A DNA stretch of 44,552 nt, taken from contig JAMWDD010000001.1 in assembly GCA_023818885.1 (NCBI GenBank), positions 1-44,552 on the forward strand, given 5' to 3'. Shown here piece by piece: positions 1 through 44,552 of this stretch; within the stretch, counting starts at the first letter, position 1; each line of letters begins with the position of its first letter. The DNA comes from Candidatus Omnitrophota bacterium (GTDB taxonomy: Bacteria > Omnitrophota > Gorgyraeia > Gygaellales > JAMWDD01). The notes below the pieces were generated by a model that had not been told where the DNA came from, made no database searches, and worked only from the letters and a program-made list of their open reading frames with translations. Both the position numbers and the translations under genes were made by a program.

Positions 1-282
1 TTGATTACGACTTTAATTCCCGGGGTAGACATTAACCCGGCAAGGACTTATTGTGTCATAGTCGGGCCGCCGATAATGTATAGGTTTGTGATTGCAGAAG
101 TCCTTAAAAAATCCATTCCTGACCATCAGATTATTGTTTCTTTAGAAAGAAGGATGAAATGCGGCTTGGGAAAATGTGGGCATTGCCAGATTGAAGGTGT
201 GTATGTCTGCCAATCCGGGCCGGTATTTAATTATGCGCAACTAAAAAATTTTAAAGGAGAGTGTCATGAAAAAGCAGCCTAA
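1..282 (+). CDS. [NiFe] hydrogenase (sulfhydrogenase/group 3b-type) gamma subunit, C-terminal fragment; 5' end lies outside the window
   Basis: C-terminal 2Fe-2S motif of PyrK/HydG-like FAD/NAD oxidoreductases (MKCGLGKCGHCQ...VCQSGPVF). Sits directly upstream of the delta and alpha subunits and overlaps the next gene by 17 nt. Confidence 0.7.
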   Translation: MITTLIPGVDINPARTYCVIVGPPIMYRFVIAEVLKKSIPDHQIIVSLERRMKCGLGKCGHCQIEGVYVCQSGPVFNYAQLKNFKGECHEKAA

Positions 283-1030
283 GCCAAAAGTGGCATTTTT
301 TGATTTTACTGACTGCGAAGGATGCCAGCTGCAGTTTGCCAATATGGGCGAGGTGCTTCTTGAGATAGCCGAATTAGTAGATATCGTAAATTTCCGCGAG
401 ATTATGTCAGAACAAGGAGAAGATTATGATATTGCCTTTGCGGAGGGAAGCATTACCACGGATAACGACGTAAAACGCATTAAAAAGATAAGAGAAAAGG
501 CAAAAGTAGTGGTTGCGCTGGGCGCCTGCGCTACTCTTGGCGGAGTAAATGGAATGAAAAACCGCACTCCTCTTGATGTGGCTAAAGAAAGAGTTTACGC
601 AGATAAAGCCGACACGGTTAACACCATAAAGGCCATGCCAGTGCATGAGGTAGTTAAGGTTGATTATTTTATTCATGGCTGCCCGGTATATATCCCGGAG
701 GTAATTACAGTTATTAAATGCATATTGATGAGTAGGCCTTATGTTGTGCCAAATTATCCGGTTTGCGCAGAATGTAAGATGAATGAAAATGTCTGCCTTT
801 ACGAGAAAGAACAAGAATGTATGGGGCCGGTAACGCGGGCAGGGTGTAATTCCTGGTGTATAAATAATGGAAACCGCTGCTATGGTTGCCGCGGATTAGT
901 AGATAATCCAGCGGCTGATGCACAGAAAGATATTTTATTAAAATATGGCTTAAAGATGGATGAGATTTTAAAGCATTTTACATTGTATAATGATTCCTTG
1001 GGAGACAAGTATGAGCAGCAACTCAAGTAA
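266..1030 (+). CDS. [NiFe] hydrogenase small (delta) subunit, NuoB/20-kDa-like Fe-S protein
   Basis: N-terminal FFDFTDCEGCQ and GACATLGG motifs plus a Cys-rich C-terminus (CAECK..C, GCNSWC, CYGC). About 254 aa, the size typical of cytoplasmic group 3 small subunits. Lies immediately upstream of the large subunit. Confidence 0.85.
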   Translation: MKKQPKPKVAFFDFTDCEGCQLQFANMGEVLLEIAELVDIVNFREIMSEQGEDYDIAFAEGSITTDNDVKRIKKIREKAKVVVALGACATLGGVNGMKNRTPLDVAKERVYADKADTVNTIKAMPVHEVVKVDYFIHGCPVYIPEVITVIKCILMSRPYVVPNYPVCAECKMNENVCLYEKEQECMGPVTRAGCNSWCINNGNRCYGCRGLVDNPAADAQKDILLKYGLKMDEILKHFTLYNDSLGDKYEQQLK

Positions 1031-2357
1031 AACCAAAGATGTAAAGATAGATGTGCATTATCTTACACGCGTAGAAGGTCACGGAAACATTGTAGTAGAT
1101 ACTAAAGACGGAAAGCTTACTAAATGCGAATTTCAGGTGATTGAATCCCCGCGTTTCTTTGAATCTATGCTGGTGGGAAGGGTTATCTGGGAGGCGCAGC
1201 ATATTACCAGCCGTATCTGCGGCATCTGCGCCTGTGGCCACAGTTTAGCCAGCATTAAGGCCGCTGAGGATGCCTTAGGCATAACGCCTGCGGATGAAAC
1301 TGTGATGTTGAGAAAACTACTTCTTTATACTGAGCAGATGGACAGCCATATCCTGCATATTTATTTTCTGGTTGCCCCGGACCTTTTGGGCGTAAAGAGT
1401 ATTATGCCTCTTATTAAGACGCACCGTTCTATTATTGATATGGCCCTTAAGATGAAGCGGATGAGCGATTATGCCGGCGAGGTTTTGGCAGGCAGGCATA
1501 TCCATCCTATAAGTTATGTAATCGGAGGGCTGACGCAGCTGCCGGCGCGGGAGAATTTAGAAAAACTTTATAAGATGATGCTTGAGTGCCGTAAATACGG
1601 TGATGAGACGGTAAAGATCCTTAAAAAATTGAAATTTCCGGAATTCCAGCGGCCAACACAATATCTATCCCTTACCCATGATGGAGAGTATGCGATGTAT
1701 GACGGAGATTTGGTTGTAAACGGAAAAAATAGAACAAAATACAACAAATATAGAGAAGTACTCACAGAAAAAGTAGTGGACTATTCCCGGGCAAAAATCG
1801 CCACCATCAATAATAAACCCTACGCCGTAGGAGCTTTAGCCAGATTTAATAACAACAGCGATAAATTACATAAGAAGGCAAAGGCAGTTGCGGAGAGTTT
1901 AAGGTTAAAAGCACCCTGCCACAATCCCTATTTAAATACAGTCGCACAAATGGTGGAATGGGTGCATTGTTTGGAGGAATCCATTGCCATCATAGAGAAA
2001 ATCTTAAAAGAGGGGCTTAATGAAAAAAAGATAGTGGTCTCATCTTGGCCGAAGAAAAGCCAAATAGATAAGATTAAATATAGACCTAATACCGGAATCG
2101 GTTGTGTAGAAGTTCCCCGCGGTTCGTTATTCCATGAATATACAATAGACGACACCGGCCATATTACCGCAGCAAATTGTGTAATTCCCACAAATCAAAA
2201 TATGGGTAATCTCGAAGAGGATATGCGTAAGCTCGTTCCAGAATTATTAGGTAGGCATAGTCGAGAAGAAATTACTCAAGCACTGGAAATGCTTGCCCGC
2301 GCTTACGATCCTTGCATATCCTGCGCTACCCACCTTTTAGACGTAAGATTTGTCTGA
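1011..2357 (+). CDS. [NiFe] hydrogenase large (alpha) subunit
   Basis: N-terminal Ni-binding motif RICGICACGHS and C-terminal DPCISCATH, with both Cys encoded by TGC (not Sec). LTRVEGHG is present near the N-terminus. The ORF is open from 990, but ATG 1011 follows GGGAG (1000-1004) at 6 nt spacing. Confidence 0.92.
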   Translation: MSSNSSKTKDVKIDVHYLTRVEGHGNIVVDTKDGKLTKCEFQVIESPRFFESMLVGRVIWEAQHITSRICGICACGHSLASIKAAEDALGITPADETVMLRKLLLYTEQMDSHILHIYFLVAPDLLGVKSIMPLIKTHRSIIDMALKMKRMSDYAGEVLAGRHIHPISYVIGGLTQLPARENLEKLYKMMLECRKYGDETVKILKKLKFPEFQRPTQYLSLTHDGEYAMYDGDLVVNGKNRTKYNKYREVLTEKVVDYSRAKIATINNKPYAVGALARFNNNSDKLHKKAKAVAESLRLKAPCHNPYLNTVAQMVEWVHCLEESIAIIEKILKEGLNEKKIVVSSWPKKSQIDKIKYRPNTGIGCVEVPRGSLFHEYTIDDTGHITAANCVIPTNQNMGNLEEDMRKLVPELLGRHSREEITQALEMLARAYDPCISCATHLLDVRFV

Positions 2358-2823
2358 TAATAAAATTGCCGTAATCGGTTTAGGAAATACGTTAAGAAGA
2401 GACGACGGAATCGGAATATTGGTTCTGGAATCCCTACGCAACTCTTATAGAAAGCAAGGCATAGATTACCTCAATTTCGGAATTGCCAGTATTGACCTTT
2501 TGCATCGGCTACAAAACTACAAAAAAGCCCTGCTGATTGATGGGATAAATGCTTCTTTAGAGCCTGGCGAAATCAAGATCTTTAAATTGAGCGAAGTAGT
2601 TAATATTTTAAAAAAGCAGATTACGTCTTCACATGAATTTAATCTTAAAGATGTTTTTATCCTTTATAAAAAACTCGGTTTAAAAACAGAAGTTTTTATT
2701 GCTGGCATCCAAGTGCAAGATGTTTCTTTTGCCTCGGGGTTAACCGAAAAATTGAAAAAGAGTTATGATAATATAGTGGAAAAGGTAAATAATTTTATTG
2801 ATAAAGAACTTTTAGGCAAATAA
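2350..2823 (+). CDS. hydrogenase maturation endopeptidase (HycI/HoxW/HyaD family)
   Basis: IAVIGLGNTLRRDDGIG motif, about 157 aa. TTG start overlaps the large-subunit stop by 8 nt. Confidence 0.85.
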   Translation: MSDNKIAVIGLGNTLRRDDGIGILVLESLRNSYRKQGIDYLNFGIASIDLLHRLQNYKKALLIDGINASLEPGEIKIFKLSEVVNILKKQITSSHEFNLKDVFILYKKLGLKTEVFIAGIQVQDVSFASGLTEKLKKSYDNIVEKVNNFIDKELLGK

Positions 2824-2825
2824 AG

Positions 2826-4004
2826 ATGTGTTATGCCATACCCGGTAAAGTAGTCGGGATAAAAGATAATATTGTCACAGTAGATTATTTTGGTGAAAAA
2901 AAGAAAGCCAAAAATGATTTCTATAGTTTAGAGCGGGGAGAATATGTCTATGCGCAGGGCGGTTTTGTAGTACAAAAAGTTTCTATTCAGGAAGCAGAAT
3001 CTATTTTAGATACGTGGAAAGAATTATTTTTTCAGTTACAAAAAACAGACCTTAAACTTGCGCAGAATCCCAAAACGCTTTATCAAAGGGCAAATTATAT
3101 CCGCAACAAATACTTAGGCAACGCCTGCTGTATCCACGGGATAATTGAGTTTTCCAATTATTGCCGTTGCGACTGTCTTTATTGTGGGATAAGAAAAAGT
3201 AATTCTGAGCTTTTACGTTATCGCATGGAACCCGATGAGATAGTAAATGGGGCGGTTGAGGCAGCAAAAAATCTGGGGTTTAAGGCGCTAGTCTTACAGT
3301 CAGGAGAAGACCTCTGGTATGACGATGATAAGCTTGTAGAGATAATAAATAAGATTAGAGAAAAAGCCGCACTTTTGCTTGTTTTAAGTATCGGGGAGAG
3401 GGATGTGAAAACTTACAAAAAGCTTTATAAGACTGGGGCAAGAGGTGTACTTTTGCGTTTTGAAACAAGCAACGCTTCTTTATACCAAAAGTTGCGGCCT
3501 AAACATAAATTAGAAGATCGCATTGAACTGCTCAAGAAATTGCGCGAAGTGGGCTATCTAATTTTTACCGGATTCTTAATCGGCCTTCCTGGGCAAACCA
3601 AAGAGGATATAGACAATGATATAAAGCTTACTGCGTCGCTCGGTACAGATATGTTTTCCTTTGGGCCATTTCTGCCCCATCCCCAAACACCTTTAGGTAA
3701 ATATCCCGCACCGTCTTTAGATGCGGTTTTAAGTATTATTGCTAATACCCGCTTAGCCAATCCTGAAGCAAAAATCCTGGTTACTACTGCCTTGGAAACG
3801 CTGGATAAAGAAAACGGGATGAAGTTTGGCCTTTTAGCCGGCGGTAATTCGTTGATGATAAACTTAACTCCCCAAAAATATCAGCGGCTCTATGATATTT
3901 ATCCGGATAGGGTAGGCATTGAAGAAGACATTTCCCGAAGAATTGACTCCACAATCAAACTCCTACATTCCCTTGGTCGCGCGCCGGCTGATTTAGGGCT
4001 TTAG
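2826..4004 (+). CDS. fusion protein: N-terminal HypC/HupF-type [NiFe] hydrogenase chaperone domain joined to a HydE/BioB-clade radical SAM domain
   Basis: aa 1-70 MCYAIPGKVV...GEYVYAQGGFVV..QEAESIL carry the HypC signature, including Cys2. aa ~100-392 carry C113x3C117x2C120 (nt 3162-3185), YRMEPDEIV, LQSGED, RFETSN, GLPGQT and FGPFLPHPQTPL, which resemble HydE. One continuous ORF starting 3 nt after the protease gene. Confidence 0.8.
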   Translation: MCYAIPGKVVGIKDNIVTVDYFGEKKKAKNDFYSLERGEYVYAQGGFVVQKVSIQEAESILDTWKELFFQLQKTDLKLAQNPKTLYQRANYIRNKYLGNACCIHGIIEFSNYCRCDCLYCGIRKSNSELLRYRMEPDEIVNGAVEAAKNLGFKALVLQSGEDLWYDDDKLVEIINKIREKAALLLVLSIGERDVKTYKKLYKTGARGVLLRFETSNASLYQKLRPKHKLEDRIELLKKLREVGYLIFTGFLIGLPGQTKEDIDNDIKLTASLGTDMFSFGPFLPHPQTPLGKYPAPSLDAVLSIIANTRLANPEAKILVTTALETLDKENGMKFGLLAGGNSLMINLTPQKYQRLYDIYPDRVGIEEDISRRIDSTIKLLHSLGRAPADLGL

Positions 4005-4012
4005 ATATCTCT

Positions 4013-4042
4013 TGCAAGCTTTACCATCCTGAGGTTATAATA
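4013..4042 (+). promoter_or_regulatory. candidate sigma70-type promoter for the nadE operon (TTGCAA-18-TATAAT)
   Basis: TTGCAA at 4013-4018 and TATAAT at 4037-4042, inside the 60-nt gap upstream of nadE. Confidence 0.4.
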
Positions 4043-4064
4043 TTAAAATAAATAGGGAGAAAAA

Positions 4065-5765
4065 ATGATTTTACGCATAGGTATGGCACAAGTCAATAGC
4101 TGGTTAGGAGATTTTAAATATAATACTGATAAAATCTGCAAGTTTATCCAGAAGGCAAAAGAAGGCCGGTGCCATATTGTGGTCTTTCCCGAATTAGCCA
4201 TATCAGGATACCCACCCGAGGATTTAATCTACAAAAGTGATTTTTTAAGAAGAAATAAAGAGAGTCTTGATTTGGTTAAAGAGTATTCCCAAGATATAGG
4301 TGTAATTGTTGGTTTTATAGAACAAGACAAAGGTAAAATTTTTAATAGCGCTGCCTTTATTTATAATAAAAAATTGGTAGGGATTTATCGGAAGATGCAG
4401 TTGCCAAATTACGGCGTATTTGATGAAAAGCGATATTTTTTTAGTGGTGAAGATTTTAAGATTTATGATTTTTGCGGAGTTAAAATTGGTCTGGATATCT
4501 GGGTAGAAGACGATTCGATCGCCCTACAGGCAAAGGCAGGGGTTCAATTAAGTTTTGTCATCAATGCCTCGCCGTTTCATATGGGAAAGCTCGATTCCCG
4601 GATAAATATTTTAAAAGAACAAGCAAAAAAGAATAAAGTTTATATTACCTATGTTAACCTTGTGGGTGGCCAGGATGAGTTAGTTTTTGACGGAAGGAGC
4701 ATTTTCATTGATACGAAAGGTAAAATCCTTGCTCAGGCCAAGGCATTTGAAGAAGACTTATGTATTTTTGATATTGATTCAAAGATTTTACCCAAGAAAA
4801 AAGTAAATAAAAAGAAACTAGTAAGAATTCCGGTAGAAAATATAACCACAAATATAACAAAGACGCCCCTCTCTTCCAAAATAAGGATTAGACTTAATTC
4901 CATTGAAGAGGTCTACAAGGCCTTAGTTTTAGGTCTGAGGGATTATGTAATAAAGAATGGTTTTAGAAAAGTAGTTTTGGGTTTAAGCGGAGGTATAGAT
5001 TCTGCTTTAACTTGTGTTTTGGCAGTGGATGCTTTGGGGAGGGAAAATGTAGTGGGGGTGTTTATGCCTTCACAGTATACTTCTCTGGAGAGCAGAGAAG
5101 ATGCCCAAACCTTGGCTAATAATTTAGGTATAGATTTTTGCACTATTTATATCCAGGGAATTTTTGAAAAGTATCTTGATGAGTTAAGAGAGCAGTTCCG
5201 GGGGACAGCGCCTAACATTGCTGAGGAAAACATTCAGGCGCGCATCAGAGGCAATATCTTAATGGCACTTTCTAATAAATTTGGCTGGCTGGTTTTAACT
5301 ACCGGAAATAAAAGCGAAGTAAGTGTGGGCTATTGCACTTTGTATGGCGATACCGCCGGTGGTTTTGCACCGCTTAAAGATGTGCCAAAGACAATGGTTT
5401 ATGAACTTGCTCGCTACAGCAATTTGCTTTCGGAAAAGCCGGCTATTCCGGAAAGGGTATTTACTAAAGCACCTACTGCAGAATTAAAAGAAAACCAGAA
5501 AGACCAGGATATACTTCCGCCTTACGAAGTTTTGGACCCGATACTTAAGGCATACATTGAGGATGACCTCTCAATAGAAAAGATTATTGCGCTGGGTTTT
5601 GATAAAGATGTAGTAAGGCGCACGATTGAGATGGTAGATAGGAGTGAATATAAACGTCGGCAGTCACCGCCGGGAATTAAAATTACGCCTAAGACCTTTG
5701 GGAGAGATCGCCGCATGCCGATTACGAATAGGTTTAGGGAAGAGAGAAGTGGGGAGTGTAGATAA
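4065..5765 (+). CDS. nadE: two-domain NAD+ synthetase (N-terminal CN-hydrolase/glutaminase-like domain plus C-terminal NAD synthetase)
   Basis: C-terminal SGGIDS PP-loop, NIQARIRGN, LTTGNKSE and PTAEL motifs. The N-terminal domain has FPE (E43) and YRK (K110), but the expected catalytic Cys position reads Gly (KIGLDIW). Confidence 0.9.
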   Translation: MILRIGMAQVNSWLGDFKYNTDKICKFIQKAKEGRCHIVVFPELAISGYPPEDLIYKSDFLRRNKESLDLVKEYSQDIGVIVGFIEQDKGKIFNSAAFIYNKKLVGIYRKMQLPNYGVFDEKRYFFSGEDFKIYDFCGVKIGLDIWVEDDSIALQAKAGVQLSFVINASPFHMGKLDSRINILKEQAKKNKVYITYVNLVGGQDELVFDGRSIFIDTKGKILAQAKAFEEDLCIFDIDSKILPKKKVNKKKLVRIPVENITTNITKTPLSSKIRIRLNSIEEVYKALVLGLRDYVIKNGFRKVVLGLSGGIDSALTCVLAVDALGRENVVGVFMPSQYTSLESREDAQTLANNLGIDFCTIYIQGIFEKYLDELREQFRGTAPNIAEENIQARIRGNILMALSNKFGWLVLTTGNKSEVSVGYCTLYGDTAGGFAPLKDVPKTMVYELARYSNLLSEKPAIPERVFTKAPTAELKENQKDQDILPPYEVLDPILKAYIEDDLSIEKIIALGFDKDVVRRTIEMVDRSEYKRRQSPPGIKITPKTFGRDRRMPITNRFREERSGECR

Positions 5766-6583
5766 TGGGGAATGATTTAAGGGAAAAAGTGGCTAAATTA
5801 AAATCTATCTTACAGAAAATGGATTCTGTTTTAGTCGCTTATTCAGGAGGCGTGGACAGCACATTTTTATTGAAAATTGCTTGCGATGTGTTAGGCAAGG
5901 ATAAGGTTTTGGCGGTGACAGCAGATTCAGCAACTTATCCTAAAAGCGAATTAAATTTTGCCAAAAAAATGGCGGCTAGATTTGGCGCCAAGCATTTAAT
6001 TATTAAAACAAATGAATTACACAATCCAGAATTTACCAATAATCCAGTTAATCGTTGTTATTATTGTAAACGCGAGCTTTTTTCTCAGTTAAAAAAGATT
6101 GCCCGCTCCAGAAAAATGAATTATATATGCGATGCGGCACAAATTTCTGATAATGCTGATTTTCGTCCGGGAGATAAAGCGAAAAAGGATTTAGGCATTC
6201 GTTCGCCATTGAGAGAGGTAGGATTTACCAAAGAAGAAATTCGTAAATTAAGCAGAAAGTTTAAGCTTCCGACTTGGAATATGCCGTCACAAGCCTGTCT
6301 CGCATCTAGGTTTCCGTATGGCACTAAAATAACCGAAACGCTTTTAGCGAGAGTAGAGAAGGCAGAAACGTTGCTTAAAAATTTAGGTTTTTCACAAGTA
6401 AGGGTGCGTCATTATGATAGCATGGCCAGAATTGAAGTGGAGAGGCAGAAAATTCCGCTTTTGGTTTCTAAGCTAAAAGGAAAGCAATTAGCCAGGATAA
6501 AAAATATAGGTTATAAATATATTACCGTAGATTTAGAAGGTTATAGGACTGGCAGTTTAAACGAGGAGATGAGGAAGATATGA
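5765..6583 (+). CDS. larE: LarE-like PP-loop ATP-dependent sulfur transferase (TIGR00268-type)
   Basis: AYSGGVDSTFLL PP-loop, CYYC (C98, C101) and SQACLASRFPYG (C178). About 272 aa. Overlaps the nadE stop by 1 nt. Confidence 0.75.
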   Translation: MGNDLREKVAKLKSILQKMDSVLVAYSGGVDSTFLLKIACDVLGKDKVLAVTADSATYPKSELNFAKKMAARFGAKHLIIKTNELHNPEFTNNPVNRCYYCKRELFSQLKKIARSRKMNYICDAAQISDNADFRPGDKAKKDLGIRSPLREVGFTKEEIRKLSRKFKLPTWNMPSQACLASRFPYGTKITETLLARVEKAETLLKNLGFSQVRVRHYDSMARIEVERQKIPLLVSKLKGKQLARIKNIGYKYITVDLEGYRTGSLNEEMRKI

Positions 6584-7743
6584 AACGCCTATATTTTGAT
6601 TATGCGGCAACTACACCTACGGATCCAGAAGTTTTAAAGGCAATGCAGCCTTATTTTTTTGAGAAATTCGGCAATCCTTCCAGCATCCATTCCTTTGGTC
6701 AGGAGGCAAAAAAGGCAGTTGAAGATAGCCGTGAGATCCTTGCTGAATTTATGGGCGCAAAACCCGATGAAATTGTCTTTACTTCGGGTGGGACCGAATC
6801 CAATAATTTTGCTTTAAAGGGCGTGGCTTATGCTCTAGAGTCAAAAGGTAATCATATAATTATTAGCGCGATAGAACATCATGCTATAACTGAAGCTGCA
6901 AAATTCTTAGAAAGACAGGGTTTTAAAATAACTTTGGTGGGTGTGGATAGATACGGGCTGGTAAATCCGGAAGATATTAAAAAGGCAATTACGGATAAGA
7001 CCATTCTCATCTCGATAATGCACGCCAATAATGAGATTGGGACAATCCAGCCGATTGCGGAGATTGGAAAGATTGCCAGAGAAAAAGGTATTTATTTTCA
7101 TACTGACGCGGTGCAAACAGTAGGACACATCCCGGTAAATGTCAATGAATTGAATGTAGATTTACTGTCACTTTCTGCCCATAAATTTTATGGGCCAAAA
7201 GGCGTTGGCGCTTTATATATTAGAAAAGGCACGCGCATAAATCGTTTCCTTCATGGCGGCGATCAAGAAAAGGGAAGGCGCGCCTCCACTCACAATACTG
7301 CAGGCATCGTGGGTTTGGGTCGTGCCATTGAACTCTGTAAGGAGAAGATGAACGAGGAGGCGCTAATTCAGCGGGGGTGGCGAGATCGCTTGATTAAAGA
7401 GATTTCTGCTCGCATCCCTGATGTATTTTTAAATGGCCATCCGTCACTACGACTTCCTAACAATATAAATTTTTCTATAAAATATATTGAAGGTGAGTCT
7501 ATGATTTTACATTTAGATATGTTGGGTATCGCCGTTTCTACAGGCTCAGCCTGCACTTCGGCTTCACTTGAACCCTCGCATGTGCTTTTAGCCATAGGTT
7601 TATCTCATGAATTAGCCCACGGTTCTCTGCGGATAACTTTTGGTAGATATAATACCGAAAGCGATATAGATTATCTTTTAGAGAATCTTCCTAAAGTCGT
7701 CGAGACCCTGCGCAAGATGTCTCCGCTTTATGAAAAGAAATAA
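6580..7743 (+). CDS. nifS: cysteine desulfurase (NifS/IscS class)
   Basis: PLP-lysine motif SAHKFYGPKG, active-site loop STGSACTS and the HANNE motif. ATGA overlap with the upstream gene. Confidence 0.9.
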   Translation: MKRLYFDYAATTPTDPEVLKAMQPYFFEKFGNPSSIHSFGQEAKKAVEDSREILAEFMGAKPDEIVFTSGGTESNNFALKGVAYALESKGNHIIISAIEHHAITEAAKFLERQGFKITLVGVDRYGLVNPEDIKKAITDKTILISIMHANNEIGTIQPIAEIGKIAREKGIYFHTDAVQTVGHIPVNVNELNVDLLSLSAHKFYGPKGVGALYIRKGTRINRFLHGGDQEKGRRASTHNTAGIVGLGRAIELCKEKMNEEALIQRGWRDRLIKEISARIPDVFLNGHPSLRLPNNINFSIKYIEGESMILHLDMLGIAVSTGSACTSASLEPSHVLLAIGLSHELAHGSLRITFGRYNTESDIDYLLENLPKVVETLRKMSPLYEKK

Positions 7744-8699
7744 TGCGCGATAAAATCTTAGAATATTTAAAAAAGACCGATAGTCATATCTCTGGTGAGG
7801 AACTCAGCCAGCGCTTAAAGATAAGCCGGGCAGGGATTTGGAAACATATTCAAGAATTAAGAGAATCCGGCTATGAAATCGTTGCTGTGCCGCATCTGGG
7901 TTATCGACTCTTTTCTATCCCGGATAAACTCTTGCCGCAGGAAATAGCATGCGGCCTTAAGACAAAATCATTTGGATGTAAGATCCGCTATTATGAGATG
8001 GTTAGTTCAACGATGGATATAGCGATGCAGGCAGGTTTAGAAGGTGCTTTAGAGGGTGAACTTATCTTAGCTGAAGGCCAGAGCAGGGGTCGGGGTAGAT
8101 TAGGCCGCAGCTGGAATTCACCAAAATATAAAGGGATTTATATGTCTTTAATCTTGCGGCCAAAATTGCTTCCTCAAGAAACCCCTTGTCTTACATTGCT
8201 CAGTGCGGTTTCTGTGTGTGAGGCAATAAAAGAGGATGTCGGTTTAGACACAAATATAAAGTGGCCTAATGATATCGTCATCCATGAAAAGAAAGTAGGC
8301 GGAATTTTGACAGAATTAAATGCGGAGATGGATATTGTACATTTTGTGGTGATTGGTATCGGTATCAATGTGAATAATGACAAATCACAGCTTCCCCTGC
8401 ATGCTACATCTTTAAAAGAAGAAAAAAAAGAAGTGGTTAATCGCGTTACATTGTTAAGAAAAATTTTAGAAAAATTGGAGATAAATTATGATATTTTTAA
8501 AAAGCACGGATTTCACCCGATTACTGAGAAATGGCGCAGTTTTTCAACTACCTTAGGTTCGCGTATTAAGGTGACCTGCCAGAAGGAACACATTGAAGGC
8601 GAGGCGATAGATATAGATATTGACGGCGGACTTATAATAAGGAAAGATTCAGGTTTTATTGAGAAGGTTATGGCGGGGGATGTGGTCAAGGTAAGATAA
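7743..8699 (+). CDS. birA: bifunctional biotin-[acetyl-CoA-carboxylase] ligase / biotin operon repressor
   Basis: N-terminal winged-HTH (ISGEELSQRLKISRAGIWKHIQELRESGYEI), GRGRLGRSW biotin-binding loop and KWPNDI. Confidence 0.92.
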   Translation: MRDKILEYLKKTDSHISGEELSQRLKISRAGIWKHIQELRESGYEIVAVPHLGYRLFSIPDKLLPQEIACGLKTKSFGCKIRYYEMVSSTMDIAMQAGLEGALEGELILAEGQSRGRGRLGRSWNSPKYKGIYMSLILRPKLLPQETPCLTLLSAVSVCEAIKEDVGLDTNIKWPNDIVIHEKKVGGILTELNAEMDIVHFVVIGIGINVNNDKSQLPLHATSLKEEKKEVVNRVTLLRKILEKLEINYDIFKKHGFHPITEKWRSFSTTLGSRIKVTCQKEHIEGEAIDIDIDGGLIIRKDSGFIEKVMAGDVVKVR

Positions 8700-8704
8700 T
8701 CTAA

Positions 8705-8736
8705 TTGTAAACTAAAATTTTCATTAAAGTTGACAA
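8705..8736 (+). promoter_or_regulatory. BirA operator (bioO)-like inverted repeat TTGTAAAC-N16-GTTGACAA
   Basis: TGTAAAC (8706-8712) and GTTGACA (8729-8735) are inverted half-sites with one mismatch, matching the known TGTAAAC-N14-16-GTTTACA BirA box. It sits between birA and bioB and overlaps the -35. Confidence 0.7.
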
Positions 8737-8757
8737 TTGAATACTACCTGCTAAAAT
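8730..8757 (+). promoter_or_regulatory. candidate bioB promoter (TTGACA-16-TAAAAT)
   Basis: TTGACA at 8730-8735 and TAAAAT at 8752-8757, about 33 nt upstream of the bioB ATG. Confidence 0.5.
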
Positions 8758-8778
8758 AGTAGGTAGTATTTATTTTAT
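8740..8778 (+). terminator. candidate intrinsic terminator or hairpin downstream of birA (12-bp stem, 7-nt loop, U-rich tail)
   Basis: AATACTACCTGC (8740-8751) pairs with GTAGGTAGTATT (8759-8770) with one G.U. It is followed by TATTTTAT. The loop contains the putative -10. Confidence 0.35.
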
Positions 8779-8789
8779 AGAGAAGAAAT

Positions 8790-9764
8790 ATGCAAAAGCT
8801 AATTAGTAATTTGACCTCTAAAGTTCTTAGCCAGAGGGATATTTCAAAAGACGAAGCCTTAAGTTTATTGCAAGTTAAAGGTAGCGATTTATTTTACCTT
8901 TTTGCTTCTGCCAATTCTATCCGCCAGCATTTTAGGGGAAATAAGATAAGTCTCTGCACCATAACCAATGCCAAAAGCGGAGATTGTTTTGAGGACTGTA
9001 AATTCTGCGCCCAGTCGCGTTATCACAATACAAATATTGCGGTTTATCCTTTGATTTCCGTTGATGAGATGTTGAGGCGGGCGGAACAGGCAATAAGGGC
9101 GGGAACGCATCGGTTTTGTCTGGTGACCAGTGGCGGCAGTCTGGATGATAAGGAGATGGATTTGATATGCGAAGGTATCAGCCGCATAAAGAATAAATTC
9201 CCACATATAAAACTGGATGCCTCCTTAGGTAAGATTGATTATCCTGCGGCGAAGCGTCTTAAAGAAGCGGGTCTGAATAGATACAATCATAATTTAGAGA
9301 CCGTGCCGGAATATTTTTCTCAGATTTGCTCAACGCATACCTATAGGGATAGATTGGAGACTATATCTATTTTGAAACAGGCGGGGTTGGAAATTTGTTG
9401 TGGTGGAATATTAGGGATGGGAGAGAACGAAACCCAGCGCGTTGAATTTGGTTTTATTCTAAAAGGACTTGATTTAGATTCTATTGCTTTAAATTTCTTA
9501 AATCCTATCCCTGGAACAGGGCTGGCGCAAAGAGAGCCATCCCCTGCCTTAGAATTAATAAAGATAGCAGCGATCTTGCGTTTTATTTTGCCCGACAAGG
9601 AAATTCGTCTTTGCGGAGGGAGGGAAAAGAATTTAAGAGGTCTCCAGGCGCTTGCGTTTTGTGCCGGAATAGATGCAACGATTATTGGCGATTATCTCAC
9701 GACCAAAGGCAATCCCGTTAAAGAGGACCTGGAGATGTTAATTGACTTGGGTTTTTCCGTCTGA
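8790..9764 (+). CDS. bioB: biotin synthase
   Basis: Radical SAM CFEDCKFCAQS, LVTSGG, YNHNLET and GGILGMGE motifs. Confidence 0.92.
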   Translation: MQKLISNLTSKVLSQRDISKDEALSLLQVKGSDLFYLFASANSIRQHFRGNKISLCTITNAKSGDCFEDCKFCAQSRYHNTNIAVYPLISVDEMLRRAEQAIRAGTHRFCLVTSGGSLDDKEMDLICEGISRIKNKFPHIKLDASLGKIDYPAAKRLKEAGLNRYNHNLETVPEYFSQICSTHTYRDRLETISILKQAGLEICCGGILGMGENETQRVEFGFILKGLDLDSIALNFLNPIPGTGLAQREPSPALELIKIAAILRFILPDKEIRLCGGREKNLRGLQALAFCAGIDATIIGDYLTTKGNPVKEDLEMLIDLGFSV

Positions 9765-9792
9765 AGCTCAATCTTTAAGAGCCAGGCTTGAA

Positions 9793-10959
9793 ATGTTTGA
9801 TTTAAGAGAAGAACTGGATATTTTAGAGAGTAAGGGCCTGAGGCGCAAACTTTCTTTATTAGAAAGCGTGCAGGCAGAGGAGATTATTATTGAAGGCAAA
9901 AATTGCCTTAATTTATGCTCAAATAACTATCTGGGTCTTGCTTCTGAACCGCGCCTTAAAGCGGCAGCCATTGAGGCAATTAAAAACTATGGTTTAGGTA
10001 GCGGTGCCTCACGCCTGGTATGCGGCAATCATCGTCTTTATAAAGAATTGGAAGAGAAAATTGCCGAATTTAAAGAGACACCGTCTTCTTTAGTTTTTAA
10101 TTCTGGCTATGCGGCTAATTTAGGGATTATTTCGGTCTTGGTAGATGAAAAGGATATCGTTTTTTCTGATAAACTTAATCATGCCTCAATCATTGACGGA
10201 ATCCTTTTAAGCCGAGCAAAATTTAGGCGCTATCCGCATAAAGATATTGAGGCATTAGAGGCAATGCTTAAGGACTCAGGGAATTTTAGAAGAAGATTGA
10301 TTGTTACGGATACGGTCTTTAGTATGGATGGCGATATTGCGCCTTTAACTGAAATTGTAGAATTAGCAAGAAAATATAATGCCAAAGTTATGGTAGATGA
10401 AGCGCATGCCACCGGCGTTTTTGGCAAGAGCGGCAGAGGGATAGTAGAGCATTTCAACCTTAAAAATGAGATATTTATTCAGATGGGGACGTTGAGTAAA
10501 GCCATCGGTTGCTTGGGGGCATATGTTTGCGCTGGTAAGGATACCATTGATTACCTGATAAATAAGGCGCGCAGTTTAATTTATACTACTGCCTTGCCTC
10601 CTGCCATATTAGCTGCAAGTATCAAGGCAGTTGAGATAATTCAGCAGGAACCAGAGAGAAGAAAAGTGCTTTTTGAAAATGCCGAATTTTTTAGGAGTAA
10701 CTTAAGAAGATTTGGACTCAATACCCTGGATTCACAAAGCCCAATTATACCGGTTGTGGTAGGGAGGGTAGATTTGGCCGTAGAATTTAGTAAGCGATTA
10801 TTTAATGAAGGTATATTTTGCCCTGCCATTCGGCCACCTACGGTTCCCAAAGGTGATGCGCGTCTAAGGATGACCGTGATGGCAACACATAAGAAAGAAC
10901 ACTTAGAATTCGCTTTGGAAAAAATTAAAAAGATTGCCAAAGATTTAGGGTTGCTTTAG
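9793..10959 (+). CDS. bioF: 8-amino-7-oxononanoate synthase
   Basis: SNNYLGL, GSGASRLVCGN, DEAHATG and GTLSKA (PLP Lys) motifs. The ORF is open from TTG 9742, but ATG 9793 (MFDLREELD...) matches typical BioF N-termini. Confidence 0.88.
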   Translation: MFDLREELDILESKGLRRKLSLLESVQAEEIIIEGKNCLNLCSNNYLGLASEPRLKAAAIEAIKNYGLGSGASRLVCGNHRLYKELEEKIAEFKETPSSLVFNSGYAANLGIISVLVDEKDIVFSDKLNHASIIDGILLSRAKFRRYPHKDIEALEAMLKDSGNFRRRLIVTDTVFSMDGDIAPLTEIVELARKYNAKVMVDEAHATGVFGKSGRGIVEHFNLKNEIFIQMGTLSKAIGCLGAYVCAGKDTIDYLINKARSLIYTTALPPAILAASIKAVEIIQQEPERRKVLFENAEFFRSNLRRFGLNTLDSQSPIIPVVVGRVDLAVEFSKRLFNEGIFCPAIRPPTVPKGDARLRMTVMATHKKEHLEFALEKIKKIAKDLGLL

Positions 10960-11631
10960 ATGAAAACTCTTGTATTTATTCATGGCTGGGCATCGTCTCC
11001 AGAAGTTTGGTATAAACAGAAAGAATATTTTAAAAAATACAATATCCTTCTGCCGGAATTAGATTTAGATAATCTTAAAGACAACGCAGACAAAATTTAT
11101 TCTCTGTGCAAAGGCAAAGGTAATCTTGCGATTATCGCCTGGTCAATGGGTTGGCTGGTAACTTTAAAATTAATGGAATACTTCCCTTTAGATATCAAGG
11201 CATTAGTTAGTATCTGTGGAACGCCCAAATTTATCTCTGAAGATTACCTTGATGGCGGCATAAGAAGACAGCAATTACGTGCTTTACGTTTGGCGCTTAA
11301 AAAAGATTTTACGTCTGCTTTAAATAGATTCTATCAACAGCATCGCATACCTCTTAGGGCAGAGAATTTTCTGAATAAAAAAGAGCTTTGGATTAAGCAG
11401 TTAGATATTTTAGAAAAAGAGGACTTAAGAAAAAATCTTTCTTTAATTGAATGTCCGACACTATTTATCACCGGCCAGGATGATATGCTTTCTCCAATAT
11501 CTTTGCAAAATTATATGAGTAATTACGTTAAAAACTCGGTTATCAGAGTAGTTGAATTTAGTGCCCATGCTCCTTTTATCGATAACAGTAAGGAGATAAA
11601 CAATTTTATAAAAGGGACAGTTCTTGCATAA
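10960..11631 (+). CDS. bioH: pimeloyl-[ACP] methyl ester esterase, alpha/beta hydrolase (BioH-like)
   Basis: FIHGWASS, nucleophile elbow AWSMGW, and a C-terminal SAHAPFI His motif as in E. coli BioH. Positioned between bioF and bioC. Confidence 0.75.
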   Translation: MKTLVFIHGWASSPEVWYKQKEYFKKYNILLPELDLDNLKDNADKIYSLCKGKGNLAIIAWSMGWLVTLKLMEYFPLDIKALVSICGTPKFISEDYLDGGIRRQQLRALRLALKKDFTSALNRFYQQHRIPLRAENFLNKKELWIKQLDILEKEDLRKNLSLIECPTLFITGQDDMLSPISLQNYMSNYVKNSVIRVVEFSAHAPFIDNSKEINNFIKGTVLA

Positions 11632-14420
<2,789 letters not shown>

Positions 14421-14422
14421 AT

Positions 14423-15493
14423 ATGAGAAGACGTGTATTGGTGGCAATGAGTGGAGGGGTGGATTCTTCGGTAGCCGCTGCCTTATTAAAAAAAGCTGGC
14501 GATGAAGTTATTGGCCTAACCATGTGTTTTAATCTTCCCGCCACAACCAGTAAAAAACCACATTGCTGCGGTAGAGAAGCAATTGAGGATGCCAGAAGAG
14601 TGGCGGAGAAGTTAGATATCCGGCACTATGTATTAAATTTTTCTAAAGTTTTGGAAGAGAAGGTTATTAAAAATTTCTGTCAGGAATATCTAAAAGGCCA
14701 TACACCCAACCCCTGTATAAGATGCAATCAATACCTTAAGTTTGGTATTCTTTTAAAAAGGGCCCTCGCCCTCGGATGTGATTATTTAGCCACCGGCCAT
14801 TATGCCCGCATTACGAGGAGTGGCAAAAAATATTTTTTGAAAAAAGCTGCCGATAAATACAAGGACCAATCTTATTTTCTATATCGCTTAAGCCAAAAAC
14901 AACTAAAACACATTCTTTTTCCTTTGCAAGAATTATCAAAAGACAAAACCAGGCAACTGGCTAAAAAATTTGGTTTGCCCGTGGCAGATAAGTCAGCCAG
15001 CCAGGAAATTTGTTTTATTCCAGATGACGATTACGGCGCATTCTTAATAAAGCGTTTAGGTAACCAGATTAAACCCGGAGATATTGTGGATAAAGAAGGT
15101 AATGTATTGGGTAGGCATCGGGGTAGTTGTTTCTATACCATTGGTCAGCGAGAGGGCTTGGGAATTGCCAGGGGTTATCCGCTTTATGTCAGCGCAATCG
15201 ATGGAAAGAGAAATAGATTGGTGGTGGGTGAGAAAAAAGATGTTTTTAAAAAAGAATTTATTGCAAAAGATGTACATTTTATCTTGGGGACAATAAACAA
15301 AAAGATTGAGTTAAAGGCAAAGATAAGATACAATCACAAGGAAGCAGTTTGTGTAATCCAGCGTTTAAAGAGAAATAGGTTAAAGGTTAAATTTAAAAAA
15401 CCGCAAGCGGCAATTACGCCGGGACAGTCCGTGGTGTTTTATAAGGGTGAGGTGGTTGTGGGTGGGGGAATTATTGAAAAGGTAATAGATTAG
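14423..15493 (+). CDS. mnmA: tRNA-specific 2-thiouridylase
   Basis: AMSGGVDSS PP-loop, NPCIRCN, DQSYFL and SQEICF motifs. Confidence 0.92.
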   Translation: MRRRVLVAMSGGVDSSVAAALLKKAGDEVIGLTMCFNLPATTSKKPHCCGREAIEDARRVAEKLDIRHYVLNFSKVLEEKVIKNFCQEYLKGHTPNPCIRCNQYLKFGILLKRALALGCDYLATGHYARITRSGKKYFLKKAADKYKDQSYFLYRLSQKQLKHILFPLQELSKDKTRQLAKKFGLPVADKSASQEICFIPDDDYGAFLIKRLGNQIKPGDIVDKEGNVLGRHRGSCFYTIGQREGLGIARGYPLYVSAIDGKRNRLVVGEKKDVFKKEFIAKDVHFILGTINKKIELKAKIRYNHKEAVCVIQRLKRNRLKVKFKKPQAAITPGQSVVFYKGEVVVGGGIIEKVID

Positions 15494-15495
15494 AG

Positions 15496-16419
15496 ATGAA
15501 AAAAACTATAGATAGGGAGTTAGAGAATAAAATCAATAAACTTAAAAAGGAGCGCCAGGCAGTAATTTTGGCGCATAATTACCAGCTTCCCGAAGTCCAG
15601 GACATCGCCGATTACCGGGGAGATTCTCTGGAATTAAGTCGGATTGCTGCCAAGACCGCTGCAAAGATAGTAGTATTTTGCGGCGTTCATTTTATGGCAG
15701 AGACCGCTTCAATTTTATGTCCGGACAAAATGATAATTGTTCCGGATATACATGCAGGATGCCCAATGGCAAATATGATTACCGCTTCTGATGTAAAAAA
15801 ACTTAAAGAAAAACATCCGGATGCTTTGGTTGTATCTTATGTAAATACTTCTGCCGAAGTTAAAGCAGAATCGGATATCTGCTGCACTTCTACTAATGCC
15901 GTAAAGGTAGTGAATTTTTTAAAAGATAAATATAAAGAAATTATCTTTATTCCGGATAAGTATCTGGCAGATTTTGTTGCGAAAAAAACCGGCAAGAAAC
16001 TAATTTTCTGGAATAGTTACTGCCCTACACATATAAAGATAACTGCTAAAGATATAATTAATAAAAAGATGTTTCACCCGGAGGCAAAGGTAATTGTTCA
16101 TCCGGAATGTCTGCCGGATGTAGTTGCCTTGGCAGATGAAGTTTTATCTACCGGTATGATGTGTAAATATGTCAAAGAAGTAAAAGCAAAAGAATTTATC
16201 ATCGGCACAGAAGTAGGTTTGATCTATCGTCTTAAGAAAGATAACCCCGGCAAGGAATTTTATCCTGCTTCTGAGGCAGCGGTCTGCCCGAATATGAAAC
16301 GCATTAACCTTGAGAAGGTCCTCTGGTCGCTTGAGGAATTAAAAGAAGAAGTAAGGGTTCCCGCACAGATACGCGAAAAAGCCATCAGGCCGATTGAGGA
16401 AATGCTTAAAATTTTATGA
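15496..16419 (+). CDS. nadA: quinolinate synthase
   Basis: ILAHNYQ, FCGVHFMAET, VHPEC and AVCPNMK motifs. About 307 aa. Confidence 0.9.
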   Translation: MKKTIDRELENKINKLKKERQAVILAHNYQLPEVQDIADYRGDSLELSRIAAKTAAKIVVFCGVHFMAETASILCPDKMIIVPDIHAGCPMANMITASDVKKLKEKHPDALVVSYVNTSAEVKAESDICCTSTNAVKVVNFLKDKYKEIIFIPDKYLADFVAKKTGKKLIFWNSYCPTHIKITAKDIINKKMFHPEAKVIVHPECLPDVVALADEVLSTGMMCKYVKEVKAKEFIIGTEVGLIYRLKKDNPGKEFYPASEAAVCPNMKRINLEKVLWSLEELKEEVRVPAQIREKAIRPIEEMLKIL

Positions 16420-17048
16420 AGACAATCCCCGTAGTTTATGAAGACCCCTGGCTTTTGGTGGTAGATAAGCCCTCTGGGCTTCTTACTATACCTGCTCCCC
16501 AGAAAGAAACCCATACCCTCACCCAGATTTTAAATGAGGAGTTAAGACAGAAAGGTGTATCTTATCGACTCCACCCCTGTCATCGTCTGGATAGAGATAC
16601 TTCTGGCCTGATTATTTATGCAAAAGGAAAGTCAATCCAGAAACAGATAATGGCAGCATTTAAAAATCAAAAAATCAAGAAAAAATACATTGCCTTTGTG
16701 CAGGGACAGCTCAAAAATAGCGCGGGTGAGATTGATAAAAAAATAGACGGTCTTTCTGCTTTAACCCGCTACCGCATTTTAGAGAGAAGGAGAGATTTTA
16801 ATATTGTAGAAGTAATTCCTTTTACCGGCCGAAAAAATCAAATCCGAATACATTTTAAAAGTATAGGCCATCCGATCGTGGGCGAAGATAAATTCGCCTA
16901 TCGCCGCGATTTTAAATTGAGGTTTAAGCGGCTTTGCCTGCATGCAAAATCGCTGGAGTTTGTCCATCCCATAACCAAAAAAAATATAAAGATTGAGATA
17001 GAATTACCAAGAGATTTAAAAGATTTTATAGGACGTTATCGCCACTAA
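16416..17048 (+). CDS. RluA-family pseudouridine synthase (no S4 domain)
   Basis: HRLDRDTSGL catalytic-Asp motif and GRKNQIRIH. Confidence 0.85.
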   Translation: MKTIPVVYEDPWLLVVDKPSGLLTIPAPQKETHTLTQILNEELRQKGVSYRLHPCHRLDRDTSGLIIYAKGKSIQKQIMAAFKNQKIKKKYIAFVQGQLKNSAGEIDKKIDGLSALTRYRILERRRDFNIVEVIPFTGRKNQIRIHFKSIGHPIVGEDKFAYRRDFKLRFKRLCLHAKSLEFVHPITKKNIKIEIELPRDLKDFIGRYRH

Positions 17049-17050
17049 AA

Positions 17051-17797
17051 ATGTTAAAGTGCATAATATTGGGATTAGTCCAGGGCCTGACTGAGTTTTT
17101 GCCGATAAGTAGTTCCGGCCATCTGGTGATTTTAGGAAATATTTTTGGCCTTCAGGGTAGTGAATTATTCATCACGGTTTTCCTGCATCTGGCCACTGCC
17201 TTGGCGTTGGTAGTATTTTTTATAAAAGATATTTTCAGGGCAATGCGCGATATTAGATTGCTTATGTTGATTCTCACCGTTACCCTTATTACCGGCCTTA
17301 TTGCGATAAGTGCAAAGGACTTTTTCGAGAGTTTTTTTTCTAATCCTAAATCAGTAGCCGTTTTTTTATTTATTACCGGTGTCATCCTTATATCTACCAT
17401 GGCAATGAGAGCCGGAAAGAGGGATATAAAAAAATTAAAATTTATGGATGCGCTTATTTTGGGCGTCACCCAAGGCCTGGCAATTATCCCGGGAATTTCG
17501 CGCTCTGGCACTACGCTTTCATTACTTTTATTTAGAAACCTGGATTACGAAGCCGCCTTTAAATTTTCCTTTTTAGCGGCAATCCCGGCAATTGTGGGTG
17601 CAGCAATCTTAGAATTTAAAAATTTTCCGGCCATAAAGATAAATAAAATTGATTTAAGCGTAGCCTTTATGATCAGTTTTGTAACCGGTTTATTTTCGCT
17701 TTTTATCCTCAAGAAAATAATGATAAAGAGAAAATTTTATTTGTTCGGATATTATTGTATTGCCATTGCTGTAATAACCTTTATTTTTCTTAAATAA
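17051..17797 (+). CDS. uppP: undecaprenyl-diphosphate phosphatase
   Basis: GLTEFLPISSSGH and PGISRSG motifs in a polytopic membrane protein. Confidence 0.9.
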   Translation: MLKCIILGLVQGLTEFLPISSSGHLVILGNIFGLQGSELFITVFLHLATALALVVFFIKDIFRAMRDIRLLMLILTVTLITGLIAISAKDFFESFFSNPKSVAVFLFITGVILISTMAMRAGKRDIKKLKFMDALILGVTQGLAIIPGISRSGTTLSLLLFRNLDYEAAFKFSFLAAIPAIVGAAILEFKNFPAIKINKIDLSVAFMISFVTGLFSLFILKKIMIKRKFYLFGYYCIAIAVITFIFLK

Positions 17798-17817
17798 AGA
17801 ATAAAGAGAGGTGAAAG

Positions 17818-18270
17818 ATGCTAGAGGAAAAAATTTTAAATGATTTTAAAGAGGCGATGAAAAATAAGGAGATGATAAGAGTATCAACCTTAAGTTTTTT
17901 GCGTTCAGAGATGATGAATGTAGCGATTGATAAAAGGAAGAAGGCCTTAGACGACGGCGAAGTGATGGCGGTGATAAAGAAACAGATTAAACAGCACCGA
18001 GATTCTATAGCGCAATTTGAAAAAGGGAATCGTTTAGATTTAGTAGAAAAAGAAAGAAAGGAACTGGAGATTTTAGAATCTTATCTACCCCAACAGCTTT
18101 CAGCCGAAACGGTTAAAGGTGTGGTAAGGGAAGTTATTGTTGATACAGCTGCGCAAGGCATGAAAGATATGGGCAAGGTGATGAAAGAGGCAATGGCAAG
18201 ATTAGAGGGGAAGGCAGATGGAAAACTCGTCAGCGATATTGTAAAGGAATTACTTTCTGGCACAAAATAA
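17818..18270 (+). CDS. GatB/YqeY domain-containing protein
   Basis: About 150 aa. LKEAMKNKE...LSFLRSE...ESYLPQQLS is the pattern typical of YqeY. Confidence 0.8.
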   Translation: MLEEKILNDFKEAMKNKEMIRVSTLSFLRSEMMNVAIDKRKKALDDGEVMAVIKKQIKQHRDSIAQFEKGNRLDLVEKERKELEILESYLPQQLSAETVKGVVREVIVDTAAQGMKDMGKVMKEAMARLEGKADGKLVSDIVKELLSGTK

Positions 18271-18370
18271 ACCTTGTCTGGAGATTTTTTAGATGATAAA
18301 ATTATGTATTAACTTTAAAAAATATAATATTTAATTCCGATGTAGAATCGGCTATTATGCGGAGGGGAAA

Positions 18371-18853
18371 ATGGATGAGATTTTAGAGATTTTAGAAAAA
18401 GATGCGCGTATCACACCTGATGAGATTGCCAAGATGACCGGAAAAAGGCCAGAAGCGGTCAGGAAGGCAATAAAACACTACGAAAAAGAAGGGATAATCT
18501 TAAAATATAAGACCTTGATTAACAAAGAGTTAGTAAAGGATGAATCTCCCGTAAGGGCCTTGATTGAGGTTAATGTTATTCCCCAAAAGGATGTGGGTTT
18601 TGATAAGGTTGCGGAGCGGATATATTCTTTTTCCGAAGTCATTAGCTGCTATCTTATCTCCGGCACCTATGACCTTTTAGTGATGGTGGAAGGCAAAGAT
18701 TTGCATACCGTAGCCCGATTTGTGGCAGAAAAACTCGCTCCCTTAGAATATGTAAGAGGCACGGTAACCCATTTTCTTTTAAAGAAATATAAAGAAGACG
18801 GTGTAGTTTTAAAACTAAAGCGGGAAGAAAAAAGGATAACTATTTCGTATTGA
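18371..18853 (+). CDS. Lrp/AsnC family transcriptional regulator
   Basis: N-terminal HTH (ILEKDARITPDEIAKMTG) followed by an RAM/AsnC_trans_reg-like domain (SGTYDLLVMV). Upstream of an aminotransferase, as in the B. subtilis alaR-alaT pair. Confidence 0.8.
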   Translation: MDEILEILEKDARITPDEIAKMTGKRPEAVRKAIKHYEKEGIILKYKTLINKELVKDESPVRALIEVNVIPQKDVGFDKVAERIYSFSEVISCYLISGTYDLLVMVEGKDLHTVARFVAEKLAPLEYVRGTVTHFLLKKYKEDGVVLKLKREEKRITISY

Positions 18854-18857
18854 TACA

Positions 18858-20042
18858 ATGATTATTTCTAAGAAGGTAGAGCAAATACAGCCATCGGGAA
18901 TTCGGCAATTCTTTGATTTAGTACTGGGAATGAAGGAGGTTATTTCCTTAGGCGTGGGAGAACCGGATTTTGTTACTCCTTGGAATATTCGCGAAGCAGG
19001 CATTTTTGCACTTGAAGAAGGTTTTACTTCTTATACCTCAAATAAAGGACTTTATAAATTAAGATTAATATTACACCAACACTTAAAGCAAAAATTTAAT
19101 TTAGATTATCGTCCAGACGATGAAATTTTGATTACCGTAGGTGTAAGTGAGGCAGTGGACTTAGTTTTGCGCGCAATTATCAATCCGGGCGATAAAATTA
19201 TTATCCCTGAGCCAAGTTACGTTTCTTATGGGCCGGTTACTGAACTTGCCGGAGGGATACCGGTATATATTGATACTAAAAAAAGTAATTTTAAATTAAT
19301 GCCTGATGCTTTAGAGAGGGTAATTGATAAGAAAACAAAGGCCTTGATTTTGAATTACCCCGCAAATCCTACGGGTATTTCCTATACGCAAAAGGAATTG
19401 TTAGAGTTAAAAAAAATACTTTCCAAATACCATCTTTTATGTATAACTGATGAAATCTACCACGATTTAACTTATGACTTTGAACATACACATTTCATTA
19501 CTCTTACCGGTGCAAAAAATATGACGGTTTATCTTGATGGTTTTTCTAAAAGTTATGCGATGACGGGTTGGCGTATTGGTTTTGCTTGCGGACCGAAAGA
19601 AATTATTCAGGCAATGACTAAGATTCATCAATACACCATAATGTGCGTTCCGACCATTTCTCAGATGGCCGCCTGTGAGGCATTACAGGCAGGTAGAAAA
19701 TCAGTTGAGGAAATGAAAAGGGAATACAAAAGAAGGCGCGAATTTATTGTGGATAGTTTAAAGAGGTTAGGCCTTGCTTGTTCAAAGCCCGAAGGTGCTT
19801 TCTATGTTTTTCCTTCCATAAAAAGCACCGGTTTAAATTCACTCGAATTTGCCCAAAGGTTATTAAAAGAGCAGCGGGTTGCGGTAGTGCCCGGAACGGC
19901 CTTTGGGAAAAATTATGATGATTATGTGCGGATATCTTATGCCTCAAGTTATGAAAATTTAAAAGAGGCAATGGCTAGAATTGAAAATTTTTTAAAAAAA
20001 AGTTTGAGGAGAGAAAAACATGAAACCAAAAACAAAGTCTGA
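18858..20042 (+). CDS. class I/II pyridoxal-phosphate aminotransferase (AlaT/AspC-like)
   Basis: GEPDF, NPANPTG and the SKSYAMTGWRIG PLP-Lys motif. Confidence 0.88.
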   Translation: MIISKKVEQIQPSGIRQFFDLVLGMKEVISLGVGEPDFVTPWNIREAGIFALEEGFTSYTSNKGLYKLRLILHQHLKQKFNLDYRPDDEILITVGVSEAVDLVLRAIINPGDKIIIPEPSYVSYGPVTELAGGIPVYIDTKKSNFKLMPDALERVIDKKTKALILNYPANPTGISYTQKELLELKKILSKYHLLCITDEIYHDLTYDFEHTHFITLTGAKNMTVYLDGFSKSYAMTGWRIGFACGPKEIIQAMTKIHQYTIMCVPTISQMAACEALQAGRKSVEEMKREYKRRREFIVDSLKRLGLACSKPEGAFYVFPSIKSTGLNSLEFAQRLLKEQRVAVVPGTAFGKNYDDYVRISYASSYENLKEAMARIENFLKKSLRREKHETKNKV

Positions 20043-21354
20043 TGTAATGAAATTGGTAAAGGCAAATAAGGTAAGATATATCCGTCTTTGGTTTACCGAT
20101 GTATTGGGTTTTTTAAAAGGTTTTACCATAACGGTCGATGAATTGCCCCGTGCCTTAGAAGACGGGATGGGTTTTGACGGCTCATCCATTGAGGGCTTTG
20201 CCCGTATAGAAGAATCGGATATGATTGCCAGACCCGACCCTAAAACCTTTGTTATTCTCCCCTGGGAATCGAAGGAACAGCCGGTAGCACGTATGTTTTG
20301 CGATATTTATAAACCCGATGGTAAACCTTTTGAAGCAGACCCGCGCTATGTCTTAAAGAAAAATTTAGAGCGTGCCAGGAAGATGGGATTTATTTATTGC
20401 GTCGGGCCGGAATTAGAATATTTTTATTTTAATAACCCCAAAAATACGATTATCTTGGATAAAGGAGGATACTTTGATTTGACTCCTTTGGATATTGCCC
20501 AAAGCGTGCGGAACGAAACGGTAAGCGCGTTGGAAAATTTGGGTATTATTGTAGAATATAGCCATCACGAAGTAGCATCCAGCCAGCATGAAATTGATTT
20601 AAGATATACCGATGCCCTTACGATGGCGGATAATGTGATGACATATAGATTAGTAGTTAAAGAAATTGCCCAAAGCAAAGGACTCCATGCCACCTTTATG
20701 CCCAAGCCAATTTACGGGATTAATGGTTCGGGTATGCATACACACCAATCTTTGTTTTATATAAAAAATGGCAAGAATGCATTTTTCGACCCTAACGATA
20801 AATTCCATCTTTCAAAAATCGCCAAATCATTCATCGCCGGTCTTCTCAAACATGCCTCAGAGATTACCTCTGTTACCAATCAATGGGTGAATTCTTATAA
20901 AAGATTGATTCCGGGTTATGAAGCGCCGGTTTATATCTGTTGGGCGCAGATGAATCGGTCGGCCTTGATTCGTGTTCCCATGTATAAGCCAGGAAAAGAA
21001 AAGGCCACGCGCATTGAGTACCGTTCACCCGATCCTGCCTGCAATCCTTATCTGGCATTTTCAGTAATGTTGGCAGCGGGATTAGAAGGGATTGAGAAAA
21101 ATTATAAATTATGTCCACCCGCTAACGACAACATTTATACCATGACCGAAGAAGAAAGAGAAAGAGCCGGCATTGGATCTTTGCCGGACGATTTATTAGT
21201 AGCCACCCGGCTTACGGAAAAAAGCCAATTAGTAAAGGGTGCGTTAGGAGAAAAGGTATTTGAATATTTTATCCGCAATAAAAAAGTAGAATGGGACGAG
21301 TATAAAGCACAGGTAACTCAATATGAGATAGATAAATACCTTCCAATTCTGTAA
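20020..21354 (+). CDS. glnA: glutamine synthetase, type I
   Basis: FDGSSIEGF, HHEVA.SQHEID, NGSGMH.H.S and RIEYRSPD motifs. 444 aa. Confidence 0.92.
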   Translation: MKPKTKSDVMKLVKANKVRYIRLWFTDVLGFLKGFTITVDELPRALEDGMGFDGSSIEGFARIEESDMIARPDPKTFVILPWESKEQPVARMFCDIYKPDGKPFEADPRYVLKKNLERARKMGFIYCVGPELEYFYFNNPKNTIILDKGGYFDLTPLDIAQSVRNETVSALENLGIIVEYSHHEVASSQHEIDLRYTDALTMADNVMTYRLVVKEIAQSKGLHATFMPKPIYGINGSGMHTHQSLFYIKNGKNAFFDPNDKFHLSKIAKSFIAGLLKHASEITSVTNQWVNSYKRLIPGYEAPVYICWAQMNRSALIRVPMYKPGKEKATRIEYRSPDPACNPYLAFSVMLAAGLEGIEKNYKLCPPANDNIYTMTEEERERAGIGSLPDDLLVATRLTEKSQLVKGALGEKVFEYFIRNKKVEWDEYKAQVTQYEIDKYLPIL

Positions 21355-21362
21355 ATCCCAAG

Positions 21363-21695
21363 ATGCCTACCAAGATAAGCGAGCAAATTGAAGCCCTCTC
21401 AAGGATAAGTAAAGCCATTGTCTCTGAGCTTTATTTAGAGGATATTTTGAAATTAATCGTTACCGTTACTGCCTTTGCCTTGGGCTCAAAGGTATGTTCT
21501 TTTATGCTCTTTGCTGAGGAAAGAGCGGCAAGGGTTATTGAGGATACGGAGAATACGGAATTGATAGTGAAAACTAAAGTTATTCAGGAAGAATTAGAAA
21601 AGCGCAAAAACTCGTTGAGCACACAAAGGGGATTTTCGCGGGCGGACGAAATTACCGAGGCATTAATTCTGACAGAAGATTTAGGGAAAAAATGA
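21363..21695 (+). CDS. hypothetical protein with an N-terminal GAF-like fragment
   Basis: The first ~50 aa (LSRISKAIVSELYLEDILKLIVTVTAFALGSKVCSFMLF) resemble the start of a GAF domain, and the rest has no recognisable motif. No clear RBS. The stop overlaps the feoA start (ATGA). Confidence 0.4.
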   Translation: MPTKISEQIEALSRISKAIVSELYLEDILKLIVTVTAFALGSKVCSFMLFAEERAARVIEDTENTELIVKTKVIQEELEKRKNSLSTQRGFSRADEITEALILTEDLGKK

Positions 21696-21925
21696 AAAAG
21701 ATATCTTTGCTTCAACTAAGGGCAAATCATAAAGGTAAAGTGGTAGAGATTCAAGGAGGCATGGGATTACAAAATAGACTTTTACATATGGGTGTTTTTA
21801 AGGGTAAAGAGATTACCAAACTTAGTCATTTAGGATTAAGAGGACCGGTAGTGATTAAGGCAGGCAGAACCATTTTGGCCTTAGGTCACGGCATGGCAGC
21901 AAAAATTGTTGTGGAGACTGAATGA
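21692..21925 (+). CDS. feoA: ferrous iron transport protein A
   Basis: 77-aa SH3-like FeoA pattern (LLQLRANHKGKVVEI...RLLHMGVFKGKEI) directly upstream of feoB. Confidence 0.85.
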   Translation: MKKISLLQLRANHKGKVVEIQGGMGLQNRLLHMGVFKGKEITKLSHLGLRGPVVIKAGRTILALGHGMAAKIVVETE

Positions 21926-23655
21926 TAAAGAAGATTTATTTAATCGGCAATCCCAATGTTGGAAAAAGCGTAGTTTTTTCGCGGCTGACGGGTGTGGAGG
22001 TGATTTCTTCCAATTATCCGGGAACAACGGTAGAAATTACCAGGGGGTATCTTAAACTAGGGGGAGAAAAGGTTGAAGTAGTGGATTTGCCCGGTACATA
22101 TTCATTGGAGCCGACTTCTACCGCAGAAGAAGTGGCTGTATCTTTATTAAGAGAATACGCAAAAGATGAAATTGTCGTAATAAATATTATTGATGCCACT
22201 AATTTGGAGAGAAATTTATTTTTGACTCTCCAGTTGATTGAGGAAGGATTTCCGCTAATTATTTGTTTGAACATGTGTGATGATGCGGTCCACCGCGGTG
22301 TCCATATCGATGTATCCAAACTGGAGAAAATTTTAAATGTGCCGGTGATTTCTACCTGCGCAGTAACCGGATTGGGCATAAAGTTGTTGATAGAAAGAAT
22401 AAAAGAGGCAGTTTCGCGTTCCCGGCCAAAACTCAGCCACCAGCAGCGTTGGATAGAAATAGGCAAAATTGTAGAAGAGGTCCAGCATCTTGAGCACCGT
22501 CACCATACTTTAAGAGAACTATTGGAAGATGCCTCCGTGCGGCCATTAAGTGGCCTGATAATCGCTGCCACCGTTATTTTTACGGCATTTAAAATTGTGC
22601 GTTTTTTAGGTGAACTGATTATTAATCGGATAACTGATCCGTTTTTTCTTAATCTCTATCAGCCATTATTGGAGAAATTGATTTTCCATTGGCAGGCAAA
22701 AAGTTTTTGGTTTCATCTTTTAATCGGAGACCTCATCAATGGAAAGATTGATTTTAAACAATCTTTGGGACTTTTGACTACTGCCCCTTATATTGAATTC
22801 GCGATGGTTTTACCTTATCTTTTGTCCTTTTATTTTATTTTAGGTCTTCTGGAAGATATTGGTTATCTACCACGCTTGGCAATTTTATTGGATAATTTAT
22901 TACACCGCTTGGGAGTGCACGGTTACGCGATTATTCCTGTACTTTTGGGATTTGGTTGTAATGTGCCTGGCATTTTAGCCACGCGGGTTTTAGAATCAAA
23001 ACGTGAGAGATTCATTGCTTCTGTGCTTATTTCTATCGGTATACCCTGCGTGCCTTTACAGGCAATGATTTTTGGCTTATTGGGAAAATACGGTGGATTT
23101 TATGTCAGCGGAGTGTATCTGGTATTATTTTCTTTAATTGTAATATTGGGATTGATTTTAAACCACACCTTAAGTGGCTATAGCCCAGAGTTTCTAATCG
23201 AAATCCCTCCTTATCGCTTTCCGCCTTTATTAATATTGATTAAAAAACTTTATTTGCGCATCAGAAGTTTTCTAATCGAGGCCGTACCAGTTGTTTTATT
23301 GGGTGTCTTATTTGTAAATATCCTTTTTTATTTTAAATGGCTTAATTTTATAACCACTATATTTACGCCCTTGCTTCAGGGTTTATTTGGTTTACCCAAA
23401 GAAGCCATCGCGAGCTTGGTCATTGGATTTTTAAGAAAGGATATTGCAGTGGGTATGCTTATTCCTTTAGGTCTATCAGTAAGACAATTGTTTATTGCCG
23501 TAACTCTTCTGGCCATATCTTTTCCTTGCGTGGCCACTTTTGTGGTTTTGTGGAAGGAATTGGGATTTAGGGCCTTGATTAAGGCAACGCTGATAATGAT
23601 TTTTGTAAGTATTTTGGTGGGCATATTACTAAATTTTGTTATTTTGCCCAAATAA
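21922..23655 (+). CDS. feoB: ferrous iron transporter B (short form)
   Basis: G-domain GNPNVGKS, DLPGTYSL and NMCD motifs, followed by a polytopic membrane domain. Confidence 0.9.
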   Translation: MIKKIYLIGNPNVGKSVVFSRLTGVEVISSNYPGTTVEITRGYLKLGGEKVEVVDLPGTYSLEPTSTAEEVAVSLLREYAKDEIVVINIIDATNLERNLFLTLQLIEEGFPLIICLNMCDDAVHRGVHIDVSKLEKILNVPVISTCAVTGLGIKLLIERIKEAVSRSRPKLSHQQRWIEIGKIVEEVQHLEHRHHTLRELLEDASVRPLSGLIIAATVIFTAFKIVRFLGELIINRITDPFFLNLYQPLLEKLIFHWQAKSFWFHLLIGDLINGKIDFKQSLGLLTTAPYIEFAMVLPYLLSFYFILGLLEDIGYLPRLAILLDNLLHRLGVHGYAIIPVLLGFGCNVPGILATRVLESKRERFIASVLISIGIPCVPLQAMIFGLLGKYGGFYVSGVYLVLFSLIVILGLILNHTLSGYSPEFLIEIPPYRFPPLLILIKKLYLRIRSFLIEAVPVVLLGVLFVNILFYFKWLNFITTIFTPLLQGLFGLPKEAIASLVIGFLRKDIAVGMLIPLGLSVRQLFIAVTLLAISFPCVATFVVLWKELGFRALIKATLIMIFVSILVGILLNFVILPK

Positions 23656-23680
23656 AATTTAAAAAGGAGGTAAGTAATCA

Positions 23681-25198
23681 ATGGAAGAACAGACGGGTAG
23701 TAAGGCAAAACACTACGTCACCGCTGCCGAAGATCGCATCCCTCTTTTTCAAAAGATCGTATACAGTATAGGGGCATTTGCGAATACCGCACAGTCGGCT
23801 TTTATCGGTCAGATGGTTATTGTTTTAAATTTGGGACTGGGGGTTAATCCGGCCTTAGTGGGTCTGGCAGGAGCCATTCCCCGGATTGTTGATGCTATAT
23901 CCGATCCCATTACCGGTTATATTTCAGACAATATCCGCACACGGTGGGGACGTCGGAGGCCGATGATATTTTTTGGGGCAATCAGCGGAGGGGTTTTATA
24001 TGCATTGTTATACCATCTCTATAAGGGGCACAGTGAAAGTTTCTATTTCTGGTATTTCACGATATTACAGTGCCTTTACTTTATCGGATTTACTTGTTTT
24101 TCTATTCCTTGGATTGCGCTGGGTTATGAAATGACGCCAGATTATCACGAGCGGACCCGTTTACAAGCAGCCAGTAACCTTGTAGGTCAGTTGCCTTGGC
24201 TCATTGCTCCTTGGTGTTGGGCGATTATGCACAACCAAGCCTGGTTTGCCGATGTTGTGGTTGGCGCTAGAGTTTTGGCTATCATCATCGGTAGTGTGAT
24301 CATCTGTTGTGGCATTCTTCCCGCCATCTTCAATAAAGAGCACTTTCAGAATTTACCCCGGCCGGATGTCAGAGGGGTCTGGAGTGTAATGAAAAAGTTT
24401 TTTAAGGGGATTTTTATTACCCTAAAATGCAAGCCATTTCTTAAACTTTGTTTGGCAACGTTGCTTATCTTCGGCGGATTTATGTGTGCTTCTGCATTCA
24501 CGATTTATGTGGTTTTTTTCTATGTCTTTAAAAACGCAGCAGTGCTTGACCAGGCCTATGCCAGCGGTGGAAAACTCCTTGGTTTCTATGGAACATTTAG
24601 CGCCTTGTGTACACTGGGTGTGGTTTCTTTAATCCCTGGGATATCCAGGAAAGTTGGAAAAAGAAATACATTTTTTATTACGATTCCTATTTCGATAGTG
24701 GGTTATGCCCTTAAATGGATAGGGTATAATCCCCGTTATCCCTATTTATTGTTTATCGCTGCTCCCTTTATTACCTTCGGCTTAGGGTCGTTATTTACGC
24801 TGATGAGTTCAATGGTTGCCGATGTCTGCGATGTGGATGAACTCCAGACCTCAGACCGGCGCGAAGGAATGTATAGCGCGGTGTATTGGTGGATGGTGAA
24901 ACTGGGGGTAGCGTTATCATCGTTTATCTCAGGAGTTCTTATCAACGCAACTGGTTTTCGGCAGGAATTGGGCCTGGCCCAGTCTGCCAAGACATTATTG
25001 TGGATGAGGATTTATGATATCAATATCCCCATTATAACCTCTTTAATTGCTATTTTTATTCTTATGACTTATGAAATCTCCGAAGCCAAGGCTCATGACG
25101 TACGCCTGCAAGTGGAAAGACGCAGAGAAGAAAGGCGTAAAGCGCAGATACAAATAGAGGAAGAAAGACGAAGAAAAGAAAGGCGAAGAGAAGCATAA
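23681..25198 (+). CDS. MFS transporter, glycoside-pentoside-hexuronide (GPH/MelB-like) family, with a charged Arg/Glu-rich C-terminal tail
   Basis: DAISDPITGYISDNIRTRWGRRRP signature of GPH symporters and about 12 TM segments. RBS AAAGGAGG lies upstream. Confidence 0.8.
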   Translation: MEEQTGSKAKHYVTAAEDRIPLFQKIVYSIGAFANTAQSAFIGQMVIVLNLGLGVNPALVGLAGAIPRIVDAISDPITGYISDNIRTRWGRRRPMIFFGAISGGVLYALLYHLYKGHSESFYFWYFTILQCLYFIGFTCFSIPWIALGYEMTPDYHERTRLQAASNLVGQLPWLIAPWCWAIMHNQAWFADVVVGARVLAIIIGSVIICCGILPAIFNKEHFQNLPRPDVRGVWSVMKKFFKGIFITLKCKPFLKLCLATLLIFGGFMCASAFTIYVVFFYVFKNAAVLDQAYASGGKLLGFYGTFSALCTLGVVSLIPGISRKVGKRNTFFITIPISIVGYALKWIGYNPRYPYLLFIAAPFITFGLGSLFTLMSSMVADVCDVDELQTSDRREGMYSAVYWWMVKLGVALSSFISGVLINATGFRQELGLAQSAKTLLWMRIYDINIPIITSLIAIFILMTYEISEAKAHDVRLQVERRREERRKAQIQIEEERRRKERRREA

Positions 25199-25225
25199 TA
25201 TATTGATTTTTATTTAGGTCTGAAT

Positions 25226-25828
25226 ATGAATACCAAAACTGTTATTGCTTTTTGGCTTTTCATTGCCGGGATTATTATTATTTTATTTAATCCGGTATTG
25301 GGTATCGCTTTATTTTGTATTTCCCTCTTGCTTTATCAGAAGTCGTCGGCGCCGGCAGAAAAAGACAGGTTCGCAGGAATAAAGATATTTGGCTGGGTAG
25401 AAGTAATCGTGGGCGCATTAGGAAGTTTCGTTTTTTTGGCGTCTTTACTGGTTTTGTTAGCGACCACTTTTGGTATGAGAGAGGCCCAGCCGGGAGATTT
25501 TGGATTAGTGCCTGCACTATTTTTTTCTATTCCCTTCGTGCCAGCATTTTTAGCCGGGGTAGGAGTTATTAGACGCAAAGCATGGGGAAGAAAAATTAAC
25601 TCGTTGGGGATACCCATTGTAATTGCTTTATTAGCAGCGTGTTTGTTAGTTTTTTTAATACTTGGTTTAATTTATTTTATTTTGAATGAGCCGCCAAATC
25701 TTTTTATTATTGTACACTACATCGCTTTTCTGATTTTAGATGTGGTCATTGCAATAAATTTAATCCTTGCATTTAGACGCTTCTTTAATAGTTTAGTCGT
25801 AAAAGAATATTTTAACTTGCAAGAATAA
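25226..25828 (+). CDS. hypothetical integral membrane protein (about 6 TM)
   Basis: Long hydrophobic segments and no recognisable motif. Fills the gap between well-supported genes on the same strand. Confidence 0.55.
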   Translation: MNTKTVIAFWLFIAGIIIILFNPVLGIALFCISLLLYQKSSAPAEKDRFAGIKIFGWVEVIVGALGSFVFLASLLVLLATTFGMREAQPGDFGLVPALFFSIPFVPAFLAGVGVIRRKAWGRKINSLGIPIVIALLAACLLVFLILGLIYFILNEPPNLFIIVHYIAFLILDVVIAINLILAFRRFFNSLVVKEYFNLQE

Positions 25829-25831
25829 CCC

Positions 25832-26992
25832 TTGAATAAATTTATACGAGTATATATCCGGACTTTTGGGTGTCAGATGAATGTGCGGGATTCGGAGGTG
25901 ATCGCCGGGCTTTTAAATAAAGCCGGCTATAAGATTGTCGATACCGAGAAAAAGGCGGATGCGGTAATTTTTAATACCTGTTCGGTACGGCAGCACGCGG
26001 AGGAGAGAGTTTGGAGTGCCATTGGTCGGCTCAAGCCTGACGTCCTAAACTCTAAGCCCAAAATCATCGGTCTCGTCGGTTGCATGGCCCAAGCATACAA
26101 AGAAAAGGCATTTGAGAAGGCAGGGAATATAGATTTTGTAGCAGGCCCCCAAGATATCCACAAGATTCCCCGGATATTAGAGGGTCTTATAAACTCAAAA
26201 GTTCAGAATCCAAAACTTTTTGAAAAAAAGATTTGGGAGACCGCTGGCAGCATCCGGCCAGAAGAGATTTATCACTCCGGATACCGCCAAGAGAAGAATC
26301 ATGCTTATGTGGTTATTTCAGAAGGTTGCGAAAATTTTTGTTCTTACTGCATAGTTCCTTATGTGCGGGGACCTTTGCGTCACCGCGATTATAAAGATAT
26401 CTTAAAGGAGATAAAGCAAGCAGTTGATTCGGGCATAACCAAAATTACCCTTTTAGGCCAGAATGTAAATACATATCAATGCGGTAATGTTGATTTTGTC
26501 AACTTTGTGGAACGCGTTAATTCAGTTAAGGGCCTGGAGGCATTCGGATTTATTACCTCACATCCTAAAGATACAACGCTGGATTTATTTAAGGCCTTAG
26601 CCAATTGCGAGAGGTTCAATAAATACTTGCATCTTCCCGTACAGTCGGGCTCGGATAGGATTTTAAAATTGATGAATCGTGGTTATACTAGAGAATTTTA
26701 TTTGAATCTGGTGGAGGGTTATCGTAAAATAATTAAAAAAGGTAGCTTAAGCACAGACATTATCGTGGGTTTCCCTTCGGAGACAGAGGCGGACTTTCAG
26801 CAGACATACGATTTAGTCAGAAGGGTAGAATTTGACAAGGCCTACATTTTTAAATACTCGGTGCGGCCAAATACCAAGGCAGCAGAATTTGTTGACGATG
26901 TAGAAAAAAGGGAAAAAGAGCGCCGGCATCAATTGATATTGGATTTACAGAAATCAATCTCAAAAGCAAAAAATGCCAAGAAAGATATTTAA
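25832..26992 (+). CDS. miaB: tRNA (i6A37) methylthiotransferase MiaB-like, lacking the C-terminal TRAM domain
   Basis: UPF0004 domain (TFGCQMN, NTCSVR, GCMAQ) and radical SAM (SEGCENFCSYCIVPYVRG). The protein ends right after the radical SAM module. TTG start. Confidence 0.8.
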   Translation: MNKFIRVYIRTFGCQMNVRDSEVIAGLLNKAGYKIVDTEKKADAVIFNTCSVRQHAEERVWSAIGRLKPDVLNSKPKIIGLVGCMAQAYKEKAFEKAGNIDFVAGPQDIHKIPRILEGLINSKVQNPKLFEKKIWETAGSIRPEEIYHSGYRQEKNHAYVVISEGCENFCSYCIVPYVRGPLRHRDYKDILKEIKQAVDSGITKITLLGQNVNTYQCGNVDFVNFVERVNSVKGLEAFGFITSHPKDTTLDLFKALANCERFNKYLHLPVQSGSDRILKLMNRGYTREFYLNLVEGYRKIIKKGSLSTDIIVGFPSETEADFQQTYDLVRRVEFDKAYIFKYSVRPNTKAAEFVDDVEKREKERRHQLILDLQKSISKAKNAKKDI

Positions 26993-27737
26993 TTTGGCAA
27001 TATTGGTTTATCTGGTTTTATATCCGGCTGTCGCTTCTTACAGCAGCGATTTTCACAATATTAGAGTTAATTTTTTAAAGGGCGATTATAACGCCTGCAT
27101 TGTTGAAGGAGAGAAGATTTTAATTGATGCATATCACTCCCGCGATGCCGATGAGTTATATTATCTTCTAGCAACAAGTTATCTAAAGACAGGAAATTAT
27201 CTGCGTGCGGAAGATATCTTTGAAATCCTGATTAAGGAATTTAAGGACTCAAAATTTCGCGATGAGGCCTACATCGGCCTGGGTGATGTATGCTTATTAG
27301 AAGGAGATTTTAGTGGCGCAGAAGCGAAATATAGAGAACTCTTAAGGATTAATCCTTCTACAAAATTAATTTCTTTGGTGACTTTGAAATTAGCCCAGGT
27401 CATGCTTAAACAAGGAAAATGGGAGGAGGCAAGGCAGTATTTAAATAAATTAAACGAAGATTTTCCTTTGAGTTTGGAGCGCAGATTAGCAGAAAGTTTC
27501 TGGAACGATGACTTTTATTTTACCATCCAGGTAGGCTCTTTTTCTGATGCTAATAATGCCAAGAAGCTGAGCCAAAAACTTAACGAAAAGAAATATCCTG
27601 CCTATGTAGATGAGTTTAAAGTCAATGATAAGATTACTTATCGGGTGCGCGTGGGAAAATTTAATACACGTCAGGAAGCAGAGGATTTAGCAAAGAAACT
27701 CGCTGGTCTTGGTTATCCCACAAAAATATTTCCCTAG
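26973..27737 (+). CDS. secreted or membrane-anchored TPR-repeat protein with a C-terminal SPOR domain
   Basis: N-terminal hydrophobic signal, TPR-like repeats (YYLLATSYLKTGNYLRAEDIF; AYIGLGDVCLLEGDF) and a SPOR motif (FTIQVGSFSDANNAKKL...YRVRVGKFNTRQEAEDLAKKL). Confidence 0.75.
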   Translation: MPRKIFNLAILVYLVLYPAVASYSSDFHNIRVNFLKGDYNACIVEGEKILIDAYHSRDADELYYLLATSYLKTGNYLRAEDIFEILIKEFKDSKFRDEAYIGLGDVCLLEGDFSGAEAKYRELLRINPSTKLISLVTLKLAQVMLKQGKWEEARQYLNKLNEDFPLSLERRLAESFWNDDFYFTIQVGSFSDANNAKKLSQKLNEKKYPAYVDEFKVNDKITYRVRVGKFNTRQEAEDLAKKLAGLGYPTKIFP

Positions 27738-28679
27738 GTGAAGTCAGGAAAGCGACTTAAAAAAGTTATTTTTTTAGTCGGGCCAACGGCGAGCGGAAAA
27801 AGCGAGATTGCACTGTCTTTGGCGAAAAGAATAGATGCAGAAATTATTTCCTGCGATTCCATGCAGATTTATAAAGGCATGGATATCCTCACCTCAAAAC
27901 CTCCTAAAAATTTGCTGCGAAAAATCAGGCATCATCTTTTAAATATTAAGTCGCCTCAAGAAGAATTTGATGTGGCCGAATATCGACGTCTTGCCTTAAA
28001 AAAGATTAAATTAATTCACCGTAGAGGAAAAATTCCTTTGTTTGTTGGCGGAACAGGTTTTTATATGAGTGTAATCTTGGATGGAATTTTCCCAGGGGTG
28101 GGTGCAGATAAGGGCATAAGAAAGAGGTTTTATGCGTACGCCCAAAAATACAGCGCTAAAAAACTTTATGAAAGATTAGAAAAGATTGACCCTGAAGCCG
28201 CGACAAAAATTCATCCGCATGACTTAAGGCGAATAGTCCGTGCCTTAGAGGTATATGAAAAGACCGGCAGACCCATTTCTGAATGGCACAAAAAAAGAAG
28301 CGGTATCTGGGATAGTTATGATGTAAGGATTTTTGGCATAAAGAGGTCGAAACGCGCACTGATTCGGAGAATAAATGCGCGCGTCGAGAAAATGTTTGAA
28401 GTCGGTTTGGTGGATGAGGTGAGAAAATTGTTAAGAAAGAAATTGAGCCGCACTGCTGGTTTTGCCATAGGTATCCGAGAGATAGGAGGATATCTCGGTG
28501 GCGAGTATGATCTTAAAGAGGCGAAGAGGCGAATAGAGCATAATACGTGGCTTTACGCGAAGAGACAAATGACTTGGTTTAGAAAGGATGAGAGGATAGA
28601 GTGGGTGAGGGTTACCGAAAAGGATACTGGTAAGAAGATAGCCGGGATAATTTATAAACGTTTAAGGTTAAGAGGTTAG
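27738..28679 (+). CDS. miaA: tRNA dimethylallyltransferase
   Basis: GPTASGKS P-loop, DSMQIYKGMDI and GGTGFY motifs. GTG start. Confidence 0.9.
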   Translation: MKSGKRLKKVIFLVGPTASGKSEIALSLAKRIDAEIISCDSMQIYKGMDILTSKPPKNLLRKIRHHLLNIKSPQEEFDVAEYRRLALKKIKLIHRRGKIPLFVGGTGFYMSVILDGIFPGVGADKGIRKRFYAYAQKYSAKKLYERLEKIDPEAATKIHPHDLRRIVRALEVYEKTGRPISEWHKKRSGIWDSYDVRIFGIKRSKRALIRRINARVEKMFEVGLVDEVRKLLRKKLSRTAGFAIGIREIGGYLGGEYDLKEAKRRIEHNTWLYAKRQMTWFRKDERIEWVRVTEKDTGKKIAGIIYKRLRLRG

Positions 28680-28688
28680 AGATAAAGG

Positions 28689-29948
28689 ATGGAGCGCGCA
28701 CTTTTAGTAACCATCAGGTTTGATTCGGATAGAGATGAGTGGAGAGTTGAGGATTTAAGCAGGGAATTGGAGCAATTGGTTAATTCCTGCGGTGTAGAGA
28801 TAGTTGACCATGTAGTTACTCGACCAGATAAACCGCAGGCAACTTATTTGATTGGAAGGGGTAAGGCAGAAGAAATTGCGGATATCTGTTACGCGGCGGA
28901 TATTGACACGGTAATCTTTAGCCATGATTTAAGCGGTACCCAGCAGAGAAATTTAGAAGAAATTATTAGGAGAAAGACCATTGACCGGACACAGTTGATT
29001 TTAGATATTTTTGCCCAGCATGCTAGATCTCCAGAAGGGTACCTGCAGGTAGAGTTGGCGCAGTTACAATATCTCTTTCCCCGTTTAATTGGTAAAGGAA
29101 TTATTTTATCGCGCTTGGGAGGCGGTATTGGCACGCGGGGTCCAGGAGAGCAAAAACTTGAGGTAGACAGACGCCGAATTCGAAAACGCATTGACAAATT
29201 AAAAGATGAGTTAAGACAACTTAAGATACACCGCGCCATCATCCGCGGTAAAAGAAAAGAACAACTTATCCCCTCCATCGCCTTGGTGGGTTATACCTCT
29301 TCTGGTAAATCTACCCTTTTAAATGCGTTAACCGGGGCACATCAACCTACGCGAGATACTTTATTTACGACCTTGGATCCTCTTTCACGGATATGTCTGC
29401 TGCCTAATGGCGAAAAGATCGTCATTTCGGATACCGTGGGTTTTTTGCACCAACTGCCGCATCATCTTATTGAGGCATTTAAGGCAACGCTGGAGGAAGT
29501 AATAGAGGCAGACCTTTTAATCCATGTCTTGGACATTAGCCATAAAATGTATCGGCAACACGCCCAGGCAGTTTATGAGGTATTGAAAGAATTAAGGGTG
29601 GATTCCAAGCCCATAATTACGGTTTTAAATAAGATTGACCTGTTAGAAGATAGGTCTTGGATTATGCAGGAAGAGAAAGAAATGCCTAATTCCGTGGCAA
29701 TTTCTGCGAAATTAAAAGAAAACTTAGAGGCACTTCTTAACAAGATTCAGCAAGAATTTAGTTTTCGGCAGGTTACTTTAAATTTGAGGATTCCGCTTAA
29801 AAGGATGGATTTAGTGGATTTATTTTATCGCCAAGGCAAGGTGCTTCAGGTAGATTATCAGCAAAAAGGCATAAATATCAAGGTAAATCTTCCAAAACCC
29901 TTTGCTTATAAGGTCTTGAAAGACAAAGACATAGAGAAAGTTTATTAG
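28689..29948 (+). CDS. hflX: GTPase HflX
   Basis: HflX N-domain (LILDIFAQHA, QVELAQL), GPGE.KLE, and G-domain GYTSSGKST, DTVGF and NKID motifs. Confidence 0.9.
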   Translation: MERALLVTIRFDSDRDEWRVEDLSRELEQLVNSCGVEIVDHVVTRPDKPQATYLIGRGKAEEIADICYAADIDTVIFSHDLSGTQQRNLEEIIRRKTIDRTQLILDIFAQHARSPEGYLQVELAQLQYLFPRLIGKGIILSRLGGGIGTRGPGEQKLEVDRRRIRKRIDKLKDELRQLKIHRAIIRGKRKEQLIPSIALVGYTSSGKSTLLNALTGAHQPTRDTLFTTLDPLSRICLLPNGEKIVISDTVGFLHQLPHHLIEAFKATLEEVIEADLLIHVLDISHKMYRQHAQAVYEVLKELRVDSKPIITVLNKIDLLEDRSWIMQEEKEMPNSVAISAKLKENLEALLNKIQQEFSFRQVTLNLRIPLKRMDLVDLFYRQGKVLQVDYQQKGINIKVNLPKPFAYKVLKDKDIEKVY

Positions 29949-29997
29949 AATATCGAATAATTTTTGTTAGAATATCTTGACAAAACAATTAGAATAT
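29945..29997 (+). repeat. three perfect direct copies of TTAGAATAT at exactly 22-bp phasing
   Basis: Copies at 29945-29953, 29967-29975 and 29989-29997. They bracket the -35 and occupy the spacer of the hspR promoter. Confidence 0.8.
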
Positions 29998-30005
29998 AGT
30001 ATACT
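29977..30005 (+). promoter_or_regulatory. candidate sigma70-type promoter of the hspR-hsp20-clpB unit (TTGACA-17-TATACT)
   Basis: TTGACA at 29977-29982 and TATACT at 30000-30005. RBS AAGGAGG lies upstream of ATG 30030. Confidence 0.6.
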
Positions 30006-30029
30006 TATCTTGGCATAAAGGAGGCGAAA

Positions 30030-30293
30030 ATGCCTTTATTTGATATCCAAATCAGTCCGGATGAGCCGGTTTATGTGATTAGTGTGGTAAGTAAACTTTT
30101 GAATATTCCGGTCTGGACCTTGCGCCAATTAGATAAGGTAGGGATTGTGCGGCCAAAAAGGATAGGCAAAAAAAGTCGGCTTTATTCACTTAAAGACATC
30201 AAAAAGTTGGAATATGTGCATTATTTGATGCAAGATAAACACGTAAATATCAGCGGCGTCAAGATTATTTTAGAAAAGGAAGAGATAGAATAA
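30030..30293 (+). CDS. hspR: MerR-family transcriptional regulator, HspR-like (short, 87 aa)
   Basis: MerR HTH (YVISVVSKLLNIPVWTLRQLDKVGIVRPKR..G..RLYS..DI). Lies directly upstream of hsp20 and clpB. Confidence 0.7.
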   Translation: MPLFDIQISPDEPVYVISVVSKLLNIPVWTLRQLDKVGIVRPKRIGKKSRLYSLKDIKKLEYVHYLMQDKHVNISGVKIILEKEEIE

Positions 30294-30309
30294 TTTTTTT
30301 GCTTATAAA

Positions 30310-30336
30310 TTAGCAGATGTAAATATAGAGTGCTAA
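30310..30336 (+). promoter_or_regulatory. CIRCE-like element TTAGCAGAT-N9-GAGTGCTAA (HrcA operator candidate)
   Basis: The right arm matches the CIRCE consensus GAGTGCTAA 9/9, the left arm matches TTAGCACTC 6/9, and the spacer is exactly 9 nt. It lies 42 nt upstream of the hsp20 ATG. Confidence 0.5.
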
Positions 30337-30377
30337 TTATAGATTTGCCGGGGAGAGAGAAAAAGGAGGTGAGGGAT

Positions 30378-30836
30378 ATGGCATTAATAAAGTGGCAAGG
30401 AAAAGAATGGGATCCTTTTCGCGAGTTAATGGATTTGCAACGCGACATTGATAATCTATTTAACGCTTCTTGGGAGAGGTTACCTGCTCGACTTTCGCAA
30501 GAAGCGACATGGTTGCCTTCTTTGGATGTTGCTGAAGATAAAGACAACATTGTGATTAAAGTAGACCTACCCGGAGTAAAGCAGTCAGATATTGATGTTT
30601 CGGTAAGCGGGGATATTCTTACGATTAAAGGAGAAAGAAAACAAGAACAAGAGATTAAAGAAAAGAAGCTTCACCGTATCGAGCGATTCTATGGTTCATT
30701 TAGTCGCAGTTTGAGTTTGCCGGATTTTGTAGATTCTTCTAAGATCTCTGCAGTCTATAAAGACGGCGTTTTGGAGGTAACTTTGCCTAAAACGGAAAAG
30801 GCAAAACCAAAACAAATAAAAGTAGAAGTGAAGTAA
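30378..30836 (+). CDS. small heat shock protein, Hsp20/alpha-crystallin family
   Basis: alpha-crystallin domain (PSLDVAEDKDNIVIKVDLPGV...ERFYGSFSRSLSLP...GVLEVTLPK). ATG 30378 lies 8 nt after AGGAGG. The ORF is open from GTG 30330, which sits inside the CIRCE-like element. Confidence 0.9.
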   Translation: MALIKWQGKEWDPFRELMDLQRDIDNLFNASWERLPARLSQEATWLPSLDVAEDKDNIVIKVDLPGVKQSDIDVSVSGDILTIKGERKQEQEIKEKKLHRIERFYGSFSRSLSLPDFVDSSKISAVYKDGVLEVTLPKTEKAKPKQIKVEVK

Positions 30837-30887
30837 AGTAAAGATATTCTCTCCTCGGCATTTAAATTTTATAACAGAGAGGCAAAG

Positions 30888-33476
30888 ATGAAATTAGAAA
30901 AATTTACCCTTAAGATGCAAGAAGCCATAGAGGATGCTCTTTTCCTGGCGCGGGAATATACCCACCAGCAGATAGAGCCAGAACACCTTCTTTATACCTT
31001 GCTAAAACAGGAAGACAGCATCATTATTTCTATTCTGGATAACTTGGGCCTGGCTTCTTTTTCGATTATTAAGTCATTAGAAGAAGAATTGAAAAATAAG
31101 CCCAAGGTAAGTAGTCCTCGCCAAGAGGTCTATTTTTCGCAAAGATTAAATAAGGTCCTTATGGATGCGCAAAAAGAGGCAAAAATTTTAAATGATGAAT
31201 ATATCTCAGGCGAACATATACTATTGGCGGAGTTTAATGATATAGAATCTTTAATCTACCGTGAATTTAAAAAAGCAGGCATTGACAAAGAAAGAGTTCT
31301 TTTTGCTTTGCAGCAAGTAAGAGGAAACCAGCGTATTACCGATGTCAATCCTGAGGAGAAGTTTAAGCCATTAGAAAGATACGGCCGCGATTTAACCGAA
31401 CTGGCTAACCAAGGAAGATTAGACCCGGTAATTGGCCGAGACGATGAAATCAGAAGGCTTATTCAGGTAATCTTAAGACGTACAAAAAATAATCCGGTTT
31501 TAATCGGCGATGCCGGCGTAGGTAAGACTGCGATTGTAGAAGGCCTGGCCCAACGTATTGTCCAAAAAGATGTGCCAGAGGGCCTGAAGAACAAAAGAAT
31601 CATTGCTTTGGATTTAGGCAGTCTGGTGGCCGGCACAAAATTTCGCGGAGAATTTGAGGACCGTTTAAAGGCGGTCTTAAGAGAGATTGAGGCGCGTGAT
31701 GGAGAAATTATCATTTTTATTGATGAATTGCATACATTAGTAGGCGCTGGTAACGCCGAGGGTGCAGTAGACGCCTCCAATATGCTTAAACCAGCGTTAG
31801 CCAGAGGCAGTTTACGTTGTATCGGTGCTACCACTTTAGATGAATATCGCAAATATATTGAAAAAGATGCGGCTTTAGAACGCCGATTTCAGCCGATTTA
31901 TGTGGAACAACCTTCCGTAGAAGACACTATTGCCATTTTGCGTGGTTTAAAAGAGCGCTATGAACTTTATCATGGTGTGCGTATAAAAGACAGCGCCCTG
32001 ATTGCTGCAGCCACCCTTTCCAATCGTTATATTACGGAAAGGTTCTTGCCGGACAAAGCCATTGATTTAATAGATGAAGCAGCCAGCCGTTTGCGGATGG
32101 AGATAGATAGTAAACCCCAGGAATTAGATGAAGTGGATAGAAAAATTATGCAACTGGAGATTGAGCGCCAGGCCTTGCGCAAGGAAAAAGATAAAAGCGC
32201 AGCGGAAAAACTCGATATTTTAGAAAAAGAGTTGCGGGCTTGGCAGAAGAAAAGTCAGGATTTATCTATAAAATGGCGGAAAGAAAAAGATTTGATTATT
32301 GAGGTGCGCAAGATAAAAGAGGAAATAGAGCAGGCACGTCATGAAGAAAAAGAGGCAGAGAAGAGGGCCGACCTTGCTCGTGTAGCAGAAATCAGATACG
32401 GTCGCATAAGAGAATTAGAAAATAAATTAAAAGATTCCACACAAAAATTGGCAGAGTTACAGCGACAAGGTTCTCTTTTAAAAGAAGAAGTAGATGAGGA
32501 TGATATTGCTGAGGTTGTCTCTAAATGGACAGGGATTCCTTTAACTAAGCTTATGGAGACAGAAACCACTAAATTGCTTAAGATGGAGGAACGTTTGAAG
32601 ACGCGCCTCGTCGGTCAGGATAAGGCAGTAGAGTTGGTTTCTTCTTGTATCCGCCGTTCGCGCAGCGGTTTATCTGACCCCAATAGACCCAGTGGCGTAT
32701 TTATCTTTGTAGGGCCGACCGGCGTGGGCAAGACAGAATTGGCCAAGTCTCTGGCGTGGTTTTTGTTTGATGATGAACAGGCATTGGTGCGCATTGATAT
32801 GTCAGAATATATGGAGAAACACGCGGTCTCACGATTGATTGGCGCACCACCCGGCTATGTGGGTTATGAAGAGGGAGGGCAGCTGACCGAGGCCATTAGA
32901 CGCCGGCCGTATTCAGTAATTCTTTTTGATGAGATTGAAAAGGCCAGTCCCGAGGTATTTAATTTATTATTGCAGATATTTGACGATGGTCGGCTGACCG
33001 ATGGTCAAGGTCGGCAGATTAACTTTAAAAATACGGTGATTATCATGACTTCTAATTTGGGTACCGGGCATTTTAGCAGAGACGATAGCCCCGAACAAAT
33101 TAAGAGGATTGTTCATGAGGAATTGAGAAAACATTTTCGGCCAGAGTTTTTAAACCGCATTGATGAAGTGGTGGTCTTTAATTATTTGGATAAAGAAGAT
33201 ATGGCCAAAATTGTCAATATTCAACTGGATTTAGTCAAGCAGCGTCTGAAACAAACAAACTCTATAGAATTGAATTTTACGGATAAGGTAGTGGCATATC
33301 TGGCAGAGGCGGGTTTTGACCCAGTTTTTGGCGCGCGACCCCTTAAGCGCCTCATACAAAAAAAGGTTGTTGATCCTCTGGCAATGGGGATTTTAAATGG
33401 TCAAATCCAGCCCCAACATAAAGTTAAGATGGACATAAAGGAGGGCGAAATAATCTTTTCTTGTGTAGACAATTAG
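30888..33476 (+). CDS. clpB: ATP-dependent chaperone/disaggregase ClpB
   Basis: Two AAA+ modules ([16 protein letters not shown]), a long coiled-coil middle domain and the Clp N-domain. 862 aa. Confidence 0.93.
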
Positions 33477-33483
33477 CCAGCCG

Positions 33484-33511
33484 TTGACAAGTTTATTTTT
33501 TATGCTATCAT
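33484..33511 (+). promoter_or_regulatory. candidate promoter of the hrcA-grpE-dnaK operon (TTGACA-16-TATCAT)
   Basis: TTGACA at 33484-33489 and TATCAT at 33506-33511. No CIRCE-like repeat is visible in this spacer. Confidence 0.45.
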
Positions 33512-33541
33512 AAAAGTTTACGATAAAAAGAGGGTATAATT

Positions 33542-34279
33542 ATGGTAAGAAATATTGATTATGCGCAGAGAAAAAAAGACATTTTAACCTCCACCATTAA
33601 CAGGTATATCCAAGATGCGGTGCCGGTTGCTTCGGAAGATATTGCCAGGGATTTTGATTTAAGTCCTGCAACTATTCGCAATGTTTTTGCGGAATTAGAA
33701 AAAGACGGTTTTTTGACCCATCCTTATACTTCCGGAGGGAGGATCCCTACAAATAAAGGATACCGCTACTATGTGGATTTTTTGCTTTCGCAAATGGAAT
33801 TATTAGAAGAAGATAAAGAATTTATCGTGAGAAAATACAAAAGCGAGATTAAATGTCTTGAGGATGTGCTGGAGAAAACTTCAGAGATTATTTCGGCAAT
33901 TACGCATTATACTGGTATCGTTTCTTTACTTGAATGGCAGGATAGATTTTTCTATAAAGGCGTAAGTTTTATTTTAGAGGAACCAGAGTTTCGCGATGCG
34001 GAAAGAGTACGGATGCTGATTAAGTTAATAGAGGAGAGGCGGCGTATTCTTGATATCGTTAACCGGGATTTTTGCGGAAACGTAAAGGTTTATATTGGCG
34101 ATGAACTAGGTCTGCCCGAGATAGAGAATTGTTCGCTGGTGGTTTCGCGTTATTGTATAAATGACCAGCCCTCAGGCCGGTTGGCAGTTTTGGGTCCCAA
34201 ACGGATGAAATATAGATATACGATTCCTGCGCTGGAGTATATTTCCAATATATTAAACGGCGTACTGACGAGAATTTAA
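33542..34279 (+). CDS. hrcA: heat-inducible transcription repressor HrcA (unusually short, 245 aa)
   Basis: N-terminal winged helix (VPVASEDIARDFDLSPATIRNVFAELEKDGFLTHPYTSGGRIPTNKGYRYYVD) and C-terminal ENCSLVVSRY...GRLAVLGPKRMKY. Upstream of grpE-dnaK-dnaJ. Confidence 0.85.
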   Translation: MVRNIDYAQRKKDILTSTINRYIQDAVPVASEDIARDFDLSPATIRNVFAELEKDGFLTHPYTSGGRIPTNKGYRYYVDFLLSQMELLEEDKEFIVRKYKSEIKCLEDVLEKTSEIISAITHYTGIVSLLEWQDRFFYKGVSFILEEPEFRDAERVRMLIKLIEERRRILDIVNRDFCGNVKVYIGDELGLPEIENCSLVVSRYCINDQPSGRLAVLGPKRMKYRYTIPALEYISNILNGVLTRI

Positions 34280-34280
34280 A

Positions 34281-34817
34281 ATGGATAATAAGGCGCAAGA
34301 TAAAAAAGGAAATCAATCAGAAACTAAAGAAGAAAAGACCATTACCTTGAAAGAGTCCGAATATCTTAAATTAAAAGAAGAGGCGGATAAGGCAAAGGAA
34401 TATTGGGAAAGGATCTTAAGGCTTCAAGCAGATTTTGAAAACACGCGCAAGCGTCTAGAGAGGGAAAAGCAGGATTTTATAAAGTTTGCTAATGAGGCAA
34501 TCATTTTAGAATTTTTAAATATTTTGGATGATTTGGAACGTACGGTAAATCTGGCGGAGACAAAACACCAGGATTTGTCTGCTTTTTTAAAAGGTGTAGA
34601 GATGATTCTGGCACATCTTTATGAGATGTTGAAGGAGCATGGGGTTAGGCCTATTGAGGCAAAAGGCAAGATATTTGATCCCCATTTACATGAGGCGCTG
34701 ATGCAAGTAGAAAACAAAGATTTACCTGAGAATACCGTGATTGAGGAATTGCAAAAGGGATACCTTTTAAATGACAGAGTGATAAGGACAGCAAAAGTTA
34801 AGGTTTCAAAGAGATAA
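34281..34817 (+). CDS. grpE: nucleotide exchange factor GrpE
   Basis: RLQADFENTRKR, FDPHLHEA and GYLLNDRVIR motifs. Confidence 0.92.
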   Translation: MDNKAQDKKGNQSETKEEKTITLKESEYLKLKEEADKAKEYWERILRLQADFENTRKRLEREKQDFIKFANEAIILEFLNILDDLERTVNLAETKHQDLSAFLKGVEMILAHLYEMLKEHGVRPIEAKGKIFDPHLHEALMQVENKDLPENTVIEELQKGYLLNDRVIRTAKVKVSKR

Positions 34818-34835
34818 TAAAGGAGGTTGGGTAAG

Positions 34836-36737
34836 ATGGCTAAAGTGATTGGTATTGATTTAGGAACGTCTAATTCTGCTGCCGCAGTAATGGAGGCAGG
34901 CAGACCCGTCATTATTCCTTCTGCGGAAGGTGCGGGTGTGGCTTCCGGAAAGGCGTTTCCTTCTTACGTTGCTTTTACCAAAGACGGTCAGCGATTGGTG
35001 GGTGAGCCGGCGCGTCGACAGGCAGCCATCAATCCTGAGGGTACTATTCAGGCGGCAAAGCGTAAGATGGGTACGGATTATAAATTTAAGGTCTTTGGTA
35101 AAGAATATACGCCGCAGCAAATTTCGGCTTTTATTCTACAGAAAATCAAGCAGGACGCCGAGGTCTATTTAGGCGATAAAGTGGAAGAGGCAGTGATTAC
35201 CTGCCCGGCCTATTTTGATGATAATCAAAGGACGGCTACCAAGGATGCGGGAGAGATTGCTGGCCTGAAGGTATTAAGAATTATTAATGAACCGACTGCT
35301 GCCTGTCTGGCTTATGGCCTTGAGAAAGCAGGCAAAGAATTAAAAATTCTGGTGTTTGATTTTGGTGGTGGGACGCTTGATGTGACGATTATGGAGATGT
35401 GGAAAGAGGGCGGTTTTAAGGTTATGGCTACCTCTGGCGATACACAATTGGGCGGCACGGATATGGATAACGCGCTGATTGATTATATTGTCAATCAATT
35501 CAAAAGTGATACGGGGATTGATTTAAGAAATGATAAAATGGCAATGCAGCGTCTGCGTGAGGCAGCGGAAAAGGCAAAGGTGGAGTTATCCAGTACTTTA
35601 ACCACTGATATTAATCTTCCCTTTATTACTGCGGATGCTACCGGGCCAAAGCATCTGACGATGTCAATCAATCGCGCAAAACTGGAAGAGTTAGTTACAC
35701 CGATTATTGAAAGGTGTCGTGGTCCTTTAGAGCGGGCAATAAAGGATGCGCAAGAGGCCTTTAGAAAAGAGGGCATAGATTTTAGCGGCAGGGATATTGA
35801 TAAGATTATCATGGTGGGCGGTCCCACGCGCATGCCGATCGTGCAGAAATTTGTAGAGGACTATTTTGGCAAAAAGATTGAGCGGGGCGTTGACCCCATG
35901 GAGTGTGTGGCGATGGGTGCCGCGATTCAGGCGGCAATAATTAAGGGTGAAGTGAAGGATGTTTTGCTTTTGGACGTTACACCCCTGTCATTGGGCATTG
36001 AGACACTGGGTGGGGTAAATACGCGACTGATTGAAAGGAATACAACCATCCCGACAAGAAAAAGTCAGATTTTCTCAACTGCTGCTGATAATCAGACCGC
36101 GGTAACTATCCGCGTGCTTCAGGGTGAACGACCCATGGCCGATGATAATGTGGAACTGGGGAGATTTGATTTGGTGGGTATTCCGCCTGCCCCGCGGGGG
36201 GTGCCGCAGATTGAAGTTACCTTTGATATTGATGCCAATGGTATTGTACATGTTTCTGCAAAAGATTTAGGTACAGGCAAAGAGCAGTCCATACGCATTA
36301 CCGCGCCCAAGAAACTTTCTAAAGAAGAGATAGAAAAGATGGTAAAAGAGGCAGAGAAATTTGCTGCAGAAGATAACAAACGCAGAGAAGAGGTAGAGAC
36401 CATAAATCAGGCGGACCAGCTTATTTATGTAACGGAAAAATCTTTAAAGGATTTTGGTAATAAAATTAGCCAGAGCGAGCGTCTTGATATTGAGGCAAAG
36501 ATTAATGATTTAAAGACCGCAATTAAGGATAAAAATATAGAGAGAATTAAAAAGGGTATGGATGATTTGACGCGCGCCAGTCATAAATTAGCAGAAGAGA
36601 TATATAAACAGCAGGCGCAGAGACAACAAACCGCCCAGGGGCCATCTGCCGAAGAAAAGACAGAAGAACCCAAAAAGAAGGAGAAAGAAGATATAATTGA
36701 CGCGGAATATAAAGAAGAAGACGAAGGTAAAAAGTAA
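34836..36737 (+). CDS. dnaK: molecular chaperone DnaK (Hsp70)
   Basis: [19 protein letters not shown] and VGGPTRMP motifs. ATG 34836 lies 9 nt after AGGAGG (34821-34826). The track start, TTG 34827, abuts the RBS. Confidence 0.95.
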
Positions 36738-36742
36738 AATTT

Positions 36743-36835
36743 TAATTTCTAATTTCTAATGTCAAATGCCGAATAAATTACTAATTTCTTAATGTCTAAC
36801 TAGCGGGTTGTCTTAGTCATTCGGACTTAGTCATT
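36743..36835 (+). repeat. cluster of short direct repeats in the dnaK-dnaJ spacer
   Basis: Tandem heptamers TAATTTC/TAATTTC/TAATGTC (36743-36763). The motif recurs as TAATTTC-T-TAATGTC (36782-36796). CTTAGTCATT occurs twice with a 14-nt period (36812-36821 and 36826-36835). Confidence 0.7.
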
Positions 36836-36839
36836 AGGT

Positions 36840-38012
36840 ATGGTTCTCTCAAATACGATGTCTACGCAGCGCGATTATTACGAAATACTGGGTGTGCAAA
36901 AAAAGGCTTCTTTGGATGAGATAAAAAAGGCCTATCGTCAGATGGTTTTGCGTTATCATCCAGATAGGGTCCCTCCTGAGCAAAAGAAAGAAGCAGAAGA
37001 AAAATTTAAGGAAGTTTCCGAAGCATATGCCGTTTTATCTGACCCCCCAAAGCGCGCCTTATATGACCAATACGGACACGCGGGCATAGACCAGAGATAC
37101 GCTTATGAGGATATCTTTAAAGGTGCAGATTTTAGCAGTATATTTGAAGATTTAGCCGAATTTGGTTTTGGCGGTGGGATTTTTGACGAAATATTTGGCG
37201 ATCTTGGATTTGATATTTTTGGCACCCGTAGCCGGAGGCGTGCGCCAGGTCGGCGAGGCAGAGACATCCAGATTAATTTAGATATAACCCTAGAAGAAGC
37301 AGCCCGGGGGACAGAAAAAATAATTACTGTGCCGCGTTATGAGGCCTGTTCAACTTGCGGAGGAACAGGTGTCAAGCCGGGCAGCAAAAAAATTACCTGT
37401 CCGCAATGTAAAGGCAAAGGTAGCACAGTAGTTTCCAGTGGCTTTTTCCAGCTTAAACAGACCTGTGCGCGTTGCCAGGGCGAGGGGTGGATAATTCAGA
37501 CACCTTGTCCTGATTGTCGCGGAGAAGGCCGCATAAGGGTAAGCCGCAAGATTAGGGTAAAGGTTCCCGCGGGTGTAGATACAGGTTCACATTTAAGAAT
37601 AAGGGGGGAAGGTGAATCAGGACCTGCAGGAAGCGGAGATTTGTATGTGATTATTAATGTCCTGCCTCATAAAGTATTTTCCCGAGAAGGAAACGATATT
37701 TTGGTGGAGAAGAGCATCACCTTGACCAAGGCAATATTGGGAGGGGAGGTAGAAGTCCCTACCCTGGAAGGTAAGGTGGAGATGAAAATTCCGCCGGGAA
37801 CACAGAGCAACCGAATCTTTAGACTTAAAGGCAAGGGTATACCTGATGTGCATGGTCGGGGTCAAGGGGATGAATTAGTAAGGGTAATTGTTGAGATCCC
37901 CACAAAGCTTACTGCCGAACAACGCCGGTTAATTGAGGAATTTGCCCGGCTGTCGGGCGAAGAGGTGATAAAAGAAAGTTTTGCCGATAAAATTAAAAGG
38001 ACATTTCGCTAA
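36840..38012 (+). CDS. dnaJ: molecular chaperone DnaJ (type I)
   Basis: J domain (DYYEILGV...YHPDR), G/F region and four CxxCxGxG zinc motifs ([32 protein letters not shown]). ATG 36858 (MSTQRDYYE...) is an alternative start. Confidence 0.92.
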
Positions 38013-38078
38013 AAACAATTATGATTAAGCATCTTTTTAGGGTATAATATATTTTCTAAAAAAAAGGAGTGAGATAAT

Positions 38079-38339
38079 ATGCCTACGTATGAATATGAAT
38101 GTCTTAAGTGCGGTTATCGTTTTGAATTGCTCCACGGCATTAATGCCAAACCAACCCATGCCTGTCCTAAATGTGGAGGCGGTGTAAAGAAACTCATTAG
38201 TTCCGGCTCAGGCATAATCTTTAAAGGTTCGGGTTTCTACGCCACCGATTATAAGAAAAAGAACCAGACAGAATCTTGTCCGACAGCAAATAATTCCCGT
38301 TGTTTAAGCTGCCCTTCGGCAAAGAAAGACCAGGACTAA
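38079..38339 (+). CDS. FmdB-family zinc-ribbon protein
   Basis: MPTYEYECLKCGYRFE...CPKCGG, the canonical FmdB/CxxC_CxxC_SSSS signature. RBS AAGGAG lies upstream. Confidence 0.8.
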   Translation: MPTYEYECLKCGYRFELLHGINAKPTHACPKCGGGVKKLISSGSGIIFKGSGFYATDYKKKNQTESCPTANNSRCLSCPSAKKDQD

Positions 38340-39620
38340 ATGGCAAAGATAAAACCGTTTTATGCGGTTACTTTTAATCCCCAAAATATTTCTGATCTTT
38401 CTACGGTAGTTTGTCCTCCTTACGATGTGATTACGTCTGAGGAGCAGGAGATATATTATAAACTCAGTCCTTATAATCTTATTCGTCTTATCCTTGGCAA
38501 AGACACGGCTGAAGAAGACCGGTATAAATCTGCCGCTAGATATTTTAAGGAATGGCTACAGCAGGGAATTTTGATTCAGGAAAAAGAACCGGCGATATAC
38601 TTTTATAATCAGATTTACCAGATAAAAGGAGAAAGAAAAAATCGGCTCGGCTTTATTGCGCTGCTTAAATTAGACGACGATAAGAATGTTATTTTTCCAC
38701 ACGAATCTACCCGTTTTGAACCAAAGGAAGATAGATATAGATTATTAAAATCGGTAAAGGCAAACTTAAGCCCTATCTTTGTGGTTTTTTCAGATACTGC
38801 CCGAATCATCCAGCGTTCGGCTGAGCGCTATCTTAAGAATAATAAGCCATTTATTGATATCGTTGATAGAGAAGGGGTAAGACATCAGGTTTGGAGAATC
38901 AGCGATAAAGATACAGTGGATAAGATTGTTTTACCGCTGCAGGATAAACAGATGTTTATTGCGGATGGCCACCATCGTTATGAGGTGGCTTTAACTTTCC
39001 GTGACAAGATGAGGAAGGCAGGGCATCTGGATCCTGAGGCAGATTTTAATTATATTATGGCATATTTCACTAATGTAGAGGCAAAGGGACTGACAATTCT
39101 TCCCATACACCGCTTAGTAAAGTATCCGCGGGGGTTTAATTTTGATGATTTTAGAAAAGAATTAGAAAAATATTTTGACCTTGAGGAAATAAAAGATAAA
39201 GACAAATTTTTCTTCTTGATGCAGAAGGCAGGAGAAAGGCAGAATACCTTAGGTATGTATAAAGACAATAAGTTCTTTTTACTGCGCCTGAAAAACTTAA
39301 AAGTGATGGATAGAATTTTGGGGCTGGACAGAATTAAAGAATACAGAAACTTAGATATTACCATTTTTAACTCACTCATCCTAAAAAAAATGCTGGGCAT
39401 AGATATTGAGGATAAGGATAAGATCTATTTTTCCCATAAAGAAGAAGAGTTAATCAGACAGGCAAATGATGATAAGAATAGCATTTTGTTTCTCTTCAAC
39501 CCGGTTAAAATAGAGCAACTGATTTCTGTCGCCAGGCAAAAGGAATGCATGCCTTCAAAATCCACATATTTTTATCCCAAGGTCATTTCTGGGCTAGTCA
39601 TAAATAAATTTAATATGTAA
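38340..39620 (+). CDS. DUF1015 family protein
   Basis: MAKIKPF.A..FNP....D...V.CPPYDVI, IADGHHRYE and PSKSTYFYPK patterns characteristic of DUF1015. Confidence 0.8.
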   Translation: MAKIKPFYAVTFNPQNISDLSTVVCPPYDVITSEEQEIYYKLSPYNLIRLILGKDTAEEDRYKSAARYFKEWLQQGILIQEKEPAIYFYNQIYQIKGERKNRLGFIALLKLDDDKNVIFPHESTRFEPKEDRYRLLKSVKANLSPIFVVFSDTARIIQRSAERYLKNNKPFIDIVDREGVRHQVWRISDKDTVDKIVLPLQDKQMFIADGHHRYEVALTFRDKMRKAGHLDPEADFNYIMAYFTNVEAKGLTILPIHRLVKYPRGFNFDDFRKELEKYFDLEEIKDKDKFFFLMQKAGERQNTLGMYKDNKFFLLRLKNLKVMDRILGLDRIKEYRNLDITIFNSLILKKMLGIDIEDKDKIYFSHKEEELIRQANDDKNSILFLFNPVKIEQLISVARQKECMPSKSTYFYPKVISGLVINKFNM

Positions 39621-39638
39621 TTTATCACACATTAAAAA

Positions 39639-40487
39639 ATGGCGCTATTTGGTAAACCAAAATACACTATTGTCAGGATAAGAAAGAAGGAGATTCCTGA
39701 AGGTCTCTGGACCAAGTGTGAAGATTGCGGCACACCCATCTACAATAAAACGCTGGAAGAGAATCTTAAGGTTTGCCCTAAGTGTAATTATCATTTTGTG
39801 CTCAGTGCGCCAGAAAGGATAAAATTACTTATCGATGAAGGTACATTTGTGGAATTTGATAAGGATATGTTGCCTCAGGACCCTCTAGAATTCAAAGGGC
39901 CGAAGACCTATGCGGAGAAAATAATTCAGGACCAGAACTCCACCGGCTTAAAAGAGGCAGCGATAACAGGAGAAGGCCTCCTTGATAATAAAAGAGTTGC
40001 CTTTGCGGTTACCGACTCGCGTTTTATAATGGGTTCTATGGGTTCGGTGGTAGGTGAGAAGATTACGCGCTGTATAGAAAGGGCAGCGGAGAATAAGATT
40101 CCTTTAATTATTGTCTCAGGTTCGGGCGGTGGGGCCAGGATGTATGAGGGGATGTATAGTCTTATGCAGATGGCTAAAACCTCTCTGGCCATTGCCCGCT
40201 ATTCTCAGGTTAGTGGACCCTATATATCCGTACTTACCAATCCTACGATGGCCGGGGTAATGGCTTCTTTTGCTGGTTTAGGCGATTGCATTGTAGCAGA
40301 ACCCAAGGCCTTAATTGGTTTTACCGGTCCTCGCGTGATTGAGCAGACGATAAAACAAAAATTACCCAAGGGCTTTCAGCGTTCAGAATTTCTCTTGGAA
40401 CATGGACTTATTGATATGATTGTTGCGCGTAAGAATTTAAAGGCCACCTTAAGCCAGTTACTGGATTATCTTAGCCAAGAGAGTTAA
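39639..40487 (+). CDS. accD: acetyl-CoA carboxylase carboxyltransferase beta subunit
   Basis: N-terminal zinc ribbon (CEDCGTPIY...CPKCNYH), MGSMGSVVGEK and SGGARM motifs. Confidence 0.92.
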   Translation: MALFGKPKYTIVRIRKKEIPEGLWTKCEDCGTPIYNKTLEENLKVCPKCNYHFVLSAPERIKLLIDEGTFVEFDKDMLPQDPLEFKGPKTYAEKIIQDQNSTGLKEAAITGEGLLDNKRVAFAVTDSRFIMGSMGSVVGEKITRCIERAAENKIPLIIVSGSGGGARMYEGMYSLMQMAKTSLAIARYSQVSGPYISVLTNPTMAGVMASFAGLGDCIVAEPKALIGFTGPRVIEQTIKQKLPKGFQRSEFLLEHGLIDMIVARKNLKATLSQLLDYLSQES

Positions 40488-40572
40488 AGCCCTAATGTAA
40501 AACCCTAATGATTAATACTGGGGAAGATTTTTATTTTAGATTTTTTGATGAATGATACAGGGTAGATAAGCT

Positions 40573-41679
40573 ATGGCAGAGGTAAGTTTAAGAAACGTCT
40601 CTAAGGTCTACAAAGGCGGCATAAAGGCAGTGAGTAAGGTGAATCTGGGCGTAGAGAGTAAAGAGTTCGTCGTTCTGGTTGGTCCTTCGGGATGTGGTAA
40701 ATCCACAATTTTAAGGATTATTGCTGGCTTAGAAGAGGCCTCTGAGGGTGATGTGTATATCGCAGGTCAGCGCGTAAACGATGTGCCGGCAAAGGATCGT
40801 AATGTAGCGATGGTCTTTCAGAGCTACGCCCTTTATCCACATATGACTGTTTTTGAAAATATGTCTTTTGGTTTGAGATTAAGAAGATATCCCAAATCAG
40901 AAATTGTGCGAAGGGTGAATGAGGCCGCGGAGATATTAGGAATAAAGCATTTGCTCGGCCGCCGGCCTTTAGAGTTATCAGGCGGAGAAAGACAGAGGGT
41001 TGCGGTGGGAAGGACTATCGTTCGCAAGCCCTTGGTCTTTCTTTTTGACGAACCTTTAAGTAATCTGGATGCGAAAATGCGTGTTCAGATGCGCACGGAA
41101 ATTCATAAACTTCATATACGCCTTCAGACAACTATGGTCTACGTAACCCATGACCAGGTTGAGGCGATGACGATGGGTGACCGGATTGCCGTAATGAAAG
41201 ATGGCATAATTCACCAGATAGATGAACCGATGAACATATATGACCGGCCGAAAAATAAGTTTGTGGCTGGTTTTATTGGCTCGCCACCGATGAATTTCAT
41301 TGATGGTCGGATTATCAAGAAAGATACTAAACTTTATTTTGATGATGGGGCAAGGATAAAAGTCAAAATTGTGGAAGATATGTATCCTAAGTTATTGCCT
41401 TATTTGAATAAAGAAATTACCCTGGGAATACGTGCCGAAGATATCTATGATCGGTTATTTGTCTCAGTTGCTCCGCCGGAAAATATTGTGAGGGCACATT
41501 GCGATGTTTATGAACCCATGGGTTCTGAGGTGCACTTGTTCTTAAGTTCAGGAAAACATACCTTTATCGCCCGGGTCGGCGCATACGACCGACCGCAGAT
41601 AAATCAAGACATGGATTTAGTTTTTGATATGAGCAAGGTGCATTTCTTTGATAAAGACACCGAAGAAACTCTCATTTAA
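40573..41679 (+). CDS. sugar-type ABC transporter ATP-binding protein (MalK/UgpC/MsmX-like), with no adjacent permease
   Basis: Walker A GPSGCGKST, signature LSGGERQR, Walker B LFDEPLSNLD and a C-terminal TOBE-like regulatory domain. Confidence 0.9.
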   Translation: MAEVSLRNVSKVYKGGIKAVSKVNLGVESKEFVVLVGPSGCGKSTILRIIAGLEEASEGDVYIAGQRVNDVPAKDRNVAMVFQSYALYPHMTVFENMSFGLRLRRYPKSEIVRRVNEAAEILGIKHLLGRRPLELSGGERQRVAVGRTIVRKPLVFLFDEPLSNLDAKMRVQMRTEIHKLHIRLQTTMVYVTHDQVEAMTMGDRIAVMKDGIIHQIDEPMNIYDRPKNKFVAGFIGSPPMNFIDGRIIKKDTKLYFDDGARIKVKIVEDMYPKLLPYLNKEITLGIRAEDIYDRLFVSVAPPENIVRAHCDVYEPMGSEVHLFLSSGKHTFIARVGAYDRPQINQDMDLVFDMSKVHFFDKDTEETLI

Positions 41680-41707
41680 AGATTTATATTTTATATTAGG
41701 ATTACCC

Positions 41708-42994
41708 TTGAAACTTACTTTGTCCAAGATAATTGTTCTTGCCTTTCTTTGTGTCCTCTTTTACATAATCTTACCCATTTTTCTTATATCTAAAATAGTA
41801 TCGCGCTCTCCATTTTTGGTATCATTTCTTTTCTTTTTGGTCTGCACCTCCATTATTTCTTATTTTGTCTATATGTATTTGAATCGCAGGCGCCTGCTAT
41901 CCCTAAAGGAACAGGATTTAGAAGAGAACATAAATAAAATATCTTACGATATCCAATGTTTAGAGAAACTTAAGCCCCAACTTCAAAGAAAACTCGGGCG
42001 TTATCGCGATTTAAGATTGGTAGTAGAGAAGATAAATAAAGAACTCTCATTGGAGTACGTTGTTGAGACACTCATCTCCCTCGCCTTTGAGATTATCTCT
42101 GATAAGAAGGCACTAACTTGTCTTTATCTTATTGACCCATCCACCCATAAGCCGATATTAACTTCCACAAAGAAACAAGATGATTCTGTGGTGATTAAAT
42201 CTAAGGAAGGCGATATATTTGATTATTGGGTATTAAAACATACGCAACCATTATTAATTGAAGATTTAAGTAAGGACTTTCGTTTTGATATAGAAAAAAT
42301 TAAAAAGGACCAAGCGCGACCCATTTCTTCTCTCATCGCTGCTCCCTTTGTAAGCGAAGAAAGCGTTTTAGGTATCTTGCGGCTGGATAGCCAAGAAGCG
42401 AATTTTTTTAATCAAGACGACCTCAGTTTTTTAAGTACTCTTTGTGATTTGGCTGCGGTTGCCTTGGAAAACGCCCAACTTTATCTTAAGACTGAGGAAC
42501 TGGCAATTCATGACGACTTAACTTCCCTTTTTACCAAGGGCTATTTTCTGGAGCGTTTAAAGGAAGAATTCCCCCGGGCATTAAGAGAAAAATCGAGACA
42601 TTCCTTGATGATGATAGATATTGACTATTTCAAGGCCTATAACGACAAATACGGTCATAGCGCAGGAGATGCAATCCTTAAAAATCTCGGCATGATGTTG
42701 AATGAATTTTTTGAAGACAGAGATGCAGTGGTCTGCCGTTTTGGTGGAGAAGAATTTGCAGTTTTATTATTTGGAGTTGAGAGGAAAGAGGTGCAAGATT
42801 TGGCTGAAAAATTAAGACATAGAATCCAGATGCAAAAGTTTATTATCCGAAGAAAGGAAACTTTCATTACCGTTTCTATAGGAACCGCTACCCTGTCACC
42901 AGAAGTTTTAGATGAGCAAGATTGGCTGAAACAGGTCGATACCGCCCTTTACCAAGCAAAGCAAAAGGGAAGAAACCGCGTATGCCATATTTAA
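41708..42994 (+). CDS. membrane-anchored GAF-GGDEF diguanylate cyclase
   Basis: Two N-terminal TM segments, a coiled coil, a GAF-like region (VLGILRLDS) and GGDEF motifs (DIDYFKAYND.YGH..GD, RFGGEEF, ALYQAKQKGRNR). The frame is open from TTG 41648. TTG 41708 lies 6 nt after TAGGA and does not overlap the ABC gene. There is no ATG upstream of the TM region, so the start is uncertain. Confidence 0.8.
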   Translation: MKLTLSKIIVLAFLCVLFYIILPIFLISKIVSRSPFLVSFLFFLVCTSIISYFVYMYLNRRRLLSLKEQDLEENINKISYDIQCLEKLKPQLQRKLGRYRDLRLVVEKINKELSLEYVVETLISLAFEIISDKKALTCLYLIDPSTHKPILTSTKKQDDSVVIKSKEGDIFDYWVLKHTQPLLIEDLSKDFRFDIEKIKKDQARPISSLIAAPFVSEESVLGILRLDSQEANFFNQDDLSFLSTLCDLAAVALENAQLYLKTEELAIHDDLTSLFTKGYFLERLKEEFPRALREKSRHSLMMIDIDYFKAYNDKYGHSAGDAILKNLGMMLNEFFEDRDAVVCRFGGEEFAVLLFGVERKEVQDLAEKLRHRIQMQKFIIRRKETFITVSIGTATLSPEVLDEQDWLKQVDTALYQAKQKGRNRVCHI

Positions 42995-43983
42995 TTCTTT
43001 ATTTTATTTTACTTTGGTTTTTGCTTTTTTTCTTTATGAAAAAGATATTTGTCTGGCGTCTTTATTTTGATACAAAGGAAATAGACAAAAAAGGGAACAG
43101 GTTAGATGAACTTCAAATGCGGATTTCGCAACTTAAAAAGGATAATGAGTTGATAAGTAAAGAAATAGACCAGACGGTCACACTCTATGAACTTACCAAA
43201 AATATGTGCAAGAGTTTAGAGGTGGATGAAATATTTAACATTTTTAAGGACACTATTTACAAATATATAAATAATATAGATGATTGTCGTTTCTTAACTC
43301 AAGAAGAAATAGAAAGCATATCCGACGGTGATCAGAAAATCCATTTAGAAATGGATGGCAAAGATTTGGGTTATTTAGCACTCAAGGGTTTAAGAAAAGA
43401 GGATGAAGAGAAACTTTCTATTCTTGTCCAGCAATTGCTCTTGGCTGTGAGAAGGGCAGTGCTTTATAAAAAGATACAGGAATTGGCGATAACCGATAGT
43501 TTAACCGGTGCGCTGAGCCGGCGTTATTGCCTGGAGAGAATTACCGAAGAAATTGGCCGTTCCCGCAGATTCCAACTTCAATTTTGCCTCTTTATGGCGG
43601 ATATAGATTATTTTAAAAGATATAATGACCATTATGGCCACTTGGTAGGAGATGCAATATTAAAAGAGATAGTCCAGATAATAAAGGGCAATCTGCGGCA
43701 TATTGACTTGGTAGCCAGATATGGAGGGGAGGAGTTTCTTATCCTTTTACCCGAGACCTCTAAGGACAACGGGCTTATGGTTGCAGAACGTATCCGGGAT
43801 AAAATCCAGACGCATACAATCTCGGTCTATGATGAGAAGATAAAGGTTACCGTCAGTATTGGCGTGGCAGGTTATCCGGAAGATGGGATTGGGCTGCAAG
43901 AATTGATTGATAAGGCAGATTGGGCATTATATCGCTGTAAAAATACAGGAAGAAATCGCGTTTGCGCACCTGGTCGCTTCTAA
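42982..43983 (+). CDS. membrane-anchored GGDEF diguanylate cyclase with an RxxD I-site
   Basis: N-terminal TM (MPYLILYFILLWFLLFFF), a coiled coil and GGDEF motifs (DIDYFKRYNDHYGH, RHID-LVARY-GGEEF, ALYRCKNTGRNR). ATG 42982 overlaps the upstream stop by 13 nt. The ORF is open from 42922. Confidence 0.85.
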   Translation: MPYLILYFILLWFLLFFFMKKIFVWRLYFDTKEIDKKGNRLDELQMRISQLKKDNELISKEIDQTVTLYELTKNMCKSLEVDEIFNIFKDTIYKYINNIDDCRFLTQEEIESISDGDQKIHLEMDGKDLGYLALKGLRKEDEEKLSILVQQLLLAVRRAVLYKKIQELAITDSLTGALSRRYCLERITEEIGRSRRFQLQFCLFMADIDYFKRYNDHYGHLVGDAILKEIVQIIKGNLRHIDLVARYGGEEFLILLPETSKDNGLMVAERIRDKIQTHTISVYDEKIKVTVSIGVAGYPEDGIGLQELIDKADWALYRCKNTGRNRVCAPGRF

Positions 43984-44002
43984 CCAAAACAAAATAGAGA
44001 CG

Positions 44003-44034
44003 CTTTCCTAACACTAATCGGGAAAGTATCTTTA
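44003..44034 (+). terminator. weak hairpin downstream of the second GGDEF gene (CTTTCC-N12-GGAAAG)
   Basis: 6-bp stem (44003-44008 with 44021-44026) followed by TATCTTT. The short stem, long loop and poor U-tract make this tentative. Confidence 0.2.
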
Positions 44035-44085
44035 AAGATAAGAAGTGCTTGCAAATAAAACTGAATTAATATAATATAATAAAAT

Positions 44086-44552
44086 ATGTCTAAATTTATT
44101 ATAGGGGTTGATTTAGGAGCAACGAATTTAAAAGTGGCTTTGTTAGATCAGAATTACCAGATTTTGTATAAAAATTTTTACAAAACGCAAAATCTTAAGA
44201 CCAAAAAGAAAATAATTGATAAGATACAAGAATCTATTCAGGATATCATTTGTAATAAGAAGATTGCCAGAGATAAACTTTTAGGAATAGGCATGGGTGT
44301 GCCAGGTCCGGTAGATTATGAGAAAGGAAAGGTGTATTTCTTCCCCAATATCCCGGGGTGGAAAAATGTCCGCCTTAAGACAATTTTAGAAAAGAAAATA
44401 AAGTTGCCGGTTTTTGTGGACAACGATGCAAATTTGATGTGTTTGGCAGAGGCACGGATAGGCGCGGCTAAAAAAAGCAAAAATGCCGTCTGTCTTACCT
44501 TAGGCACAGGTGTGGGGGGAGGGATTATAATTAATCAACAGCTATATCGCGG
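44086..44552 (+). CDS. ROK-family sugar kinase (glucokinase-like), 5' fragment running off the window end; absent from the ORF track
   Basis: Translation from ATG 44086 gives MSKFIIGVDLGATNLKVALLD...GMGVPGPVDYEKGKVYFFPNIPGWKNV...VDNDANLMCLAEARIGAAK...LTLGTGVGGGII, which carries the ROK ATP-binding and ROK signature motifs. There is no stop before 44552. Confidence 0.85.
   Translation, partial: MSKFIIGVDLGATNLKVALLDQNYQILYKNFYKTQNLKTKKKIIDKIQESIQDIICNKKIARDKLLGIGMGVPGPVDYEKGKVYFFPNIPGWKNVRLKTILEKKIKLPVFVDNDANLMCLAEARIGAAKKSKNAVCLTLGTGVGGGIIINQQLYR

Follow-up and report, generated by a model that had tools for sequence, protein, structure and literature searches.

A HypC–HydE fusion protein of [NiFe] hydrogenase operons hints at Fe–CO/CN chemistry common to both hydrogenase assembly lines

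Results

The DNA analyzed here, a stretch of 44,552 bp at the start of a Candidatus Omnitrophota contig (JAMWDD010000001.1; hereafter the window), opens with a hydrogenase operon on the forward strand. The first gene, for a gamma subunit of the FAD/NAD, DHODB_Fe-S_bind type, is cut by the contig end to its 3' part (1..282) and clusters with the first gene of the related loci L006 and L009, which bears NAD_binding_1 and DHODB_Fe-S_bind. Genes for the [NiFe] hydrogenase small (delta) subunit (266..1030; Pfam Oxidored_q6, 89.7 bits), the large (alpha) subunit (990..2357; Pfam NiFeSe_Hases, 129.6 bits) and a HycI-type maturation endopeptidase (2350..2823; Pfam HycI, 63.6 bits; tblastn with E. coli HycI, E 1e-4) follow on the same strand. 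The large subunit contains the motifs RICGICACGH and DPCISCATH, ends in a 7-aa C-terminal tail, LLDVRFV, and is nearest to the group 3b sulfhydrogenase types, with NCBIfam ShyA/HydA alpha scores (270/258 bits) that lie under the equivalog cut-offs. The terminal gene of the operon (2826..4004, forward strand) is a single ORF of 392 aa just downstream of the endopeptidase gene, as an earlier note on this DNA had described it, with an ATG start 2 nt past the TAA of the endopeptidase ORF. Judged by gene content, this appears to be a group-3b-like [NiFe] operon in the order gamma, delta, alpha, hycI, fusion, in which the fusion seems to fill the usual hypC slot.

A promoter-like match, TTGCAA-18-TATAAT (4012..4041, forward strand), lies between the fusion stop and nadE and is consistent with an operon end at 4004; it is weak, such sites occurring at chance level (20 found versus 16.5 expected), and the promoter and terminator scan as a whole gave site counts no higher than chance. 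No hydG, hydF or [FeFe] hydrogenase gene was found in the 44.5-kb window, and tblastn with the E. coli proteins found no hypD, hypE or hypF there; the earlier note had reported both absences, and within these 44.5 kb they hold.

The fusion gene has three parts, all on the forward strand. A HypC-type OB-fold domain (aa 1-64, 2826..3017; PF01455) with invariant Met1-Cys2, Pro6 and Gly7 is followed by a connecting region (~aa 65-100, 3018..3125), delimited from AF2 secondary structure and invariant columns, that holds the end of helix 54-79 and then the first HydE helix. The remainder is a HydE-type radical-SAM (beta/alpha)8 barrel (~aa 101-392, 3126..4004), assigned from TIGR03956, the T. maritima HydE match and Foldseek, with the CX3CX2C radical-SAM cluster motif (C113, C117, C120) read off the sequence at 3162..3185. 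From these features the gene product appears to be one conserved two-domain maturation protein.

The earlier reading of the first ~70 aa as HypC was borne out. The protein begins with MCYAIPGKVV, residues 1-64 pass Pfam HupF_HypC (PF01455) with 47.7 bits (gathering score 28.5), and T. kodakarensis HypC (PDB 2z1c) matches with E 7e-8. The score against NCBIfam TIGR00074 is a marginal miss (44.6-46.0 bits, cut-off 48), and identity to E. coli HypC is ~24%. Across the 161 unique fusions, M1, C2 and P6 are kept in 160. The AF2 model places strands at residues 6-13, 16-21, 24-29, 40-44 and 47-52 and the start of a helix at residue 54 (pLDDT ~87-95), a predicted five-stranded OB fold with a C-terminal helix, as in HypC. 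The HypC family has a conserved His, residue 51 in E. coli HypC; it aligns here with Gln44 (YAQGG), a Gln in 157/161 fusions, and because of this replacement the fusion N-domain may not bind iron in the HypC manner. Together with the family-specific motif DYFGE at residues 20-24, the Gln would mark the N-domain as a specialised HypC subtype.

The radical-SAM half, which Pfam Radical_SAM matches over residues 107-268 and BATS weakly (19.5 bits, under 22.2), has its C113-x3-C117-x2-C120 motif invariant in 161/161 fusions. It narrowly passes the NCBIfam HydE equivalog TIGR03956 (268.2 bits, cut-off 254.6), against which two relatives, L030 and L026, score 264 bits and 245 bits, the latter under the cut-off. 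T. maritima HydE aligns with residues 83-388 at E 1.2e-69 and is ~38-48% identical to this half. The top ten Foldseek matches are all T. maritima HydE (E ~1e-32, target-normalised TM-score 0.82-0.88) and include the complex-B-bound structures 7o1o and 8qmk, with a PylB structure only the second-best fold match. The placement closest to HydE within the BioB/HydE/PylB clade, made by eye in the earlier note, therefore stands on the HydE model, the structural matches and the failure of the rival models: PylB reaches 144.6 bits (cut-off 348.2), HmdB 66.2 bits (cut-off 320.9) and ThiH 54.6 bits (cut-off 380). Biotin synthase was likewise rejected. The BioB model TIGR00433 gives the fusion 89 bits against a cut-off of 225, and a canonical bioB is encoded separately at 8790..9764, as had been noticed before; it scores 384 bits with TIGR00433 and sits with bioF, bioC and bioA within 8790-14420.

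T. maritima HydE Met224 and Met291 bind and relay Fe(CO)2CN species (PMC10114646); Met276 and Met344 of the fusion align with them, Met344 being invariant across fusions and Met276 at least 90% conserved. The cysteines of the auxiliary Fe-S cluster (TmHydE Cys311/319/322) are absent, Gly364, Arg372 and Ser375 standing in their places. These auxiliary-cluster cysteines are not universal among HydE.

Between the two halves, W64, F68, L71 and D75 of the connecting helix are invariant or nearly so among fusions. The AF2 model of the whole two-domain chain (pLDDT 94.4, pTM 0.93) has a long helix joining the HypC domain to the HydE barrel, and the docking is predicted to be rigid. A second, 430-aa class has ~40 extra residues in the connecting region, like the N-terminal helices of T. 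maritima HydE. The conservation of the fusion is strict and ancient; identity between the two length classes is 53% for the N-domain versus 50% for the enzyme domain. In a neighbour-joining tree all fusion representatives fall in one clade within HydE, and the fusion arose there once.

The architecture is widespread. Protein clusters that share it number at least 239 and metagenome stretches at least 429, and its carriers are hundreds of uncultured anaerobes. The best 120 hits to the window protein and the best 120 to a gammaproteobacterial member all carry PF01455 and PF04055 (240/240 together). A relative is encoded in 46 GTDB genomes, where 43 matches cover at least query residues 1-389 and 3 stop at a contig end. 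When metagenome loci were found by the N-domain alone, 73 of 80 ran on into HydE and 7 ended at the contig end; none of the 73 judgeable loci held a free-standing copy of this HypC subtype, and at all loci examined the fusion is obligate. An artefactual join of separate hypC and hydE genes by assembly or frameshift, against which the earlier note had advised a check of the join, is ruled out, its probability being virtually nil: hundreds of independent NCBI, JGI, ENA and Logan assemblies contain this ORF unbroken, and the linker residues are conserved. HypC–HydE–HydG triple fusions also exist.

Whether the architecture had already been catalogued was left open in the earlier note. It is indeed in the databases, labeled HydE, biotin synthase or HypC, and the fusion is mentioned once in the searchable literature. 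Our search found no functional study, and the one passing mention is in a 2026 preprint, where a single sentence of the Ca. Centrionella anaeramoebae genome paper calls a HydE-HypC fusion protein unusual (bioRxiv 10.64898/2026.04.11.717937). Its gene shares a [NiFe] hydrogenase operon with those of a protease, HypA and HypB, in an organism for which only a [NiFe] hydrogenase is reported (bioRxiv 10.64898/2026.04.11.717937).

Gene neighborhoods were compared at 127 related loci, 47 of them distinct genome loci and 80 metagenome loci, with flanks of ~10 kb on each side (~1.26 Mb in total). A [NiFe] marker, defined as a large or small subunit, hycI, hypA or hypB within 10 kb, was found near the fusion in 28/47 genome and 48/80 metagenome loci; the link to a [NiFe] hydrogenase operon seen in the window is hence conserved in 76/127 loci. 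The fusion stands mostly directly after hycI or hypA, the normal hypC position, and at dozens of loci, spread over several phyla and involving two distinct [NiFe] groups, it comes after hycI, hypA or hypB. The orders that recur are hycI, hypA, fusion, hydG as well as hycI, fusion, hypA, hypB, and operons of large subunit, hycI, hypA, fusion and hydG are frequent. In a large gammaproteobacterial sub-clade the order is 3b-hydrogenase, hycI, membrane protein, fusion, with no hydG within 10 kb; the HydE domain of these operons keeps 92-94 of 95 conserved columns. Searches by tblastn with E. coli queries found no hypD, hypE or hypF in the 663 kb around the 47 genome loci or the 596 kb around the 80 metagenome loci, and tblastn with E. 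coli Hyp proteins combined with motif scans found no free hypC at any related locus.

Genes of [FeFe] maturation are also frequent neighbors. A hydG gene directly adjoins the fusion in 17/47 genome and 42/80 metagenome loci (59/127), and the adjacent hydG is bona fide (TIGR03955, 537 bits); [NiFe] markers and hydG occur together in 12/47 genome and 21/80 metagenome loci. The surroundings within 10 kb are purely [FeFe] in L001/L012 and L010, where the fusion is accompanied by hydF and an [FeFe] hydrogenase in the order hydG, fusion, hydF, hydA and no [NiFe] gene is present. Overall, hydF was seen in 2 distinct genome loci, and HydA motifs are present in L034. Relatives have adjacent hydG, and some have hydF and an [FeFe] hydrogenase as well, so that a lack of [FeFe] machinery can be stated for the window alone. 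The presence of hydG, hydF and hydA near relatives, and of triple fusions, also means that many carrier genomes may well hold a hydEFG and [FeFe] hydrogenase set.

Discussion

HydE is known only from [FeFe] hydrogenase assembly, and its fusion to a HypC-type domain hints at Fe–CO/CN chemistry common to both hydrogenase assembly lines. The reading that we tentatively prefer, while giving it somewhat less than an even chance, is that a HypC-type Cys2 iron carrier is coupled to HydG/HydE organometallic chemistry and serves the adjacent [NiFe] enzyme. The HydE barrel would do its usual chemistry, in which an Fe–CO/CN unit such as HydG makes, bound through a cysteine thiolate, is attacked by a 5'-deoxyadenosyl radical. 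The HypC domain would hold an iron unit via Cys2 and pass the iron to the neighboring apo-large subunit, with nickel insertion and HycI cleavage coming after this hand-over. Through the covalent link, organometallic iron that is unstable in water would be channeled between HydG/HydE and the HypC-type carrier, and Fe–CO/CN building blocks would accordingly be common to the [NiFe] and [FeFe] assembly lines of carrier organisms. A transfer of material from one domain to the other, its direction and the final site of the product, be it the [NiFe] site, the H-cluster or both, are inferred. In favor of this reading stand the family identity of both domains with the retained Met pair, the obligate fusion of single origin, and the synteny with hydG as well as with [NiFe] genes; independent hints come from HydEs that bear another N-terminal carrier domain with a Cys (PF11823) and from the instability of complex-B in water (PMC10114646).

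The earlier note had proposed a radical-SAM step on HypC-bound iron in [NiFe]-center assembly. The genuine fusion, the membership of its halves in the two families and the [NiFe] synteny lend that proposal partial support; with hydG, hydF and hydA genes found beside relatives, a step that is purely [NiFe]-directed is not supported. Several observations count against our preferred reading. The HydG product has 2 CO and 1 CN, and the [NiFe] site 1 CO and 2 CN; the context within 10 kb in L001/L012 and L010 is purely [FeFe]; the window has neither hydG nor hydF; and Gln replaces the His51 of E. coli HypC in the N-domain. A more specific version, which we consider unlikely, is that HydG and HypC–HydE load CO-, perhaps CN-ligated iron on Cys2 for the [NiFe] cofactor and so provide the missing anaerobic carbonyl source, possibly without HypD/E/F. 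If true, it would place a HydE/BioB-type radical-SAM enzyme in the cofactor assembly of all three hydrogenase classes.

Other readings of the fusion deserve weight. The protein might do two independent jobs, as an ordinary HypC working with HypD/E/F encoded elsewhere for [NiFe] and an ordinary HydE working with HydG and HydF for [FeFe], the fusion serving co-expression; we judge this rather doubtful, although Omnitrophota commonly encode group 4 [NiFe] and A3 [FeFe] hydrogenases (PMC10066038), proteins annotated as HydF from Omnitrophota exist, L001/L010/L012 have hydF and hydA beside hydG and the fusion, each of the two halves passes a family model, and HypCDEF is used by all known [NiFe] systems (PMC12130793). 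The same Omnitrophota survey names hydrogenase types, not maturation genes (PMC10066038). A fusion kept for co-expression is expected to split or recombine; instead this one is obligate at the examined loci and monophyletic. The helix that connects its halves is invariant, docking is rigid in the predicted structure, the N-domain appears specialised by its Gln and DYFGE motif, and some proteins are fused to HydG as well. The HydE half is moreover fully conserved in the gammaproteobacterial operons, and presumably also in the reduced Centrionella genome, for which only a [NiFe] hydrogenase is reported. In another account the HypC-like domain has been recruited wholly to H-cluster assembly, as an in-cis carrier of iron to the HydG dangler site or of the Fe(Cys)(CO)2(CN) synthon from HydG to HydE, and the [NiFe] proximity reflects gene clustering. 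In its favor, hydG is the commonest immediate neighbor, triple fusions exist and L001/L010/L012 have their [FeFe] context; other HydEs have an N-terminal Se_S_carrier domain bearing a conserved Cys, the fusion is without the auxiliary-cluster cysteines that have been proposed to line the channel through which complex-B enters (PMC10114646), and work with NfuA has recently shown that H-cluster maturation needs an iron carrier (PMC12501116). We nevertheless find it quite unlikely, given a fusion placed after hycI, hypA or hypB in the same operon at dozens of loci across several phyla and two [NiFe] groups, no other hypC seen in those [NiFe] operons, and gammaproteobacterial operons without hydG within 10 kb.

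A further reading is a radical-SAM route to the [NiFe] cofactor that dispenses with HypD/E/F. Tyrosine would give CO and CN through HydG, the Fe unit on Cys2 of the attached HypC domain would be processed by the HydE domain, and HypA, HypB and HycI would finish the site. The 663 kb and 596 kb of flanks free of hypD, hypE and hypF, the many loci with hycI, hypA or hypB, and the frequent large subunit, hycI, hypA, fusion, hydG operons point this way, as does the Centrionella preprint, which lists HybD, HypA, HypB and the fusion as the sole maturation machinery and leaves HypD, HypE and HypF unmentioned. The search reached ~10 kb per side, however, and in other organisms hypDEF frequently lies apart from hypAB; the HydG product does not fit the [NiFe] site in its ligand stoichiometry, no hydG lies near the gammaproteobacterial operons, and the fusions strictly retain the canonical MCxxxPG N-terminus, a presumed HypD contact. 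We regard such a route, too, as quite unlikely.

Returning to a Cys2 carrier coupled to HydG/HydE chemistry, an obligate, widespread, single-origin fusion in [NiFe] operons amounts to a natural experiment that physically links both maturation systems. It bears on two unresolved questions, namely the origin of CO in anaerobic [NiFe] maturation (PMC12130793) and the transfer of the HydG product to HydE, acknowledged as open for a complex-B that is unstable in water (PMC10114646). The structural genes, hycI, hypA/B, fusion and hydG form a compact expressible operon, which makes both questions testable. For annotation, the labels "HydE" and "biotin synthase" mask a distinct family, and "hydE" alone should not count as evidence for an [FeFe] hydrogenase.

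Compared with HypC/HybG/HupF (E. coli HypC; T. kodakarensis 2z1c), the fusion has in common the MC(x)3PG N-terminus with Cys2, the predicted five-stranded OB fold with C-terminal helix and the PF01455 pass, and it is placed like hypC, after hycI or hypA beside a [NiFe] large subunit with a cleavable C-terminal tail. Unlike these proteins, its N-domain is never free-standing, has Gln for His51 and the DYFGE motif, scores just under the TIGR00074 cut-off, and has no hypD, hypE or hypF beside it at any locus examined. With HydE (T. maritima; PDB 3iiz, 7o1o, 8qmk) it shares CX3CX2C, the (beta/alpha)8 barrel and the equivalents of Met224/Met291, and hydG often adjoins its relatives. Unlike T. maritima HydE it bears an N-terminal HypC domain and is without the auxiliary-cluster cysteines and, in the 392-aa class, without the ~40 residues resembling N-terminal HydE helices; its gene here belongs to a [NiFe] operon, and the 44 kb contain neither hydF nor hydG.

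By its description, the Centrionella HydE-HypC fusion has the same architecture and operon place as the protein found here, and it probably belongs to our gammaproteobacterial sub-clade, a family identity that we take from that description. Some HydE proteins (P0173, P0192) likewise place a small Cys-bearing carrier-type domain, PF11823 Se_S_carrier, before HydE, but that domain is unrelated to HypC in fold and family and has no known [NiFe] link. Chlamydomonas HydEF is a fusion of consecutive H-cluster maturases, and like the HydE–HydG protein P0148 found here it joins partners that pass an organometallic iron intermediate on. The HypC–HydE–HydG proteins extend this series of fusions and, unlike HydEF and P0148, they do so with a module that derives from the other, [NiFe], maturation system.

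Results

The fusion gene of the window (2826..4004, +; 392 aa) starts at an ATG 2 nt past the stop of a HycI-type ORF (2350..2823, +; 157 aa, Pfam HycI match), with the [NiFe] small subunit (266..1030, +; Oxidored_q6) and large subunit (990..2357, +; NiFeSe_Hases) upstream and, in the first 282 nt, the 3' portion of a gene for a gamma (FAD/NAD) subunit. The nearest NCBIfam models of the large subunit are sulfhydrogenase (group 3b) alpha subunits, at scores under the equivalog cut-offs, and its RICGICACGH and DPCISCATH motifs, followed by a 7-residue tail, indicate that its [NiFe] site is normal and that a protease can cleave its end. Read from its first ATG, the large-subunit ORF shares 41 nt (990-1030) with the small-subunit gene and has ~18 extra residues ahead of the usual start region (KIDVHYLTRVEGHG); the gene may therefore truly begin further downstream. 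The housekeeping genes nadE, PP-loop ATPase, NifS-like, birA, bioB and bioF lie 3' of the fusion, and further along are BioH-like and BioC-like genes (both under equivalog cut-offs), bioA, mnmA, nadA, glnA, feoB, miaB, miaA and hflX. In the bio operon, the BioA match (TIGR00508, 556 bits) of a 668-aa ORF (12414-14420, +) begins at residue 234, and the N-terminal ~220 aa could make this a candidate BioD–BioA fusion. Gene order from the fusion through nadE, the PP-loop ATPase and the NifS-like cysteine desulfurase to birA (4065-8699) is kept in the window's lineage (L006/L009, L016, L017). Downstream of the fusion, the closest relative (79% identity) matches the window, but its upstream hydrogenase is different, of the group 4 Mbh/Mrp type instead of 3b.

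In this protein a genuine HydE-type enzyme is permanently joined to a HypC-type Cys2 domain of a specialised kind. For the HypC half (residues 1-64), Pfam HupF_HypC scores 47.7 bits against a gathering score of 28.5, T. kodakarensis HypC matches at E 7e-8, and NCBIfam TIGR00074 falls 2-3 bits short of its cut-off. The HydE half (residues ~80-390) scores 268.2 on the HydE equivalog model, above its cut-off of 254.6, and residues 83-388 align with T. maritima HydE (TmHydE) at E 1.2e-69. The PylB, BioB, HmdB, ThiH and HydG models score far under their respective cut-offs, and PylB, BioB and HmdB were rejected as identities of the radical-SAM half. An AlphaFold2 model based on 77 homologues (mean pLDDT 94.4, pTM 0.93) predicts five strands (residues 6-52), followed by a single long helix (54-79) that leads into the barrel, and a whole-chain pTM this high means that the model is confident on the seating of the small domain against the barrel. 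Its closest structural matches are all TmHydE, including forms bound to complex-B, the HydG product taken up by HydE (target-normalised TM-scores 0.82-0.88).

The earlier note was correct in reading this gene as a HypC–HydE fusion: both halves match their families, and PF01455-type and radical-SAM Pfam domains occur together in 240/240 best database matches, 120/120 to the window protein (61-100% identity) and 120/120 to a gammaproteobacterial member. The fusion is encoded by 46 GTDB species genomes, by record title mostly Omnitrophota, but also Elusimicrobia, Desantisbacteria, Saganbacteria, Margulisiibacteriota, Spirochaetota, and Gamma- and Deltaproteobacteria. Some fusion-bearing contigs are titled 'Candidatus Micrarchaeota archaeon' (L024, L053) or 'Planctomycetales/Planctomycetia' (L013, L020, L043, L047), labels that could reflect mis-binning or horizontal transfer. 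A metagenome scan with the N-domain only gave 429 stretches, and among the 80 checked 73 continue into HydE, 7 end at a contig edge and none holds a free-standing copy. When HydE domains of 50%-identity representatives were placed in a neighbour-joining tree, 20/20 fusion sequences fell inside one clade of 25. Of the remaining members, P0130 and P0146 have a truncated or mis-started HypC-like N-terminus, P0128 and P0143 are shorter and start inside the HydE region, and P0138 (365 aa) resembles ordinary HydE. The fusion is old; it had one origin and later spread across phyla. It occurs in two length classes, one of ~430 aa with ~40 residues resembling the HydE N-terminal helices and one of 392 aa, including the window protein, which has lost them.

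In a set of 161 unique fusions, Met1, Cys2 and Pro6 occur in 160 each and Gly7 in 152, and the DYFGE motif (residues 20-24), Trp64, Phe68 and Leu71 are kept in 76-99%, the least conserved being Asp20, for which Glu is the alternative. Between the length classes the N-domain is conserved to the same degree as the enzyme domain (53% vs 50% identity). The N-domain is a strongly constrained, specialised HypC subtype, not a decaying appendage.

ORFs were called and clustered in all loci, recurrent clusters were named with Pfam and NCBIfam, and features were counted within 10 kb at 47 distinct genome loci and 80 metagenome loci. At least one [NiFe] marker (the gene for the large or the small subunit, hycI, hypA or hypB) was found at 28/47 genome and 48/80 metagenome loci, bona fide hydG at 21/47 and 42/80 (directly adjacent at 17/47 and 42/80), both together at 12/47 and 21/80, and neither at 10/47 and 11/80. 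The neighbouring hydG is genuine (TIGR03955, 537 bits vs a cut-off of 312). Typical orders are beta, gamma, delta, alpha, hycI, hypA, fusion, (rex), hydG; a Mbh/Mrp-type group 4 cluster, ferredoxin, (hycI), hydG, fusion; hycI, fusion, hypA, hypB; and hypA, hypB, fusion, where hydG is encoded on the other strand. The fusion hence stands in place of hypC in [NiFe] operons, a conserved placement. A purely [FeFe] context is seen in L001/L012 and L010 (hydG, fusion, rex, hydF, then NuoF-like and HydA; hydF TIGR03918, 522 bits), and HydA motifs lie 8 kb downstream in L034.

The hypA genes adjoining the fusion (cluster 6; L043 1330-1620 and 15 further loci) are short (~96 aa) and cover only the N-terminal 70 positions of HypA models; they pass Pfam but score well under the NCBIfam equivalog cut-off. 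In the Omnitrophota loci L011 (7577-8356) and L022, hycI and hydG are separated by a gene for a ThiF/MoeB-type adenylyltransferase, which immediately precedes hydG and the fusion; in L025 (15213-16028) such a gene lies near hydG.

Adjacency of the fusion to HydG is conserved and is sometimes an actual fusion. Two HypC–HydE–HydG triple fusions from outside the window, P0121 (906 aa) and P0137 (881 aa), pass PF01455, TIGR03956 (348 and 371 bits, far above the 268 of the window protein) and TIGR03955 (607 and 631 bits), and P0148 (803 aa) is HydE–HydG without HypC. In the ordinary HydE clade, representatives P0173 and P0192 (also P0175, P0206) carry an unrelated N-terminal PF11823 Se_S_carrier domain with a conserved Cys, and HydE has therefore repeatedly gained small thiol-carrier modules at its N-terminus. 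Another N-terminal domain of ~120 aa is found on HydE in P0147, P0166 and P0261.

A large gammaproteobacterial sub-clade has the order rubredoxin, PAS histidine kinase, 3b hydrogenase, hycI, DsbD_2-like membrane protein (239 aa), fusion, housekeeping genes (L136 3322-11299, L137 3291-11284; also L032 and L030), with no hydG, hypA or hypB within 10 kb. The HydE domain of these members keeps 92-94 of 95 conserved columns. The otherwise conserved Glu191 is Leu or Ser in all members examined, and L030 has a toxin-antitoxin (AbiE) insert between hycI and the fusion.

Discussion

In current models, HydG makes Fe(II)(Cys)(CO)2(CN) and hands it over to HydE (PMC12501116); the compound decays in water, and its route to HydE is an open question (PMC10114646). 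We tentatively favour a functional coupling of the HypC domain with HydG/HydE chemistry, in which the domain would carry iron for the [NiFe] large subunit encoded alongside and be physically wired to that organometallic chemistry. The main rival, that two independent functions are joined in organisms owning both enzyme types, seems to us somewhat less likely but fully viable. Many Omnitrophota possess group 4 [NiFe] as well as A3 [FeFe] hydrogenases (PMC10066038), but the fusion is obligate, its interface is invariant and the HydE half is intact in operons with only [NiFe] context, which together lower the likelihood of a fusion for co-expression alone.

The earlier note had proposed a radical-SAM step on HypC-bound iron in [NiFe] maturation. 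This interpretation holds in part: its link to [NiFe] hydrogenase is genuine and conserved, but the family also has [FeFe] machinery, although the window itself, as the note had stated, holds no hydG, hydF, hypD, hypE or hypF. A purely [FeFe] role of the N-domain would agree with the hydG linkage, but is at odds with the [NiFe] synteny and appears improbable. The boldest reading, a HypDEF-independent route, we consider more doubtful still; no hypD, hypE, hypF or second hypC was found in ~1.26 Mb of fusion flanks, and a preprint on Ca. Centrionella anaeramoebae, with an 'unusual HydE-HypC fusion', reports no hydrogenase beyond the [NiFe] one and leaves HypD, HypE and HypF unmentioned (bioRxiv 10.64898/2026.04.11.717937).

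A literature search for 'HypC-HydE' found no paper; the architecture is already in databases, misleadingly named, with one passing mention in the literature. The fusion is a high-value entry point to two open hydrogenase-maturation questions.

Compared with known systems, the N-domain has only ~24% identity to E. coli HypC, and 157/161 fusions have Gln where E. coli HypC has His51. The enzyme half lacks the three auxiliary-cluster cysteines of TmHydE, and its conserved Met276 and Met344 align with TmHydE Met224 and Met291, residues that bind the Fe(CO)2CN species and pass it on (PMC10114646).
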